Virus record (IMG/VR): IMGVR_UViG_3300037483_000453
Span: 1 to 64,000 of that record
DNA from: a virus
Direction: 5' to 3' (one strand)
DNA length: 64,000 nucleotides
Shown here: in pieces, positions 1-64,000 of the stretch
Layout of the letters: the number at the start of each line of letters is the position of its first letter
Position numbering within the stretch: the first letter of the stretch is position 1
The notes under the pieces: model-generated
Told to the model about the DNA's origin: nothing
The model's input: the letters and a program-made list of their open reading frames with translations, nothing else
Databases searched by the model: none
Made by a program: the position numbers and the translations under genes

Positions 1-75
1 GGTCCTCCCTAGTATTAGGTCCATGGTAGGGTGTATCTAGTGCCATTAAGTGGCTGAGATTAGTGGGTATTCAAA

Positions 76-111
76 GCCGTTACTTACCTCTCCTAGCAGG
101 TAAGTAACGGC
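76..111. repeat. Perfect 14-bp inverted repeat (hairpin) in the non-coding 1-356 region
   Basis: GCCGTTACTTACCT (76-89), 8-nt loop, AGGTAAGTAACGGC (98-111); the arms are exact reverse complements. Confidence 0.9.
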
Positions 112-356
112 ATAAACCAGACGTAAGATCTATGAGGCTACCTTATGTTGATGATCAGCCTCGTTTTACTGGCTTTTTGAGTCTAGGTTGCAGCATAAGC
201 TCGGTTAGCTCGCGGCGAAGCCCGCCAGTTGTGAGTGATCGTCGGAGAAGAATTGTATGAAAGCCTAATGATTTCAATAGGTTCACGTACTTGATCACGC
301 TGTGAACGATCCGTATGTGCGGCCGGTATAACGAGGTTGGGAGAGGGGTACTTTAG

Positions 357-641
357 ATGGCCACTGACAGGTTTGAGGTAACCGAGGGGGAGCTAGCTCT
401 TATAGACAAAACGATTGATGACCTAAGGCAGCGGGTAACGGATGAAGCTCGGGTACGAGCGCAGATAAAAGGTATGTTAGAGACTCTTTCTATGTTTGGG
501 CCCCTTCCTAGCCCGTTCTATAACGAGGCACTGGGCATCCCATACGATTCTGGGTTGCGGCTCGAGGCCAAGGTCGACCCAGAAGACCCAACTAAGGTGA
601 TCTTTACGCTGAAAGTGTCTGACGAGGAGCTAACGAAATGA
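357..641 (+). CDS. Hypothetical protein (94 aa)
   Basis: Purine-rich SD (GGGAGAGGGG) upstream; ATGA overlap with dcd. Confidence 0.7.
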   Translation: MATDRFEVTEGELALIDKTIDDLRQRVTDEARVRAQIKGMLETLSMFGPLPSPFYNEALGIPYDSGLRLEAKVDPEDPTKVIFTLKVSDEELTK

Positions 642-1270
642 TAATCACAGGTGAGCAAATCAAAGAAGCTGTGAGACACGGCACACTCACCATCCAGCCC
701 TACGTCGAGGAGAATGTGCAGCCGGCATCCATTGATCTGACGCTAGGCGATGAGGTCTGTGTCTACTCCAAGCAAGTAGTCTATGACGAGGACGAAGAAG
801 CGATGGCTCTATCAATGAACTGGGACCAGGGGGCACGCCCTGGGCAGTCTTTTTTGAGTGTCACAAATGGGGTTTTTGCAGACTCCAAGGAAGAGCAGCA
901 GGTGCACAGATTCACGATGTCTAAGGAGAAGGGGTTTGTCATCAAGCCTGGCATCCTGTATCTCATGCACACGCATGAACGCATCTGCGCCAAAACCATG
1001 GTCTCAGTGCTAGATGGCAAGAGTTCCATCGGACGGCTCGGTGTGGTGGTGCATTTGACTGCTGGGTATGGTGACCCTGGCTTCGACGGGCAGTACACTC
1101 TTGAGGTGGTCTGTACGCACCCGGTAGCCCTGTACCCTGGGATGAAGATTGCGCAGATGCGCTTCCACGTCATGTATGGCGAAGCTGATACCAGCTACGC
1201 AACCAAAGGACACTATGTCGGTGGCAAGGCCGTGGGGGCAGTTCCATCCATGGCGCACAAGCAGTTCTAG
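638..1270 (+). CDS. dcd: dCTP deaminase
   Basis: Motifs QPASIDLTLG, GKSSIGRLG, AGYGDPGFDGQYTLE, LYPGMKIAQM typical of trimeric dCTP deaminases. Confidence 0.95.
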   Translation: MIITGEQIKEAVRHGTLTIQPYVEENVQPASIDLTLGDEVCVYSKQVVYDEDEEAMALSMNWDQGARPGQSFLSVTNGVFADSKEEQQVHRFTMSKEKGFVIKPGILYLMHTHERICAKTMVSVLDGKSSIGRLGVVVHLTAGYGDPGFDGQYTLEVVCTHPVALYPGMKIAQMRFHVMYGEADTSYATKGHYVGGKAVGAVPSMAHKQF

Positions 1271-1278
1271 GAGGGCAC

Positions 1279-1509
1279 GTGAGGAAAGAAACCATTTGGA
1301 TCTACGCACATCCTGATGAAGAGCGCTTCTTTACGCAGACGACACCAGTCACATGTGAGCGAGGGACTCAGCTTCGCAGGCATGGTTACACGATCTTCAA
1401 GACCGATGTAACGTTTCCCCCGTCTTTCTCGACAGCTGCTCAGCCGATTGAGAACACGGGCCTTAGTGAGCAATGGGAGGGTAAGGATGAAGACACTGTT
1501 AAGTCGTGA
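1279..1509 (+). CDS. Hypothetical protein (76 aa)
   Basis: GTG start after GGAGGG SD; fills the gap between dcd and the endolysin. Confidence 0.55.
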   Translation: MRKETIWIYAHPDEERFFTQTTPVTCERGTQLRRHGYTIFKTDVTFPPSFSTAAQPIENTGLSEQWEGKDEDTVKS

Positions 1510-2257
1510 GCACGCAGCTTGGTGCCTGTACAAGCAGGGGATCCATGATGGAAGTCTAACGAGTCGCCTGGCATACTTTCAGACGACTCATCTAGGTTCC
1601 GGGGGTAGCCCCCTCAAGGTCACAGGGCAGCTTGACGAGGACACCTCATGGGCCCTACACAAGCCGACGGGCAAAGCTCAGAAGTCCAACCTCAAGCCCA
1701 AAATCCCAAGGGGCCTCACTGAAGACCGCAAGGCAATCCTTGGGCTGGCCATTGGCGAGCATGCCAAAGGGGTCAAGGAGCGCCCCAACGGGAGCAACCG
1801 GTCCAAGGAGATCGATAAGTACCTCCCCGGATGGCTGCGTGCCAAGCTCCTGAAGAACGAATATGGCCCACCCTGGTGTGCCTTCTTCGTTAACTGGGTC
1901 ATTACCACTAGGTTCAGTAAGCTGCCCTGGGGAGGTTACATTGGCAGTTGTAACCGCCTAGTGAAGGCTGCTCAGAAGAGTAGCAAGTGCGATGTGTTCT
2001 CCGACCCAGAAGATGTCGCTCCGGGCGACATCTTTGTCATCTTGCATGGCAGTACAGGACACACCGGGTTCGTTCTCCGCAAGAACGCACAGAGCACCAA
2101 AGTTAACACGGTCGAGGGTAACTGTGGCAATCGTGTCAAAGTGGGCCTGCGCGAAGTTAAGGATATCACCTGGTTCATCCGCATCTGCCCGGTGCCCGAC
2201 AGGATGCACAGCCCGCTGCTCGCTGCTACTAACGTGTCCGCCGCTGGTACCCGGTGA
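1487..2257 (+). CDS. Endolysin: peptidoglycan-binding-like N-terminus plus CHAP amidase domain
   Basis: PWCAFFVNWV (catalytic Cys), GDIFVI..STGHTGFV (His), NTVEGN; N-terminal FQ..H..LKVTGQLD..T..AL resembles PG_binding_1. Start moved to ATG 1487 (GGGAGG upstream). Confidence 0.85.
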   Translation: MKTLLSREHAAWCLYKQGIHDGSLTSRLAYFQTTHLGSGGSPLKVTGQLDEDTSWALHKPTGKAQKSNLKPKIPRGLTEDRKAILGLAIGEHAKGVKERPNGSNRSKEIDKYLPGWLRAKLLKNEYGPPWCAFFVNWVITTRFSKLPWGGYIGSCNRLVKAAQKSSKCDVFSDPEDVAPGDIFVILHGSTGHTGFVLRKNAQSTKVNTVEGNCGNRVKVGLREVKDITWFIRICPVPDRMHSPLLAATNVSAAGTR

Positions 2258-2281
2258 CAGGCTGGTGTAGGCTAGCTGTAG

Positions 2282-2608
2282 ATGGCGAACAATAGGGAAG
2301 ACGGTCAGGAGGAGTCGGTACAGGCGCGCAACACCCGTCTGCGTGAGGTGCTGTCTAATGCCTATACCGCCCTTCAGGCCGAGAAGTCTGTCCAGAGTTT
2401 CAGTGCCTTCACCTTTGAAGAGGCTCTGGATTCTCAGATTGAACGCATTGAAGGTGCTGGGACACAGCTGAGACCCAACGAGCTTGATAGGGTGAGCAAG
2501 ATCTTGGGCCAAGTGCGTGAGGCAGTAATCCAAGTGAAGGCTCTGCCACCCGAAGCCTTCGCAAAGCCTAAGGAAGGGGAGGACGTCAACTCAGACCCTG
2601 ATGGGTGA
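2282..2608 (+). CDS. Hypothetical helical protein (108 aa)
   Basis: ORF in operon context. Confidence 0.65.
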   Translation: MANNREDGQEESVQARNTRLREVLSNAYTALQAEKSVQSFSAFTFEEALDSQIERIEGAGTQLRPNELDRVSKILGQVREAVIQVKALPPEAFAKPKEGEDVNSDPDG

Positions 2609-2619
2609 TAAGGAGTCTG

Positions 2620-3081
2620 ATGAAAGATATACTCCCCTTCTTGGACGGCTGTGATGCCCTTGTGAGCGGGCAAACCCCCCCTGAGATCATTTCTAAAGCC
2701 ATCACACTGATAGAGGATCCAACCTATTGGTGTGGCGAGCACACGGCCTGTATACGCACGTACCATGAGACCAGTGATGGTATTCCGTACCTACTGGATA
2801 CCTGCTGTAAGGTCAGTGATCCACGTGCCACGTGCCTGAGTGTGGAGGGCGCAGTAGCCCGCGCTTGTAACGACCTGGGCATTACCCCACCCGTACTTCA
2901 GCGACGGCTAGACCAATGGACTCTGGACTACCTCAATGACGAGGGAGTCACAGTGTATGGTCAGGTAGCTGACATCTGGTGTGAGGTTTCCATCGGGTGG
3001 TTCGGTGAGAAGTATGGGCACCAAGAGGTGCTGTACCTCTTGAACTACATCTATGAGAAGGTCAGTGCCTCTTCACGGTAG
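2620..3081 (+). CDS. Hypothetical protein (DUF6197-like)
   Basis: AGGAG SD before ATG 2620; TPPEIISKAITLIEDPTYWC..C...GAV pattern recalls DUF6197 phage proteins. Confidence 0.55.
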   Translation: MKDILPFLDGCDALVSGQTPPEIISKAITLIEDPTYWCGEHTACIRTYHETSDGIPYLLDTCCKVSDPRATCLSVEGAVARACNDLGITPPVLQRRLDQWTLDYLNDEGVTVYGQVADIWCEVSIGWFGEKYGHQEVLYLLNYIYEKVSASSR

Positions 3082-3095
3082 AGGAGAGTTGGGAT

Positions 3096-3386
3096 ATGAA
3101 GGTTTATCTGTTGCCCGTAGATGGTGCCGCACGCATGCGCTGCGTGCAACCTTACGAAGGATCGGCTTACGTCGATGTGGTGGATACGCTGTGCCCTGTG
3201 TGCAATAAGGCGCTGGCGGTAGCTGGCACAAGCATGCACCCGAGTCAAGACGATCGCGCCTGGGAGTCCGACGCCTACAGCACGTGTTGCAAGGAGTACA
3301 TCGGGGAGCTGCGCGTCGAGATGAACACGCTCTTCGGCGTCCGCGAGGACGCTGCGGTGCTCTCTGGGCGATGCCGTGTCTACTGA
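3096..3386 (+). CDS. Cys-rich hypothetical protein (putative Zn ribbon)
   Basis: GAGGAG SD; CPVC...CC motifs. Confidence 0.6.
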   Translation: MKVYLLPVDGAARMRCVQPYEGSAYVDVVDTLCPVCNKALAVAGTSMHPSQDDRAWESDAYSTCCKEYIGELRVEMNTLFGVREDAAVLSGRCRVY

Positions 3387-3954
3387 CATGCTGCACGTCG
3401 CGCGGGTCGACGTCCACGGCACGCCCCTCTGCGGCGCACTTTCGACTACGTGTGTGATCATCGCTGTGTCCTCGCTCGGAGTGAGGTTGCGCCAGTTGAC
3501 TGAGGCGGCAGAACTGGAAGGTCTCCGGGCGTGCCCCGCATGCATGCAGTGGCTTCGGGTTATCGACATAGAAAAGGGGAGGATGGGCGCGGCGCCGTGG
3601 GCACTGGCGCAGTGGGCAAAGGAGCCCAGGGAGGGAGTGGCCGTCGTGCGTAGAGCCAACCACACCATCCGGATCTTCTACTGGCAGCTTACTTCGATGC
3701 CGGAGTACAGCATCTCGCTGCCCACAGGGCAGACGCCATTCAAGATGTGGCGCCGCACATACAATGCTGATGGGCGCAGAAAACTGCCCGATGCCCGGCT
3801 TGTCGGTCAGTACCATCCCGTCGATGAGCCTGGCATGTTCGGCGTTCGTTGGTTCGCTGTGAGTTTGCTGCACGGCCCCATGCCGCCCGGTTGGGTCGCG
3901 CCGGACTGGATGGGCAATGCCGCGTGTACCAGTGCGGTGCTGTGCAGAGGCTGA
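3376..3954 (+). CDS. Hypothetical protein
   Basis: ORF tiling between neighbours; start may be ATG 3388; CPAC motif. Confidence 0.55.
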   Translation: MSTDMLHVARVDVHGTPLCGALSTTCVIIAVSSLGVRLRQLTEAAELEGLRACPACMQWLRVIDIEKGRMGAAPWALAQWAKEPREGVAVVRRANHTIRIFYWQLTSMPEYSISLPTGQTPFKMWRRTYNADGRRKLPDARLVGQYHPVDEPGMFGVRWFAVSLLHGPMPPGWVAPDWMGNAACTSAVLCRG

Positions 3955-3968
3955 GCTAAGGAGGAAAT

Positions 3969-4247
3969 ATGACGACATTGATTACGGGTAAAACATTCCC
4001 GGTCAAAGAGAAGATCAAGTCACTTGGAGGGAAGTGGGATGCCGACGTCAAAGGCTGGCGCGTTCCAGACGATAAGGCCGCTGAGGCCCAAGCACTTGTT
4101 GACGGTGTGGAAACTGGGGACGGCTTCGTCTCACGAAGGCGTCGCTCATACTACGGTGGTGGTTGTCATACGGATGGTAACTGCTCCTCAATGTGCAATC
4201 CAAGCTCATGTCCATGCGGGGATGGTGGATGGTTTCGCTGCTGCTAG
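3969..4247 (+). CDS. Small protein with DUF5710-like N-terminus and Cys-rich C-terminus
   Basis: AAGGAGG SD; TFPVKEKIKSLGGKWD...KGW motif; C-terminal CHTDGNCSSMCNPSSCPC. Confidence 0.7.
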   Translation: MTTLITGKTFPVKEKIKSLGGKWDADVKGWRVPDDKAAEAQALVDGVETGDGFVSRRRRSYYGGGCHTDGNCSSMCNPSSCPCGDGGWFRCC

Positions 4248-4378
4248 AAAGAAGGCGGGCACGCTAACCAACGATGTAACACCCCAGTAAGTAGTAGTTA
4301 ATAGGGAGTTGTTACATCGCATTCGCCATGGTTCTCACCCCTGAAATCGGAAGTCGAGCAAAAAAGGAGTGTACGTAG

Positions 4379-4717
4379 GTGGCTAAGCCGAGGCGTAAGT
4401 CATTACCAGAAGAAACCGTCAAGGTGCTAAATCACCGGCTCACAGAGGTTGAAAACTCGCTGAAGCGGAACTCGGCAACACTTGTTGTCACTGAGAACCA
4501 GCGAGCCAAGGTGCTGAGAGCCCTGGTGGCAGCCGAGCTCGATGCCGATGCGTTACTGGCTGCGGTCCGGGTACTAGCTGAACAGGTGTCATCTACCACA
4601 GCAGCTGGGCGTAGAGCTCGCAAGGAGGCCAGGCTCGAGCTGGCTGCTAGGAGCATAGCTCCTCCAAGTACCCTAGGGGCACCTAGGAATAGACCCAAAG
4701 TCAAGAGGAAGAAATGA
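4379..4717 (+). CDS. Basic coiled-coil hypothetical protein
   Basis: AAGGAG SD, GTG start; K/R-rich ends. Confidence 0.6.
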   Translation: MAKPRRKSLPEETVKVLNHRLTEVENSLKRNSATLVVTENQRAKVLRALVAAELDADALLAAVRVLAEQVSSTTAAGRRARKEARLELAARSIAPPSTLGAPRNRPKVKRKK

Positions 4718-4780
4718 TCTTGACTGGACGCCGTGGAGTTGCAACACTCCTCCACAGCGCTCCCCTCAGGGCACAATCTT

Positions 4781-4822
4781 GAAAGGCCTGCCCACAGCCC
4801 CCGTGGGTCAGGCCTTTCTTTT
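4781..4822 (+). terminator. Intrinsic terminator
   Basis: GAAAGGCCTG-CCCAC / GTGGG-T-CAGGCCTTTC stem (15 bp, 1 bulge) followed by TTTT. Confidence 0.75.
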
Positions 4823-4847
4823 AGCCTCGTGGTGGTAGAATCCTTGT

Positions 4848-5357
4848 ATGGCTGTTGATCTCCGCAAAGGCGCAAAGGCGCGCTTCTGGTCCAAAGTCGA
4901 CAAGAAGGGACCAGATGACTGTTGGTTGTGGCTAGGGGCAACAGACAAGGACGGGTACGGCATTTTTAGGCCTAGCGCATCTGTGTGCTCAGCGAGGGCA
5001 CACAGAGTTTCGCTGCAGCTCGCGCAGGGGTCTCTGAGTGACGATATCCAGGTTCTTCATGAGTGCGACACTCCGGCATGCGTGAACCCATTGCACCTGT
5101 TTGAGGGGACGCACCTAACGAACATGAGAGACAAGGTGGCTAAGGGGCGGCAGGTATCCGGACTACAGGTGCATCCAGATCTGGCACTTCGTGGTGAAGA
5201 GCACCCGCTAACGACATTGACTGAGGAGCAGGTGCGGTCGATACGCACTCGATATGTGCCTAGGAAGGTCCCTTTGAGGGTGTTCGCGACCCAGTACGGG
5301 GTGTCGGAGTCGACGATCAGCAATGTGGTGCGTGGCGTAACTTGGGGGCACATCTGA
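4848..5357 (+). CDS. Free-standing HNH homing endonuclease with C-terminal HTH
   Basis: CWLWLGA..KDGYG, AHRVS, VLHECDTPACVNPLHLFEGTHLTNMRD (HNH_3 type); HTH LTEEQV..IR...YGVSESTI. Confidence 0.92.
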   Translation: MAVDLRKGAKARFWSKVDKKGPDDCWLWLGATDKDGYGIFRPSASVCSARAHRVSLQLAQGSLSDDIQVLHECDTPACVNPLHLFEGTHLTNMRDKVAKGRQVSGLQVHPDLALRGEEHPLTTLTEEQVRSIRTRYVPRKVPLRVFATQYGVSESTISNVVRGVTWGHI

Positions 5358-6010
5358 TGGCCGTGGATTTACAAGTTGTATACCCGCAAATGGCGGTTGT
5401 CCTGAGCAACGTGAAGGTTCTGCCAGGGCCACCTCGGGTTGTGGACGTAACTGGTGCAGACTTCCGGTCTGTGGATGAGGTGCTCATCAACAGGATTGCA
5501 TCAGAAGATGTGGTAGTGCTGAGCAAGACACGTTTAGTCGCACAGGTCCCTGACTCTCTCCTGTCCCATCGAGTACTCTCAGTCACCATCCTCTCACGAC
5601 GACTAACCCTGTCCTCAAAGAGCATGTTGAGATTCAGGCTGAGCAGGACTCCGGGCAAGGTTAGTGGGGTACTTCGCTTGGTGCAGAAGTTTCTGAAGAT
5701 TTTGTTCACCACACCAGGCAGTGATATCTTCAATAGGCAGATAGGCGGTGGCGCTTTGCGCAATGTAGGGGCGACGTTTGGCGTTGAAGAAGGTGGAGAT
5801 GTCATCAACAACTTGGTGATAGCCATCGACACGGCCAGTCGTCAAATCACCGCGCTGCAGAGTCGCAACCCATCATTGCCCCGGTCTGAGAGGCTGTTGT
5901 CCGCTAAGATCCTTCGCGCTAGCTTCAACAAGGAAGAAGGTGCCTTGGACATCGCCGTAGAAATCACCAACCAGTCGGGCGAGGCTGCAATGGCGAACTT
6001 GGAGATCTAA
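5357..6010 (+). CDS. Baseplate protein, gp25/GpW-like C-terminus
   Basis: TGATG coupling with HNH gene; LVQKFLKILFTTPGSD...GGG and ERLLSAKI pattern of gp25-like wedge proteins; directly precedes the baseplate J-like gene. Confidence 0.7.
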   Translation: MAVDLQVVYPQMAVVLSNVKVLPGPPRVVDVTGADFRSVDEVLINRIASEDVVVLSKTRLVAQVPDSLLSHRVLSVTILSRRLTLSSKSMLRFRLSRTPGKVSGVLRLVQKFLKILFTTPGSDIFNRQIGGGALRNVGATFGVEEGGDVINNLVIAIDTASRQITALQSRNPSLPRSERLLSAKILRASFNKEEGALDIAVEITNQSGEAAMANLEI

Positions 6011-9000
6011 TGGCTGTTCGGGACATAGAAGCTTTCCTCAAAGAGCGCGCAGCACGCTTTGATCCAAACTTGGATCTAACGTCAGGCTCACCCTTTGACA
6101 TCCAGGTGGTACAACCTCTGGTCCGACGGCTAGGGACTGACCCATTCTCTGTGGACCTGTCAACGTTTCTCGATGCCCGCATCAGGCAAGCGTTTCCGGA
6201 TATGGCAGTGGATGAGGGCGATGCCCTCGCTGATCTATTGATCAAGCCAAATACGCTACTGTGGGACCCCATAGTTCGAGAGATCACACGGGTAAAACAG
6301 AACCTTAGTTTCCAGGACCCCACCGCCCTGAGCCTCGAGGAAGCAGAGGCCCTTGGTGCCAACCTGTTTGCAGAGCGTAGGTCTGGCTCTTACGCCCGCG
6401 GGATGGGGCGAGTCTTCTTCTCACAGCCGCAAAACATCTCAATCAGTCCGATCAACTACTTCAGTTCAAAGGGGGGCCTTCGGTTCTTTCCCACAGAGGC
6501 GCAGACCATCAAAACTGATGAGATGTTGGTTAACCCAGCACCCGATGGTTCCTACTTCTTCGATATCAACCTCATCGCCGAGAGCCCTGGTGATGACTAC
6601 AATATTGGCAAAGGTGAACTCACTAGTATAGCTAATGTCGAGGCTGCGGTACGAGTCACCAATCTTCGCAGGTTCCGGCAAGGTGAAGACGCAGATACAG
6701 CAGAGCAGTTCATTGATAGGGCCAAGGGTGAGCTCACAGAGAGATCGCTGGTCACACTGCGTGGGATCTCAGCTCAACTGACGCGAGCCTTCCCGGAGGT
6801 ACGCCGTCTCAATGTAGTTGGGTTCAACGATCCAGAGATGCAGCGTGATGTTGTTAAGGGCGGGGGATACGGCCCTATCATTGTCTCAGGACAGCTTGGG
6901 ATGGTTGGGGACGACGGGGAAAACAAGGCAGCCAGCCGACGGTTCATCACAACTGAAGAGGACTTTACTTCCATCATCGGGCCCTCATCGCTCCTGCCTA
7001 AAGGGTTCGTGCTCACAGTTGCTAATGGCGTGGATGACTCCGCGGCCCCAGTGTTCCAAGATTTCGCGGTGCTAGCGGTACGGGGTTCTGACACTATTGA
7101 TATTGAAGAGCAGGTGTTAGGTATTGGATTCTCAGACCTGCTCTGGTCTCTCCGTAAAGCTGAGCTCACCCTTTCTTCTATTCCTGGTGGCATCCTGTTC
7201 CCTGACGGGCCGCAGGGAACAGTGGCTATCGCTGATGATGAGATTCACATTGGTGGAACCACAGATATGTACATCAGGGGTACCGGGTTTGATGAGAACA
7301 CCATCATTCTAGACAACGTCACTGACGACGATAAAGAACTCTCGGGGCTACAGGCACAACCAGCCGCGTTGCCGCAGCTTGCTGTGGACGGGTTCCTGCT
7401 CGCCGACCTGGTCACAGGGACTGACTATTCCATTAACAGCGAGACATTTAGGCTGTTGGATAGGGCTGGTCGAGATGGTCTCACTCTACAGATTGTAGCG
7501 GGGCTTACCAGCACTAACCTAGGCGTCTACCGTGTTGTGGGTGTCTCACAAATCAATGGGCAGCCTGTGGAGCTGCAGGTGTCTCCCACTCCACCAGCAA
7601 TCGATGGCACAGACTATCGATGGCATTTATTTGATCAGGTCAACATTGACTTGATAGATCCCAAGGAGACCCGCATTACTGCGGGTGGATTGGTCACCAC
7701 CCAAAACTCGGACATCGTCCAGGCGTCCCCATCTATAAACTTCAGTGGCCTTGGGGTGGCTGAGGGTGACACGCTAAGGATCTTGCAGGGACCTGACGCT
7801 GGTGATTACAGGCTACTACAAAACCCGATAGCCCCAGGCTTTGACAAGCTGCAGCTTGACACTGCTTTGAAGAACACAAGCAGCAGCCTGAGTTTCACTG
7901 TCTTCAGGGCCAACTCAGCTGGCCCTCTTGAGCTGCCACTTGTCCGCATCACCCGGCTTGAACTTCTTGACAGCTCTAACCAGCCATTGGGCACAACAAT
8001 CCCCTATGCAAAGCCTGTGGATATCCAGTCCCGGGCTTTCCAGAACCCTGCTCGAGGTGTGAAGCACGCCCTTATAGATGTTGAGCTTGGCATTATCAGC
8101 CTGGTCTTTCCTAGGGTAGGGCTGACTGGGCGGACCCTGGAAATCACGGTTCTACAAGCGGATAGCTCCGAGGTGTCAACTAGTGTGGTGTTCACTGGGG
8201 ATACATCAGCTATTGCTGTTGCTGATATCAACGCGGCACTTGGCGTCCTGGGCTACAATACCTCCGCTTTTGAGTTCATTCGATCTGGCGGGACGGCTGT
8301 CGCTTTCAGGCCCACAGGGGTGGGTCTCATTCTCACATCAGGCACATCCCTCAGTCTCCTGTTCGGGGATGATGAGCGCAGGTCTACTGCAGATATTCGG
8401 TCTGCTACAGTGAACGCGCTACCTGATAGTCCGGGGGCAGGCGTGAGCGGTTGGGATGAGCTATCACCCCCAGTAGACTTTGTAACCGGTCTTGACCTTG
8501 TACAGGTTGTAGATGGCAACCAAGTGGGATTCTACAGGTCACCTTATTCAGGTCCACCCAGCACCACCCGGCTATTTCCAAATACTACGGGATCGGGATC
8601 TGGCGTTGATACACGGGCACTCATTATTCGAGATGTGACCGTGCTACACGATGAGAGCACAAGGCAGTTTGCGCCTGAAGATAATGTGCAGCTTGAGCTC
8701 GGTTCACGGTCGCTCGGGTCTGTCCGTTGCTACTTCCTAGAGCCCACTAGCATCGAGTTTGACCAAAACTCGTTTTTCTACGTGGATACGGACGCAGGAA
8801 CACTGCGATTTCTTCCAGATCCTTCTTTGCCGGCACAGCTTCTACCTCCCCTACCAAGCGACAACAAGTCCAATGATGGGTCTGCAACTGACGGGGGAAC
8901 TGTATTCACATCTCTCTCTCAGGATTTTCTGCAGGCTGGTGTTGAGACTGGTGACGAGCTAGTCATCGACTATGTCCCAATCACAGGCACTGTTTCACTG

Positions 9001-10152
9001 GCAGACCCTGTTCCGGGGTTGGCCGGTAAGGTGCTTACATTTTCCATCAACAATGGACCAAATCTTGTTCTGGCGTTTATTCGAGATGACATCAGCTTGG
9101 CTCCTACTGAGGTCAGTCGGGACGGTGTGGTAGCGCAGATCAATGCTGCGGTGGGGCTTAATATTGTCAGCCTGACTGGGTCTAACGAGCTGGAGTTTGA
9201 GGCGGATGCAAAGATCATTGTGCGCCCCGGGACGGCTAGCCCCCTTATCCTTGGCCCAGTCGCCGGCTCTACCAAGGACTTTGATGTTGAGGATGTGACC
9301 AACGTATCACCACATGCTGCTGGCAGCCCCTACACCATCGCAGCAATCACGGCGACCACCCTGACTGTTGTTTCTACTGCTGCCTTTGGCCCTACCGCGC
9401 CCTTTACCGGGCCCACGCTCAGCCGACAGGGTTTCAGGGTGCAGCGACCAGGGGTGCAGAGGATTACTACTACTGCCATGGCGGCACAGCAGGCCGAGGC
9501 GGGCTTGTACTATTTTGATGTAGAGCTTGTAAGTGAGGGCGTGGGCGACCTGTGGAACATCAGCTCTAAGCTCCAGCTCTTTGTCGATGTGTTTCGGTCA
9601 GACGGGTATTATCTGACCACCGATGACCCCAATCTCACATTCTCTACGGTCGAGAGACCTAAGTTGGTTATCTCCAAGTCCATACTTGAGGAAGGTGTGG
9701 ATGACTCTCCGACCAATGCCACCCAAATAGTGGGACAGAATATCCAGGTTACCTATGAGCGGAGTCAGCTGGTAGCGAATGTACAGGCGTTCGTAACTTC
9801 AGAGACAGAGCGTGTGCAGTGTGAGAGCGCTCTGGCCCGGCACCTTATTCCACACTACGTTCGATTTGACCTGAGGTATGTCGGCGGCTCTACAGAGGAG
9901 CTGGTTGTCCGGGACACCGAGCAGTACATTCGAGATCTATTCCCTGAGGATGCGCTCGAGTCCAGCGATCTACAGAAGCTGGTGACTGACCGTGGAGCTA
10001 CCTCCATCGACAACCCTTTGAACCTTATTGCAGTGGTCCATAATGTTGACCGGTCGAGGCAGGTCACCAGGTCTCAAAACTCGTTGACGACTGGGAGGCT
10101 AGCTGCGTTTATTCCAGACGTCTTGAACATTCAGCGCGACATTCTGTCGTAG
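6010..10152 (+). CDS. Large baseplate wedge protein (baseplate J-like, 1380 aa)
   Basis: NLIAESPGDDYNI..GEL, GEDADTAEQFIDRA..LTERSLVT as in baseplate J domains; beta-rich inserted domains. Confidence 0.75.
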   Translation: MAVRDIEAFLKERAARFDPNLDLTSGSPFDIQVVQPLVRRLGTDPFSVDLSTFLDARIRQAFPDMAVDEGDALADLLIKPNTLLWDPIVREITRVKQNLSFQDPTALSLEEAEALGANLFAERRSGSYARGMGRVFFSQPQNISISPINYFSSKGGLRFFPTEAQTIKTDEMLVNPAPDGSYFFDINLIAESPGDDYNIGKGELTSIANVEAAVRVTNLRRFRQGEDADTAEQFIDRAKGELTERSLVTLRGISAQLTRAFPEVRRLNVVGFNDPEMQRDVVKGGGYGPIIVSGQLGMVGDDGENKAASRRFITTEEDFTSIIGPSSLLPKGFVLTVANGVDDSAAPVFQDFAVLAVRGSDTIDIEEQVLGIGFSDLLWSLRKAELTLSSIPGGILFPDGPQGTVAIADDEIHIGGTTDMYIRGTGFDENTIILDNVTDDDKELSGLQAQPAALPQLAVDGFLLADLVTGTDYSINSETFRLLDRAGRDGLTLQIVAGLTSTNLGVYRVVGVSQINGQPVELQVSPTPPAIDGTDYRWHLFDQVNIDLIDPKETRITAGGLVTTQNSDIVQASPSINFSGLGVAEGDTLRILQGPDAGDYRLLQNPIAPGFDKLQLDTALKNTSSSLSFTVFRANSAGPLELPLVRITRLELLDSSNQPLGTTIPYAKPVDIQSRAFQNPARGVKHALIDVELGIISLVFPRVGLTGRTLEITVLQADSSEVSTSVVFTGDTSAIAVADINAALGVLGYNTSAFEFIRSGGTAVAFRPTGVGLILTSGTSLSLLFGDDERRSTADIRSATVNALPDSPGAGVSGWDELSPPVDFVTGLDLVQVVDGNQVGFYRSPYSGPPSTTRLFPNTTGSGSGVDTRALIIRDVTVLHDESTRQFAPEDNVQLELGSRSLGSVRCYFLEPTSIEFDQNSFFYVDTDAGTLRFLPDPSLPAQLLPPLPSDNKSNDGSATDGGTVFTSLSQDFLQAGVETGDELVIDYVPITGTVSLADPVPGLAGKVLTFSINNGPNLVLAFIRDDISLAPTEVSRDGVVAQINAAVGLNIVSLTGSNELEFEADAKIIVRPGTASPLILGPVAGSTKDFDVEDVTNVSPHAAGSPYTIAAITATTLTVVSTAAFGPTAPFTGPTLSRQGFRVQRPGVQRITTTAMAAQQAEAGLYYFDVELVSEGVGDLWNISSKLQLFVDVFRSDGYYLTTDDPNLTFSTVERPKLVISKSILEEGVDDSPTNATQIVGQNIQVTYERSQLVANVQAFVTSETERVQCESALARHLIPHYVRFDLRYVGGSTEELVVRDTEQYIRDLFPEDALESSDLQKLVTDRGATSIDNPLNLIAVVHNVDRSRQVTRSQNSLTTGRLAAFIPDVLNIQRDILS

Positions 10153-10467
10153 TTATTGTGGATCAATGATGGGTATGGTCTCAACGGGTGTCTTCGATGC
10201 ATCACCATATTCCACAATGAGATTGCTGTGCGGGTCGATAAGGTAACGGCAGTTGACACAACGTAGTAGTGACCGAGGAGTCATCACACTTGGGTCAGCA
10301 AATACATGGCGTGGATCTAGTTCTTTTTGCAGACCACATAGGCATCTGGGGCACTTGAAGCTCTCATAGGAACCACTAATCTGGTCTACCTCAGGAGTAA
10401 GGACGTCTTTATGCCCTTCCAGGGCTGCCCACACTAGTTTTGGGTCCATCTCTTTAAAGGTAGGCAT
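10153..10467 (-). CDS. Zn-ribbon protein
   Basis: CPRC...CVNC motifs; stop abuts the baseplate stop exactly; divergent from 10503. Confidence 0.7.
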   Translation of the reverse strand: MPTFKEMDPKLVWAALEGHKDVLTPEVDQISGSYESFKCPRCLCGLQKELDPRHVFADPSVMTPRSLLRCVNCRYLIDPHSNLIVEYGDASKTPVETIPIIDPQ

Positions 10468-10502
10468 GGCTCAGAGCCTATCTAGGGTAATATAGAGGTG
10501 CA

Positions 10503-11480
10503 ATGGCTGTCACCGCGCTCATCAAGTTCACCCAGGGTCTCTCGGTCGGCGCACCAGGCGTAGCTCAGGCCGGCGTGCCGGCCGTTCAGGTTGATGTAGA
10601 GAACGACGATCCTACGGATATCGCGTCGTGGAAGATCGATCTGGTGTACGTGCCCCCAGGAAGCTCTGTATCCATGGGTACCCTGGCTACGGGCAACACA
10701 AACATGCCCTACGCCAACTTCTTACCGGACGCGGTTCCTGGCACCTACCGGCTGATGCTGTTGGTCTACTCAGGCAGCGGTCAGACTGGTCAGGTCAGCA
10801 CTGATATCCGCTGTTTTGTAGTGCCGGACGCCAACGGCATCATATTTCCTCCTTACCAGGAGCTACCAAGGAAGCTCCCCGTGCTGAACTCGGGTTTGCC
10901 TGGTGAGCGGCCTGACGAGCTCAATCTGAATGCACAGCCTTATGGTTGGGATGGTGTGGGTACTGACGGGCTACTGCTCGACTTCATGCGCCGTGTGTCC
11001 ACAGCGCTGGGGTCTGCGGTTAACTTCAGCTTCTTCGACATTCCCGTTTCCGGGGTAACGGTGCCCGCAGGTCAGGAAATGTACGTGAGCCAAGTCATCA
11101 CTGGGCCGGGTATTCTTACGGTGGACGGCTTTGTCTCAGGCCCACCTGTCACTGCCCCACAAAAGTACGTGATTCAGCCACCAATACTGGCAGCCAGCGT
11201 CAATGATTATGCGCCTGTGGGTATGAGCCCTGCTACGGATGTGCAGGTTGCGGCTTCGACACCCGTTTCCATCACTGGTTTGATGGCTGCCACGGTAGTT
11301 AAAGAGAAAAGGATCACAAACCGAGGCACTGTACCGATTACGCTTGAGCATGACAGCAGCCTGTCAGTTGTGCCAGGTAGGATGCTTTTGCCTTTGAACA
11401 GTCCTCTTGTGATCAGCCCAGGTGACAGTAAGCAGGTGTTCAGGGACCAGCCTACTGGCATGTGGAGGGTTGCTTCATGA
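10503..11480 (+). CDS. Virion structural protein (beta-rich)
   Basis: G/P/V/T-rich composition, structural module context, GAGG SD. Confidence 0.65.
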   Translation: MAVTALIKFTQGLSVGAPGVAQAGVPAVQVDVENDDPTDIASWKIDLVYVPPGSSVSMGTLATGNTNMPYANFLPDAVPGTYRLMLLVYSGSGQTGQVSTDIRCFVVPDANGIIFPPYQELPRKLPVLNSGLPGERPDELNLNAQPYGWDGVGTDGLLLDFMRRVSTALGSAVNFSFFDIPVSGVTVPAGQEMYVSQVITGPGILTVDGFVSGPPVTAPQKYVIQPPILAASVNDYAPVGMSPATDVQVAASTPVSITGLMAATVVKEKRITNRGTVPITLEHDSSLSVVPGRMLLPLNSPLVISPGDSKQVFRDQPTGMWRVAS

Positions 11481-11519
11481 CTTCTCCAGTAAGTGGTCTG
11501 ATGGTATAAAGGTAAGACG

Positions 11520-12005
11520 ATGCCTACTGGAATAGAGATAAGCCCAGTTGACCCGGGAAACCCAGCAGAGATCCCACCGACTGCAGCTCCGGGCAAGAAG
11601 CTTTTGTTTCTCAGCTCCATCGATGGTCTGATGTACGTGCGCGATGATGCGGGGGTTGACAGCCCCTTGGGTGATGCTGCTGCAGCAGATTTTGTGCATA
11701 ATGCCACTGTCGGCATTGGTGACAGCCCTTACAGCGCGTCATACCGGGAAACAGTGGCAGTCAATCCTACCGGTGTGGGTGGCGTGGAGGTTGTTTTACC
11801 AAATCCCAGCACGAACCCAGGGCGTAAGGTCCAAGTCGTAAACGAGACTGCAGTTGAGAATGAAGGTGCTCCAGCCTTCTCTGATGACATGATTACAATC
11901 AGTACGTTGGCCGGCAACATCAATGGAGCTTCAAACGACACCCTCACTACGCAATACGAGTCCCGTACCTACGAGGCTCGTAATGGCAACTGGGTTGTAA
12001 TCTAG
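11520..12005 (+). CDS. Putative virion/fibre-associated protein
   Basis: Context; C-terminal beta segment similar to short domains found in fibre proteins. Confidence 0.6.
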   Translation: MPTGIEISPVDPGNPAEIPPTAAPGKKLLFLSSIDGLMYVRDDAGVDSPLGDAAAADFVHNATVGIGDSPYSASYRETVAVNPTGVGGVEVVLPNPSTNPGRKVQVVNETAVENEGAPAFSDDMITISTLAGNINGASNDTLTTQYESRTYEARNGNWVVI

Positions 12006-12013
12006 GAATAGGC

Positions 12014-14458
12014 ATGGGACTCCGATCAGACGTAATCCGCAGACAGAAGCTCAACAGCGACTACAAAGAGGCTGTCCGCACTGTCGTAGGCATCGCGGCA
12101 TTGCCAGCCTATACAACCGACGGGCAGGTCATCACAGCGGATGCAGCGGGGCCACTGCCTGCGCAGGCTAGTGTGACCCTCGCACTAAACGACAGTGTTC
12201 TTCTGGATGATGCGGTACCTAACGTCGATGCAGGTATCTACAAGATCACACAGTTGGACCCGTTTGAGTTCACACGCCGCAGTGACTTCAACACCAGCGT
12301 GGCTATCACCGCGGGTGCTGTGGTAAAGGTTGAAGAGGGTGACTTTGCTGGCACAGCCTTTGAGCTCCTGACTCCCAACCCCATTGTACTCAATACGACT
12401 CCCCTAGACTTTGATGTTGAAACGTCGGGGCTGGGGTTTGAGCCCGGTCTTCAAACTGGGTCCTTCAACGCTGATGCTGGTAAGATCTATGTTTGGGACA
12501 CTAGCGACCCTTCGGTAGAAGCTACACTGCCGGCAGCACCCGCCGATAAGGCCATGGTTGGGTTCCTTGGGGACCCCACGGCGGGTACCCTAGGTGCGCT
12601 TGAGATTGAGGCAGGCACTAACGAGATCCTCCGGCCAGGCTTTGGTGATGAGTTTAGTATTCCCGGCCGCACTGGATACTTGCTGCATACGTTCCAGTTT
12701 CGACAGACAGGTGGGGCGGGCGTTGGATACTGGGTCCTCACCACGGGCGATGCGGGGGCGTTGCTGCGCACCCATGATTACAAGGATGCGGTCCGGCTTG
12801 CGACCACAGCTGCCCTCCCTGCATACACACGGGTGGGTAATACCATCACGGAGAACGGCAACGGTGCACTGCCGGATCAAGATGGGGTGACACCATTTGT
12901 AGGGGAGTCGTTTCTGCTTCTCAATGGCGCTGCGGGAGCTGACAACGGGATTTGGGACGTAACAGACCTAGGCTCAGGCGCGACTCCTTTTATCTTGGAT
13001 CGTCGAGAAGACCTCTCTATCTCAGACCAGGTTAACTCTGGCCTGGTCGTTCCAACTGGACCAGAGGGTACCGAAAACGGATCGAAGATTTTCATCCTTG
13101 CGACTCCACAACCGATTACGCTCAACACGACAGCTTTGAGCTTCATCGCGGTTGGCGACGCCAACGCCATTCACAACAATGTGGCATCTGAGATTTCCGC
13201 CTTGGCGTTGGTCACAGCTGCGGCCGGCGATCACATCCTGATTGAGGATGCGGATGACAGCAACGCCAAGAAGCGTGTAGCAGCGTCGGATTTCCTCGGC
13301 GGAGGTGGTAACGCCTATACGGCGTTTGAGCTAAATACCGAAGCCAACGATGGCGAAACCGTCGATGTTGCGAAGCTCTACATCATCGCCGAAAGCGCCG
13401 ACATGGGGCTTCGCCTTCCAGCCACGGGCGGCATTTCCATCGGGGACTCGGTTTTCTTTATGATGGCCGGTTCCGGCAAGCGAATCGTGATCGAAACGAA
13501 TGACCGCTTCGGGGTGGGTGATGAAGCGATCATCGGCGAGGGAACCACCGGCTCGCAGTACTTCCTGATTGCAGGCGAGTCCGGCGCCCGATTCATGTTT
13601 AGGTACACGGGCACCGGAGCCGGCGTTCCAGTATGGGAGGTCACATCACTCGATGTGCCATTTACAGCGCCGGCAAGGGTCGTCGAACAGGCGACCGCCA
13701 GCGCATTGCCAGCCTACACACCATCAGGAACTGACGAAGACGCTATTCTCACGGCCGATGCTAACGGTGCGTTGATTATTGATGGGCAGCCAGCACAAGT
13801 GTCGGATGCACTCAAGGGTGGCGTGCTGGTCAAGAACGAGACAGGAGGGGATGCTGGGAATAACGGAGTGATGCAAGTGCTCCAGGTGGGCGATGGCAGC
13901 AATCCTTGGATCCTGCGTAAGCGCATCGATTGGCATTTCTCCGATGTCATCGCGTTGGGCGCAACCATTTCAGTCTCTGCGACTAACGGGTTTGGTGGCA
14001 GCAACGAAGGCAAGACGTATGTAGTTAGGCCGGGAAGCAGCGTTTCCAACCAACTGCCCGAGAGCTTCAAAGAGCGCAGTCGCATCGAGGATTTGAGTGG
14101 TGACGGGTGGGGGTTTACGTCTGGTGTGGCAACGGACGTGACCACATCTATCCAGACGTTGGCGAATGACACAGCGGTGTCTGTTCGGGTGCGGACTATC
14201 GCACAGGACGATACATCCAACGAGATGGCCGTTTATGTCGATGAGGTGGCGATAAAGCGCAACGGAGCCGGCGTCGTAACGGTCGAAGTGGTCGCTCCAG
14301 TCGTCGCACCCTTCGAGGACTTCACGCCCGCTACTGATGCGGTGACTTATGTCGTCAACGGGTCGGCAGTGGATATCACGGTATTAGGGACCGTTGGCCA
14401 CGACGTGGAGTGGCGATCCCAGTTTGCAGCGACGTACCTACCGCTTGGCGGTGGTTGA
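12014..14458 (+). CDS. Tail fibre/appendage protein with three repeated domains
   Basis: Three copies of DYK.AVR...ALPAYT...(G/N)GIY/W...L.R..D module. Confidence 0.75.
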   Translation: MGLRSDVIRRQKLNSDYKEAVRTVVGIAALPAYTTDGQVITADAAGPLPAQASVTLALNDSVLLDDAVPNVDAGIYKITQLDPFEFTRRSDFNTSVAITAGAVVKVEEGDFAGTAFELLTPNPIVLNTTPLDFDVETSGLGFEPGLQTGSFNADAGKIYVWDTSDPSVEATLPAAPADKAMVGFLGDPTAGTLGALEIEAGTNEILRPGFGDEFSIPGRTGYLLHTFQFRQTGGAGVGYWVLTTGDAGALLRTHDYKDAVRLATTAALPAYTRVGNTITENGNGALPDQDGVTPFVGESFLLLNGAAGADNGIWDVTDLGSGATPFILDRREDLSISDQVNSGLVVPTGPEGTENGSKIFILATPQPITLNTTALSFIAVGDANAIHNNVASEISALALVTAAAGDHILIEDADDSNAKKRVAASDFLGGGGNAYTAFELNTEANDGETVDVAKLYIIAESADMGLRLPATGGISIGDSVFFMMAGSGKRIVIETNDRFGVGDEAIIGEGTTGSQYFLIAGESGARFMFRYTGTGAGVPVWEVTSLDVPFTAPARVVEQATASALPAYTPSGTDEDAILTADANGALIIDGQPAQVSDALKGGVLVKNETGGDAGNNGVMQVLQVGDGSNPWILRKRIDWHFSDVIALGATISVSATNGFGGSNEGKTYVVRPGSSVSNQLPESFKERSRIEDLSGDGWGFTSGVATDVTTSIQTLANDTAVSVRVRTIAQDDTSNEMAVYVDEVAIKRNGAGVVTVEVVAPVVAPFEDFTPATDAVTYVVNGSAVDITVLGTVGHDVEWRSQFAATYLPLGGG

Positions 14459-14559
14459 TCGATGGTCTGCGTTACGACGCTTGTCGGTGACTGAGACGAC
14501 CGGTGACTGCCAAACTCGATGGTTAGTTTTGGCGGGGTATACTGGGCACGGAGACTTTG

Positions 14560-17109
14560 GTGGCAGGCAACGACTCTCGGGTATTTGGCAGGTCTCGCCC
14601 ACATAAGCGCCACCTTGTGCGTGGTTCCGGAGGCGTGCAAGCTGAGATCAGCGATCTTCGAGCTGACGTTGACCTGGCCCTGTATGAGTATGAGACAGTC
14701 GGCCAGCTAGCCAAGTTTCATTCTGCCGTGGTGCCCCCAACGGTAACTGACGATACCACCTTGGGCTTTTCTCAGTTTTCCAAGTGGATAGATACCGCCG
14801 CAGGTAGTGAGTACACGTGCATAGATGCCTCTGTCGGGGCTGCTGTCTGGAGTGAAACGACCAATCTAGGTGTAGTGCCTGGGGGTATAGTAGCCAGTGT
14901 CTTTGGTCGCGTGGGCATTGTTACCGCAGCTTCAGGTGATTATCCGGCTAGCCTCATTGCCAACGACTCAGGGGTTGCGGGGGCGGCCGTCTCCGACGCT
15001 TTGGATGCACTGGCAGCTTTGATCCCGCCAGCTGCGCCTGTGACCAATGTCTTTGGGCGTACAGGTGCTATTGCACCAGTGGCAGGTGATTACGCTGCAT
15101 CGCACATAACCAACGACTCGGGTGTGTCTGGGAGCCTTGTGTCCAGTGCTCTGGACACCCTGAATACAGGCAAAGTTTCAACGGCCCGGCTAGTCAGTTC
15201 CGGTAATGGGCTAGTTGGTGGTGGTGACCTAACCGCAGACCGTACCCTCAGTGTTGGTGCCCATCCCGACGGGTCTATTGCAGTCTCAGCCACCAATGTT
15301 CGCGTGGGAGTTTTGGCAACTGACGCGCAGCACGGACCACGCGGTGGTGGCAGTTTGCATGCAGCTGCGAGCGGTGTGTCAAATGGCTTCATGTCCTTCA
15401 TGGACAAGAGCAAGTTGGACGCTATTGCTTCAGGGGCACAAGTTAACACTGTCACGTCTGTGTTGGGCAGGGTGGGTGCTGTTACAGCTGTTTCTGGTGA
15501 CTATGCCGCAACTCAGGTATCCAACGACTCATCTGTTGCTGGGGCGACTGTTGGGGCTGCCCTTGACACACTTTCGAGCTCAGGTGTGCCATCCACACGC
15601 GATATTGTGGCGGGTGCGGGTCTTGTGGGTGGTGGTGACCTCTCAACAGACCGCACTCTCGATGTGGCTGCACATGTTGATGGCTCGGTCATTGTCAACG
15701 CTGACAGTATCCAGGTTGGCATTCTAGCCACAGACACCCAACATGGTAATCGTGGTGGCGGTGCTCTGCACGCTCTGGCTAGCGGTGCGAGTGCTGGCTT
15801 CATGTCACCTGCTGACAAGCAGAAGTTAGACCTGGTCGACACCGGCATCGGCATAGTTAGTTCCTGGCAGGACACAGCTATAGATAAAGACCTCACTGCA
15901 CCCCCGGGTATGCCCAGTGCTGGTGATCGGTATATTGTCGCAACCCCTGCTACTGGTACATGGGCCACACACGAGGACGATGTGGCCACGTGGGACGGCG
16001 CATTATGGATTTTCGTAACCCCCGTAGATGGGTTTACTGTCTATGTCATTGACGAGAATCTCTACTACACCTTCAATGGAGCTTGGGCGCCTGGTTTTGT
16101 TCCGGCTACCAGATCGTACACAGCTGGCGCGGGCCTTACGGGCGGTGGCGACTTATCGGCAGACCGTACCTTCGACGTTGTAGCTCACGCAGACCAGTCC
16201 ATCGTAGTCAATGCAAATGACGTGCAGGTGGGTGTCCTGGCTACCGACGTTCAGCACGGTGTTCGAGGGGGCGGCACACAGCATGCAGTGGCCGTTGCTG
16301 GTGGGGCCTCGGGCTTTATGCTGGGGACGGACAAAGCCAGGTTAGACGGTGCACTGACTGGTTACATCGATGGTCTCCATGTAGCCAACGACGGTGTAGC
16401 ACCAGACGATGTCGTTACTATCGACCCAGGTGCCGCCCTCAGTGACGACGGCAGCTTTCCTATTGCAGTGCCAGCCACACTGTCCCCCAGCATCATTGTC
16501 AGCGGGCTTGATGGCTTGGATACCGGCACAGTTGCAGCTGACACGTGGTACGCGGTTTGGGTGATTGCAGATACAGCGGGAGTTGAGCCAGTGGGCTCAC
16601 TCATCTCGCTATCCTTCACCGAGGCTGGTCTGACATTTCCGGCGGGCTACGACGTTGCCAGGCGTGTCGGTGCAGTGCGTACGGACGGGTCTGCTGACAT
16701 TCAGATTTTCACGCAGCCGAAATCGGAAGGGCGTAGCCGGTGGACCTACTGGCGTGAGGCTGTTCAGATCCAGACCTCAGGCTCCGCAACGTCGTTCACG
16801 GCTACGGCGGTTAGCGCCGTTACCCGAGTCCCGCCTTCGGCCGTGCGCCAGCAGGTTGCGCTCGCGTCTCAGAAGGATGGAGGAACCGATTTGGCCTCGC
16901 GCTCGGAGGTAGTACCCGATGGCTGGGAGGAGGGGGCTGGTGGTGCCTTCTGGGTCACACGGTCAGGCTTGGATGACCCGAAGGACCCCTATACCAATGG
17001 GTCCCACATATTGCCGGTGGGTCCATCCCGCTTGTTGAGGTACCGCGTTCAACCAGCGGGTGCTGCATTGGTTGATGTCGCGGTGCAGGGGTGGGAGGAC
17101 GTTATCTGA
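14560..17109 (+). CDS. Tail fibre protein with two repeat families and a DUF2793-like domain
   Basis: 3x VFGR.G...GDY.A..ND; 3x GGGDLS.DRT...QHG.RGGG; WQD..IDKDLTAPP..P..GDRYIV..PATG.W is DUF2793-like. GTG 14560 follows GGAG. Confidence 0.78.
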   Translation: MAGNDSRVFGRSRPHKRHLVRGSGGVQAEISDLRADVDLALYEYETVGQLAKFHSAVVPPTVTDDTTLGFSQFSKWIDTAAGSEYTCIDASVGAAVWSETTNLGVVPGGIVASVFGRVGIVTAASGDYPASLIANDSGVAGAAVSDALDALAALIPPAAPVTNVFGRTGAIAPVAGDYAASHITNDSGVSGSLVSSALDTLNTGKVSTARLVSSGNGLVGGGDLTADRTLSVGAHPDGSIAVSATNVRVGVLATDAQHGPRGGGSLHAAASGVSNGFMSFMDKSKLDAIASGAQVNTVTSVLGRVGAVTAVSGDYAATQVSNDSSVAGATVGAALDTLSSSGVPSTRDIVAGAGLVGGGDLSTDRTLDVAAHVDGSVIVNADSIQVGILATDTQHGNRGGGALHALASGASAGFMSPADKQKLDLVDTGIGIVSSWQDTAIDKDLTAPPGMPSAGDRYIVATPATGTWATHEDDVATWDGALWIFVTPVDGFTVYVIDENLYYTFNGAWAPGFVPATRSYTAGAGLTGGGDLSADRTFDVVAHADQSIVVNANDVQVGVLATDVQHGVRGGGTQHAVAVAGGASGFMLGTDKARLDGALTGYIDGLHVANDGVAPDDVVTIDPGAALSDDGSFPIAVPATLSPSIIVSGLDGLDTGTVAADTWYAVWVIADTAGVEPVGSLISLSFTEAGLTFPAGYDVARRVGAVRTDGSADIQIFTQPKSEGRSRWTYWREAVQIQTSGSATSFTATAVSAVTRVPPSAVRQQVALASQKDGGTDLASRSEVVPDGWEEGAGGAFWVTRSGLDDPKDPYTNGSHILPVGPSRLLRYRVQPAGAALVDVAVQGWEDVI

Positions 17110-17717
17110 TGGCCTTCAACGCGATCACAGAGGATAGTACCGGCCGGGTAGTAGAGTGGGGCGCAACTACACTTCGGGCCGCCGGAGCGGGTGAGACCGC
17201 GCACATAGGAACGATCGACGAATCGTCCCAGTCTGTCATTGATACTTGGGGTCCAAACCACACGAAGGTAGTGGCCGGGGACTTCACCGAGATGTCGGCG
17301 GGCGAAAAAGCGGCGGTCGATGTTGCCCTGGCTACCGCCGCTGCCGAGGCAGCCGCGAATGGAAAGTTCAACTACTTACACGCCATCACAGACGTGGCGT
17401 CATTGACAAGCGTGGCTGGTGCTCTGACGATCGACTGTCATCTAGCCAACGAGTTTCGTGTGCTGATGGATGAGGATATTACGTCCATCGTGTTTGGCAA
17501 CGTTCCTGTTGTGGGGAAGGCGATGACTACCCGCATTGTGTTTGTTCAAGATGCCACGCCACGTACGCTGCCTGCGTCGTGGACAGGTGTTGATTGGTGG
17601 ATTCCAGCAGCAGGTGCTCCTGTCATGCCCACGGGCGCGGGTAAAGCCCTACTGGCGGTTGTGTACCACAATGGCAACGAGACCATTGGCACATCAGCTG
17701 CCGAACCGGGAGCTTGA
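17109..17717 (+). CDS. Fibre-associated protein (assembly-chaperone-like N-terminus plus shared ~90-aa module)
   Basis: TGATG coupling; FTEMSAGEKAAVD pattern; C-terminal module paralogous to the internal part of 24877-26595. Confidence 0.65.
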   Translation: MAFNAITEDSTGRVVEWGATTLRAAGAGETAHIGTIDESSQSVIDTWGPNHTKVVAGDFTEMSAGEKAAVDVALATAAAEAAANGKFNYLHAITDVASLTSVAGALTIDCHLANEFRVLMDEDITSIVFGNVPVVGKAMTTRIVFVQDATPRTLPASWTGVDWWIPAAGAPVMPTGAGKALLAVVYHNGNETIGTSAAEPGA

Positions 17718-17723
17718 GATCTC

Positions 17724-17990
17724 ATGGCTGTTTTATCAACTGAAGATCGTCGTCGCGTCTGGGCGCACCTGATGCGACAGGCTGGTTTAGTCCCGCCAGA
17801 CGTTACTAAGCCGGACTTGTTAGCCGCTGTCGGCGCAGCTGACCAGTGGGTAGATGTTAATGCGCCTACCTTCAACTTAGCACTGCCAGCGACATTCAGA
17901 GCAGCCGCGTCAATGCCGCAGAAGGCGCTGCTGCTGGCGTTTGTGGTCATGCGGCGGGCTAACCAACTGCGCACTGAAGAGGACCGGTAA
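17724..17990 (+). CDS. Hypothetical protein (88 aa)
   Basis: ORF tiling in the fibre cassette. Confidence 0.65.
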   Translation: MAVLSTEDRRRVWAHLMRQAGLVPPDVTKPDLLAAVGAADQWVDVNAPTFNLALPATFRAAASMPQKALLLAFVVMRRANQLRTEEDR

Positions 17991-17993
17991 CCA

Positions 17994-18497
17994 ATGGCCA
18001 CCGTCTATCACGAGTTGACACCAGAGGCTGCACAGCCAGCTGCCGCAAGCTTCCCCGAGTTCGTTGTGAATCAAGGGACCAACTTTCCGGTGTCGGGGCT
18101 GGCATTCGACGCAGCCGCAGACGAGTTGTCGTACTGGCGTGTGAGGGCCGTTGAATACGGCTCAGGCGACCTCACGCTAGATATCGATTGGTACGCCGAC
18201 ACGGCATCTAGCGGCGATGTGGTGTGGGCAGCAGCATTGTCCGTGTTGACCCCAGACACAGACTCGCAGGACATCGAGACCGACGCGTTTGCGACGATCA
18301 ACACCGTGACAGATTCGCACCTTGGAACGACGGGGCAGCGGCTTCACCGAGCGACGATTGCGTTGAGCAACCTGGACTCGCTGGCGGCCGATGACATCGT
18401 CACCGTGCAGATCTACCGTGACGCCGACGACGGATCGGACACAATGGCCGGTGACGCTATCTTAGTGATGGCTACACTTTCATATTCCGATGCCTAA
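17994..18497 (+). CDS. Beta-sandwich virion accessory protein
   Basis: ORF tiling; acidic, beta-rich. Confidence 0.6.
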   Translation: MATVYHELTPEAAQPAAASFPEFVVNQGTNFPVSGLAFDAAADELSYWRVRAVEYGSGDLTLDIDWYADTASSGDVVWAAALSVLTPDTDSQDIETDAFATINTVTDSHLGTTGQRLHRATIALSNLDSLAADDIVTVQIYRDADDGSDTMAGDAILVMATLSYSDA

Positions 18498-19219
18498 TGG
18501 CTATTGAGTGTACAGCGAACTTCGCTGGGGTAGAGCGAACTTCTGATGTTCTGCCGTTTGGCAGCGCGTATACGTGGATGGTGTGGGTACAGCTGACTGA
18601 CGCAGTCAGCGGCGGCGGAAAGCCCTTCATCCAAATAGAAGAATCTGGTGTTGGAGATGACGCTATCCTCTTCAATGATAACGGCACGGTTGTCGCCAAC
18701 TGTTACAACGGCGTTGTAGGGGCATCCAGCGCGGCCACAGCTATCAGCGTTGGCACGTGGACACACGTTGCTCTTGTGCGCGAAGATTCAGATACGCTCT
18801 GGCTGTATGTCGATGGCGTCAAGAGTTCCGCTCCAGCCACTCTAGATGTTTCAATCAGGGGGACGCCGACCTTGATGACCATTCGCGAAGTGTTTGGTGT
18901 TGGTTTCGCAGCGGGCGTTTCCAAGGTGTGGACGCGAGAACTTACGACGGAAGAAATCCGAGTTGAGTCCAGGCGGATTATGCCAGCGCTCCATCTGGGC
19001 GATTTGTATCATGCGACCCCGCTACTGAAAAAAGAAGACCTCGTTGACTACGGAGGCCAAGGCCGCCCGTGGTCGCAAGGGTTCGACTGGGAGCAGGTGT
19101 TTTCGTTCCAAGGCCCCCCGGTAGGGTGGGGCCGATCAACTGCCAGGCTAGTTGTGCCGAGAGCGGCTGTGGCGGTGGGTCTAGATGTTGATCCTCTGCT
19201 ACTCGGCGGGATGCTCTAG
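18497..19219 (+). CDS. LamG/concanavalin-A-like domain protein
   Basis: YTWMVWVQL, ISVGTWTHVALVRE..TLWLYVDGV, VWTRELTTEEI are LamG-like signatures. Confidence 0.8.
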   Translation: MAIECTANFAGVERTSDVLPFGSAYTWMVWVQLTDAVSGGGKPFIQIEESGVGDDAILFNDNGTVVANCYNGVVGASSAATAISVGTWTHVALVREDSDTLWLYVDGVKSSAPATLDVSIRGTPTLMTIREVFGVGFAAGVSKVWTRELTTEEIRVESRRIMPALHLGDLYHATPLLKKEDLVDYGGQGRPWSQGFDWEQVFSFQGPPVGWGRSTARLVVPRAAVAVGLDVDPLLLGGML

Positions 19220-19302
19220 AGCGCCTTCGTGGGTGAGATCGATCCTGTGGTCACCATGGTACTATTGATGCGCTGAGCGCACCGTAGTACTACAGGTAAG
19301 TA

Positions 19303-22300
19303 ATGTCTGGAGCAGGGTTCGGAGCAGGTGGTTGGGGCACAGTGCCTTGGGGCGGGGCAGACCAGCTGCTAGCCGAGGATGCGTGCGATCTGTTTTTGTT
19401 TGATGAGACAAACATGGACAGCATCCTAACTGCCCTGTTCGTTGAAGGGGTGGGGGACCCCACCCAGTTTGAACTTGATTATCCTTCTCCACCCGGCACG
19501 AGCGATGATTTGGGAATTCTTAGTGGGGACACTGGGGATGTGGGCTTCGCTACTGGCAACGCATACCTCTCTGCAACGGCAGCCGTAGACTCAGATTACA
19601 CGGTTGAGGTGAACTTCACCTTCGAAGCGTTGCCAAACGACTTCAACAGCGTGCCTGAGAGGCATGTGATGTTTGGTGTCTCTGATGCCACGGGCCCCTG
19701 TGCTGCTGTGTTTATCTCTCAGGTGGGTTTGGCCTACGCTGGTGCAGTGCACCACATACCTGCAGCACCAGACCCCAATGGGGTACTTGTGCTAGATAGC
19801 TCTCTGCAGGTGATCCCTGGTACTGCGCCCTATGCACCCATTGGGGTGCCTATGACGTTCCGTCTAGCAGTCTCTTCCGCTGTGGGGGCAGTCTACCTGT
19901 TCGCCACACCTACAGCAGACCTCACGAGTACGGGCCATCAGCTCGTTGCTATCCTACCGGTCATTGACGCAGGTGACCTCACGTTCCCACCTATCGAACG
20001 AGCTGTCATCAGTGTGCGGGGCACCACACCTCAACCGTCCCGTGTAGCTCTGGATCGCTGGTGTTTGTCCTCATTCTTTGATGTGCCTAATGTGGTCCCA
20101 GTTGCCAATGCAGGTCAGGACCAGGCTACACGTGCCTGCGCTATTGCGCTGTTGGATGGTTCGTCCAGCTTCGACCCTGAGGGATCGCCACTAACATATC
20201 AATGGCGTGTCATCGACGCGCCACTCCCTAGTTCTTTTGCAAGTGAGGGATACGATGGCATTACTTACCCTGTAGCGCCTTTCACAGGGTTTACCTCACG
20301 CTTCCACTCAGCAGCACTTGCAGCGCTAGAACCTAGCGAACCTATTCTTTACGGGGACGTAGTAGTCATCAATGGTGTGGCCAGGACCGTCATCGGGAAA
20401 GCTACTGATGTTAACGGCTTCCATGTTCAGGTCGTCTCCCCGACCATTCCAGATAACTTGAACGGGGTGCCATTCAAGCTGGTGCGGCAACGTGGTTTGA
20501 GCGCCCCTACATCAGCGATCACTAGCTTCTTTGCCGATGTACCCGGCTTCTACAAGTTTGATTTGGTCGTGTTTGATGGGTCGCTCTACAGCCTACCTTC
20601 TACTGTCATTCTGAATGTTCTCGAGTCAGTCCTACCTCGTGGCTGTACCCCTAATATGGATTTCATTTTCGATTACGTAGGGGATTTCTGGAGGCTTGTC
20701 GAGAATGCGGGGGCGCTGGGTACCGTCTGGAGTGGCCTTGCGCAGGTGGCTGCCACAGAGCTCTATACCCTGTGGCAGCATGAGTACTCCAAAAGTCTAC
20801 GTGATGTTCAGAGGACGCTCACCCGTAGGTGGCTACATTATGACCTGTTGTTGGCAGAACCTTTACCCGAGCTCACAAAGATCAGAGCAATCTACTCAGG
20901 GGTCCAGAGCACAAACATTGCTACTCCAGGTGACCCTGGTGTAGTGGGGACGTCACTAGTTCTTACGTCCCCGGCGTTGGACGCACCAGCGGTTTTGGAC
21001 TGGGTGTTTGCTACTACAGCACAGGCTGCTGCAGTTGAGCTCCGGAGTCGTCTCCTGGAGGTAGACACAAGGTTCTCAGTGGCGGTTATACCATCCAGGG
21101 ATGGTACGTTTTTAGTCCTCCGTATCGATGCCCCATTCCCTTTCACAGTGGATGACAGTACGACGACCCCAATCTTTGTTGGGGACGACTCAAGCGGGAC
21201 GCTGGAGGGCCTAGGTGCAGCTAGTGGGGGGGTGAAGACCTATGTGGTAGACCGGAGTCTTGCGGGACTGGGTATCCGTGAAGATGACATGCTGGTACTG
21301 GCTGGTGTGGGCTATCGGATTGTCCGGGTAACCAGTGGGACATCGGTAGACCCGGATTCTTTTAGCCAGCAACGTGTGGTTCTAAAGGACAGTTTGCCGG
21401 TACCGGCACCGACGTCTTGGAAGATTGTGAGCACTGTCAAGTCGGAACTACTCAACTTTTGGGAAGGTCTAGTATCCAACCACGACAATGTCTGTTTTGA
21501 AGTGACAGATGCCAATGGGGGCGATCCAGACCTTATTGAGACCACGGCACTAGGCGTAGCTCAGGGCCTTCCGGGCTACCTGGGGTTTGATGCCACACCA
21601 CTAGGTGCCGCACTGTCTGATGTAGACAAAACGGTTTATTTAGCCAAGTGCGTCCGCAGGACGTACCTGCCGGTATCCCCCTTGTTGAAGGATTTGCCTG
21701 CGCTGCAGGAGCACATCGTCATAGAGGACGACGAGGCGACCTTGAGGCGCAATGTGGATTATTTTCTGGAGGAGTATCGTGGGGCTCCAGCCATCCGGTT
21801 TTTGTCAGGCAGCAGCTTGGATGTGTGGGAAGGCGCAATCCCACCGGATAGACTTTGGGCTGAGTATTCCTTCATGGATAACAGCTCAGTCATCGAGGCT
21901 AACTTTGGGGAGCCCGCGGGGCTTACGCTGGATGACCTAGCGGGACTCCCAGGTAACGTCGACTACCTCTCTGCTGTTAGAGGCCTCTGGTACGCCTTTT
22001 TCAACGGGCCACGGCCTGACAATATTCGCATCGGTGCCCAGATATTCTTGGCTCTCCCATTTGCAGAGGAGGCGGGAGTTATTGAAGAGATCCGTTCAGA
22101 CTTCTCTCCTACTACGGGGCGCATTTTGGTACGTGACTCTGCCAGCACGGAGATTGTGCGAGCGTACACGTACCCCGCGGCGCTGAGTCTAGAGAATAAC
22201 CCCGAAACAGGGGAGCTCTATGTGGTGGGTGACTCAGTTAGCCAGTTTGCGCCGTTGGTGGCTGGTGTAGAAATCTTTGACTATGTGAAAGACCCCACAT

Positions 22301-23232
22301 GGTTTGCAGGCACTGCCCAGCAAGGTGTATTTGCAGAGGTGCAGAAGTACCACACATTTTCTATCAGGGTAAACAGCGCCGTCTTTGATCTTAGCGCCCT
22401 CCTCCTTGTGCGTAGCTTTGTGTTGACGCTTCGGCCTACTTACACCTATCCAGCTATCATAGTTGACCTAAGTGTTGGTGACACCGATCTAAGCATCATT
22501 GACCTGGTGCAAGCTCGGGGCACCATGTTGCTGAATGACACCCCTTGTCAAAGTCTTGGCTCTACGATGTTTGATGACGCTAGGTCCTCTGGAGAAGGCA
22601 GTTGGTGGAACCAGTTTGATAACAACGAAGACACGCCTGCCCCTATGTACCCTACACCAGATGCGGGTGTGACGTGGGCCTATGACAAAGGGTTTCTGTG
22701 CCCATCTGATTCACTGGTTGCCAACCTGACTTATGAGCAGGTAGCCCCTGGTCCTGCGCTGTTCGATACGTTTCTAGTCTTTGACGATACGTTGAAGCAG
22801 GCCATTACTTTCTTGGAGGTGGGGCCTGTTGTGGTGCCCGCTAGCCCATCTGAGCTAAGCATACCGGTTACGGGTTCTGGGTTGGCTATCTTTGACGGTG
22901 CTCTCTACACTCTGCGGTTGCTAGTGGTTGGTGGCCCAGGGGCGTTCGCTACAGACTATGAGCTCGTTGTTGAAGTGAATGGTGTGGATGCAGTGGTACA
23001 AGCATTTGATGCATCTGACCCAGTCTTTGAAGTGAACGCGACTATCACGGGGGCGGTGCTCCTAGGAGATACCATCACGTATAAGATCCGGGTTCCTGCT
23101 GCATCGCCAGCACCAGGTGCACGTAGCCCTGACTGGCTCACTATCGCTGGGCTTGTCATCGTTGAGGATGGCCTCTGGTCTTTTGGAGACACGGTGCCCG
23201 CTGGTACTTACTTCGCCTCTATATCACTCTGA
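19303..23232 (+). CDS. Large baseplate/tail protein with PKD-like (Ig) domain (1309 aa)
   Basis: PVANAGQDQ...LDGSSSFDPEGSPLTYQW...YKFDLVVFDG is PKD/REJ-like; structural context. Confidence 0.7.
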   Translation: MSGAGFGAGGWGTVPWGGADQLLAEDACDLFLFDETNMDSILTALFVEGVGDPTQFELDYPSPPGTSDDLGILSGDTGDVGFATGNAYLSATAAVDSDYTVEVNFTFEALPNDFNSVPERHVMFGVSDATGPCAAVFISQVGLAYAGAVHHIPAAPDPNGVLVLDSSLQVIPGTAPYAPIGVPMTFRLAVSSAVGAVYLFATPTADLTSTGHQLVAILPVIDAGDLTFPPIERAVISVRGTTPQPSRVALDRWCLSSFFDVPNVVPVANAGQDQATRACAIALLDGSSSFDPEGSPLTYQWRVIDAPLPSSFASEGYDGITYPVAPFTGFTSRFHSAALAALEPSEPILYGDVVVINGVARTVIGKATDVNGFHVQVVSPTIPDNLNGVPFKLVRQRGLSAPTSAITSFFADVPGFYKFDLVVFDGSLYSLPSTVILNVLESVLPRGCTPNMDFIFDYVGDFWRLVENAGALGTVWSGLAQVAATELYTLWQHEYSKSLRDVQRTLTRRWLHYDLLLAEPLPELTKIRAIYSGVQSTNIATPGDPGVVGTSLVLTSPALDAPAVLDWVFATTAQAAAVELRSRLLEVDTRFSVAVIPSRDGTFLVLRIDAPFPFTVDDSTTTPIFVGDDSSGTLEGLGAASGGVKTYVVDRSLAGLGIREDDMLVLAGVGYRIVRVTSGTSVDPDSFSQQRVVLKDSLPVPAPTSWKIVSTVKSELLNFWEGLVSNHDNVCFEVTDANGGDPDLIETTALGVAQGLPGYLGFDATPLGAALSDVDKTVYLAKCVRRTYLPVSPLLKDLPALQEHIVIEDDEATLRRNVDYFLEEYRGAPAIRFLSGSSLDVWEGAIPPDRLWAEYSFMDNSSVIEANFGEPAGLTLDDLAGLPGNVDYLSAVRGLWYAFFNGPRPDNIRIGAQIFLALPFAEEAGVIEEIRSDFSPTTGRILVRDSASTEIVRAYTYPAALSLENNPETGELYVVGDSVSQFAPLVAGVEIFDYVKDPTWFAGTAQQGVFAEVQKYHTFSIRVNSAVFDLSALLLVRSFVLTLRPTYTYPAIIVDLSVGDTDLSIIDLVQARGTMLLNDTPCQSLGSTMFDDARSSGEGSWWNQFDNNEDTPAPMYPTPDAGVTWAYDKGFLCPSDSLVANLTYEQVAPGPALFDTFLVFDDTLKQAITFLEVGPVVVPASPSELSIPVTGSGLAIFDGALYTLRLLVVGGPGAFATDYELVVEVNGVDAVVQAFDASDPVFEVNATITGAVLLGDTITYKIRVPAASPAPGARSPDWLTIAGLVIVEDGLWSFGDTVPAGTYFASISL

Positions 23233-24179
23233 TGCACGCCAATGTACACATCACCGTCTTTAGGGGCGACAAGATCGTAGACGTCCGAGAGGGCCATAAC
23301 GTCTGGGTTAGCACTGGTCGCGAGTACCTTGCGAAGGCCATCACATACGACTCACCAGCACTCTCAACTACGGAGGGCTTTGTCGATCTAGTAGGCTCCT
23401 TCCCACCGCTCACAACGGAGACCATCGTTGTGCGCCTGGGTCACCACACGGGTCATATTGAGACCACTGTGGTACTGGCGTCACCACCTGATATGGCGAC
23501 ATTACTTACTCAGATCAATGGGCAGCTAGCAGGTTTGACCGCTAGTGTGGGTGGGTCAAATGGGCTTATATTCACCACCGATTCACCCACTACGGTGGAG
23601 CTCGTGGCTGGCACAGCCCTACGCCCGTTGGGGCTACAACCAGAGTTTATTGCACCATCGGGGTATACAACAACGGCGCTGGAAACTCGACGCATCAAGT
23701 ATATGGGCCTCGGTATCGGGGGTGTGGGTCAGTCCTCTGCTGTCTCTGCACTCCCCCCCGTCTCTACCGCGTATCCACCAGGGTTTGACCCGCACGGGAC
23801 CAGCGGCAACGAGTACCGGAAAGAGTACCCGTTGCATCCCCTCATCACCACACTCGAGCGCCCAGTTCGCATCTCTGGTGGTGTATCACCCTACCCGGGA
23901 GACCCAGCTGATGTGTGGCTGGTGCAAGATCCCAAGTTTGTCAGCTATATCCCGATGCCTGGGGTGATGAGCTTTCACGGCCTAGTAGATACAGTTGGGG
24001 GGGACATGGTATATGGCCCTTTCATCGAGATGCCTTTGTCGGAGGCCGGCTTGTTTCTTGGAGACGCAAACACCCACTCTGACTACAATCCTGGTAAACT
24101 AGTGGCTTACTACTCATTTGGTACACTTATGCTGACTGTGGGTACTAGGCTAGAGCTTGTTTGGACGGTCTCCTTCTGA
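23232..24179 (+). CDS. Tail/fibre-attachment protein, paralog 1
   Basis: Shares HN.W...GRE.LA, YMG.GIGG, PLITT.ERPVRI, P.SE.GLF, VWTV.F with 24187-24810. Confidence 0.7.
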   Translation: MHANVHITVFRGDKIVDVREGHNVWVSTGREYLAKAITYDSPALSTTEGFVDLVGSFPPLTTETIVVRLGHHTGHIETTVVLASPPDMATLLTQINGQLAGLTASVGGSNGLIFTTDSPTTVELVAGTALRPLGLQPEFIAPSGYTTTALETRRIKYMGLGIGGVGQSSAVSALPPVSTAYPPGFDPHGTSGNEYRKEYPLHPLITTLERPVRISGGVSPYPGDPADVWLVQDPKFVSYIPMPGVMSFHGLVDTVGGDMVYGPFIEMPLSEAGLFLGDANTHSDYNPGKLVAYYSFGTLMLTVGTRLELVWTVSF

Positions 24180-24186
24180 GGTATGA

Positions 24187-24810
24187 ATGCTTCGTTTTGC
24201 CACCGATATTGATGTGAGATACAACCTCGAGTTGACAACTCGGGAGCGTGGCAAACTTGTAGACTACCGTCTGGTTCACAACATTTTCTTGGACCTGGGC
24301 CGTGAGTGGCTTGCACAGCTTGTTTCCTACCAGAGTCTTAGCCCCGATGTACCCTTTCGCAATGACCGTGTTCGCTACATGGGTTTTGGTATCGGTGGCA
24401 ACAGACAGATCGCATTAGGTACCGCCAATAGCCCTCCTGTCAGCCCCCCATACAGTGGCACTAATGCACAGTCCGATACCGACCCTCTCATCACCACGAT
24501 GGAGCGCCCGGTTCGTATTACAGGCTCTACCGCAGCATATCCTGGTGTTGCAGGTGATCAGTGGGTTGGGCCTATAGGGTCTGCAGACCCTCTGACAATC
24601 CCTACCCAGGTCACGTATCGCAGGCTCTTCACGCAAACTGAGGTTAGCTACGGCCCCTATACGTCAGTGCCCATATCAGAAGTAGGTCTCTTCACTAGCA
24701 ATGCCGATCCCAACAATCATCAAAATGTGATGGTCGCATACGACACCTTCGATACGCTTAGCAAAACAACGGCATTCGAGCTCGAAGTCGTTTGGACAGT
24801 GCGCTTCTGA
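24187..24810 (+). CDS. Tail/fibre-attachment protein, paralog 2
   Basis: Collinear similarity to 23232-24179, without its insert. Confidence 0.7.
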   Translation: MLRFATDIDVRYNLELTTRERGKLVDYRLVHNIFLDLGREWLAQLVSYQSLSPDVPFRNDRVRYMGFGIGGNRQIALGTANSPPVSPPYSGTNAQSDTDPLITTMERPVRITGSTAAYPGVAGDQWVGPIGSADPLTIPTQVTYRRLFTQTEVSYGPYTSVPISEVGLFTSNADPNNHQNVMVAYDTFDTLSKTTAFELEVVWTVRF

Positions 24811-24876
24811 CATGGGAACGAAGGGACCAACAGGGTGTGGAGCTTGGGCAGACATTAGGACTAGGAGATCTGTGTA

Positions 24877-26595
24877 ATGCCGTTTCACCGCTTCATAACT
24901 CCCACGTACTCCGGTGGGCTGCCTGTCGGCTACGACTACATTAATGACCCGGCTGCCAATGGCGATCCTGGGGTGCCCGCTCCTGCAGACGGGAAGAAGG
25001 GCCCTGCTGCTGCGCCAGGGGATCAAAATGAAGGAACGTACTTCGTAGCCTTCAAGGAGCCTGGGATCGTACTGGCTGTGAACCGCCTGGGCGCAGCCTT
25101 GGCCGAGAATACAGATCAGCTAGATGACCTCATCCACAGGGACCTAGGAGTACCAGCTACTGAAGACTTTCCGGTACCAGGTGCCCCCGTAACAGACTTC
25201 ACAATCACAGAAGATGTCTTTGTGGGTGTGTCGGCAACGCTCACAGACCCAAACCAGCTAAGCAGGCTAGTGGGCGTATATGATGTTATCGGGAAGCCCC
25301 TTGTGGTGGACACGGGTGGAGGAGACTGGCAGCACGTTCAAGTGACCGCAATAGAGGCTACCTTGGGTGGGGGTAGCGTAGTAGGTGGGGGTTTCCAGGC
25401 TAACCCTGTCATTTCTGTCAGCCCTGCAATACCAGCTGGTACCACCTATGGGGCCAGGTTTCTGAAGAAGGATAGTGTTGCCGTGCAGCCTGCGGGCCTA
25501 GCAGTGCCAGATCACTGGCATTCCGTGGGGACGCTGTTGGCTACACTAGCCCAGGCTCTACCCGTGGGCGTACTCATATCGCCGCCAATCCAGGCGGGTG
25601 TGTTGACCATCAACCGCGCGATCGGCGACTCGTTTCGAGTGCCGCTGGTTGAAGACATTACCACGGTCACGCTGGCTAGCGCGCCCCCGGCGAACCGCGC
25701 GCTGCACACGAAGATCGTGTTTGTCCAGGACACCACATACTGGTCGCTGCCGACGTCGTGGGCGGGCGTCACGTGGTGGATCCCTGGATCAGCCCCGGTC
25801 ATGCCTGCGAGCGCGGGCGAGGTGCTCGTGGTCGATCTCTACGCGAACGGCACAGAGACGATCGGCGACTGGCGAATGCAGACGCCGGTCGCTACCCCGC
25901 TGACGATTCTAGGCGGGGCAAACGTACCGTACTGGTGCGACGTCGAGCGCGGTCGTGTGATGGGCACGGGCCCCGACATCGCCTCGCTGACCAACCTCGC
26001 TAATCCGGGGGTACACAACGTAACGCAGGGGACGGAGAGCAAGCGGCCGCACTTGATTTCTATCGGTGGAAAACTGTTCGCGCTCTTTGACGAGAGCGCA
26101 TCGCAAGATCTGCAATCTGTCGACGCCGACTTGTGGGCCGCTGGGGCGCCGGGCGAAGTGAGTCTGTGGGTGTCCGCTCGCGTCGATACCGACACAGCGA
26201 ATCGCGCGCTGTGCATGCTGGGTCTCGACGGCGGAGGGTCTAATAGCGGGATCAACATTAGGTCGACACCCACAGCGCTCGCCTACTCGCGGCTGTTCGC
26301 CGACGGGTCCCTGTCCACGATAAACGGGCTCTACGACAGCCCTGGTGCTGTGAGAGTTTTTCATACCCGCTACACCGCGGATGTGCACTCACTGCGCGTG
26401 AACGGGGCGCAGGTAGCTACCGCAGCCAAGACCGGTACGCTCACTAACGCATGCGACCGGGTGGCCATCGGCTCGCTTGGAGCCAGTGAGTTCCACGACG
26501 GCGCTATCAAATCATTGGTGCTGGGAGTCGGAACGTTCTCCCCCTTGCAGCACGCACAGATGAACGAGTACATGATGCAGGACGCCGGGCTATGA
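24877..26595 (+). CDS. Tail fibre/receptor-binding protein with C-terminal LamG-like lectin domain
   Basis: AGGAG SD; N-terminus MPFHRF.TPTY.GGLP shared with 26990; C-terminal SLRVNGAQVA...AIGS...HDGAI. Confidence 0.75.
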   Translation: MPFHRFITPTYSGGLPVGYDYINDPAANGDPGVPAPADGKKGPAAAPGDQNEGTYFVAFKEPGIVLAVNRLGAALAENTDQLDDLIHRDLGVPATEDFPVPGAPVTDFTITEDVFVGVSATLTDPNQLSRLVGVYDVIGKPLVVDTGGGDWQHVQVTAIEATLGGGSVVGGGFQANPVISVSPAIPAGTTYGARFLKKDSVAVQPAGLAVPDHWHSVGTLLATLAQALPVGVLISPPIQAGVLTINRAIGDSFRVPLVEDITTVTLASAPPANRALHTKIVFVQDTTYWSLPTSWAGVTWWIPGSAPVMPASAGEVLVVDLYANGTETIGDWRMQTPVATPLTILGGANVPYWCDVERGRVMGTGPDIASLTNLANPGVHNVTQGTESKRPHLISIGGKLFALFDESASQDLQSVDADLWAAGAPGEVSLWVSARVDTDTANRALCMLGLDGGGSNSGINIRSTPTALAYSRLFADGSLSTINGLYDSPGAVRVFHTRYTADVHSLRVNGAQVATAAKTGTLTNACDRVAIGSLGASEFHDGAIKSLVLGVGTFSPLQHAQMNEYMMQDAGL

Positions 26596-26927
26596 TATAC
26601 GCAGGGCCATTCACGCGAGAGGATGCCGAGCGCAAAGCCGTGGCCACGTGCCGCGCCATCGCTCGCGCACGCGGTGTGACCTACCCGATGCCGCACTCGT
26701 CGGTGGTGGGCGTGGAGCCTGCCGATCTACGCACGCACCCTGAGCGCTACGCAGCCACGCAGTTGACTGCGCCCGAGCGTGATCGCGGTGGGGCGGACTA
26801 CTTCGTCCGCGTGCTCGCCGAGATGGCGGCGCTACCAGACGATGGCGATGGCGACGTGATGCGGGACGGCACCGAGCGGGTGTTGTCGATCGCCGACGCC
26901 GAAGTGGTGGAGCGCGTGCGGCTATGA
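26592..26927 (+). CDS. Small protein downstream of fibre (possible chaperone)
   Basis: ATGA overlap; same base-composition style as the fibre C-terminus. Confidence 0.55.
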   Translation: MIYAGPFTREDAERKAVATCRAIARARGVTYPMPHSSVVGVEPADLRTHPERYAATQLTAPERDRGGADYFVRVLAEMAALPDDGDGDVMRDGTERVLSIADAEVVERVRL

Positions 26928-26989
26928 CTGTCTACGGCCTCGGGCTGAGTGTAGGTTTGCCGTGTAGCATTTCTGAAAGAGTATAGAAT

Positions 26990-29470
26990 ATGCCACTTCA
27001 TAGATTTGTGTCTCCCACGTACTTTGGCGGTCTGCCTGGTTCGCATGACCTTATAAACGTGGTCAGCGGTGGTATAGGCGCTGGAGATGGTAGTGCCATA
27101 GTGGCACCACAGAAGCCTGCACCAGACCCTAATGCAGGTACGTATTTCGTAGCATTTGGTGAAGACGGCCTATCATCTCACGCGAATCGAGGTCTTAGGG
27201 CACTGGCAGAAAACACTGATTTCTTAGATGATATTGTGCACAGGGACCAGTCGATTCCTACCTTGTCAGCGCCAGTAACCCCAGGTGCACCGGTTAGCGA
27301 TGTCTTGATCTCAGGAAGTGTGTTTGTCGGTGGTGCTGGTGAGTCTGACGATCAGCGCACTCGCTCTGGTTTGGTGGCAGTGGTAGATGGTACTGGCATC
27401 CCGTTGCATGTGTCGACTGGCGCTGCCTACGTGCCCGTGCTTGTCACTGAGATCCACAATGGTGTTGGCTTCTCAGTGATCGGTAGTGACTACTACACTA
27501 ACCCCACAGTCGAGTTTACACCCTCTATCCCGGCGGGACAAACATATCGGTTGGTTCACTACCTTCGTGGCAACCTGAAGACGCAACCGCTGGGGGCTTA
27601 CACACGACTTGCTGATGGCATTCGTGGCGCTGAGGACCTTTGGGCCTATGCCAAGACAACGCGTCTGGGCAATACCACGTTCACAGGCAACAAGGTCTTT
27701 AGTGACCTTATGGAAATCGCAGGTCCCGTAACCTTCCTGGCAGGGGTATCAGCTGATCAACCCAAGATTTCATTTGCTGAGGTACCAGCGAGCGCTAGTC
27801 AGTATGTATTGATCTCGCAGGTACAGGTTACTACTGCCCCGGATAACTACTACCGGTGGTACTTCAATGGCGAGTCAGTGGTACGCACATACAACGCACG
27901 TTGGGACCTTGGCTCAGGGGACTGGTTTAGCGACAACGTCGGCAATGTGGCTTCCTATGTTGTTGCGATGGATGCTTCTGATGGTGAGGACCACTACATC
28001 TATAAGCAGGCTGCGCCTGCATCCTGGCCGAATGCGGACTGGGGGGTTGTCGGTGATATACAACGTCGAGTAGGTATTTTCATAGGTAAAAGAGCAGATG
28101 ACGGCCCGGATGATGTGGCGGGAGTGGCGGTCTCCACTTTTGTTAGTGGTAGGCCAGATCTGTGGCCCAATGCGGACCCTGACTACGTCTTAGACCTGAC
28201 TGGCTCCTCCTCAGATCGTGGCCAAGCCCGTGTGTACAATACCTTTGAGCGCACTGGCCTTGTTGCTGGTCTTAGCTACACGAGGAACGCTGGTTGGGAT
28301 AATGCTACGCACAAGTGGGCAAGTGACGAAGATACAAAAGGGGCTGCGTCGGTTGGCCTCACCAGGGATGGCTGGCTGTCCATTCGTACGAAGGATGACA
28401 CAGCTACCGACTGGGATGACGTAGATGGGTGGGATGTAGACTGCTCACTTCAGGGCTTCTACATGGGCACCTGGAGTTGGTGGCCCCCGGGGTGGGGAAG
28501 CTCCGCAGCAATCGCAGTCAGACCAGGTATCCCCGGGGTACGCGAAGAGACCTGGGTTATTGGCCCGACATCGGATGGTGCCAATGCTTTTCGTGTTGGC
28601 CCCCATCCAGCAGGGCCTTTTACTTCGGTGGCATCCTCTTCACTTGCTGAAGCCAACACGGTTGTGTGGGATGAGAGTACAAACTCCTTTTATGCAATCC
28701 TGAATGATGGCACTGTGGATGCTTCAGTCGATGGCTTGGATGCGGCATGGTTCAACGTGGGTTCGGTTGCAACGTCTACGAACCAGCTGCGTCTCAGCGG
28801 GAATGTAAATGGGTGCATTACCTACCTAGCAGGTGGCACAGATGTCTACGAGGCAGCGAGCCCCGCTGGGCCTTGGGTCCTGGTGACAGCCTTTATGGTT
28901 CTGCACCAGGACTTCCTATATCATGCAGGTAGTGACCGGTGGATCGCATGTGGCACTATCGCGGCCGGGCAAACCGGCCTGTGGTATTCGAGTGACCGGG
29001 TGAACTGGTCTGTGGCAGCCTTGGCAGGGCCAGCATACTCTCAGGATGACTCGACACGTTTCCTTGCACTCGCACTCAATCCTGAGGACAACATACTGTT
29101 GGCCATAGGTGCCAATGACCACACGGGGGATGACCGTACCTTGTTTGCTAGGTCTACCGATGGTGGGCTTACGTGGACCAGGGAAGTTCGAGATGATATA
29201 GACCAGTTTCAACCCAAGTCGGGAGTCTCAGATCGTTTCTTTAACTCGATCAACTATATCAACGGGCGATTTCTCGCTACCGGTACTGGGCCCGGCGGCA
29301 ACACAGTGCTGGTGGGAGACCGCCTCGGTGATAACTGGGTTCACGTTCCAGGGGTTGTCGGCGATGCTGGCTTTGTAGTCTCTTTCAATGGCCGCGTTGC
29401 CTACTCGAAGAGGACCATTGCGTTGGCTGCAGGTAATGAGATCCGAATGAGTGCTACACTGACCAGGTAA
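26990..29470 (+). CDS. Tail fibre/receptor-binding protein with C-terminal BNR/beta-propeller
   Basis: N-terminal anchor paralogous to 24877; Asp-box-like SSDRVNW, RSTDGGLTW, LGDNW. Confidence 0.75.
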   Translation: MPLHRFVSPTYFGGLPGSHDLINVVSGGIGAGDGSAIVAPQKPAPDPNAGTYFVAFGEDGLSSHANRGLRALAENTDFLDDIVHRDQSIPTLSAPVTPGAPVSDVLISGSVFVGGAGESDDQRTRSGLVAVVDGTGIPLHVSTGAAYVPVLVTEIHNGVGFSVIGSDYYTNPTVEFTPSIPAGQTYRLVHYLRGNLKTQPLGAYTRLADGIRGAEDLWAYAKTTRLGNTTFTGNKVFSDLMEIAGPVTFLAGVSADQPKISFAEVPASASQYVLISQVQVTTAPDNYYRWYFNGESVVRTYNARWDLGSGDWFSDNVGNVASYVVAMDASDGEDHYIYKQAAPASWPNADWGVVGDIQRRVGIFIGKRADDGPDDVAGVAVSTFVSGRPDLWPNADPDYVLDLTGSSSDRGQARVYNTFERTGLVAGLSYTRNAGWDNATHKWASDEDTKGAASVGLTRDGWLSIRTKDDTATDWDDVDGWDVDCSLQGFYMGTWSWWPPGWGSSAAIAVRPGIPGVREETWVIGPTSDGANAFRVGPHPAGPFTSVASSSLAEANTVVWDESTNSFYAILNDGTVDASVDGLDAAWFNVGSVATSTNQLRLSGNVNGCITYLAGGTDVYEAASPAGPWVLVTAFMVLHQDFLYHAGSDRWIACGTIAAGQTGLWYSSDRVNWSVAALAGPAYSQDDSTRFLALALNPEDNILLAIGANDHTGDDRTLFARSTDGGLTWTREVRDDIDQFQPKSGVSDRFFNSINYINGRFLATGTGPGGNTVLVGDRLGDNWVHVPGVVGDAGFVVSFNGRVAYSKRTIALAAGNEIRMSATLTR

Positions 29471-29484
29471 TATACGGAGGTAAT

Positions 29485-29877
29485 ATGGACGACGCGCTTA
29501 CACAACTCATGCACACAGGAACGGTAGTGTTCGGCGTTGCAGTCGTTGTCATTACCTTCTTCATCAGGCGGCTTGTGGAGACATCGTTTCCATCAGTTGG
29601 TAAGAAGGCTGATGAGAACCACCCGGACACGACCTATCTGACAACGTTTGCCAGGTACTGGAACCAGGTGATTCTCTATATCCTGCCGCCACTAGTGGGT
29701 ATCTTGATTGGCCTATTCGACATCCCCTATCTGCATGGTGACGAGGGCCCATCCACTATGGGAGGTCGTATCTTTGCGGGCATCTTCGTGGGAGGTATGT
29801 CGGCAATGGTCTACAAGACAGTCAAGAAGCGCTGGGGGATAGATTTGGACCAGACGCTGCGCAACTCCAACGTGTAG
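29485..29877 (+). CDS. Holin-like membrane protein (3 hydrophobic segments)
   Basis: GGAGG SD; three apolar stretches and a basic C-terminal KTVKKR. Confidence 0.6.
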   Translation: MDDALTQLMHTGTVVFGVAVVVITFFIRRLVETSFPSVGKKADENHPDTTYLTTFARYWNQVILYILPPLVGILIGLFDIPYLHGDEGPSTMGGRIFAGIFVGGMSAMVYKTVKKRWGIDLDQTLRNSNV

Positions 29878-29896
29878 TGAACCTCGAGGGTGTGCC

Positions 29897-30268
29897 ATGA
29901 AACAGTGGTGGGAGCAGCAGGCCTTACCATGGCTAAAAAAGTATGGTCCCTGGATTATCTTCCCTCTAGGATTGCTCCTGCTGGCCGTAAAGGTGCTGGC
30001 AGGTACCAGAACTCAAGTTGTATCCTCCGGGTTCTCAGAGGCTGCTGCTGCCTCTGCTGATGCTGACGAGGAAGCAACGCAGAAGATTGAGGCCTCAACG
30101 GCACACAGGGACAAAAGTGTCGCTGAAATCCATGAAGTGTACACTAAGGCGACGGGAGCACTGGTTGCCAAGCAGACAGCTGGCGTTACTGAGCTTCTTG
30201 AAGATCCTGAGGACCTCAACAAGTTCCTTCTAGATGTAGGGAGGCAGGTGCGCGATGAGGACAGCTGA
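29897..30268 (+). CDS. N-terminal TM plus coiled-coil protein (i-spanin-like)
   Basis: WIIFPLGLLLLAVKVLAG segment followed by an Ala/Glu-rich helix. Confidence 0.55.
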   Translation: MKQWWEQQALPWLKKYGPWIIFPLGLLLLAVKVLAGTRTQVVSSGFSEAAAASADADEEATQKIEASTAHRDKSVAEIHEVYTKATGALVAKQTAGVTELLEDPEDLNKFLLDVGRQVRDEDS

Positions 30269-30842
30269 AGCACTCGCTAAGTACATGCAGCTCCTTCGTG
30301 ACATCAAGGAAGAGTTTCCGGACTTTGATGTCAGGTACAAGAGTGACAGTAGGACGATGAAGGTTTTGGATATCCTTCTGAAGGTAGTCACCTTCGGAAG
30401 GATGAAGACGTTCATGACTGAGTTCATCACAACATATGGTAGTGATATCTACGTGCCAGATGGTTGGGGTGACCGGGACCCTTTGACAAGGTGCATTACC
30501 CTACGGCACGAGAGAGTCCACCTCAGGCAGAAGCAGCGGTACTTTCGCAGTATCAAGTGGTTGAGTTCCCTCTGGTTCAGTGCTCAGTACACCTTGTGGA
30601 TCTTGCCTGCTGGCTTGGCTATGGGCCGCAAGTTGATTGAGCAGGAGGCCTATGAGGAAAGTCTACGGGCTCGTGCAGAGTACCTGGGCATTGCTGCGAT
30701 TGACGATGCTAACTACCGGAAGTCCGTAGTCCACCACTTTATCAGCGCTGACTATTTTTGGACCTGGCCATACCGTGCATCAGTGGAGAAGTGGTATGAC
30801 GCTACTGTCCACAAAATCCGGATTGATATGCGAGATGCCTGA
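30255..30842 (+). CDS. Putative Zn metallopeptidase (HExxH)
   Basis: LRHERVH plus a distal E in EQEAYEE. Confidence 0.55.
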   Translation: MRTAEALAKYMQLLRDIKEEFPDFDVRYKSDSRTMKVLDILLKVVTFGRMKTFMTEFITTYGSDIYVPDGWGDRDPLTRCITLRHERVHLRQKQRYFRSIKWLSSLWFSAQYTLWILPAGLAMGRKLIEQEAYEESLRARAEYLGIAAIDDANYRKSVVHHFISADYFWTWPYRASVEKWYDATVHKIRIDMRDA

Positions 30843-31344
30843 CCAAGGTACATACAAGGGCAAGCCTGCTAACCCGGATACGGTCAAGTTCAAGACTAAC
30901 TTTCAGGGTATCCCTGTGCATGTGGATAGGCCCAAGGGCTTCAAGATGTCCGGGACAACTGAGAAGGGTGAGTCATGGACGCGTGAGTACAAGTTCGACT
31001 ATGGCTTCATTCCTAAAACCAAGGGTGGTGACGGGGATGGCATTGATGTCTTCATCGGTACAAGTCCAGATGCGGCAGAGACTTATTGGGCTGTGCAAAC
31101 TAAGCCGGACGGTACCTTTGACGAGTACAAGGTCTTCTTGGGGTTTGACAGCCGGGATGCGGCTATCGCTACTTACCGAGACCACATTCCCCGGCGCTTG
31201 ATGAAGGGTATGATCACAATTCGTATTGAGATGATGAAGGCCATGTTGGGTATCGATTCAGATGGTCTCATCAAGAAGACGGCTGCCATGAGCATTGTGA
31301 GCTTCTTCGACGAGCTTGGGCAGATACAGGGGTCTTACCTGTGA
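30835..31344 (+). CDS. Inorganic-pyrophosphatase-like domain protein (phage type)
   Basis: DRPKG, DYGFIPKT.GGDGDGIDVFIG, FDEYKVFLGF; start moved to ATG 30835. Confidence 0.75.
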   Translation: MPDQGTYKGKPANPDTVKFKTNFQGIPVHVDRPKGFKMSGTTEKGESWTREYKFDYGFIPKTKGGDGDGIDVFIGTSPDAAETYWAVQTKPDGTFDEYKVFLGFDSRDAAIATYRDHIPRRLMKGMITIRIEMMKAMLGIDSDGLIKKTAAMSIVSFFDELGQIQGSYL

Positions 31345-31832
31345 AACACTGGGTTCTTATCCTTACTCTCCTGTGGGCCCCGGTGGCCCTGGCCTCTGAT
31401 GATGGTGTGCCTGCGTACTCTCCAGATCCACCCATCCAGACGGTCCCCGAGGGCGATGACAAGATTGTACCGGTGACGAAGGGCGAGCCCGCTCCGTTCA
31501 GTGGCCAGCTCTACGGTCCTGCTACGTCGCTGCGCTGGGCCAACTGGCTAGTCCAGTATCGAACTCGTTTGGTTCAGGATGTGAAGCGTGAGCGTGAGGT
31601 AGGCAATACCGAGGTTACGCATCTGCGAGAGTTGATGGAGATTGAGGCTGAGCGAAACGCCAAGGTAGAGAAATCGCTGACTGATGGCCTCAAGCAGAGT
31701 GAACAGCGCAATGCTGACCTGCAAGACCAGATCAATGACCCCAGCTTCTTCAAGTCGATGGAGTTTGGGCTTATCCTTGGTGTGCTGGGTTCCGTGACAG
31801 TAGCTGTGGCTGTCGGATACGCGGCGAAATAG
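31341..31832 (+). CDS. Secreted protein: signal peptide, coiled coil, C-terminal TM (spanin-like)
   Basis: MKHWVLILTLLWAPVALA signal (no lipobox Cys); GEPAPFSGQLY; C-terminal LILGVLGSVTVAVAVGYA. Confidence 0.6.
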   Translation: MKHWVLILTLLWAPVALASDDGVPAYSPDPPIQTVPEGDDKIVPVTKGEPAPFSGQLYGPATSLRWANWLVQYRTRLVQDVKREREVGNTEVTHLRELMEIEAERNAKVEKSLTDGLKQSEQRNADLQDQINDPSFFKSMEFGLILGVLGSVTVAVAVGYAAK

Positions 31833-31842
31833 GAGGCTAAAA

Positions 31843-31866
31843 GAAAGGGGCCGAAGCCCCTTTTCT
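31843..31866. terminator. Bidirectional intrinsic terminator between convergent modules
   Basis: GAAAGGGGC-CGAA-GCCCCTTTTCT, flanked by A- and T-tracts; the + and - operons converge here. Confidence 0.85.
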
Positions 31867-32279
31867 CAGTCCGCCAGCGCGATGATGTCATCGACAAGTT
31901 TGGCGAACTCTTCTGGCCTCTTGGAGGCCGCAACGCGGATGGCAACGGCTGCAATGTGCAGCGCTTGGTCCTGCGCGTCGCGATCGGGGAACTCTTGGGT
32001 ATTCCGGCGTTTGTAGAACTGAGCGAGGCTTAGGCTGTGGTATTCCTCGGGGGATACGGCAACGTAGTGGGTATTACTGTGTAGGTTGCTACAGTGCCCA
32101 CACTGCTGGCACCACCACCACCCTGTGTCGGACTCCCATTCCAGCTTATCTATGGGTGCCTGGCATATACCCAGAGTGTCACTGGCCCACAGAGGGCTCA
32201 TCATACTACTGGGCCTGCCTTGGCCGGCTCTCCAAGGTTCTGTTTGCACTAGATACTGCACGTTGGTTGCGCTGCCCAT
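31866..32279 (-). CDS. Zn-finger hypothetical protein
   Basis: AGGAGG SD; C...CQQCGHC motif. Confidence 0.7.
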   Translation of the reverse strand: MGSATNVQYLVQTEPWRAGQGRPSSMMSPLWASDTLGICQAPIDKLEWESDTGWWWCQQCGHCSNLHSNTHYVAVSPEEYHSLSLAQFYKRRNTQEFPDRDAQDQALHIAAVAIRVAASKRPEEFAKLVDDIIALAD

Positions 32280-32300
32280 GGTCCTCCTGACAGCGTCCCC

Positions 32301-32498
32301 TCAGGGTAGTGCTTGCCTACGTATTAGTTCTCGTAGGCTCTCATCGTCGGCTGTTTCGTGCTCATTGAGCAGGACGCCGAGCTTGCTCGCCAAGGATAGG
32401 AGCTCCTGACGGCTCATGGCCGTCAGAGATGCCTCATCCATGACGATGACATCGTCAGCTTTAGGAAGTTCGCACCCTGGCCAGAGTGCTACCCGGCT
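32301..32498 (-). other. Candidate -1 frameshift extension (65 codons) of 32489-33379, or a separate 46-aa ORF from ATG 32441
   Basis: Open -1 frame from the slippery site GGGAAAA (32504-32498) to TGA 32303-32301; encodes SRVALWPGCELPKADDVIVMDEASLTAMSRQELLSLASKLGVLLNEHETADDESLRELIRRQALP. Confidence 0.55.
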
Positions 32499-33379
32499 TT
32501 TCCCGGTGACACCGTAGCCTCAAACAATGACTCTGGCTCACCGGCCAGGCTGTTCTTGACTGCCAGTGCAGCCAAGGATTGCTTGTCGACTCCCAGCTGG
32601 TTGGAGGTGAGCTCAAGCACTAGAAGCATCAGCATATTCTGTGTGCGTGCCATGCCCAGGGCGATACTCTTGAGTTCGTTGACCTGTGCCAGCAGGCTTG
32701 GCTGCCCCTGGCCTGCGTTACCGGGGTCTCCACTGGTCTGGGGTGCCCGAGTCATCTGTGGCGCAGGGGGAGCGTACTGCTGCTGCGGGGGGGCGATTTG
32801 CGGGGCAGGTGGGGCAGCCTGGGGCATCGGGGGTGCATATTGAGGCGGTGCCTGCGGAACCCCTTGTGGGATGGGCTGCTGCGCATACTGAGGCGGGTGC
32901 TGGAAGCTGGCCTGTGTGTACTGTCGTGGGTCAACAGCTTGCGGGGCAACAGCTTGCTGAGCGTACTGAGGCGCTGGTGGCAGCCCCTGTGCAGCCTGGG
33001 GAGGCGGCGGTGCATGCTGCTGGGGTTGTGGAGCATACTGCTGGGGCTGAGGTGCGTAGGCCATCGGTTGCGGGCTCACAGCTGCGGTTGTCGGGATGTG
33101 GGGGGCTTGTGGTGGCAAGGCCATTGCGGGCTGTTGAGGAGCAGCCTGGGGAGGCGGTGCGTGCCCTGTTTGCGAACCGTTATCACGCAGCTGAAGGGCA
33201 GTTTGCAGTGCATGTACCTGCGTGGCGTCGTCAGCAGCAATGAATGCCTTCTCTTCATCGGACTCATTCGGAAATAGAGCCATGGCAAGGGCGAGATTGT
33301 ATCGCTTGGGGCGAGTGAGGATCTGCAGGCCTGCAGCGTCGCGTGGTGCATTTTCTGGAGTGACTAGAGGTAGGTTCAT
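32489..33379 (-). CDS. P/Q/A/Y-rich low-complexity protein
   Basis: About 150-aa central tract of QQYAPQP-type repeats between helical ends. Confidence 0.75.
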   Translation of the reverse strand: MNLPLVTPENAPRDAAGLQILTRPKRYNLALAMALFPNESDEEKAFIAADDATQVHALQTALQLRDNGSQTGHAPPPQAAPQQPAMALPPQAPHIPTTAAVSPQPMAYAPQPQQYAPQPQQHAPPPPQAAQGLPPAPQYAQQAVAPQAVDPRQYTQASFQHPPQYAQQPIPQGVPQAPPQYAPPMPQAAPPAPQIAPPQQQYAPPAPQMTRAPQTSGDPGNAGQGQPSLLAQVNELKSIALGMARTQNMLMLLVLELTSNQLGVDKQSLAALAVKNSLAGEPESLFEATVSPGKAG

Positions 33380-33382
33380 GCT

Positions 33383-33715
33383 TTATTTCCTGTGCAGTTG
33401 TATGAGGTGCTCATTCTTGGGGTTTCCCACTACACACGACACAACCTGGGTGTCAAGGCACGTGAAGCAGGCTTTAGGATCTTGGGTTCTTAGTGGGCAG
33501 GACACCTGGTTTTGGAGTACCGCCCAGTGACTGAGTACGAAGCCAGCTAATCCATGTCGCCATGAGTCAAAGACATTTGATGAGGCGTCTGGCGTGGGTT
33601 CTTCAATCATGAGTGCTGCAAGTTGGTCCCGCGTCATTGATGGGGTAGCTGGCAGGTTTAACTCACGGCATATCTGATATAGCTCTGTGTGGTTGCAACT
33701 GTTGAATATCGACAT
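33383..33715 (-). CDS. Rho-N/HeH-like N-terminus plus Cys-rich C-terminus
   Basis: TELYQICRELNLP..MTRDQL helix pair; CP...CFTC...C. Confidence 0.55.
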   Translation of the reverse strand: MSIFNSCNHTELYQICRELNLPATPSMTRDQLAALMIEEPTPDASSNVFDSWRHGLAGFVLSHWAVLQNQVSCPLRTQDPKACFTCLDTQVVSCVVGNPKNEHLIQLHRK

Positions 33716-33724
33716 AGATCATCC

Positions 33725-34159
33725 TCAGTATGGAGCCTCTTCCTCCATGTTCCATACCCAGATAAGGGTGTTCTCCTCACCCTCTACTTTGTCGACACGC
33801 GTGCTGAGGAAGTTGCTGTCATCAATACCAAATGCGTCTGCCATCGCATCTTCCAACAGCTTGATGCGGTTGGATGCATCAAGTTTCTTGTACCTGGTTT
33901 TCGCCTTTTCTGGCCACCCTTTGTTGAGTAGGTTGGAGAAGGCTATTTGGACAATGTACCCATAGGGCTTGTTCGGCCTGAACACCCCCAGCTCAGCTGG
34001 GTAATGTTGGACAATATAGGCGCTTGTCTCAACCTTATACCTCCTGCCCTCGGGTGTAAGAACGCGCTTTGGGATTTTCTTTCTCCCACCACCAACCACC
34101 ATTGTCATGTACGCGTGGTTGGTGGAGATGGGGATCCCAGGGATGGCAATGTGGATCAT
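33725..34159 (-). CDS. rusA: RusA-like Holliday junction resolvase
   Basis: PISTNHAY, KKLDASNRIKLLEDAMADAFGIDDS (D.xN..K...D......DD). Confidence 0.85.
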   Translation of the reverse strand: MIHIAIPGIPISTNHAYMTMVVGGGRKKIPKRVLTPEGRRYKVETSAYIVQHYPAELGVFRPNKPYGYIVQIAFSNLLNKGWPEKAKTRYKKLDASNRIKLLEDAMADAFGIDDSNFLSTRVDKVEGEENTLIWVWNMEEEAPY

Positions 34160-34779
34160 CCAAACCTCGGAGGCAGCTGTCCAGGTGCGCGGCTCTGGAT
34201 GCCCCCGTAACCACCAGCGGACTCCATGGCGGCTTTTACACGCTCGATGTTCCTGGACATCATTTTCTCTGCTCGTCCGAGCGACTTTTGCTTAGCCTCT
34301 AGACGGTTCAGATGCTGCTTGTTCTTCTGCAGCTCTAGCTTCAACCATCTGTGCCTCGGGTGGATTTTCACAGCATACTTGAGGTCTTCTGCTGATGGTT
34401 TTCTGCCACCGGAACCTTCGGTAGTGTCAATGAGGTTCTTTCTGATGTGAACCTCGAGGTCCTCCATCTCATTGTTGACTTGGAGGATGATATTCTCCAG
34501 TTGACTGATGGTCTCCCCGACAAAGTTGTGCCAGGAGTCTAGCGCAGCGTAGGTCTCCATGTACTCGTTGCCACTGAGGCCCCGCAATACTTCCACCGAT
34601 ACGGTGGGCATGACTTCTCTAGGGATTGTTGGCTGTGACACCCCTGACAGGGCTAAGCGGTCTTCAATCTCTTGGTAGGTGTTCCAGGCTTCATTGAGCT
34701 CCTGCTGCTGCCGGTCGCTAGGGCCAACTGCAGCAGGCAACTCGCCAAGTCCACCGAGTTGGGTAGCGTGGTCATTCAT
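34156..34779 (-). CDS. Coiled-coil protein, possibly UvsY-like recombination mediator
   Basis: All-helical, located in the recombination cluster; family call is weak. Confidence 0.45.
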   Translation of the reverse strand: MNDHATQLGGLGELPAAVGPSDRQQQELNEAWNTYQEIEDRLALSGVSQPTIPREVMPTVSVEVLRGLSGNEYMETYAALDSWHNFVGETISQLENIILQVNNEMEDLEVHIRKNLIDTTEGSGGRKPSAEDLKYAVKIHPRHRWLKLELQKNKQHLNRLEAKQKSLGRAEKMMSRNIERVKAAMESAGGYGGIQSRAPGQLPPRFG

Positions 34780-35672
34780 CGTTGCCTCCTAACCATCCCC
34801 TGCATAAGCTTCGTCCTCTTGGGTTGCCGCCCCTTCAAGATTGCTGGTTGGCATGTGTGAGAGAAGGCACACCACTTACAAGGCATGCCTTCGGTTCTCT
34901 CAGGCAGCTGCCCCGTAGTAGCCATTGCATGTGCTTTGGCAAAGCGCATCTCCAGCGTGTTCCACAACCAGTAGTCAAACTGGAATAGGTACGGTGGGTA
35001 GCTGGATGTGATGTTGGAGTTTGACTTGTTGTAGTAGAACGTCCACATCAGCGGCAGGTCTAAAGCAGCCATATATAGGGTGGTCTGTTCCTTATGGTAG
35101 TCCCGAGGTTCCCTGAGTTTTTCGTACTGCTTGTCAGACTCAGTTTTGATCTCGAGGCCAACTCTCAGCACTGCTGCGCCTTGAGGATTCCAGAATGTGA
35201 AGATGCCATCACAGGCTGAGTGTAGGTCCCATTCGGCCGCGGGCCCACCGAGGCCCGGATGGACCTTGACCTCATCTTCAAAGGTCATGGAGCACCCGGG
35301 CTCTCCGTTAATGACCCAGAGCCCCCTTGTCTTTTGGGCAATACGGTGCCAGTCGTTCTGCACCATGGAATGGACGGCCGTACCAAGTGCAAAACGCATG
35401 AGCATGTTTACGTCAGCACTGGCAGGGTCAGACTTGCGTTCTACATTCAGGATGCTGTAGACCACCAGACGAAGGCACTGAGACATCTCCGATGCGTGGA
35501 TGCCTGGTGCCCTACCCTTGCCACCGTGCACCTGTACTGGGTACTCGTAGCTATCGTCCTGATTACTGGCTACATAGTCAAAGTACGCTTGGCTCAGTGA
35601 GTTGGTAACAGCTAGGTAGCCATCGATGCCCTCTTGTGGCTGGTCTAGGTCTGATATTGTCAACAGTGGCAT
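34776..35672 (-). CDS. Cas4-like PD-(D/E)XK exonuclease
   Basis: HASEMSQC, CDG, EIKT, QTTLYM, CKWC...C (one plus three Cys Fe-S ligands). Confidence 0.85.
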   Translation of the reverse strand: MPLLTISDLDQPQEGIDGYLAVTNSLSQAYFDYVASNQDDSYEYPVQVHGGKGRAPGIHASEMSQCLRLVVYSILNVERKSDPASADVNMLMRFALGTAVHSMVQNDWHRIAQKTRGLWVINGEPGCSMTFEDEVKVHPGLGGPAAEWDLHSACDGIFTFWNPQGAAVLRVGLEIKTESDKQYEKLREPRDYHKEQTTLYMAALDLPLMWTFYYNKSNSNITSSYPPYLFQFDYWLWNTLEMRFAKAHAMATTGQLPERTEGMPCKWCAFSHTCQPAILKGRQPKRTKLMQGMVRRQR

Positions 35673-35693
35673 GGTGTCTCCATCGATGCGCTC

Positions 35694-36233
35694 TTATAGC
35701 TCCCTGGTGGCATTCAAGATCCTTTCTAGTACCTTGAGCTCCACAAGAGCCCACTGGTCTTCCACGCGCCCAGTGATTTTGTCTGCGAAGTCAACCACTA
35801 CGATGGGTTCTTCACGCCCGGTGCATTCACCACGGATTTTGTTGAGTACCTTTCGGCTAACGATACTCATGTCTTGGTTGGTCGTGGACTTCATCTCTAC
35901 CCGGATGCGGTCGTAGACACGACCATCGCCCTTATACCCGGGGCGGGAACCAGATCCTGCTTGGGTTCTTCCGCCCGGCAGGCTAGCCATGACCTTGCGC
36001 TCTTGCTTCTGAGACCGCTTTTTGGTTTGTCGAGATGGCGCACGCTTTATTGTGGACTCAGGCACCATCAAAAGCAGCCGGTGTACGCCATCGGGAAGGC
36101 AGGCTGAGCAGCACGCTTTTGTTGTGTCTTCAGCCTCCCCTGACTGAAGTACGATGGATGTAAGGGACCCATGGGCCCCGCACTCACATACTCCAATGTC
36201 TTGAATGACCAGCACCTCTACCGATAGAGGCAC
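35694..36233 (-). CDS. Hjc-like PD-(D/E)XK nuclease with N-terminal Zn ribbon
   Basis: QER...SGS..KGD..RVEMKST; CEC...CCSAC. Confidence 0.7.
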   Translation of the reverse strand: MPLSVEVLVIQDIGVCECGAHGSLTSIVLQSGEAEDTTKACCSACLPDGVHRLLLMVPESTIKRAPSRQTKKRSQKQERKVMASLPGGRTQAGSGSRPGYKGDGRVYDRIRVEMKSTTNQDMSIVSRKVLNKIRGECTGREEPIVVVDFADKITGRVEDQWALVELKVLERILNATREL

Positions 36234-37552
36234 ATGATTCCTTTGGAGGCGAGTACCTCTCTGCGCACGGCCATCTCGAAGTCGATGTCGATCTCCATCA
36301 TGCGCCTGAAGTTACGCATGCCCGGAATATTCCGAATGTCAGACAGGTCACCTGTGTCTGGTCTGAGCACATTGATCTTGCCATCTTTCTCGATGATGAC
36401 ACCACGTCTCAAACCTTCTACGATGACGGTGTCGAGTTGGTCTACCCCCGCAGCGTAGTAGAAGTCATAGTAGAACGGGAACTCACCAGTGACATTGTCG
36501 TGTGCACCGGCTTTGCCTTTGAGCAGCTCATACTTGGTTTGCTTACCCACGATGGTGCGGTGGCCATTGATCTGCTTATCAATCTTTGCGCCGCTCCAGA
36601 CACAGACATCTAGGAGCTTGCCGTGTTTACCAGCATATGCACCTGTAGTGGCCCAGTCCTTCAGGTACTTTTGCATGTTGGCTGGCGCTGTTGCCTTAGC
36701 TGAGTTGGAGCGCACCTGGGCAGAGAAGAGTAGGGTGGTCCAGTTCAGCCCATCTAGCCCACTGGTATGTGGTGTGTACTGTTTAATGAACTTGGTAATG
36801 AGGCTGGCGTTAGCTGCCCGTTTCTCATGGTCTTCGATGTCTTTATCAGCGTCGGCTTCAGGTAGGAGGATGGATACTGAGTCTACAGCGACAATACCAA
36901 ACAGCCGTGACCGAACGCAGTTGAGGGCAGTCTGCAGGATAGTTTCACCGGTGGGCCCACCAATGATGACAACTTCACCAATCTGCTGTTTATAGCTCTG
37001 CCACTCCTCCTTGGTGTACGGTGCAAAGCCACGTTGTTGGCGCTCCATGTCCCACTGGGCAATAGTCGCGTCGGGTACCGCGATCTTCAGACCCAAGTTG
37101 AGGGCACGTTTGAAGTCAAAGCCCCCTTCTACGCAAGCGAAGGCCATTGATGACTGGTCACCATACAGTCGCTGGTGCATCAGCATGTAGAGCAAGATAA
37201 GGAAGGTCTTGCCAGCATTGTCTGGTCCTGAGATGTAGGTTAGTCCACCGGCTGGTGCGCCCCCTCCGGTATCCAAGTCAAGCTGCATGATGCCGCTGGG
37301 ACGTCGCAGCTCGTAGGTGTTTGGTACGTTGGACGCATGCTCAATGACCTTGTGGTCTTTATACTGGCTGTTTTCCGAAGCTATGAACTCACGCATTGCG
37401 GTGCGGAGTGCTAGCCCTTTTGGGCCCTGTGCAGTTGGAGCTATGGACGTAGTGGCTACCTGAGGTATGACCAAGTCTTCATCGGATAGGGCCTTGTGGG
37501 ATTTCTTTGTCTTCTTCGCTGATGTTTTCTTGGTAGCCTTTTTCGTAGCCAT
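36218..37552 (-). CDS. recA: RecA/UvsX-like recombinase
   Basis: Walker A GPDNAGKT, Walker B IVAVDSV, QVR, GGAPAGGLTYI. Confidence 0.9.
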   Translation of the reverse strand: MATKKATKKTSAKKTKKSHKALSDEDLVIPQVATTSIAPTAQGPKGLALRTAMREFIASENSQYKDHKVIEHASNVPNTYELRRPSGIMQLDLDTGGGAPAGGLTYISGPDNAGKTFLILLYMLMHQRLYGDQSSMAFACVEGGFDFKRALNLGLKIAVPDATIAQWDMERQQRGFAPYTKEEWQSYKQQIGEVVIIGGPTGETILQTALNCVRSRLFGIVAVDSVSILLPEADADKDIEDHEKRAANASLITKFIKQYTPHTSGLDGLNWTTLLFSAQVRSNSAKATAPANMQKYLKDWATTGAYAGKHGKLLDVCVWSGAKIDKQINGHRTIVGKQTKYELLKGKAGAHDNVTGEFPFYYDFYYAAGVDQLDTVIVEGLRRGVIIEKDGKINVLRPDTGDLSDIRNIPGMRNFRRMMEIDIDFEMAVRREVLASKGIMCLYR

Positions 37553-37557
37553 CTAGC

Positions 37558-37740
37558 TTATTCCTTTTGTGGTGCCACTATGCGTGAGTTGGTGTGCTCA
37601 AACGGCTCTGACCCATGGTCAGGGCACATCAGAATGCTGCCGTGACGTGTGGGCGCCTTGCCACACTTTGGGCAGCCATCTGACGCCTTCTTTTCCAGTG
37701 CCTCAGAATCTACGTGTTCATTCACTCCGTACTTTTCCAT
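37558..37740 (-). CDS. Small Zn-ribbon protein
   Basis: CPKCG...CPDHG. Confidence 0.65.
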   Translation of the reverse strand: MEKYGVNEHVDSEALEKKASDGCPKCGKAPTRHGSILMCPDHGSEPFEHTNSRIVAPQKE

Positions 37741-38042
37741 ATTCTTTTCCTCTGTTTGAGAGCACTGCGTAGCGCAGGCGCCTTCCTGAAGAATACCCGG
37801 ATGTGGGCAGGATTCCCTACCGCTACCTTGGCGGTACTCAGGTTTGTGTTGTTTGCCTTCTCGTACTCGACGACGTAGAGGCGGCCGATGCCGGGGAGGT
37901 AAACATCACCATCAGATACCAGGGCTTTTTTGAGCTCTTCAAGAAAGCACGTTGTGACCATGGTTACCACTCGCTGTGGTGTTCTTTTGGACCCTGGCAA
38001 CGACTGGGCCACCCTGAGGTCGAGGTCCACTTTTGTGGCCAT
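37722..38042 (-). CDS. HU/IHF-like DNA-binding protein
   Basis: LKKALVSDGDVYLPGIGRL...RVFFRKAPALR matches the HU fold pattern. Confidence 0.75.
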   Translation of the reverse strand: MATKVDLDLRVAQSLPGSKRTPQRVVTMVTTCFLEELKKALVSDGDVYLPGIGRLYVVEYEKANNTNLSTAKVAVGNPAHIRVFFRKAPALRSALKQRKRIWKSTE

Positions 38043-41000
38043 CTATTTGGCCTCAGCCCATGAGCGCCCAATGCTACCTGAGACAGCTAGAGGAACAGCT
38101 AGATCGAAGGGGAACGGGTGCTCCATCCACTCCCTAATCTCAGCATCAGCTGCCTTAGCGCATTCAGCAGGTATCTCATGCATCAGTTCGTCATGGACCT
38201 GTAGGCAGGCATAAGCTCCAAAGCGCCTGTCAATGCCGGACTTGTGCAAAAGTACTTGTGCCATCTTTACGACGTCGGCAGCTGACCCCTGAATTTGGGT
38301 ATTCCCAGTGATGTAGACCTTGCCCTGTCGACGCGCTACGAAGAATGTACTGGGCAGGACAGGGCACCAGACCGCACAAGCTGTATTCATCTTGGTGATG
38401 TGCTTTTTCTGAACTTGTACTTTGTCTCGTCTAAGCAGAGTCGCGTAGTAGCACCCGGACGACTTCGGGACGTTCTTCATCTTCTTGGACTTGGGTTTGT
38501 ACTTCCTCATGTCACGGTACTTGCTTGTGGTCGCGTGGCCAGCTAGCGCCGCAAGTATCTGGAACATGCCCGCCGTTGTCTCACTCTTGCAGCAAAACGT
38601 TTGCAGGTTTTGTTGCATGTATAGCGATCCGTCACCGAGCAGCATGGACTCAAGTACTGCTTTTGCACCGCCTCTATTCAAGGACGTCATGAATGCTGGA
38701 GTGAGCTCCCGCTTCGGGAACAAACGAACCAACTTGTCTGCGTACCTCCCAATGAAGTACCAGTACACACATTTTGCACAGTTGACAGAGCGCGAGGTGC
38801 GTATGCCAAGTCGAGCAAGTAGGTTATCGATACGCTTCACGTTTGCTGGGTTTGCTCTCTTGCTTTGGCACAAGCCCACGCGTTGGCTGTGTGTAGGCTT
38901 TTGCTTCTTGCAGATGAACCCATCCGTAAGAAACCAGCCCACTAGCTCCAGGAAATCGAGGTCCTGTTTTCGTCCGCCTTGGTATGTGCCAGTGCGGAAG
39001 ATTCGGTGGTCACCATTTGTAGAGATGGTGTTTGTTCGCTTCTCCTCTGCTTTGCACGTCGTTCTGTTGTAGACCGCCCAACGATGGTCTGGCGTGGTCA
39101 GCGCACTGAACGTTTTGCTCTCGATGGAGACGATTGGCCCAGCATACTCGGGGAATAGCTTTATGTCTGTTGGGTACTCCCATTGCAGTGTTCCTTTCAC
39201 CATATCGAACGCCAGCAGCTTGTCTTTTCTTGTAACAGTATCACCGTGTAACCATCCGCGTGTGGTCAGCGCTTCCGTCTCCATGTCAACGCAGTTAGTT
39301 GCGATGCGCTCACCCTTCATACGTTCATCACGGCGGTAGCTTGCGATCTCCGGTACATTGCGTCGGCGGCCGAGGATAGTGAACGCGTACCCAGTCTGCT
39401 CAGTTTCAGCGACCGCTTCTCTGGTGAACGCGTCGACAGCCGGATAAGCCTTTTTGAACTGCTTGATCTTAGCTTCTGCTTCAGCGCGCGTGATGCCTAG
39501 CCGACTAGCCAGTTTGTCAGGGCCCATGCCGTAGATGATGCCAAAGCCTATATCCTTGGAGGCTGCACGTGCTGCCAGGCACTCACGCTGACGCGCAGTG
39601 TGCTGGTCCTCTGGTGTTTTTTTGGCGGCCTTGATTTCTTCATAGGGCATTCCAAAGATCATGGAGGCGTTGCCCATGTGGATGTCCCAGCCCTTGTTGA
39701 TGACCTCAATCATTCCGGGTTCACCGGACGCAGCGGCTAATAGGCGCATCTCCAACTGTTCATAGTCGATCACACTCAGCCGGTTACCTTCATCAGCTAT
39801 GAAAGCCCCACGTAGCCCCCACTTATCATTTTCGGGTTTCGGTATATTTTGGCAATTTGGATCGCTGCTAGATAAGCGGCCAGTATTGTGCGTCACGATG
39901 CCGCCTGTTACGTGCGACTCGTCCTCATCGATTGTGAGGCCATAGGTAACCCTGTCGTACTCATACTGAATCTCGGTTATGAACGACGTACCAAAGATGG
40001 CCGTGGGCTCTCTACTGAGGTCCCTGTCCCATCTGCGCTTGGCCCAGATGTCCCGAATGGCAGCTTCACTAACGCCGTACTTCTCAGACAACTCGGAAGC
40101 GGAGACACCACTGACCGGCTTAGTCCAAGTCAAGTCCTTCACAATGTTATCGATAGCTTGAAAAGAGACCTGGTATGTACGGGCAAGCTCAGCACGTCCC
40201 GTGCTGCCCAATGCATACTTCTCACGGATTATTTGGGCGACATCGTACGTGAGTTTGGAGGTACTGCTCGGCGGCTGACCACGGCGCTCAACTGCAAGAA
40301 TCTCTTGGACCTGCTCCTTGGTTAGCTTCGGAGCCCCGTTGAGCGTGCCGTGTGCACGTGAGTCAGCCGTGTTGTCCTTAGAGCTACCATACACCAAGTT
40401 GTCCACGGTGTTGTCCCAGGCAATCCCGTTCTTGTGCCTGACCTCTTTGCCAGCCTCTGGGTCGGGAAGGAAGGCACGGGCAACTAGAGCATGAACCCCA
40501 TAGCTCTTTCGAGATGGACCGGTAAGCGTCACTTTCAGGTGACCCCATTTATCCTTCTTTTGAAGAGCTAGAAGGGCGCCCGTGGCTTTCTTACGGACTC
40601 GGCCCCAAGAGGACACTTCATAGTTAGCGTGTTTTGGTACTTCCCTCCACGTCTCTGGGCTAGAGTGGGTGAACAGTACATTTCCTATTTTTAGCTCGTT
40701 AGCAGGGACCCAACCCTGACTGTGCAGAAACCTAGTAAGGTAGGGATGATGTCCATTTGTCCTGAGCTGCAACCCGTTTTCCAGAGTGATTTTAAGTATT
40801 GGAGTCGGCTTGTGCTTCGAGGTCTCAACTACACGGCGCTTCCGGCCGGTGTGTGTGATGACAAGATCGTTGACTCGGACCTCTTCCACTGGGAGGTAAC
40901 CGCGCGAGGTAAGAACGAGCTCGCCGGCTGGGAGACAGCGGGCTACGTCTTGGTTAAACCGTGTGTGAATACGCCCATAGGGGTCAACACGATCACGTAG

Positions 41001-42002
41001 CCCTACGATGTATGTGCCATGCAGCTTGGATAACCCACGGTGGCGCAGGAGCATCTTAGCCATGGGGATCTGGTCCGAATAGTGCTGTAGAAATGACTCA
41101 TCCACAGATGGATTACGCACCCCCGTGGCCCCACCTTTCGACATCTTCCTGGGCGTTACCTGCAGCTTGTCGAAGAAGTACTCACGAAGCTGCTTGGTGC
41201 TCTTGGGGTTTATGACCTTGCCAGCCTCTTTACAGATGGCACGCTCGAGTTCCTCGATTTCCGCGATAGCAGTGGGAGCAATGGACTCCAGATAACCTAA
41301 ATCCACCCGGACACCACGGCGCTCGGTGGCCCAGAGAGCTGAGGTATACGGCACTTCCACTCTGTCAAAGAGGTCCCACAAGGTCTGAATGTTCAATGGG
41401 TGGTCACGGAAGAGGCTATGGGTAGGGGCTCGTTGTAGCTGCGTTCGGAGCTCCTGGTAGATCTGTAGGGTGCCCCACGCATCATTGGCCGCGTACTCAC
41501 ATAGAAGTGGGAAGTTGTTCGCCTCTGCTGTACGGATGAGGTCTGTGGGACTAAAAGCCTTGGTGATCTTCCCGAACGTGTCTTGAAAATCCTGCCACTT
41601 CCAGCCGAACAGGTGCTGGTTCATGTCCTTCAGGCGGTGTGACTGCTCCTCATAGAGGAGGGCGTGCTGCACCTGGGTGTCCACCAACTTGCCTGCTATC
41701 TGCGAGTTGACGTTGGCTAGGATGTGCTTGTCATATTTGGCGTTGGCAAAGAGCCACCTCTTGCTAGGGTCCGCGAATGCCTCAGCAAAATGATGGAGGA
41801 CGGACACGTTGAGTGTCATGCGCCGGGTGCCCCATGCGAGAGACCAGTACAGGGGAACGTCCTTCCAGACAACTAGACCCGTAGTCTCAGTGTCAATGGC
41901 CACCTCGGGGGTTGCTATCACCTCTCGTATGACGGCATCGAGTCCTGGAGAGTTATGGTCGTAGTACTCAGTCGTGGGTGCTTCGATATTCCACTGGGTC
42001 AT
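38043..42002 (-). CDS. polA: Family A DNA polymerase with 3'-5' exonuclease and two inteins (about 637 aa after splicing)
   Basis: IDTETTG (ExoI), TGRLSSSDPNCQNIP, DYEQLEMR (motif A), RAASKDIGFGIIYG (motif B, Phe at the E. coli 762-equivalent), QVHDEL (motif C). Start moved to ATG 42002 after GGAG. Confidence 0.95.
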   Translation of the reverse strand: MTQWNIEAPTTEYYDHNSPGLDAVIREVIATPEVAIDTETTGLVVWKDVPLYWSLAWGTRRMTLNVSVLHHFAEAFADPSKRWLFANAKYDKHILANVNSQIAGKLVDTQVQHALLYEEQSHRLKDMNQHLFGWKWQDFQDTFGKITKAFSPTDLIRTAEANNFPLLCEYAANDAWGTLQIYQELRTQLQRAPTHSLFRDHPLNIQTLWDLFDRVEVPYTSALWATERRGVRVDLGYLESIAPTAIAEIEELERAICKEAGKVINPKSTKQLREYFFDKLQVTPRKMSKGGATGVRNPSVDESFLQHYSDQIPMAKMLLRHRGLSKLHGTYIVGLRDRVDPYGRIHTRFNQDVARCLPAGELVLTSRGYLPVEEVRVNDLVITHTGRKRRVVETSKHKPTPILKITLENGLQLRTNGHHPYLTRFLHSQGWVPANELKIGNVLFTHSSPETWREVPKHANYEVSSWGRVRKKATGALLALQKKDKWGHLKVTLTGPSRKSYGVHALVARAFLPDPEAGKEVRHKNGIAWDNTVDNLVYGSSKDNTADSRAHGTLNGAPKLTKEQVQEILAVERRGQPPSSTSKLTYDVAQIIREKYALGSTGRAELARTYQVSFQAIDNIVKDLTWTKPVSGVSASELSEKYGVSEAAIRDIWAKRRWDRDLSREPTAIFGTSFITEIQYEYDRVTYGLTIDEDESHVTGGIVTHNTGRLSSSDPNCQNIPKPENDKWGLRGAFIADEGNRLSVIDYEQLEMRLLAAASGEPGMIEVINKGWDIHMGNASMIFGMPYEEIKAAKKTPEDQHTARQRECLAARAASKDIGFGIIYGMGPDKLASRLGITRAEAEAKIKQFKKAYPAVDAFTREAVAETEQTGYAFTILGRRRNVPEIASYRRDERMKGERIATNCVDMETEALTTRGWLHGDTVTRKDKLLAFDMVKGTLQWEYPTDIKLFPEYAGPIVSIESKTFSALTTPDHRWAVYNRTTCKAEEKRTNTISTNGDHRIFRTGTYQGGRKQDLDFLELVGWFLTDGFICKKQKPTHSQRVGLCQSKRANPANVKRIDNLLARLGIRTSRSVNCAKCVYWYFIGRYADKLVRLFPKRELTPAFMTSLNRGGAKAVLESMLLGDGSLYMQQNLQTFCCKSETTAGMFQILAALAGHATTSKYRDMRKYKPKSKKMKNVPKSSGCYYATLLRRDKVQVQKKHITKMNTACAVWCPVLPSTFFVARRQGKVYITGNTQIQGSAADVVKMAQVLLHKSGIDRRFGAYACLQVHDELMHEIPAECAKAADAEIREWMEHPFPFDLAVPLAVSGSIGRSWAEAK
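38301..39293 (-). mobile_element. Intein 2 in PolA (LAGLIDADG type, 331 aa)
   Basis: ATN|CVDMETEALTTRGW...LVGWFLTDG...MLLGDGS...YITGN|TQIQGSAAD; removal restores the PolA motif. Confidence 0.92.
39885..40937 (-). mobile_element. Intein 1 in PolA (NUMOD4-HNH endonuclease type, 351 aa)
   Basis: VAR|CLPAGELVLT...TNGHHP...NUMOD4 (WREVP..YEVSSWGRV), HNH (VHALVA..RHKNGIAWDN..NL)...IVTHN|TGRLSS. Confidence 0.92.
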
Positions 42003-42018
42003 GGGGCTCCTAAAGCAA

Positions 42019-42050
42019 CAAGGCGGGTCCACCGGAGTGGACCCGCCTTG
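42019..42050 (-). terminator. 14-bp perfect hairpin between SSB and polA (terminator/attenuator)
   Basis: CAAGGCGGGTCCAC / GTGGACCCGCCTTG; minus-strand loop TCCG (cUNCGg type), followed by TTGCTTT and then the polA SD. Confidence 0.7.
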
Positions 42051-42060
42051 CTAGGCTGTG

Positions 42061-43437
42061 TTACTGCCGCCCACCGTGGGGGGGCATATAGCCCCCTTGT
42101 GGAGCTATCGGTGGCTGTGCCAACGGCATAGGCTGCGGGGCAGCTTGTTGGGGAACCTGGGGGGGTACAGGCATCGGCTGCTGGTGTGGCTGTGGGGCTT
42201 GAGGTGCTGGCATCAGTGGTGCCGCACTCTGTACAGGCATTGGTTGCTGTACCGGCATGTTGTTGTATGGCTGGGCGTACGTGGCCGGCCCCGGGGCAGG
42301 TTGTTGTGAGTACCCACCTTGCTGTGGCTGGTTACCCTGCTGCAGGTTACTGGAAATGTGCCAAAGCTGGCGCTGTGTCTCGAGTGAGTCTGCAGTAAAT
42401 CGTTGGGACAGGTTTGGCTTGTACTGCAGTAGGTCCTGGAACTGCTGATCGAGCGGCTTAGGGTCAGACATCCCTACAACCTGCAGTACCGTAGAGTTGT
42501 TTTCCCCAGTGCGGGGTGTCTGTACATGCATGTCCACATCGAAGATCGTTGCCCGAACTGGCTGCCATCCGTTGGGTGTACAGTTGGCACAAACAATCTG
42601 CTCGCTGGGGTAGTACGTTTGCTGGCAAGCTCGGCATGCATAGGGGGCATTCACCACCTGAGCAATCTGCTCGTCGGTGGCAGTTGATGTGCGCATGTCG
42701 AAAATCATAGTGGCACACTCGGGGTTGCCGCAGTGCCAGGACACGGGTTGTATGGTGCTTCTACCGCTGCAGGTGGCGCAGCAAGTACCGATAGCAGGTG
42801 CCATAGCGTTGAGAGCATTGAAGTGTGTCTTCGCCATGATCCAAGGCTGTAGGTACCCGTAGCGGTGCTCCAAGGCCGTCTGGCACCCCTGGCATGCGCG
42901 CCCCGAGCATTTCACCCACTCTGTGTACGATTCATGGGTTTTTGGGTTTGTTCGGACTTGCCCAGATTCCCTGTCAACTTGAGGGACCTTGTGGAAGAGC
43001 CCCTGGTCGATGGCCGTGAATGCGTACTTGTCAGAGCGGGACATGGCGGGCCGCTTGCCCTTGACATAGCCCTCCTCGTCACGCTTGTTGCATCCCTCGC
43101 ACTCATCCCGCTTGTCCTTACGAAAGAACCAGGGGCCACCAGAGCAGATAGCCCCACGCTTGTGGGTACCACTATAGTGCTCGATGAACTGGTACCAGGG
43201 AAGGACCTCAGTGATGAGTTGGTCATGCTCATCAACATGTGACATCTCATACTCACCGGGTACGAGTCGAATGACTGAGGGTACAGTCTCACTGAGTTGT
43301 AGCGTGTCTGCCCAGTAGGGTCGTTTGTTCCCGTAGTTCCTTTTGCGTGTCCGACCTGCATTGGCCGCTCTCTGTGTGGTGGTGCCCCCGTATACCGGGA
43401 TACCTGCTACGTTTGCTTGGTTTTTTCCGAATGACAT
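42061..43437 (-). CDS. gp32-like ssDNA-binding protein with extra Zn ribbons and Q/P-rich tail
   Basis: IRLVPG...EHY...C...CEGC...YAFTAID pattern; located between primase and polymerase; AGGAG SD before ATG 43437. Confidence 0.6.
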   Translation of the reverse strand: MSFGKNQANVAGIPVYGGTTTQRAANAGRTRKRNYGNKRPYWADTLQLSETVPSVIRLVPGEYEMSHVDEHDQLITEVLPWYQFIEHYSGTHKRGAICSGGPWFFRKDKRDECEGCNKRDEEGYVKGKRPAMSRSDKYAFTAIDQGLFHKVPQVDRESGQVRTNPKTHESYTEWVKCSGRACQGCQTALEHRYGYLQPWIMAKTHFNALNAMAPAIGTCCATCSGRSTIQPVSWHCGNPECATMIFDMRTSTATDEQIAQVVNAPYACRACQQTYYPSEQIVCANCTPNGWQPVRATIFDVDMHVQTPRTGENNSTVLQVVGMSDPKPLDQQFQDLLQYKPNLSQRFTADSLETQRQLWHISSNLQQGNQPQQGGYSQQPAPGPATYAQPYNNMPVQQPMPVQSAAPLMPAPQAPQPHQQPMPVPPQVPQQAAPQPMPLAQPPIAPQGGYMPPHGGRQ

Positions 43438-43465
43438 TGCTGTTCTCCTGCTTGCATTAGCAGCT

Positions 43466-44464
43466 CTATGTGTCCAACTGTGTACAGTACGAGACTGCAC
43501 CGTGCCACTGCTGCACTACTTCTTCCTTGGTGAGGCTGTCTGGTTGGGCATCCTCTTCATCGATGAGTCGTTCCGGGTAGTTGATGACTCGCACTTGTAG
43601 ACTTTGTCGTAGCTTGCCTATGGCCTTCATTGTCCCCATCTGGCCAGGGTCGTTGTTGTCCAAGAATAGGTATACTGGGGCACCAAGCCTTTCAAGTATC
43701 CACTTGTGCTCAGGTGATAGGTACGTCCCAATGAGGGCCACCACGTTCTTTATCCCGCATTGCCAAAGCCACATGCAGGCTTTGAAACCCTCAACCACGA
43801 CGATGTAGCTCGGGTTGTTCTGAAAGAGGAGTTGGGGGTACACCTCGTTGGCATTCCAAAGGCAGGTACGCTTATCCCAACCAATGCGGGCAGGCAAACC
43901 CCAGGTCACGTACTCTTTGTCATAGATCTTGTATTTTGGCCAATAGTCATTCATCGATCTACCACTGACGCCCACCAACTTCCCAGCTAGGTCTCGCAGT
44001 GGGTAAGTGACGCGCATGTGGTGCTCATCAAACCCTATACCAAAGTGCCTCAGTGTCTCTTCTGAGAACCCATCGCGCACTAGGCCTAGTGGGCAAGCAT
44101 CAAAGATCCCTAGTAGCCCCTCTTCAATGGGGTTGTTAGAGATGACGGGGACATCCAGGGGGTTCATGGGCGGAGGCGAGTTGCGCGCCGCCGCGTCGAT
44201 TGTCATCCGGAACTTGAACTCAATCTGATGACTTGTAAGTCCGATGTCCCGGAGGAACGTGTAAAGGTTTCCACTCGATTGGCATGAGTGGCAGAACCAC
44301 AGACCGCTGGTAAGTGACATGGCAAAGGAGGGTCGTTTCTCTTCTGTCCCATCTGTTTTCACATGGAAAGGACAGAGTGCCATGATGTTTTCAGGCCCTG
44401 ACTTTCTTACCTTATGTAGGAACTGATCTGCAATGAAGTGGATGTCCTCTACGACACCCATCAC
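43466..44464 (-). CDS. dnaG: DNA primase (CHC2 Zn finger plus TOPRIM)
   Basis: CPFH...WFCHSC; RVTYPLRD.AGKLVGVSGR; VVEGFKACM; FLDNND. Confidence 0.9.
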   Translation of the reverse strand: MMGVVEDIHFIADQFLHKVRKSGPENIMALCPFHVKTDGTEEKRPSFAMSLTSGLWFCHSCQSSGNLYTFLRDIGLTSHQIEFKFRMTIDAAARNSPPPMNPLDVPVISNNPIEEGLLGIFDACPLGLVRDGFSEETLRHFGIGFDEHHMRVTYPLRDLAGKLVGVSGRSMNDYWPKYKIYDKEYVTWGLPARIGWDKRTCLWNANEVYPQLLFQNNPSYIVVVEGFKACMWLWQCGIKNVVALIGTYLSPEHKWILERLGAPVYLFLDNNDPGQMGTMKAIGKLRQSLQVRVINYPERLIDEEDAQPDSLTKEEVVQQWHGAVSYCTQLDT

Positions 44465-45834
44465 ATGCCGGCCATCCGCTGATTCACGGTGCGTAGAGCA
44501 GCAGCCTCTGTTGTGCCCTTCTTACGTGTGACTGCGTGCGCTGCCGGGTTGTCATCTGATGATGCGTCGTGCTCCTTGGCCCTGTCAATCTCTTTGGATG
44601 TCAAGAGGCTATGAAATGTGAAATCGGTGGATGGAACCCCGTTGATACGAATGCCATTGAGTTGCCATTCACGTGAACCACCAACTACCAGCTGGATGGT
44701 TGGGGTACCCTTTTCATTGATGACACGGATCATGGCTGTGCAGTCCATCCCAGGACCATCGCTGAAGGCCACTTCATCCAGGTTGGCCTCATCATTTTTG
44801 GCTGCTGACCTGTTAGCCTGCAGCGTGACGATACCCGGGGTCTGTGTGTCCAAGATCATTTGGCGAACATCCCTTGAGATGTTACGTACACGCTCGTGGT
44901 CCTTCTTTGCACCGTTCACGTCGCTCATCAGGTACATGCCATCGATGGCGAATAGGTCTGGTTGATACTTCTCAATCTTGGCACGTAACCAGGGAACAGT
45001 GTCCCCGCCCTTGGGTGCATCGCGACCAGATAGGCATATGATCTGGTCATTCGCCTGCATGGCATGGATGTACCTGCCCACCGACTCAAACGCGAACTCT
45101 TCTTCAGGAGTCAGGTGCCCTGCTCGGAACATCTGGTAGTTGATCTCAGCAATACAAGAGATGACGCGTTGGAAGATGTTGTCTTGTGACATCTCCTTGG
45201 TGTAGATGAGGACGCGTCGCCCATTGTTGAAAAGGAAGGCTACGAAATACGCGAGGATCCATGACTTCATGCTCTTCGGCCTGCCATAGAAGCATATGAA
45301 GTCATCTACCTGTAGACCCTGAGTTGCCTCCTGCAGGGCCTGCCAAGGCCAGATACCCCATGAGACCTCCAAGCCCGCTTTCCGCAAGTGGTAGGTGGAC
45401 CGGATGTCGTTGAAGGCAGCTCCAAGCATCCGGTCGTTGTTTTTCCCAAACCCAATCCCGTTGAGCTCAGTGGTAACCATGTTTAGATGGTTGAGCCCAG
45501 CAATGGGGTCTATAGCCATCAGCTGGTGTGCTGCGGCCATCTTGTTTTGCCCCTCTATGCTCAGTCGTTGTTTGCGTACCTCCATGCACAAAGCCGACAA
45601 TGTCATGGACGGGTCATCACAGCGTAGGAAGTTGGGGTAGAACTGAGCCATAGCTTGTGGGCCAATGACTGACCCCGATGACTCAACTTGTGTGTAGTAG
45701 CCAACCATGTGATTGAACATGGCTCGCCCCTCGTTGGTGAGGAAGTCTTCGGCTGTGATCCCCCAATCAATAGTCTGGCTTAACTCTCCCGTGTGGATGA
45801 CTCGGGAGACAAGCTGCATCTCTCTGTTTGCCAT
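44461..45834 (-). CDS. dnaB: DnaB-like replicative helicase
   Basis: Walker A variant YGRPKSMKS, TKEMS, Walker B FAIDGMY, QANR; adjacent to primase. Confidence 0.85.
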   Translation of the reverse strand: MANREMQLVSRVIHTGELSQTIDWGITAEDFLTNEGRAMFNHMVGYYTQVESSGSVIGPQAMAQFYPNFLRCDDPSMTLSALCMEVRKQRLSIEGQNKMAAAHQLMAIDPIAGLNHLNMVTTELNGIGFGKNNDRMLGAAFNDIRSTYHLRKAGLEVSWGIWPWQALQEATQGLQVDDFICFYGRPKSMKSWILAYFVAFLFNNGRRVLIYTKEMSQDNIFQRVISCIAEINYQMFRAGHLTPEEEFAFESVGRYIHAMQANDQIICLSGRDAPKGGDTVPWLRAKIEKYQPDLFAIDGMYLMSDVNGAKKDHERVRNISRDVRQMILDTQTPGIVTLQANRSAAKNDEANLDEVAFSDGPGMDCTAMIRVINEKGTPTIQLVVGGSREWQLNGIRINGVPSTDFTFHSLLTSKEIDRAKEHDASSDDNPAAHAVTRKKGTTEAAALRTVNQRMAGM

Positions 45835-45958
45835 AGGCTCCTCTCAGGACACGACGTTGCTGCTCTGGCCTTATCACTGCAGGTCAGCCTCTCGAGCAGC
45901 TACGTGGTTGACGATGTTGCAGGTGAGCCCGCGGAACGTCAACGACAATCAAGACACC

Positions 45959-46003
45959 CACTAGGGGAAGGGTATGCTGGGTTTAGCTACCCTTCCCCTA
46001 GTG
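45959..46003. repeat. 16-bp perfect inverted repeat
   Basis: CACTAGGGGAAGGGTA (45959-45974) / TACCCTTCCCCTAGTG (45988-46003), directly after the stop of 46004-46327. Confidence 0.9.
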
Positions 46004-46327
46004 TCAGACGGATGGAGCATCCTTGCCATTAAGGTGTTCACCAAGCCCGGCAGGGCCTGCTGGGGTCCCCGATGGCGTAGCAGAAGGGCTGTGCACTGAG
46101 GTGAAGTGCAGGTTTCCCAAATCCCTCTCCATCGAGGTTACCAGACCAGACATAAGCTGCTTGGTCTCCTCAGACCAAATGGTTCCGGTACCCTCGGTCC
46201 AGCCGTGCGTGGTGCCTTTGCGTGTGTTTACAAATGCGGCGCGAGCTGTAAGGGATTTCTTCAGTAGGTCTGCCTCAATGGTGGTGATGGCGATCCCGTC
46301 GAATAGGATGGATCCAGTTGCGGCCAT
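46004..46327 (-). CDS. Hypothetical protein
   Basis: CAGGAG SD before ATG 46327. Confidence 0.65.
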   Translation of the reverse strand: MAATGSILFDGIAITTIEADLLKKSLTARAAFVNTRKGTTHGWTEGTGTIWSEETKQLMSGLVTSMERDLGNLHFTSVHSPSATPSGTPAGPAGLGEHLNGKDAPSV

Positions 46328-46328
46328 T

Positions 46329-46601
46329 TCACTCTCCTGTCGGGAGTAACGGCATGTTTTTGTCAAAGCGGCTGGCCAGCTCGTTAACGAAGCTAGTAGC
46401 CACTCTGGATGCGTGCTCCCCTGCTGCCCGCAGGTATGCCTCAGTTTGTGGGCACTCGAGTGTAACTGAGAAGCTGAGGCTTACGTGGTCTCCCCAGTGG
46501 GTGACACGAGCTTCGACGGTGGACTTGGGTCCTCCCTGCGCTGTGATACCCATGTTCCATACTGGGTCGTCAGGCAGAGTTCCACCTTGTTGCTGCTCCA
46601 T
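46329..46601 (-). CDS. Hypothetical protein
   Basis: GAGGAGG SD before ATG 46601. Confidence 0.65.
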   Translation of the reverse strand: MEQQQGGTLPDDPVWNMGITAQGGPKSTVEARVTHWGDHVSLSFSVTLECPQTEAYLRAAGEHASRVATSFVNELASRFDKNMPLLPTGE

Positions 46602-46633
46602 GATACCTCCTCGTTTAACTTCCATCTTGTAGT

Positions 46634-47056
46634 TCATGACAGCGGTGTGGGGGCATGATACCGCGGGGACTCTTTGACCACGCCGTCCACAACCGCCTTG
46701 GGGATGTCCCCTCGGGCTGCAGCAGCTTGAACCGTGGCTTTATCCACACTGTATGTGGTCTTGCTGCCCGTCTTCCCTCCCACTTGTAGGAACAGGTCCA
46801 TGCCAAGTGCATTGAACAGGGCTTCGGCATCGATTTTGGTTTGGGTTTGGTAGAGGTCCCAGTCAGCACACGAGATGCCTTGAGCTCGTACTACCTTGTC
46901 GGCTGCCTCCATCTTCTGATTTAGGTCTGCCACCAGTTGCTCGTATGAAGAGAAGACTTGTGCGTGGTTTTTTCGGAAGGCTTCCAACATCTCTTTGGAC
47001 TCCACGTAAGCCGCCACTTCAGGGATATCGTTTGGGTCCATGGGGTTTTTAGGCAT
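46634..47056 (-). CDS. Hypothetical protein (coiled-coil N-terminus; weak Gam/gp157-like C-terminus)
   Basis: TYSVDKATVQAAAARGDIP; weak resemblance only. Confidence 0.55.
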   Translation of the reverse strand: MPKNPMDPNDIPEVAAYVESKEMLEAFRKNHAQVFSSYEQLVADLNQKMEAADKVVRAQGISCADWDLYQTQTKIDAEALFNALGMDLFLQVGGKTGSKTTYSVDKATVQAAAARGDIPKAVVDGVVKESPRYHAPTPLS

Positions 47057-47891
47057 TGTTCATCTCCGCAAGATCGTTGATCGTGACTTCTCGTTCTCCG
47101 CTTACTACATCAAACGACTTGTTTAGGTAGTCATCATAGATCCTAGCTGCCAGCTTCATGTCCTGCAGGAATACATCCAACGGGTTCTTGTAGCTTTGGT
47201 CTGCCTGCCTCTGCAGCACATAGGCAGGATGCAGCGTGGGCAGCATGAGGTAGCGTACGCGACGTTGTGTTGTGGGCATGATGTCCTGCCCACGGACCCG
47301 TCTGAGCCACATCTTTTTCTTGTCTGTCAGCGATGGTGTACGCCACGCACCCGGAATGTTAATCTCTCTTGTTTTGCCCCGCTCGCTTGTGATACTAAAT
47401 GACCTTTCGGAGATGATGGCTTTGGCTGCATCAGGGCCTAGTGTCACGATAAGCACAGGGTCTACGAGGTAGATCTCTTCATATAGCCGGGGTAGGCAGG
47501 CTGCTATCTGCAGGGGTTGTGGCGCATCATCTTTGATGAACGGTACGCGTGTCTTCGTTGCACGGTCATATCGCATAACGGGTTGACCTTCACCGTTATA
47601 CGCTTGGCTACAGGAGCGGCAAGCCACCACGTTGGTGATGTAGCAGCAACCATTTAGGTTCAGCTTCTCAATGACCTGCCGTAGGATAATCCCCGACTTG
47701 CCAATGAATGGTCGACCCTCAACTTCATCGTGTTCTCCGGGCCCTCCTCCGATGAACATAATGCCGCGAGGAGCCCCCTCCCCAAATATGAAGGATCCAC
47801 CGACGCTCTTTCGGCGGACCCCTAGCTCACAGTTGGTACACTCATTCCAGGTATCCCTGACCGCTTGTAGAGTGTTTCTGAAGTCAGCCAA
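47049..47891 (-). CDS. udg: Uracil-DNA glycosylase, family 4
   Basis: CTNCELG, FIGGGPGEHDEVEGRPFIGKSG, YITNVVACR, CLPRLYEEI, TLHPAYVL. Confidence 0.92.
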   Translation of the reverse strand: MADFRNTLQAVRDTWNECTNCELGVRRKSVGGSFIFGEGAPRGIMFIGGGPGEHDEVEGRPFIGKSGIILRQVIEKLNLNGCCYITNVVACRSCSQAYNGEGQPVMRYDRATKTRVPFIKDDAPQPLQIAACLPRLYEEIYLVDPVLIVTLGPDAAKAIISERSFSITSERGKTREINIPGAWRTPSLTDKKKMWLRRVRGQDIMPTTQRRVRYLMLPTLHPAYVLQRQADQSYKNPLDVFLQDMKLAARIYDDYLNKSFDVVSGEREVTINDLAEMNNA

Positions 47892-48270
47892 ACTTTCCTC
47901 CCTTTGGTAGTAGGATGTTTGCCTCTGCAGCTCGAGCCTCCCTGCACATCATGGCAGCAGTGTCTGCTAGCCTCTTATAACGTGCCTGGTCCTCCTTTTT
48001 CATCTCCTCTCCACGCACTAGTAGATCAGCCTTCATGACCAGTGGGGAGCCGCTGAAGCTGACGAGGATTGGCTCAGCACTGATGTTCTTGCTTATGATG
48101 GGTGCGCCGTTGCTGTCACGCCCAACAGGGATGAGTTGAGATGTGACCTCGTAGCAGGGCTCCATGTGGATGTGATCTTGGCAACTATTGCCCGCTCGTC
48201 TGATGCCCAGAAAGTACTTGCCAGAGCATAGTGCTACTGACCAAAGATCCTCTGTAGGTTGCTCTGCCAT
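47884..48270 (-). CDS. Hypothetical protein
   Basis: GGAG SD; ORF tiling. Confidence 0.65.
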   Translation of the reverse strand: MAEQPTEDLWSVALCSGKYFLGIRRAGNSCQDHIHMEPCYEVTSQLIPVGRDSNGAPIISKNISAEPILVSFSGSPLVMKADLLVRGEEMKKEDQARYKRLADTAAMMCREARAAEANILLPKGGKFG

Positions 48271-50183
48271 GTCCCGCTCCTGTGTAACGTATTGGGGTGT
48301 CCGATTTGTTCAAAGTCGTAGGGCCCACCCTCACTGTGGTCCCATTCTCTCAAGTGCTTTTTTAGCTTCCGGCACATCCCAATGACGTGTCCGATGTTGT
48401 CTTCATAGAAGACAGTGACGGGGGACTTCTTACCGACGAAGTCGCGGGTGTTACGGCCGTTTAGCTGTTGCAACCCATTACGGCTCGAGAAGACGCTGGA
48501 TACCAAGATGGTATCCAGCGCTTCAGAGTTCAGGCCCTCTTTGCCATACTTCGTAATAGCAAAAGTGATAGGTGTGGTGTCAAATAAACGCTTGCGCTCT
48601 TTAGCAGGCACCTTGAAGACCATCATTCCGCAGTTGGTGAGCGACTGGTACAGCTTTTTCACGTATGCTTTTTGGCGCTTATCTAGTTCGGCCACGAGCT
48701 TTTTGTGTACTGCGTACTGTCCCAAAGTTTGCTCAGTACCACAGAGCGCGCTGGCTGTCCCAGCGTCGTCATCCGGCATGTAGTGTAGTTCTTGCACGAG
48801 GGTAGAAAGCACAAACTGGTGTAGCTTTTCTGACCGGAGTTCCACGTCCTTCGTCAGTTTGCGTACTGCTGTGGGCCTGGTATCCGTGTTCATATTGAGT
48901 TTACGGGTAGCCACGGCAAGTGCGTCATATGCCGTGGCGTAGCCGGTACTACATGAAGCTAGTTCACGTACCTTTTTTCTGAGAGCTATAGACTGCCTGA
49001 TATGGACCCTGAGCTCACTCACCGTGATGTCGGCGGGTAGGAGGGTTTCCCCGACGTCCATTGGAGCGGGCTGTGGGATATCTGTGTAAAGTGGAACCTT
49101 GGGCTGAAGTCCTATGTCCCCCGATGACCACATTGCAGCCATGTTGGCAATCTCTGCCTCAGAACTAGAGAGTACTAGCACTTTACGACCACACTGAACG
49201 GCATAGGCTGCATCATTCAGTATGTCAGCCCTACGCTCGGCCCACCGTGCGTTGTAGGAAGAGACTTTGGAGCCGTGTATTTCACCATTTTTATCACGGA
49301 CGTCGGCGTCAGGCCGTGACTCATCAATCTCTAGCCCGGTCCATTTGAAAAAGATCCTAGGCTTCTGCACAGGCGTCAGATCTTTATAGACGACAGGACC
49401 TATGTGGTACTGGTTGATAATGTGATGCCCGTCGTCTCGTTCCGGAGTGGCTGTTAGGGAGACACGTTTGCCATAGAAGGCTTCGGCACTAGCTGCAAAG
49501 GTGGGCGCAGGCACATGATGCCCCTCATCCCAGATGATGAGACCAAACCATCGACGAACAGCCTCAGGCAGATCTTGGGCTCTGGCACCAATCGTGTGAT
49601 ACGTGGTTAGAACAACTGATTTCTGCCAGTCATTCTTGGCCCCTTGGATGAGGCCAACGCCACCTGGAACATCTAGCAGCGTGTCGATGTCTACGGACCA
49701 TTGCTCCAGCAGTGACGTGTCAGGTAGTGCAATCAGGGTGGGCACCTGTAACCGGGTGACAAGCTCCAGTGCAACTACAGTTTTTCCGAGCCCACATGCC
49801 AGCTGCAGCGTACCCCCAGGCTCTGACAACAGTGCTTGCAGTGAGCGTTGCTGCACGTCGTTACCGTCTGGCGTGAGGACACCATTACGCATACGATGAT
49901 CCAGCTTGATAGAGCTGGTTATACCCGTTTTCTCATACTGCTGTGGCCGCAGGTCAACCACACGGTACGGAATGTCAGTGGTACGCCAAAAGTGTCGGGG
50001 TACAAGGATGTGGTGATCAGTTTCCTTCCAGAGGTAGACCAGTCGGGTCTTCTTCTCATTGTAGTTGTCAGGGAACTCGAACGAGAGAGCGTTGCGCACA
50101 CTCTCTACGTTCGTGAACACCTTAGGGACCCAGAGCCAGTTCGAGACATAGGCAGTGTTTGGGTCTCTTTGTACTAGCCTCAT
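48234..50183 (-). CDS. SF2 DEAH-type helicase (UvsW/XPB-like) with about 165-aa insert
   Basis: LACGLGKT, IIWDEGHH, LTATPERDDG, KVLVLS, YGKEGLN, QQLNGRNTR. Confidence 0.88.
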   Translation of the reverse strand: MRLVQRDPNTAYVSNWLWVPKVFTNVESVRNALSFEFPDNYNEKKTRLVYLWKETDHHILVPRHFWRTTDIPYRVVDLRPQQYEKTGITSSIKLDHRMRNGVLTPDGNDVQQRSLQALLSEPGGTLQLACGLGKTVVALELVTRLQVPTLIALPDTSLLEQWSVDIDTLLDVPGGVGLIQGAKNDWQKSVVLTTYHTIGARAQDLPEAVRRWFGLIIWDEGHHVPAPTFAASAEAFYGKRVSLTATPERDDGHHIINQYHIGPVVYKDLTPVQKPRIFFKWTGLEIDESRPDADVRDKNGEIHGSKVSSYNARWAERRADILNDAAYAVQCGRKVLVLSSSEAEIANMAAMWSSGDIGLQPKVPLYTDIPQPAPMDVGETLLPADITVSELRVHIRQSIALRKKVRELASCSTGYATAYDALAVATRKLNMNTDTRPTAVRKLTKDVELRSEKLHQFVLSTLVQELHYMPDDDAGTASALCGTEQTLGQYAVHKKLVAELDKRQKAYVKKLYQSLTNCGMMVFKVPAKERKRLFDTTPITFAITKYGKEGLNSEALDTILVSSVFSSRNGLQQLNGRNTRDFVGKKSPVTVFYEDNIGHVIGMCRKLKKHLREWDHSEGGPYDFEQIGHPNTLHRSGTWQSNLQRIFGQ

Positions 50184-50803
50184 GGCTGTGGCGGCTTGTG
50201 GGGTTTCAACGGGACATGGTCGAAGAAGGATGAAACTGAATGGCCAATAGCCTTGGCGGCAGATCTAATCAATGTTCTTCCCAGCGCCTTTGCAGTCCCT
50301 TCCTCATGATCGATGGGTTCTGGCATCGTCAGATACGACGGCATCTGGGCGCCCGGTTGCTGCACCTGCATTGGCACGTTGGTTGGACCATACTGTGCTA
50401 CATATGTGGGTGCGGTCGCACCATGGAACTGCTGAGGTAGCTGCTGTCCATAATGCTGTGGTTGCCCATAATGCTGCATTGTTGGGGCTTGCTGCAGCGG
50501 TGGCTTTTCGGATAGGTAAGGGTGAGGAGCCACTGGCCGCGGAGGCGGTTGTATCGCCGGCTGAAAAACAGTTGGGTTTGGTCTAGGCCTATACAGGTTC
50601 TGTGGAGGTATCACCTGTGCAGGCTTGAATCTGCTTTGTGAGCTTACTGATGCACAGCTTTGGTACCACCGGCATTTTTCCCTGTTCCGAGTCTTTGTTA
50701 CAGGGTGTACGTATCCTGGATCTGTTCCTCCCACACACTGCGGATCAGTGGCAGACCAGAGATGTGAACCAAAGCACTCTGGTTGTTGCGTCTGTGCATT
50801 CAT
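50180..50803 (-). CDS. Cys-rich N-terminus plus P/Q/Y-rich low-complexity protein
   Basis: CFG...C...C...C then QHYGQPQHYGQQLPQQ tract; AAAGGA SD. Confidence 0.7.
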   Translation of the reverse strand: MNAQTQQPECFGSHLWSATDPQCVGGTDPGYVHPVTKTRNREKCRWYQSCASVSSQSRFKPAQVIPPQNLYRPRPNPTVFQPAIQPPPRPVAPHPYLSEKPPLQQAPTMQHYGQPQHYGQQLPQQFHGATAPTYVAQYGPTNVPMQVQQPGAQMPSYLTMPEPIDHEEGTAKALGRTLIRSAAKAIGHSVSSFFDHVPLKPHKPPQP

Positions 50804-50862
50804 ATTGTCCTTTTCGTGGCGTCATCTTTTCCCAGTTCCTTATCACGTTCCCCAACCAGTCC

Positions 50863-50891
50863 TTGCAGTTGTATACTGGTGTGGGTACGAT
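50863..50891 (+). promoter_or_regulatory. Sigma70-like promoter of the head module
   Basis: TTGCAG (50863-68), 17 nt, TACGAT (50886-91), in the divergent intergenic gap. Confidence 0.45.
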
Positions 50892-50902
50892 TCCCCGGAG
50901 GC

Positions 50903-51523
50903 ATGATGGAGAAGCTGAGTGGGCTAGTTTTAGATGTCTATGATGACACCGATGGGTCCATTCTTCAGGAAATCTTCCCTGGACCCGTGGACTTGTCCGA
51001 GCTTGAGAAGAGTGCACACGCATTAACAGTAGAGGAGCACAGTGCCCTTCCTGATGATGCCTATGCGCTTGTGCTGGTCAATGGTGACCAGGTGATGAAA
51101 AAGTTTGCTACTGTTGATGCAGGTAACACAGCCTTGTCTGTGATGTACTTCTTGAAGACCGCACACAAGTTACCAGAGGAAGCTCAAAAGGTAGCTGCAC
51201 AAAACTTGACGGCTGCCTGTGGTTGGTATGGCCTTGTTGCCCCGGACCTTCTGAAGGTGTCCCTCGACCTCCATAAACAGAAAACGAATCTGGACAAGGC
51301 ACCAGACCGTCCTCAGAAGTTTCCTACCCATGGGGACTGTTGCGAAAAAGCCGGTTTGGATAAGGTGGCTCTTGGTCTCATGGGTGCTGCGATGGGTGCC
51401 TTGACCATCCCGCAGTATGCCCGGGAGGCCAAGGGTAGCCTTGCGGCTACTAAGGGGGCACGGGGAGCTGTACTGACCCCTGCACAGGTTAAGCAGCGCA
51501 AAGCGCAGATGGGGATGTTCTAA
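50903..51523 (+). CDS. Head-module protein with DUF6582-like domain
   Basis: GGAGG SD before ATG 50903; ALPDDAYALV..KKFATVD..LSVMYF..AAQNL..YGL. Confidence 0.6.
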   Translation: MMEKLSGLVLDVYDDTDGSILQEIFPGPVDLSELEKSAHALTVEEHSALPDDAYALVLVNGDQVMKKFATVDAGNTALSVMYFLKTAHKLPEEAQKVAAQNLTAACGWYGLVAPDLLKVSLDLHKQKTNLDKAPDRPQKFPTHGDCCEKAGLDKVALGLMGAAMGALTIPQYAREAKGSLAATKGARGAVLTPAQVKQRKAQMGMF

Positions 51524-52473
51524 TGAGTGACAGCGTCTACACGCGGCAGCAATACTGGGGCAAGTACGAGAACAAGGAAGCTGAGGCGGGTGATATCCTA
51601 CCTAGCTCAACGTTGCCCAAGGGCCCAGACAAAGGGTCCAAGACCACGATCCCTAAGACCGGTGCGGCTATGGATAAGCTCGCTGAGGCATTTGGGGCTG
51701 GGAGCTTGGTAGATGAGGATGGGGTCACTGGGGAGCAGCCAGCCAAGAACCCGCAAGCCCAGCCTGTGAGTCCCCGGGTGGACATCAGCCAACAGGAACC
51801 GCCCAAGCTTATCAAGGAGAAGCAAGCGCAGTACCTGGCTATGCCCAGCATTGGTCGCTACCCATTGGATGGGTACGACCAGGTAAAGTGTGCTTCTGCC
51901 TACTTCGATGAATACCGTGGCTCCTTTACTCCTGAGCACCGGCGCGAGTTTTGTGTGAACCTGACAAAGCGTGCATCGATGCTGGGCATTGATGTGTCAG
52001 AGGAAGTACGGAAATATGGATCAGATGGCTACGCTCCGGAGTCGGAGCTTGAGATTGCCTTTGGAACTCGCAGGTTGCTCCTCGCTGACGATCATTTGGC
52101 TGTGCTGGGCAAGCTGGCGGATGTTCGTACATCGATGGATCCTGAAGATTTCGCTGTGACGTTGGGCGAGTTCGACAAGATGGCCGGGCTGGACGAGCAC
52201 TATGGTTCAGCTTTGATGGACCCCTACCTTTCCACCTTCGGTAAGGAGGCCGAGGAGGACGAGAATATGTCGTACGTCACCGGCAATGATCTTGTCACAG
52301 GCAAGCAGTTGACGCAGCTTGCTGGGTCTCAGTCTAAGGAGATCCAAGACTACTTCGGTGCAGACTTCGCGGACGACTTCAGAAAGGACCCCGCAGCTTT
52401 GTTCAAATCGCTACCGGCTGATCAGAAGATGGTCATCAGCCGTCTAGCCAACGAACCGTCCCAAATCCACTGA
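51523..52473 (+). CDS. Head-module protein with DUF6582-like domain (possible scaffold/internal protein)
   Basis: RYPLDGYDQVKCASAYF..RREFCVNLTKRASMLGI; acidic. Confidence 0.6.
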   Translation: MSDSVYTRQQYWGKYENKEAEAGDILPSSTLPKGPDKGSKTTIPKTGAAMDKLAEAFGAGSLVDEDGVTGEQPAKNPQAQPVSPRVDISQQEPPKLIKEKQAQYLAMPSIGRYPLDGYDQVKCASAYFDEYRGSFTPEHRREFCVNLTKRASMLGIDVSEEVRKYGSDGYAPESELEIAFGTRRLLLADDHLAVLGKLADVRTSMDPEDFAVTLGEFDKMAGLDEHYGSALMDPYLSTFGKEAEEDENMSYVTGNDLVTGKQLTQLAGSQSKEIQDYFGADFADDFRKDPAALFKSLPADQKMVISRLANEPSQIH

Positions 52474-52480
52474 GGTAGCC

Positions 52481-53245
52481 ATGGCTGACGTGGACCTCGA
52501 GTCAAACTTCAAGAGGGTCCTCGAGAAGATTAGGAAGGATGAGGCCCACCTCTCCGACGTTACTGATTCAGATGCTCCGGTGAGTGGGGGGCGTGGGGTA
52601 AAGACGGCCAAGGTCACTTCCATCAACCTGTTCCAACAGCCTGAGGCACACCCAGTGGTGCTGGACCTAGCGTTGCTCAGAAAGTATGGGGCTGACTGGA
52701 TGCAATGGGAGCCCGAGACACTGGTGTGGCGTATTCCCCAGGACTTCCACACGACAGATGTTAGCGACCTGAACCTAGACAAGATTCAGGCCATGAAGAC
52801 GCTCCACTACAATGATAACTTCTGGACACAGTGGGAAGTGTTCAACTGGTGTTTGCAACCCCTCAACAACATGTTCCCCAACTTTCAGATCATGCAGGTT
52901 CCATCTACTGCCCAGATTTTGGTGGCATTGAGTACCGCAGCTAAGGTACGTGCTGATGTTGTGTGGTCTGGTGAGGTTAGGGCGTTCATGGAAGCTGCCT
53001 GCAGGTTTGACGGTATCTTTTGTCCGCCTGCTCCGTTAGACTTCATCGATATAAGCCCTGACCATGACCTTATCGATTGTGCCTCTGTGCGCGAGAAGTG
53101 GGCTAGGGTACGCCGAGTAGGGAAAGCTCCTACAAAGGATACTATCGTGGATGAGCAGCTACGGCGCATGCTGGACGCCTACAACTTCTTGTTGGCTGAT
53201 AGGGACCGCCTGCAGAGCCAGCTGTCCCTGGTGCTCAATGGATAA
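52481..53245 (+). CDS. Conserved-looking hypothetical head-module protein
   Basis: GAGG SD; globular composition. Confidence 0.7.
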   Translation: MADVDLESNFKRVLEKIRKDEAHLSDVTDSDAPVSGGRGVKTAKVTSINLFQQPEAHPVVLDLALLRKYGADWMQWEPETLVWRIPQDFHTTDVSDLNLDKIQAMKTLHYNDNFWTQWEVFNWCLQPLNNMFPNFQIMQVPSTAQILVALSTAAKVRADVVWSGEVRAFMEAACRFDGIFCPPAPLDFIDISPDHDLIDCASVREKWARVRRVGKAPTKDTIVDEQLRRMLDAYNFLLADRDRLQSQLSLVLNG

Positions 53246-54050
53246 CATCGAACACATCATGCAGGGCTTCAATGCCGAGCTCGAGAAGATCGCTGGCATG
53301 GCAGGTGTGGCTAGGGCAATACCTGGGACCCTTGGTAGGTTTGGCAAGAGGCAGGTACATGCTCTTACGGGCTGGACCCCCAAAGCTGGTATTCAGTCTA
53401 TTCGAGGCGGTGCCTACGAGGCTACTCAGCGCCTTGGCAAGGCCAGGGCAGCGGTGGCGCCAGGTAGTGCGGGTGCGTCCCCAAGATTCACAGATAAGGT
53501 TCTACGGCGGACACCCGAGAAGGTACACACTCGAGCCGTGGCTGCCGGTCACAAGGAGCTTGTGTCTGCCCAGAGAGCGCATGCGTCTGCACAGAAGGCA
53601 GAGAGTATGGGGCTCACCAGCTTGCCTGGGTACGTGAAAGCTCTGAAGACACACGGCGTCGGTAGCACCATGAAGTCGGGCTTTAAAGAGCAGTGGGACA
53701 GCATGGGTCCAGCGGGTCGTGGTTTGATGCTGGGCTTTCCCACGGTGGGCGCTGGTAGTGAGGTTATGCGTGAGAGTAAGCCTGGCGAGGCTGGCCGGTT
53801 CTCCCGAGCTGGGACCCGTCTTGGTGAGATGGCGTATATGATGGGGCCTGTCCCCATCGCAGGGCAGGTGGCAGCCCAGACGGTCCTTAGTGGTAGCGGC
53901 AAGCATGTTGGCTCACTGTTCGACAAGCGGCCGGTCAAAGCAAAGAACACGATGGCTCCATCTACACTAGATCCCGCTGGGGGTGAGGCAGAGCCAGGAG
54001 ACCGCATCATTAGTGACAGGGCCTCTGGTCTTGGTGGGAGTGCCCAATGA
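53238..54050 (+). CDS. Basic G/A-rich protein beginning FNAELEKIA (putative internal head protein)
   Basis: Start moved to ATG 53238; glycine-rich hydrophobic segments. Confidence 0.65.
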   Translation: MDNIEHIMQGFNAELEKIAGMAGVARAIPGTLGRFGKRQVHALTGWTPKAGIQSIRGGAYEATQRLGKARAAVAPGSAGASPRFTDKVLRRTPEKVHTRAVAAGHKELVSAQRAHASAQKAESMGLTSLPGYVKALKTHGVGSTMKSGFKEQWDSMGPAGRGLMLGFPTVGAGSEVMRESKPGEAGRFSRAGTRLGEMAYMMGPVPIAGQVAAQTVLSGSGKHVGSLFDKRPVKAKNTMAPSTLDPAGGEAEPGDRIISDRASGLGGSAQ

Positions 54051-57000
54051 GCTTTGGACTAGGTGGGCAGGGCTCTGGAGCAGGTCTTGGTACAACGCGC
54101 TTATCGACACAAGGGCGCATACAGGGGGGCATAACACAGGGTGTTAGTTACCCAAGTCCCTTTTTTGATGTTGCACATACCTACCTACCAGCCACTGTCA
54201 AGCAGCTGTTTCGTTGGTGTCGGTACTACTTCCTGACGAACCCCCTCATCAATGCGACGGTGTTCAAGCTCAGTGAGTATCCGATTACAGACATCTCGGT
54301 TGAGCACGAAAACGCTGACGTGAAGGAGCGGTGGGAGACCTACTTCCGCGAACATCTTCGGTTTCGTCCATTCCAGATTGAGTGTGGCCTTGACTACCAC
54401 ACATATGGTAATGCCATGGTTAGCCTGGGATTTCCGTTTCACAAATATCTCAAGTGTCAGCACTGCCGTCTCACTGAGCGTGCCGACAAGATCCGGCAGT
54501 ACTGGACGTTCACCAATCTGAACTTCAGACTGAACTGCCCTAAGTGTGGCAACGTGTCAGAGGCTGAAGCGACAGACTTCTACTATCGTGACGCGAACGC
54601 CATCAACACTATCCGGTGGAACTGTGAGCATGTTGAAGTCACATACAATGATGTGACTGGCCAGAGTACCTACTTCTATACGATTCCTCCGACAGTACGG
54701 AATGACGTGGTCATCGGCAAGAAGGACGTAGTGGAGTCGGTACCGCAGGTTTTCATCCAAGCTATGCGGGAGCGTAAGGGAGTTGTTTTTTCAAAGGATA
54801 ACTTCTTCCATATGAAGCGACCGACACTCGCACAGCAGGACCGCGGGTGGGGCACGCCCATCATACTGCCTGTGCTGAAGGACACCTTCTACATGCAGAT
54901 TATGAAGAAGGCCCAAGAGGCAATTCTACTTGAGCATATTGTTCCGCTGCGTGTGCTGTTTCCACAGGCTGGTTCCGGGAGCTCGGATCCTTATACGACA
55001 GTCAACCTGACTGATTGGCGTGACCACGTCGGTGCTGAGATTGCCCGTTGGAGACAGGACTGCGTATCTCCAGACACATTGGTGGAGACCCCTGATGGTG
55101 TTGCCGCTGCAGAGGCTATTACGGAGGGGGACTTACTCCGCGATCATTTAGGTGGCTACAGCCGCGTCAAGAAGGTATGGAAGCGGCCCCTTAGGGCAGG
55201 CGAGAAGGCCTATTCTATTAGGGCTCGCGGACTCGGGGGTGTCATCCCTGTTGTGTCTGAGGGACACCCGTTTTTGGCGGCCAAGAAACTCAACAATGGA
55301 AACGGCCATAAACTCGGGGAGGCTGGGTACATCAGAGCGAAAGACCTTTCTGAGGGCGACTACATTGGTTACCCACTGCGCCGAGAGAGAACTCCCTGGG
55401 ATGTACTTGATCTAGCCCAGCACACTGACAGAGCTTGCACAGACAGCTGGTGCTACGTGGACCATGTAGATGATGCAGCACCACGTGCTTACGAGTTTCT
55501 CGTGGAGTGCGGGCCCCCAGAGGACAGGGAATCGTTGCTCAAGGAGCGTGGTTGGACAGTCAACCAGTACAAGGCAGCTCAAGCGGCTTACAGGGAAGGA
55601 AGGGTCTTGCGTCGGGTGCCCAGGTATCTGAGTCTGACTGACGACTTCCTGTGGGTCCTCGGGCTGTACTTGGCTGAGGGAAGTGTTTCACGGAAGCAGG
55701 TCCTTTTCGCAGCCAATAAGAAGGAGCACGAACTCTACGAGCGAGTGTATAGGTTCTTTGACCAGGTGTTCGACGCTTCTGGATTCACAAGTGACAAGGG
55801 GGGCAACGGTTGCCAGCACGTGTTTTCTAGCGTGGTTGCAGCACAGGTATTTAGCTCCTTGTGCGCTGGGACAGCAACAACCAAGCGTATACATCGGCGG
55901 CTGCTAGAGGCGTCTGACTCGCAAGTGACCAGCTTATTGCGGGGCGCCTTCGACGGTGACGGGTGCGCACACAATGATGGTTCCAGCAATAAATCTTCCA
56001 TTGGGGTAGCTAGCCCACAGCTGGCGTGTGGCATTCAACGTTTACTGCTGTCGCTGGGGGTGCCAGCAGGGATCTCGTACAAACCCCCACATCAGTACGA
56101 CATATGTGGCAAGACCGGTATGTCCAATGGCTGTCACTCCGTAGGGGTGTATGGAAGTAGTAACACGAAGATGCGGGCGTTATTTGAAGGACGTGAGTTC
56201 CATGGGGTTCTTCAACCTACTATGGGGGTAGAGCGCGATGGCTACTTCTGGTTCAGGATTTCAGAGATAGAAGAGAGCCACACTGACGAAGTTATCGGGT
56301 TCCAGATGGAGGACTCGGAAGTTAGCGTGCGCCTCGATGATGGCGAGGCGCACGGAACGTTCTGTCTTCACGGGATGGCCTCTGCGAATTCAAATTACAT
56401 TCCTATACTACCTCTGCCTATTGGCAACCAGACCATTGGTGGGGATGGTCGGGCGCTCCTGCTAACACAAGAGATCCAGACCCTGTCAGAGCACATCATG
56501 TCAGGTCTCGGGGTGCCACGTGAGTTCTTGCTGGGAGGCATGAGTTACTCAGGGTCGAATGTGTCCTTGCGCATGCTTGAGAATCAGTTCTTGGGGTTCA
56601 TCTTACGTCATAAGCAGCTGGCCAACTGGACCATGAAACAGGTGGCAGCCTACATGGGGTGGCCTGAGGCAACTATCCGTTTTAAGCCATTCAAGATGGC
56701 CGATGATATACAGCGAAAAGCCTACTTGTTTCAGCTCAACCAGGCGCAGAAGGTCTCAGACCGCACACTGCTAGCTGATGCTGACCTGGACCAGGTGAAA
56801 GAAGATAGAATCATGATGCAGGAAACTGACTTGCGTCTAGAGGCCACGAGGAAGCAACAGCTTGCACTTGCTGAGGTACAGGGCGAGGCGCAGGTTGTCA
56901 TGTCAAAGGCACAGGTAAAGGCGCAGCAGGTCATGGCACAAGCGCAGAACTCAGGGGTAGCTCCGGGTGAGCCTGGGGGAGGCGAGACCGGCGCTCCTAA

Positions 57001-57331
57001 TCCGATGCAGCAGATGCAGAGTTCACTGAGTTTGCAGCAGGAGACCGCAGCGGCTGAGGGCTCTAATCAGGAGGCGATGGGGGTCGACATACAGCAGTTG
57101 GCCCAGCAGTTGGCCCAGCAGGTGGCCGAGATACCCCCAGACCAGCAGCAAGTTGCACTTGAGAACCTCGCAGCTCAGAGTCCAGATCTCGCACAAATGG
57201 TTCAGCAGATTTTGCAGCAGCTGCAGGGACCCGCAGGCTCACAGGGGGCGTTGACCCAGTCGGTATCCCAGGTGGATATGCGGCCACAGCCTGAGGTACT
57301 TCCGGCCCGTCGTGTAGCTGCAGCGATCTGA
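54047..57331 (+). CDS. Portal protein with intein (about 651 aa after splicing)
   Basis: YYFLTNPLINATVFKLSEYP, HMKRPTL..RGWGTPIILPVLK, SGLGVPREFL.GG..Y; these segments resemble large-phage portals. Confidence 0.75.
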   Translation: MSFGLGGQGSGAGLGTTRLSTQGRIQGGITQGVSYPSPFFDVAHTYLPATVKQLFRWCRYYFLTNPLINATVFKLSEYPITDISVEHENADVKERWETYFREHLRFRPFQIECGLDYHTYGNAMVSLGFPFHKYLKCQHCRLTERADKIRQYWTFTNLNFRLNCPKCGNVSEAEATDFYYRDANAINTIRWNCEHVEVTYNDVTGQSTYFYTIPPTVRNDVVIGKKDVVESVPQVFIQAMRERKGVVFSKDNFFHMKRPTLAQQDRGWGTPIILPVLKDTFYMQIMKKAQEAILLEHIVPLRVLFPQAGSGSSDPYTTVNLTDWRDHVGAEIARWRQDCVSPDTLVETPDGVAAAEAITEGDLLRDHLGGYSRVKKVWKRPLRAGEKAYSIRARGLGGVIPVVSEGHPFLAAKKLNNGNGHKLGEAGYIRAKDLSEGDYIGYPLRRERTPWDVLDLAQHTDRACTDSWCYVDHVDDAAPRAYEFLVECGPPEDRESLLKERGWTVNQYKAAQAAYREGRVLRRVPRYLSLTDDFLWVLGLYLAEGSVSRKQVLFAANKKEHELYERVYRFFDQVFDASGFTSDKGGNGCQHVFSSVVAAQVFSSLCAGTATTKRIHRRLLEASDSQVTSLLRGAFDGDGCAHNDGSSNKSSIGVASPQLACGIQRLLLSLGVPAGISYKPPHQYDICGKTGMSNGCHSVGVYGSSNTKMRALFEGREFHGVLQPTMGVERDGYFWFRISEIEESHTDEVIGFQMEDSEVSVRLDDGEAHGTFCLHGMASANSNYIPILPLPIGNQTIGGDGRALLLTQEIQTLSEHIMSGLGVPREFLLGGMSYSGSNVSLRMLENQFLGFILRHKQLANWTMKQVAAYMGWPEATIRFKPFKMADDIQRKAYLFQLNQAQKVSDRTLLADADLDQVKEDRIMMQETDLRLEATRKQQLALAEVQGEAQVVMSKAQVKAQQVMAQAQNSGVAPGEPGGGETGAPNPMQQMQSSLSLQQETAAAEGSNQEAMGVDIQQLAQQLAQQVAEIPPDQQQVALENLAAQSPDLAQMVQQILQQLQGPAGSQGALTQSVSQVDMRPQPEVLPARRVAAAI
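55061..56389 (+). mobile_element. Intein in portal (LAGLIDADG type, 443 aa)
   Basis: WRQD|CVSPDTLVETPDG...SEGHPF...LGLYLAEGS...LRGAFDGDG...GMASAN|SNYIP. Confidence 0.88.
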
Positions 57332-57349
57332 AGTTAAAAAGAGCGAGTA

Positions 57350-57376
57350 GTGGGGCCCGCCAAAGGCGGGCCCCAC
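57350..57376. terminator. 12-bp perfect hairpin between convergent portal and vWA genes
   Basis: GTGGGGCCCGCC-AAA-GGCGGGCCCCAC. Confidence 0.75.
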
Positions 57377-57388
57377 ATTCTGCATGCT

Positions 57389-58738
57389 CTAATCGAGTTC
57401 TATCTCATAGGGCGCCAGGAGCTCCTGGTCATCACTGACTATGACGAGGTCTCCCCACAAGGCAGGCCGGCGTCCATACCCTGTGGGAATGATGCACCAG
57501 ATGACCTTCATGTTTTTGGGCGCATGCTTGGGGGCCGCTCCATCACCATCCGTGAGATAGATGAGTATGTCTGGGGTAGGGTTGAGTGTCTGTGCAAGTT
57601 CGATGGCAGGGCAGAAGCTGGTACCGCCACCTCCGTATACAGGGAGCGAGTGGATGTCTCTCATGCGGATACGTCGAGGCGTTATTGCTACCGCCGCGTC
57701 CGCGTCAATGAACCAGGCATCCTCGATGCCTAGCTGACCAAGAATACCCTTGATTTCAGCGTTCACTGACAATATTTGGTCTGGGCCCATGGACCCAGAG
57801 CTATCTCGAACAAGCATAATCTCTGGTTTTCGATCGATCATGCCTGGTCGAACTATTCCCCTCGAATAGGAGCGTTTGGATGGGCGTCTCAATGAAAAGT
57901 CTGCTCGCCCTGATAAGACACGTCCTGAACACCTGCGAATAACGGAGCGCAGGCGTGAGCGCCAGGGGACAACAGATTTTCTGTTGTCGTCTTCAAGCAG
58001 CTGTTTGAGGAAGCCCGGAACCTTGCCACGGCCCTGGGCAGCAGCTTCTCGAGCCTGTGCTACTGCTTCTTTGCGTATACGCTGTTTGTCGGCTCCAGTT
58101 CTACCGATCTCAGCATCAACTTTGCTTTCTAGGCTGCTGTCACCATTGCCGCCACAGCTGCCGCATTTACCTGCCCCGACTTTACCGCTGCTGCCACCAA
58201 ACTTTTCACAGATGGCCTTGTATTTGTTAGGTGCCTCTTCCTTCATATTTAGGAGCAGCTCCACGTACTGTTCACCAGTAAGGTTGGGAGGAAACCCATA
58301 GGTGCTGGAATATATTGCCCAGTTAGGGAGTAACCACCCGCTATCTTTGGCATCATCATTGATGGGTATGTCAAACCCCTTATTGACGATGTCTTTTGGT
58401 ACACCTACTTGGATCAAAGAGTCCAGGCGCTCTATCCCCCTCAGGATGTGGCCAGCTTCATGGACAAGAACACCTGCTTGCATTTTGTAGGTGGCTTCAT
58501 CCTTGTCCATGGTCTTGATGTGACCAGTTTCTTTCACCATGTCCACATACCACACGGGGTCGATGAGCATGACCATGCCGGCTGTGACCCCGAGTGTCTC
58601 TAGCCCCTCCTGGAAGTGGGGGATGAGGCCATAGATGATGGAGGAGTAGTATGGCGCTTCTCGGCGGATATACGCTCTGGCTAGAGATAGGGCCTCGAGA
58701 CAGCGGGTCTCATAGGATTTGGTTGAGTTGTCCACCAT
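57389..58738 (-). CDS. DUF2201-type HExxH metallopeptidase plus vWA domain protein
   Basis: VLVHEAGH; MIDAS RDSSGSM; GGGTSF; YLTDGDG; TGATG coupling to the ATPase. Confidence 0.88.
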   Translation of the reverse strand: MVDNSTKSYETRCLEALSLARAYIRREAPYYSSIIYGLIPHFQEGLETLGVTAGMVMLIDPVWYVDMVKETGHIKTMDKDEATYKMQAGVLVHEAGHILRGIERLDSLIQVGVPKDIVNKGFDIPINDDAKDSGWLLPNWAIYSSTYGFPPNLTGEQYVELLLNMKEEAPNKYKAICEKFGGSSGKVGAGKCGSCGGNGDSSLESKVDAEIGRTGADKQRIRKEAVAQAREAAAQGRGKVPGFLKQLLEDDNRKSVVPWRSRLRSVIRRCSGRVLSGRADFSLRRPSKRSYSRGIVRPGMIDRKPEIMLVRDSSGSMGPDQILSVNAEIKGILGQLGIEDAWFIDADAAVAITPRRIRMRDIHSLPVYGGGGTSFCPAIELAQTLNPTPDILIYLTDGDGAAPKHAPKNMKVIWCIIPTGYGRRPALWGDLVIVSDDQELLAPYEIELD

Positions 58739-59997
58739 CAAGTAGCCCATTGCGCAGTTAGGTTTTTCTTACGCCCAGTTTCCAAGATGACAGCCTCTGC
58801 TGCCTTTTTGAGGTCAGGGGACACGGGGTTGTCGTAGGGCCCGAGCCCGTCAGTGATGAGTGCTGAAGCGTGCGTGGCAACAATGTCCCAGTGACCTACG
58901 TTGCCCAGGTCTGCGAGGCGAAGCCACGCTTGTGTGGCCAGCTGCATCCGCTCTTGGCCCTCGGGTAGCCCAATCACCAAGGAGGTGATTGAGGCATAGG
59001 TGGCGTGCACCCGGTCTAGTTGCCTGGGGATCGACCATCCCCCTGCAAGGACGACCCGGGGGTCTGGTAGGTCAGCCTCGATGGCCCAAGCCAAGTACTC
59101 AGCGGCTGCGCCCTCACCCACGCACGCTTCCATCATCAGGTTCTCCAGGTTGGATTCTAGGCCCAGGCAACGCACGGTGGCCATACAGCGGAATGCAAAC
59201 TCCCAGCTGCGGTCAGAGGGCCAGCAGTATCCAGCTTGTGCATTGTCCGGCTTGGGCTGTTGATTGCGGATGGAGTCGTGCCCGCGCACGAAGCCAACCC
59301 AAGACCCCTTTATCTGAGGCCAGACCCCCGACCACTCTTCCTTGAGACGCGCGGTTGGGGCATTGAGTGGCCTCACAGCTTGAGATCCCTCAGACAGAAT
59401 CCAGTTAATCAGTTTATCAACTGGTGGCTTGCCCACATAGAAGTGTGCAGACCGGTTGGCAAAGGGTGCCTCAAGCCCCCACCCTCCGGCTGAGTACTCC
59501 GGAGGGTTAGCAGCCATCAATATTCGTATGTTGGGGTGGAACCTGACAGCGCCTACACGCCTATCCAGCACCATGCTGAGCATAGCTCCTTGTACCGCCG
59601 GGGCAGCACAGCTCACTTCATCAAGGAACAGCAGTCCGCCACCCATGTCATTCAAGATGGTGACCTGGGTGAGCATGCAAGCTGACATGAGTTTGTCCGC
59701 CAGTACTACTGGTAGTGAGCTGAAGTCCTCGGGCGCGTGGGTACCCGGGTACACCACCTCTACATGCAGGCCCAGCTTGGCAGCGGCCTGTTTGATAATG
59801 GCCGATTTACCAATGCCTGACAGTCCCCAGAGGATACCGGGCATTCCCATTGGGCAAGAGTCACTGCGGGGGTCTTTCATAGGCGTCATTAGCAGTGCCA
59901 GCATGACGTTTTCCAGGTGACTTGTTGCGTCGGGCATGAGTGCCCCACCGGTTACTTTTTGAATCTCTGTCTCTATGGCTGCTTGCTCGTTGGTCAT
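58738..59997 (-). CDS. MoxR-like AAA+ ATPase
   Basis: WGLSGIGKS, LLFLDEV, MAANPP, PFANRSAH, WPSDRSW; start at ATG 59997. Confidence 0.9.
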   Translation of the reverse strand: MTNEQAAIETEIQKVTGGALMPDATSHLENVMLALLMTPMKDPRSDSCPMGMPGILWGLSGIGKSAIIKQAAAKLGLHVEVVYPGTHAPEDFSSLPVVLADKLMSACMLTQVTILNDMGGGLLFLDEVSCAAPAVQGAMLSMVLDRRVGAVRFHPNIRILMAANPPEYSAGGWGLEAPFANRSAHFYVGKPPVDKLINWILSEGSQAVRPLNAPTARLKEEWSGVWPQIKGSWVGFVRGHDSIRNQQPKPDNAQAGYCWPSDRSWEFAFRCMATVRCLGLESNLENLMMEACVGEGAAAEYLAWAIEADLPDPRVVLAGGWSIPRQLDRVHATYASITSLVIGLPEGQERMQLATQAWLRLADLGNVGHWDIVATHASALITDGLGPYDNPVSPDLKKAAEAVILETGRKKNLTAQWAT

Positions 59998-59999
59998 TT

Positions 60000-60605
60000 T
60001 TACCCGGTCTTGGTGTAGGCGCAGTTGGCGCAGTTGCTGTCCTCTTCTGCAGGGCAGCCATTTCTCCAGCATCGAATCGCGGTGCCCTCAGGACACTCAT
60101 GGTATTGCTTCACGGGCTCATCCCAGAGCTCGTCAACGACATCTGAGTTCAGCATGTTGATGCAGCTTATGCACAAGACGTGTGGATCAGGGCTGGTGCA
60201 TTTGAAGGTGGTTCCGCCATACTCTCCGTTGGGGTATCGGGATGCCTGCCGGACTTCACCAGCTGTGATTATGCCGACAACTTCACCAGTGCGAATCCCA
60301 CTATGGCATGTGCTGCAGTTAGTGATTGATTGGTCATCGTCGACCAAGGGGACGTCCCGCTTGTAATCAGCTAGCTCCTCCTTGGAGCAGTCCCAGCAAC
60401 TCTCACAGAAAAACTGTGGTTCCCAAAGGAAGTCACCGTCTTCGAAGATCAGGGGCGAATACAACATCCCCTTCTCAGTTAGATGGGCAATCACTATGGT
60501 GACGACATAGGTTTCCTCCGTGAACTGTATGGTGTCACCGCACGTAACACAGGAGAAGTCGGGGGTTGCCAAGTCAAGTGCTCCTAGATGTCGGCCGTTT
60601 CCCAT
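60000..60605 (-). CDS. Tandem Zn-finger protein
   Basis: Two repeats CxxC..(about 33 aa)..CxxC, plus a C-terminal Cys cluster; GAGGA SD before ATG 60605. Confidence 0.7.
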   Translation of the reverse strand: MGNGRHLGALDLATPDFSCVTCGDTIQFTEETYVVTIVIAHLTEKGMLYSPLIFEDGDFLWEPQFFCESCWDCSKEELADYKRDVPLVDDDQSITNCSTCHSGIRTGEVVGIITAGEVRQASRYPNGEYGGTTFKCTSPDPHVLCISCINMLNSDVVDELWDEPVKQYHECPEGTAIRCWRNGCPAEEDSNCANCAYTKTG

Positions 60606-61171
60606 AGCAGGTTGTTCCTCTCTACCCGCACCCATCTGGCGTTGATAGTCTCGAGTCTTGGGTCCGGGCCATAGCCCGTGTATCTGTCCATGTCTGCTAG
60701 CAGCATGTGCATTTCTTCTCTGTCTGATACGCCTCCGTCGTGAACACGCCGTATGACTTGCAGGTTACTGGGCAGTACCCCAGGGTAGTGCTCACGGAGC
60801 CTGAGTTCTCTGTCCAGTAGGTCATCGTCGAGGTCCTCCTCATCGACGCAGAATCCAAACCATCCTGGGTCAGCTACGTCGGGGTAGTCCGTGCCGGCCC
60901 AATGACAGGGGCTGCCAGGTTTAGCAATGCCAATGAGGACCTCTAGGTCACGCTGGTTGCAGAATGTAACAAATCCCTTGTTGTCCAGGAACTTGGCCCT
61001 CACCCCGTTCAATCGGCGTCTGCGGATTGGCGCACACAGGTACTGCAGAGTCCACACTCGACCCAAGGTCTTGAGGTCCAAGCATTGAAAACCGGGGAGT
61101 CCAAAGTTCTCTTCTAGGATCCGTGTCCCTGGTATAGTGGCTAGCCGTACCTTGTTTGGATTGACAAGCAC
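60584..61171 (-). CDS. Hypothetical protein
   Basis: GAGGGG SD, GTG start. Confidence 0.65.
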   Translation of the reverse strand: MLVNPNKVRLATIPGTRILEENFGLPGFQCLDLKTLGRVWTLQYLCAPIRRRRLNGVRAKFLDNKGFVTFCNQRDLEVLIGIAKPGSPCHWAGTDYPDVADPGWFGFCVDEEDLDDDLLDRELRLREHYPGVLPSNLQVIRRVHDGGVSDREEMHMLLADMDRYTGYGPDPRLETINARWVRVERNNLLWETADI

Positions 61172-61255
61172 CTACTGCCCCTCACGTGCTACACAGTGTT
61201 GTGCCCACAGGAGCAAGCCCTGGAAGAATGAGACTGCACATAGAAGGAGGACCAT

Positions 61256-61459
61256 TTATTCTCCTAGCTGTTCATCCTTGGCGACCTCGTCCTGCCCTTC
61301 CTCGGGCTCGCCATACAACTCGTTGAGGTCCTTCTGGAACTGCTCTCCGGAGTTCTCAAAACTTCGCTCATCTTTGCTACACTTATTTTTTGGACCCATA
61401 CGTCTCCTACGTTGCTCATGTCTACTGTTATTATCCCCGTATTCAGAGATTGCTTTCAT
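61256..61459 (-). CDS. Small highly charged protein
   Basis: Basic N-half, acidic C-half; start uncertain. Confidence 0.45.
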   Translation of the reverse strand: MKAISEYGDNNSRHEQRRRRMGPKNKCSKDERSFENSGEQFQKDLNELYGEPEEGQDEVAKDEQLGE

Positions 61460-61509
61460 GCGCTGGCTCACTGATCTAGGGCGCTGCATGGGGTACAATA
61501 GGGCTTGAT

Positions 61510-64000
61510 ATGGCACACGTAGACCACACCGCTGCCTACGAGGACCTCCGAGACAACGTCTTGGCGGGCATTCGTGGTTCCTTTCCCATTGAGGGGGCTC
61601 AACAAACAGTTGAACTGCACGGCTTGGAAGTGAAGGAAGGGGACCTCCACGCTGACGATATCAAGGGTCAGCACCAGGCCAAGATTCAAGGCAAGACGTG
61701 GGCATCTACTGTTTTCGGGGACCTGTCAGTCCGAGACAACAAAACTGGGGAAGTCATCAGTCGGAAGAAAATACGCATGGCAGAGGTGCCACGGGTTACC
61801 CGAAGGCGTAGTCACATTATCAATGGGTCTGAGTACCAGGCGGACAATCAATGGCAGCTCAAGCCAGGTATCTACACCAAGCGCAGGGTCAACGGTGAGC
61901 TTGAGGCTGTATTCAATGTAACCAACCGACGCAACTTTGATATTGTGTTCAATCCTGAGAACAAACAGTTCATGATGCAGCGTGGTGGCTCAAAGGCCAT
62001 CCCGGTTTACCCATTACTTAAGACCCTGGGTGTGGATGATGACGCACTGAAGCATTCGTGGGGAGCAGACATTTTCGCTGCTAACAAGGATGCTAAAGGT
62101 GTCGCCACGGGCGTCGAGAAGTTTTTTCGTGTTGATAAAAAGCGGGCACCCAAAGACAAAAGAGAGGCTGAGGAGTATCTCATCGAGACGATGCAGGGTT
62201 CCACGCTGCGCCCTGACGCCACTAAAGCCACACTAGGCAAGGGGTACACCAGCGTTACTGGTGATGCCATGAGGCTCGCATCGGCAAAGCTGCTCGCTAT
62301 CCAGGCCGGTGCACCTGAAGACGATCGTGACTCCCTCCTCTATAAGGACCTGAGGACTGTTGGAGATTATGCCTACGACAAGATTACTAGCCGAGAGAGC
62401 CAGCGCTCCATCCGGGGCAAGGTGGTTCGCAAGATGTTCTCGGCTAAGGATGTACGAGACCTGGTCAAGTTTGACATGTTCAATGATCCGGTCCTCCAGA
62501 CATTCACAAAGAACTCAGCAGTACACATCGCGTCACAGGTAAACCCGGTAGAGATGATTGCTGGAGCCCAGCAGACCACTGTCATGGGGCCCGGTGGTGT
62601 GCAGAGCCAGAATGCTGTCGACAAGATGGTGGGTCTTAAGTTCGTGAACCCGTCTCACATGGGTTATTTGGACCCGGTGCGTACCCCCGAGTGCTACGAC
62701 GACATCACCGAGGTGTACACGGAACATGGTTGGAAGTTGTGGCGCGACGTAACGACAGCAGACGCATTGGCCTGCCGTATCGACGGGAGACTAGCGTTTC
62801 ATACGCCCGACAAGCTCCACGCATCACACTTTACCGGCACCATGTACGGAGCACGAACGGGGAAGATCAACTACCTGGTTACACCCAATCATCGGATGTA
62901 TGTGCGCCCTTATACGGCTCCTGGATGTTCTGAGTTCAGGATGAGTCGAGCGGACTCCATCCATGGCAAGGACAGGACTTTCTCTGCAGCTCACTTGCCA
63001 CTCAGTGGGTGTAGCCTAGGGTATTTTGAGCTCCCACATGTGGCTGGTAACAACTCCAGTCAAAATGTTGACAAGATCTCAATGCTCGATTGGGCTGAGT
63101 TCATGGGCTGGTACATCTCTGAGGGGTGTACGACCTATACAGAAGAGACCGCTTCCTACCTGGTTCGCATTGCGCAAAGCGGTGCCGTCAATCCAGAAGA
63201 GTGTGCACGCATTGAAGCGCTGTTGAATCGGCTGCCGTGGAAATGGTGTCGAGATGGAAAAAATACAAGTTACGCGATTGGTGTGAAGCAACTCGCCCAC
63301 TACACCAAGCAGTTCGGATATTCAGAAGACAAATACATACCCGAGTACTTTTTCTCGGAAGCGGTTGAAGTCAGGGAGGCGCTTCTTGAGTGCCTGTTGC
63401 TCGGCGATGGCCGTGTGAACAGTATCCGCGCGACTGGCAAGTCATATAAGCAGCAGGTGTACTGCACGTCCAGTTCGAGGCTGGCTGCGGACGTAGAGCG
63501 ACTGGCTATATCGCTGGGATACTCAGTTAGAACTGCCACCTACCCAGATAACCGCGAAGAACGTTACCTTGCTATACACGAGGTGCGACTTCTGAGGCAT
63601 GTAGAGCGTACGGCACTTCGACGAAAGGGTCACTATTTCACACAGGAGTACAGCGGGATGGTTTACTGCGCCACCGTGCCTGGTGGCCTACTTTTGACGC
63701 GACGCCAAGGCAGTGTTCCGGTGTGGCTAGGTAACAGCGAAAAGTCCGGTGTTGTACTGCGGCTACCCATGGGACTCAGGAAGCAAGGCAAAGAGCCAGC
63801 TATACCTTTGTACAACCTAAAGACAAACAAGGTGGAACTCGTTGGCCCCACCAAGTTTGGGCAGTCCGCTGTAGTGCTCCCAGACCAAGTTGAATGGAAG
63901 GCCGGCAAGCCGAAAGCCAAATCCACTAAGGTAAGGATCTCTACCAAGGGTAATGAGCCTGGTGAAGGTGCAATGAAGGACGCTGATTATGTGATGCGTC
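61510..64000 (+). CDS. rpoB: Phage-encoded multisubunit RNA polymerase beta subunit (5' part, continues beyond the window), with intein
   Basis: Manual translation from ATG 61510 is open to the window end: MAHVDH...KTGEVI..RMAEVPRVT..SHIINGSEY..QLKPGIY...MGPGGV...VNPSHMGYLDPVRTPE|intein|SEKSGVV. These match RpoB blocks GTFIINGTE, LGPGG, HPTHYGRVCPIETPEG. Confidence 0.9.
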   Translation, partial: MAHVDHTAAYEDLRDNVLAGIRGSFPIEGAQQTVELHGLEVKEGDLHADDIKGQHQAKIQGKTWASTVFGDLSVRDNKTGEVISRKKIRMAEVPRVTRRRSHIINGSEYQADNQWQLKPGIYTKRRVNGELEAVFNVTNRRNFDIVFNPENKQFMMQRGGSKAIPVYPLLKTLGVDDDALKHSWGADIFAANKDAKGVATGVEKFFRVDKKRAPKDKREAEEYLIETMQGSTLRPDATKATLGKGYTSVTGDAMRLASAKLLAIQAGAPEDDRDSLLYKDLRTVGDYAYDKITSRESQRSIRGKVVRKMFSAKDVRDLVKFDMFNDPVLQTFTKNSAVHIASQVNPVEMIAGAQQTTVMGPGGVQSQNAVDKMVGLKFVNPSHMGYLDPVRTPECYDDITEVYTEHGWKLWRDVTTADALACRIDGRLAFHTPDKLHASHFTGTMYGARTGKINYLVTPNHRMYVRPYTAPGCSEFRMSRADSIHGKDRTFSAAHLPLSGCSLGYFELPHVAGNNSSQNVDKISMLDWAEFMGWYISEGCTTYTEETASYLVRIAQSGAVNPEECARIEALLNRLPWKWCRDGKNTSYAIGVKQLAHYTKQFGYSEDKYIPEYFFSEAVEVREALLECLLLGDGRVNSIRATGKSYKQQVYCTSSSRLAADVERLAISLGYSVRTATYPDNREERYLAIHEVRLLRHVERTALRRKGHYFTQEYSGMVYCATVPGGLLLTRRQGSVPVWLGNSEKSGVVLRLPMGLRKQGKEPAIPLYNLKTNKVELVGPTKFGQSAVVLPDQVEWKAGKPKAKSTKVRISTKGNEPGEGAMKDADYVMR
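62692..63735 (+). mobile_element. Intein in RpoB (LAGLIDADG type, 348 aa)
   Basis: RTPE|CYDDITEVYTEHGW...TPNHRM...FMGWYISEG...LLLGDG...VWLGN|SEKSG. Confidence 0.92.

Follow-up and report, generated by a model that had tools for sequence, protein, structure and literature searches.

A probable programmed -1 ribosomal frameshift in a phage gene family of a recombination/replication operon

In the E. coli dnaX gene (tau/gamma), -1 frameshifting takes place at the heptamer A_AAA_AAG, with an upstream Shine-Dalgarno (SD) sequence and a downstream hairpin, and in gene 10A/10B of phage T7 a -1 frameshift occurs near the end of the gene. Programmed frameshifts in tailed phages are known almost only from tail chaperone and capsid genes, and these are also the only frameshifts that annotation pipelines join. 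The major head protein of Lactobacillus phage A2 is a further frameshifted example (PMC10885494). In E. coli, which may not be the host of the phage described here, ribosomes shift very readily at the heptamer G_GGA_AAG (PMC5009743), and the g-t gene of halovirus HCTV-1 uses G_GGA_AAC (PMC5009743). G_GGA_AAA, with a final A and not G, is not named as a shift site in the same review (PMC5009743).

The window, by which we mean the whole stretch of DNA that was analysed, covers the opening 64 kb of an IMG/VR virus record of 184.9 kb, for which CheckV estimates a completeness of 99%. On its minus strand it carries a recombination/replication operon whose leftward order is a family-A DNA polymerase (with an intein and an HNH endonuclease), a RecA/UvsX-like protein, a Holliday-junction resolvase, a Cas4-like exonuclease, RusA, and genes of 110, 296 and 137 aa. 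The 296-aa gene is the last but one, and the 137-aa gene closes the operon. The genes and signals around the 3' end of the 296-aa gene are the following:

33383..33715, minus strand: upstream 110-aa gene, whose homolog is fused to the N-terminus of the 296-aa family in some relatives
32489..33379, minus strand: zero-frame gene from the ORF list, encoding the short isoform of 296 aa
32498..32504, minus strand: slippery heptamer G_GGA_AAA in X_XXY_YYZ phase, within the zero-frame codons CCG GGA AAA (32506-32498)
32489..32491, minus strand: zero-frame stop TAG, two codons past the heptamer
32472..32489, minus strand: candidate stimulatory hairpin GCACUCU-GGCC-AGGGUGC of 7 bp, 8 nt past the heptamer and overlapping Trp-Pro-Gly-Cys codons
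32301..32498, minus strand: -1 frame extension of 65 codons plus TGA, following zero-frame Lys294 and beginning SRVALWPGCELPK..., which would give a long isoform of 359 aa
31866..32279, minus strand: downstream 137-aa gene with its own SD (AGGAGG) and ATG 32279

The minus strand at the 3' end of the 296-aa gene reads ...TCA CCG GGA AAA GCC GGG TAG. The -1 frame is shut seven codons upstream by TGA 32522-32520 and is then open for 65 codons to TGA 32303-32301, so that the -1 ORF occupies the gap ahead of the SD and ATG 32279 of the next gene. The predicted junction of the long isoform is ...VSPGK/SRVALWPGC..., where the slash marks the slip. These observations agree with an initial annotation of the same DNA, which had described the heptamer at 32504-32498 two codons ahead of the stop, the closing TGA and the open -1 frame, isoforms of 296 and 359 aa with their junction peptide, and an 8-nt spacer followed by a stem-loop at 32489-32472; each of these was recovered at the exact coordinates on the minus strand, and both isoform lengths were correct.

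We counted 69 in-phase X_XXY_YYZ heptamers within the 58 crude genes of the window, and only the one at 32504-32498 lies at most 10 codons from a stop and opens a -1 extension of at least 40 codons. Since this is the sole such case among the 69, and since the arrangement is also kept in relatives, its placement is more than chance. Moreover, GGA represents 13% of the Gly codons in the window and is the rarest of them, and AAA, with 30%, is the rarer of the two Lys codons. Both codons are thus disfavoured in this phage, and their constant use at the slip site is not a matter of codon preference.

The gap that follows the 296-aa gene was searched on the coding strand for promoter-like and terminator-like sites, and none were found; an Rfam search of the same gap matched no family. 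The product of the upstream 110-aa gene matched the N-termini of two family members in BLASTP (P0047, E 8e-16; P0062, E 8e-24), and locus L013 has the same N-terminal fusion. Because their homologs are fused in these three cases, the 110-aa and 296-aa genes probably act together. The N-terminus of the 110-aa gene product resembles a SAP motif, judged by eye alone. On the other side, genes of 128-139 aa, matched by size and place only, stand at the same downstream position in L002, L003, L004, L007, L008, L014 and L015.

In total, 14 loci with DNA were gathered in three ways, namely with the main protein, with distant representatives of its family, and with the extension peptide alone. A word-index search gave four relatives, and a metagenome scan gave two more, one of which ends before the site. 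Four distant family members with DNA (L007, L008, L014 and L015) and five loci from an IMG/VR scan made with only the extension peptide pattern (L009-L013) were also included; as the latter search used only the extension peptide, the selection of these five was blind to the heptamer. An in-phase slippery heptamer of the X_XXY_YYZ type, whose conservation the initial annotation had suggested as a check, was found 0-3 codons ahead of the stop in 12 of the 14 loci, 11 of which carry G_GGA_AAN: ten have G_GGA_AAA and L014 has G_GGA_AAC, and the remaining site is G_GGG_GGA in L010. The zero-frame stop after the site in relatives is TAG, TAA or TGA, 0-3 codons on. The two loci that lack a canonical heptamer, L012 (CAG AAG AAA GCC TAA) and L015 (no obvious site), still keep the -1 ORF, which suggests that the heptamer is not the only route into this frame or that a weaker or different site is used there.

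Three close relatives (L002, L003 and L005) and the more distant L004 (37% identity) show NNG GGA AAA one or two codons ahead of the stop, and in L002, L003 and L004 the -1 ORF has 64-65 codons and a conserved peptide. The -1 ORF is complete in 13 of the 14 loci, the contig of L005 ending 19 codons into it, and the extension has a length of 58-73 residues, excepting the truncated L005 and also L011, which contains a masked stretch. The zero-frame and -1 parts, whose separation in homologs had been named in advance as an argument against frameshifting, are linked in all 14 loci. In L014, the -1 frame has a TGA immediately ahead of GGG AAA and lacks a start codon beyond it, so that the heptamer is the sole entry to the -1 frame in this locus.

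The same signal can be read from the ends of the proteins. A profile search of 1.84 billion representatives returned 119 family members (representatives at 50% identity), and for the C-terminal tally we used the 96 near-full-length ones of at least 190 aa. In 81 of these 96, none to three residues separate the C-terminus from a dipeptide that is Gly-Lys in 73 proteins and Gly-Asn in 8, against a background of this dipeptide of 0.4% of the other positions in these proteins. The ending was not imposed by the profile query, because many members matched via the N-terminal domain only. Ahead of the Gly stand various residues (E, Q, A, P, S, L and T among them), and in 80 of the 81 proteins an NNG codon is possible for the residue at this place, while residues without a possible NNG codon make up 14% of these proteins. 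Where DNA was at hand, the Gly-Asn ending corresponded to G_GGA_AAC; what is conserved at this place is the nucleotides and not the amino acid. The sequences thus show an in-phase signal that is conserved jointly with the -1 ORF across a large family. A few members end in ..KK, which, from the protein ends alone, would fit an A_AAA_AAN site.

Pfam and PHROG were searched with the main protein, with 70 relatives and with the extension, and returned low-complexity noise only. A nucleotide search of INPHARED with the region found no match in cultured phages, tblastn of the window protein and of family member P0014 against 50,697 cultured-phage records (INPHARED) likewise gave no match, and scans of IMG/VR with the main protein or with alignment A1 gave no confirmed match. 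An assignment to the tail assembly chaperone G/GT family was considered and rejected, as there is no Pfam or PHROG match and the neighbours are recombination genes and not major tail or tape measure genes.

The extension itself shows the substitution pattern of a coding sequence read in the -1 frame. When the window, L002 and L003 are compared in pairs, the third codon position of the -1 frame has 24, 19 and 24 substitutions within the extension and the second position 10, 9 and 8, and 15-19 synonymous codon changes are seen per pair. In alignment A6 of the extension, W, P, G, P and G are invariant, and the best-conserved part is W-P-G-C-x-L-P-[KR]-x-x-D, beginning 5-9 residues past the slip. 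Its first four codons are located in the window as follows:

32472..32483, minus strand: W-P-G-C motif codons at the start of the extension, W-P-G being invariant across the 12 loci of the alignment and C nearly so

These codons vary synonymously among the loci (CCA/CCC/CCG/CCT, GGG/GGT/GGC and TGC/TGT).

The hairpin at 32489-32472 is present in the minimum-free-energy fold, and the 111-nt stretch that was folded has a z-score of -3.07, none of 200 shuffled sequences folding as well. The same hairpin is common to the window, L002 and L005, a closing U-A pair being changed to U-G in L005. In L003 there is a mismatch inside the hairpin and an alternative stem, in L004 a different GC stem of 7-13 bp is found at the same place, and the remaining loci form yet other stems with different pairings. 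Each of the 12 loci tested folds more stably in the 40 nt past the site than in most of its stretches, with the median in the top 14%. Because the hairpin overlaps conserved codons, this stability may in part simply reflect GC-rich coding sequence. We consider a stimulatory stem downstream of the slip site plausible but not established, given that the pairings differ, that the region also encodes W-P-G-C, and that the loci are too few for covariation. An upstream SD-like stimulator of the dnaX type was also sought and rejected: GAGG-like motifs occur 4-13 nt upstream in some loci, and they derive from Glu codons and are inconsistently placed.

In order to describe the two isoforms, AF2 models were built for the main protein (with 70 relatives) and for the extension (with five relatives). 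The predicted parts are the following:

33164..33352, minus strand: N-terminal domain, residues 10-72, with the motif ..NAPRD...L..L.R..RYRLA... (alignments A1 and A5), Rho-N/SAP/LEM-like in the model
within the 296-aa gene, minus strand: P/Q-rich disordered linker, residues ~73-225, AF2 pLDDT about 45-58
32513..32695, minus strand: C-terminal helical domain, residues 229-289, one long and two short helices, AF2 pLDDT ~94
32316..32435, minus strand: predicted Rho-N/SAP/HeH-like helix pair, extension residues 22-61, AF2 model

The N-terminal domain is modelled as four helices with pLDDT >95, and among PDB structures VIA-align matches it best with 1a62_A, the N-terminal domain of Rho (Z 6.5, rmsd 2.1, over 48 aligned residues), followed at lower rank by the CDNF SAP-like domain, emerin LEM and Ku70 SAP. 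The C-terminal domain gave generic coiled-coil or helical matches only, and a feature search of the ESM Atlas with the main protein gave no usable match. The model of the extension (pLDDT 78.7) has two short strands around W-P-G-C and helices at residues 22-27, 30-39 and 52-61. For the extension too, VIA ranks the Rho N-domain first (Z 4.9, rmsd 2.0, 43 residues aligned), and the next are MANF/CDNF SAP, YqbF, LEM and Ku70 SAP. In the ESM Atlas, the extension matched clusters of phage proteins whose annotation is Rho_N, SAP, or DUF669 together with Rho_N, with a TM by query of 0.51-0.59. The fold scores are low because the domain has only about 40 residues.

At the level of sequence, none of six extension peptides matched the Pfam profiles SAP (PF02037), Rho_N (PF07498) or HeH (PF12949) at E values up to 5, a PDB sequence search with the extension profile gave nothing under E 0.28, and Foldseek of the extension against the PDB gave no match at E <=0.001. 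A profile-profile comparison of the extension with the N-terminal domain returned a probability of 5.8%, so that an internal duplication is not demonstrated. The initial annotation had likened the extension to a Rho-N/HeH helix pair; the model-based fold searches agree with this, at low scores, and the Pfam profiles do not match. The models are therefore a consistent lead towards a Rho-N/SAP/HeH-like helix pair and not a proof of it.

Taken together, the comparative evidence from 14 loci and 96 protein ends strongly supports the initial proposal of a programmed -1 frameshift at a canonical signal, and we give a real programmed -1 ribosomal frameshift at G_GGA_AAA of the 296-aa gene a probability of roughly 0.88. 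It has to be weighed against other explanations of the same arrangement. One is that the downstream ORF is a separate 46-aa gene translated from its own ATG 32441, the heptamer being a coincidence of a conserved Gly-Lys C-terminus. An ATG is present in the window, L003 and L007, and in L007 a gene caller predicted a 45-aa gene, but ATG 32441 has no SD, the loci with an ATG have it placed after the conserved motif, and five loci (L002, L004, L009, L012 and L014) contain no ATG, GTG or TTG ahead of the helical part. In the window, the best-conserved stretch of the peptide, the synonymously varying W-P-G-C..L-P..D, also lies upstream of ATG 32441. Furthermore, a constraint on the protein end would leave unexplained the use of the disfavoured GGA and AAA with a preceding G, and Gly-Asn endings retain GGGAAAC and not the amino acid. 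Translation from ATG 32441, which had been raised in advance as the outcome that would speak against frameshifting, is on this evidence very improbable.

The same long protein would also be encoded if RNA polymerase added one A or G to the mRNA, as an extra base in the A4 or the G3 run yields the same product, and L010 has a run of six G. The tracts on which transcriptional slippage occurs usually have 6-9 or more identical bases, whereas the runs here are only A4 and G3, and G_GGA_AAC in L014 cuts the A run to three. The phase is irrelevant to a polymerase, yet all 12 sites are exact X_XXY_YYZ heptamers in which a G ends the preceding codon; we regard transcriptional slippage as improbable. 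As single-base errors beside homopolymers do occur in metagenome assemblies, the true gene could finally be a continuous 359-aa ORF, broken here by an assembly or sequencing indel or by decay. The same frame break, however, recurs at an identical position across 14 assemblies that were made from different samples with different pipelines, with protein identity down to ~30%. The phage is present in sediment and soil samples, and the public sequencing runs listed as containing its DNA include no RNA run. Logan contigs of four public runs were also compared with the region. Contig X2 (125 kb, a soil metagenome from another study, depth 24.6) spans 32100-32695 without an indel and differs by two substitutions, of which one is silent in the -1 frame and the other replaces Glu32 of the extension by the Gly present in L002 and L003. 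Contig X4 spans the heptamer without any difference. A fused homolog, which the initial annotation had noted could point to a sequencing indel, was not found in frame among relatives of 162-518 aa, nor among longer proteins with alignment A1 (in the range of 677-2000 aa that was scanned) or with the extension profile A4, the searches for longer proteins and with the extension profile being weak evidence. An indel artefact is thus not indicated, and its probability is close to negligible.

Returning to programmed frameshifting, we infer a frameshift product, its ratio to the short form, and the roles of the hairpin and of the added domain as follows. Most ribosomes on the 296-aa gene would terminate at TAG 32491-32489. 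A fraction would slip one base back, tRNA-Gly and tRNA-Lys re-pairing from GGA AAA to GGG AAA, probably assisted by the GC-rich hairpin 8 nt downstream, and would translate 65 further codons in the -1 frame. Such a slip by a fraction of the ribosomes would yield one isoform of 296 aa and one of 359 aa, made in a constant proportion. The two would have in common the Rho-N/SAP-like N-terminal domain, the P/Q-rich disordered linker and the helical C-terminal domain, and the long isoform only would possess a second small domain, composed of the W-P-G-C..L-P motif and the putative Rho-N/SAP/HeH-like helix pair. The added domain would probably serve in DNA or partner binding within the recombination/replication module. 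As a working model, the protein may be a flexible scaffold whose short form bears a single Rho-N/SAP-like handle and whose long form bears two, and it would perhaps tether DNA or partners in that module.

A more specific and rather unlikely reading is that the family is a DNA-tethering scaffold with a Rho-N/SAP-like handle at each end of the P/Q linker, the second handle being supplied via the frameshift and the slip rate setting the ratio of one-handed to two-handed molecules. If this were true, the handle ratio would control the bridging or condensing of phage DNA or of replication/recombination partners, recoding would have a role outside virion assembly, and the occasionally fused 110-aa gene would represent a third handle.

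If the frameshift is real, a large family without a Pfam, PHROG or cultured-phage member uses recoding in a recombination/replication operon, and a two-isoform protein would be implicated in phage DNA metabolism. Because annotation pipelines skip recoding of this kind, a conserved domain of 60-70 residues is left as an unannotated gap in every carrier genome. Moreover, the natural series G_GGA_AAA, G_GGA_AAC and G_GGG_GGA, together with the two non-canonical loci, offers a test set for what bacterial ribosomes accept.

In comparison with known systems, the phage lambda gpG/gpGT pair (G_GGA_AAG) and the HCTV-1 g-t gene resemble the present locus in that G_GGA_AAN stands a few codons ahead of the upstream ORF's stop (PMC5009743). 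They also share with it a C-terminal domain encoded in the -1 frame, two products (predicted ones here) that have the N-terminal part in common and occur at a fixed ratio, and conservation across very divergent phages. The 296-aa family is distinct from lambda G/GT, with no Pfam or PHROG match, and its added domain is Rho-N/SAP-like and not a T domain. In addition, the 296-aa gene stands among genes for a RecA-like protein, a resolvase, a Cas4-like exonuclease and RusA, and is not flanked by genes for the tail tube and the tape measure.

As regards the added domain, the nearest shape match of the extension in the ESM Atlas is the C-terminal Rho_N/SAP-like module of phage DUF669 proteins, in a cluster of 442 members (DUF669 80%, SAP 34%, Rho_N 31%). 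Sequence similarity between the extension and DUF669 proteins was sought and none was detected. In that cluster the module is in frame within the same predicted protein, according to Pfam annotation, whereas here it would be reached only via frameshifting.

The likeness to dnaX consists in a -1 tandem slip within a replication-associated gene, a hairpin located a few nt further on, and two isoforms (predicted ones here) with different C-termini. In dnaX the shifted frame ends immediately, which makes the frameshift product the shorter isoform, whereas here it would be the longer one, and dnaX has an upstream SD, whereas a reading of the DNA upstream of the site shows no consistently placed internal SD here. 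In T7 gene 10A/10B and in the A2 major head protein, as would be the case here, a -1 shift near the gene end extends the C-terminus of a fraction of the protein; those are capsid proteins, whereas the present gene is a non-virion one whose product contains a long disordered linker. The locus adds a well-supported case of a classical mechanism, the tandem -1 slip, in a new gene family.

The canonical heptamer is absent from L012 and L015, two of the related loci, although both retain the conserved -1 extension; in L010, another related locus, a different site stands in place of G_GGA_AAA.

L012:2453-2674, -1 extension locus without the canonical heptamer
L015:2300-2590, -1 extension locus without the canonical heptamer
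L010:2483-2501, G_GGG_GGA site, three codons before the stop

The zero-frame gene of L012 ends in CAG AAG AAA GCC TAA, which is read as GAA GAA in the -1 frame, and L015 offers only a U_UUU tetramer, located 14 codons ahead of the stop. The L010 site contains a run of six G and is slippery in formal terms; alternatively, this run could be a polymerase slippage tract.

Region 32100-32695 of the window differs by two substitutions in 596 bases from a 125-kb contig of a 2025 soil metagenome from a separate study, and parts of it are also present in sediment runs from other studies. Near-identical phage DNA is therefore present in soil and sediment samples alike.

Two further genes of the window are listed here.

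4848-5357, plus strand, gene with an in-phase C_CCT_TTG heptamer 26 codons ahead of its stop
38043-42032, minus strand, family-A DNA polymerase gene with an intein (Pfam Intein_splicing, HNH_3, NUMOD4)

After C_CCT_TTG the -1 frame is open over 244 codons, and this may simply be the next, overlapping ORF (5342-6010). The polymerase intein bears NUMOD4 and HNH endonuclease domains.

Two features concern the frameshifted gene and its upstream neighbour.

33383-33715, minus strand, 110-aa gene upstream, homologous to fused N-termini in relatives
33164-33352, minus strand, N-terminal domain of the frameshifted protein, a modelled helix bundle

The N-terminal 130 residues of P0047 and P0062, representatives of the frameshifted gene's family, are homologous to the 110-aa gene, as is the corresponding N-terminal region in the related locus L013. 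This fusion probably links the two adjacent genes functionally. Judged by eye, the N-terminus of the 110-aa protein (TELYQICRELNL...TRDQLAALM) looks like SAP/HeH, and four Cys residues follow it. In the frameshifted protein itself, the N-terminal domain is modelled as a helix bundle resembling Rho-N, SAP and LEM domains (1a62_A, Z 6.5), so that in the long isoform similar small domains would flank the disordered linker at either end.
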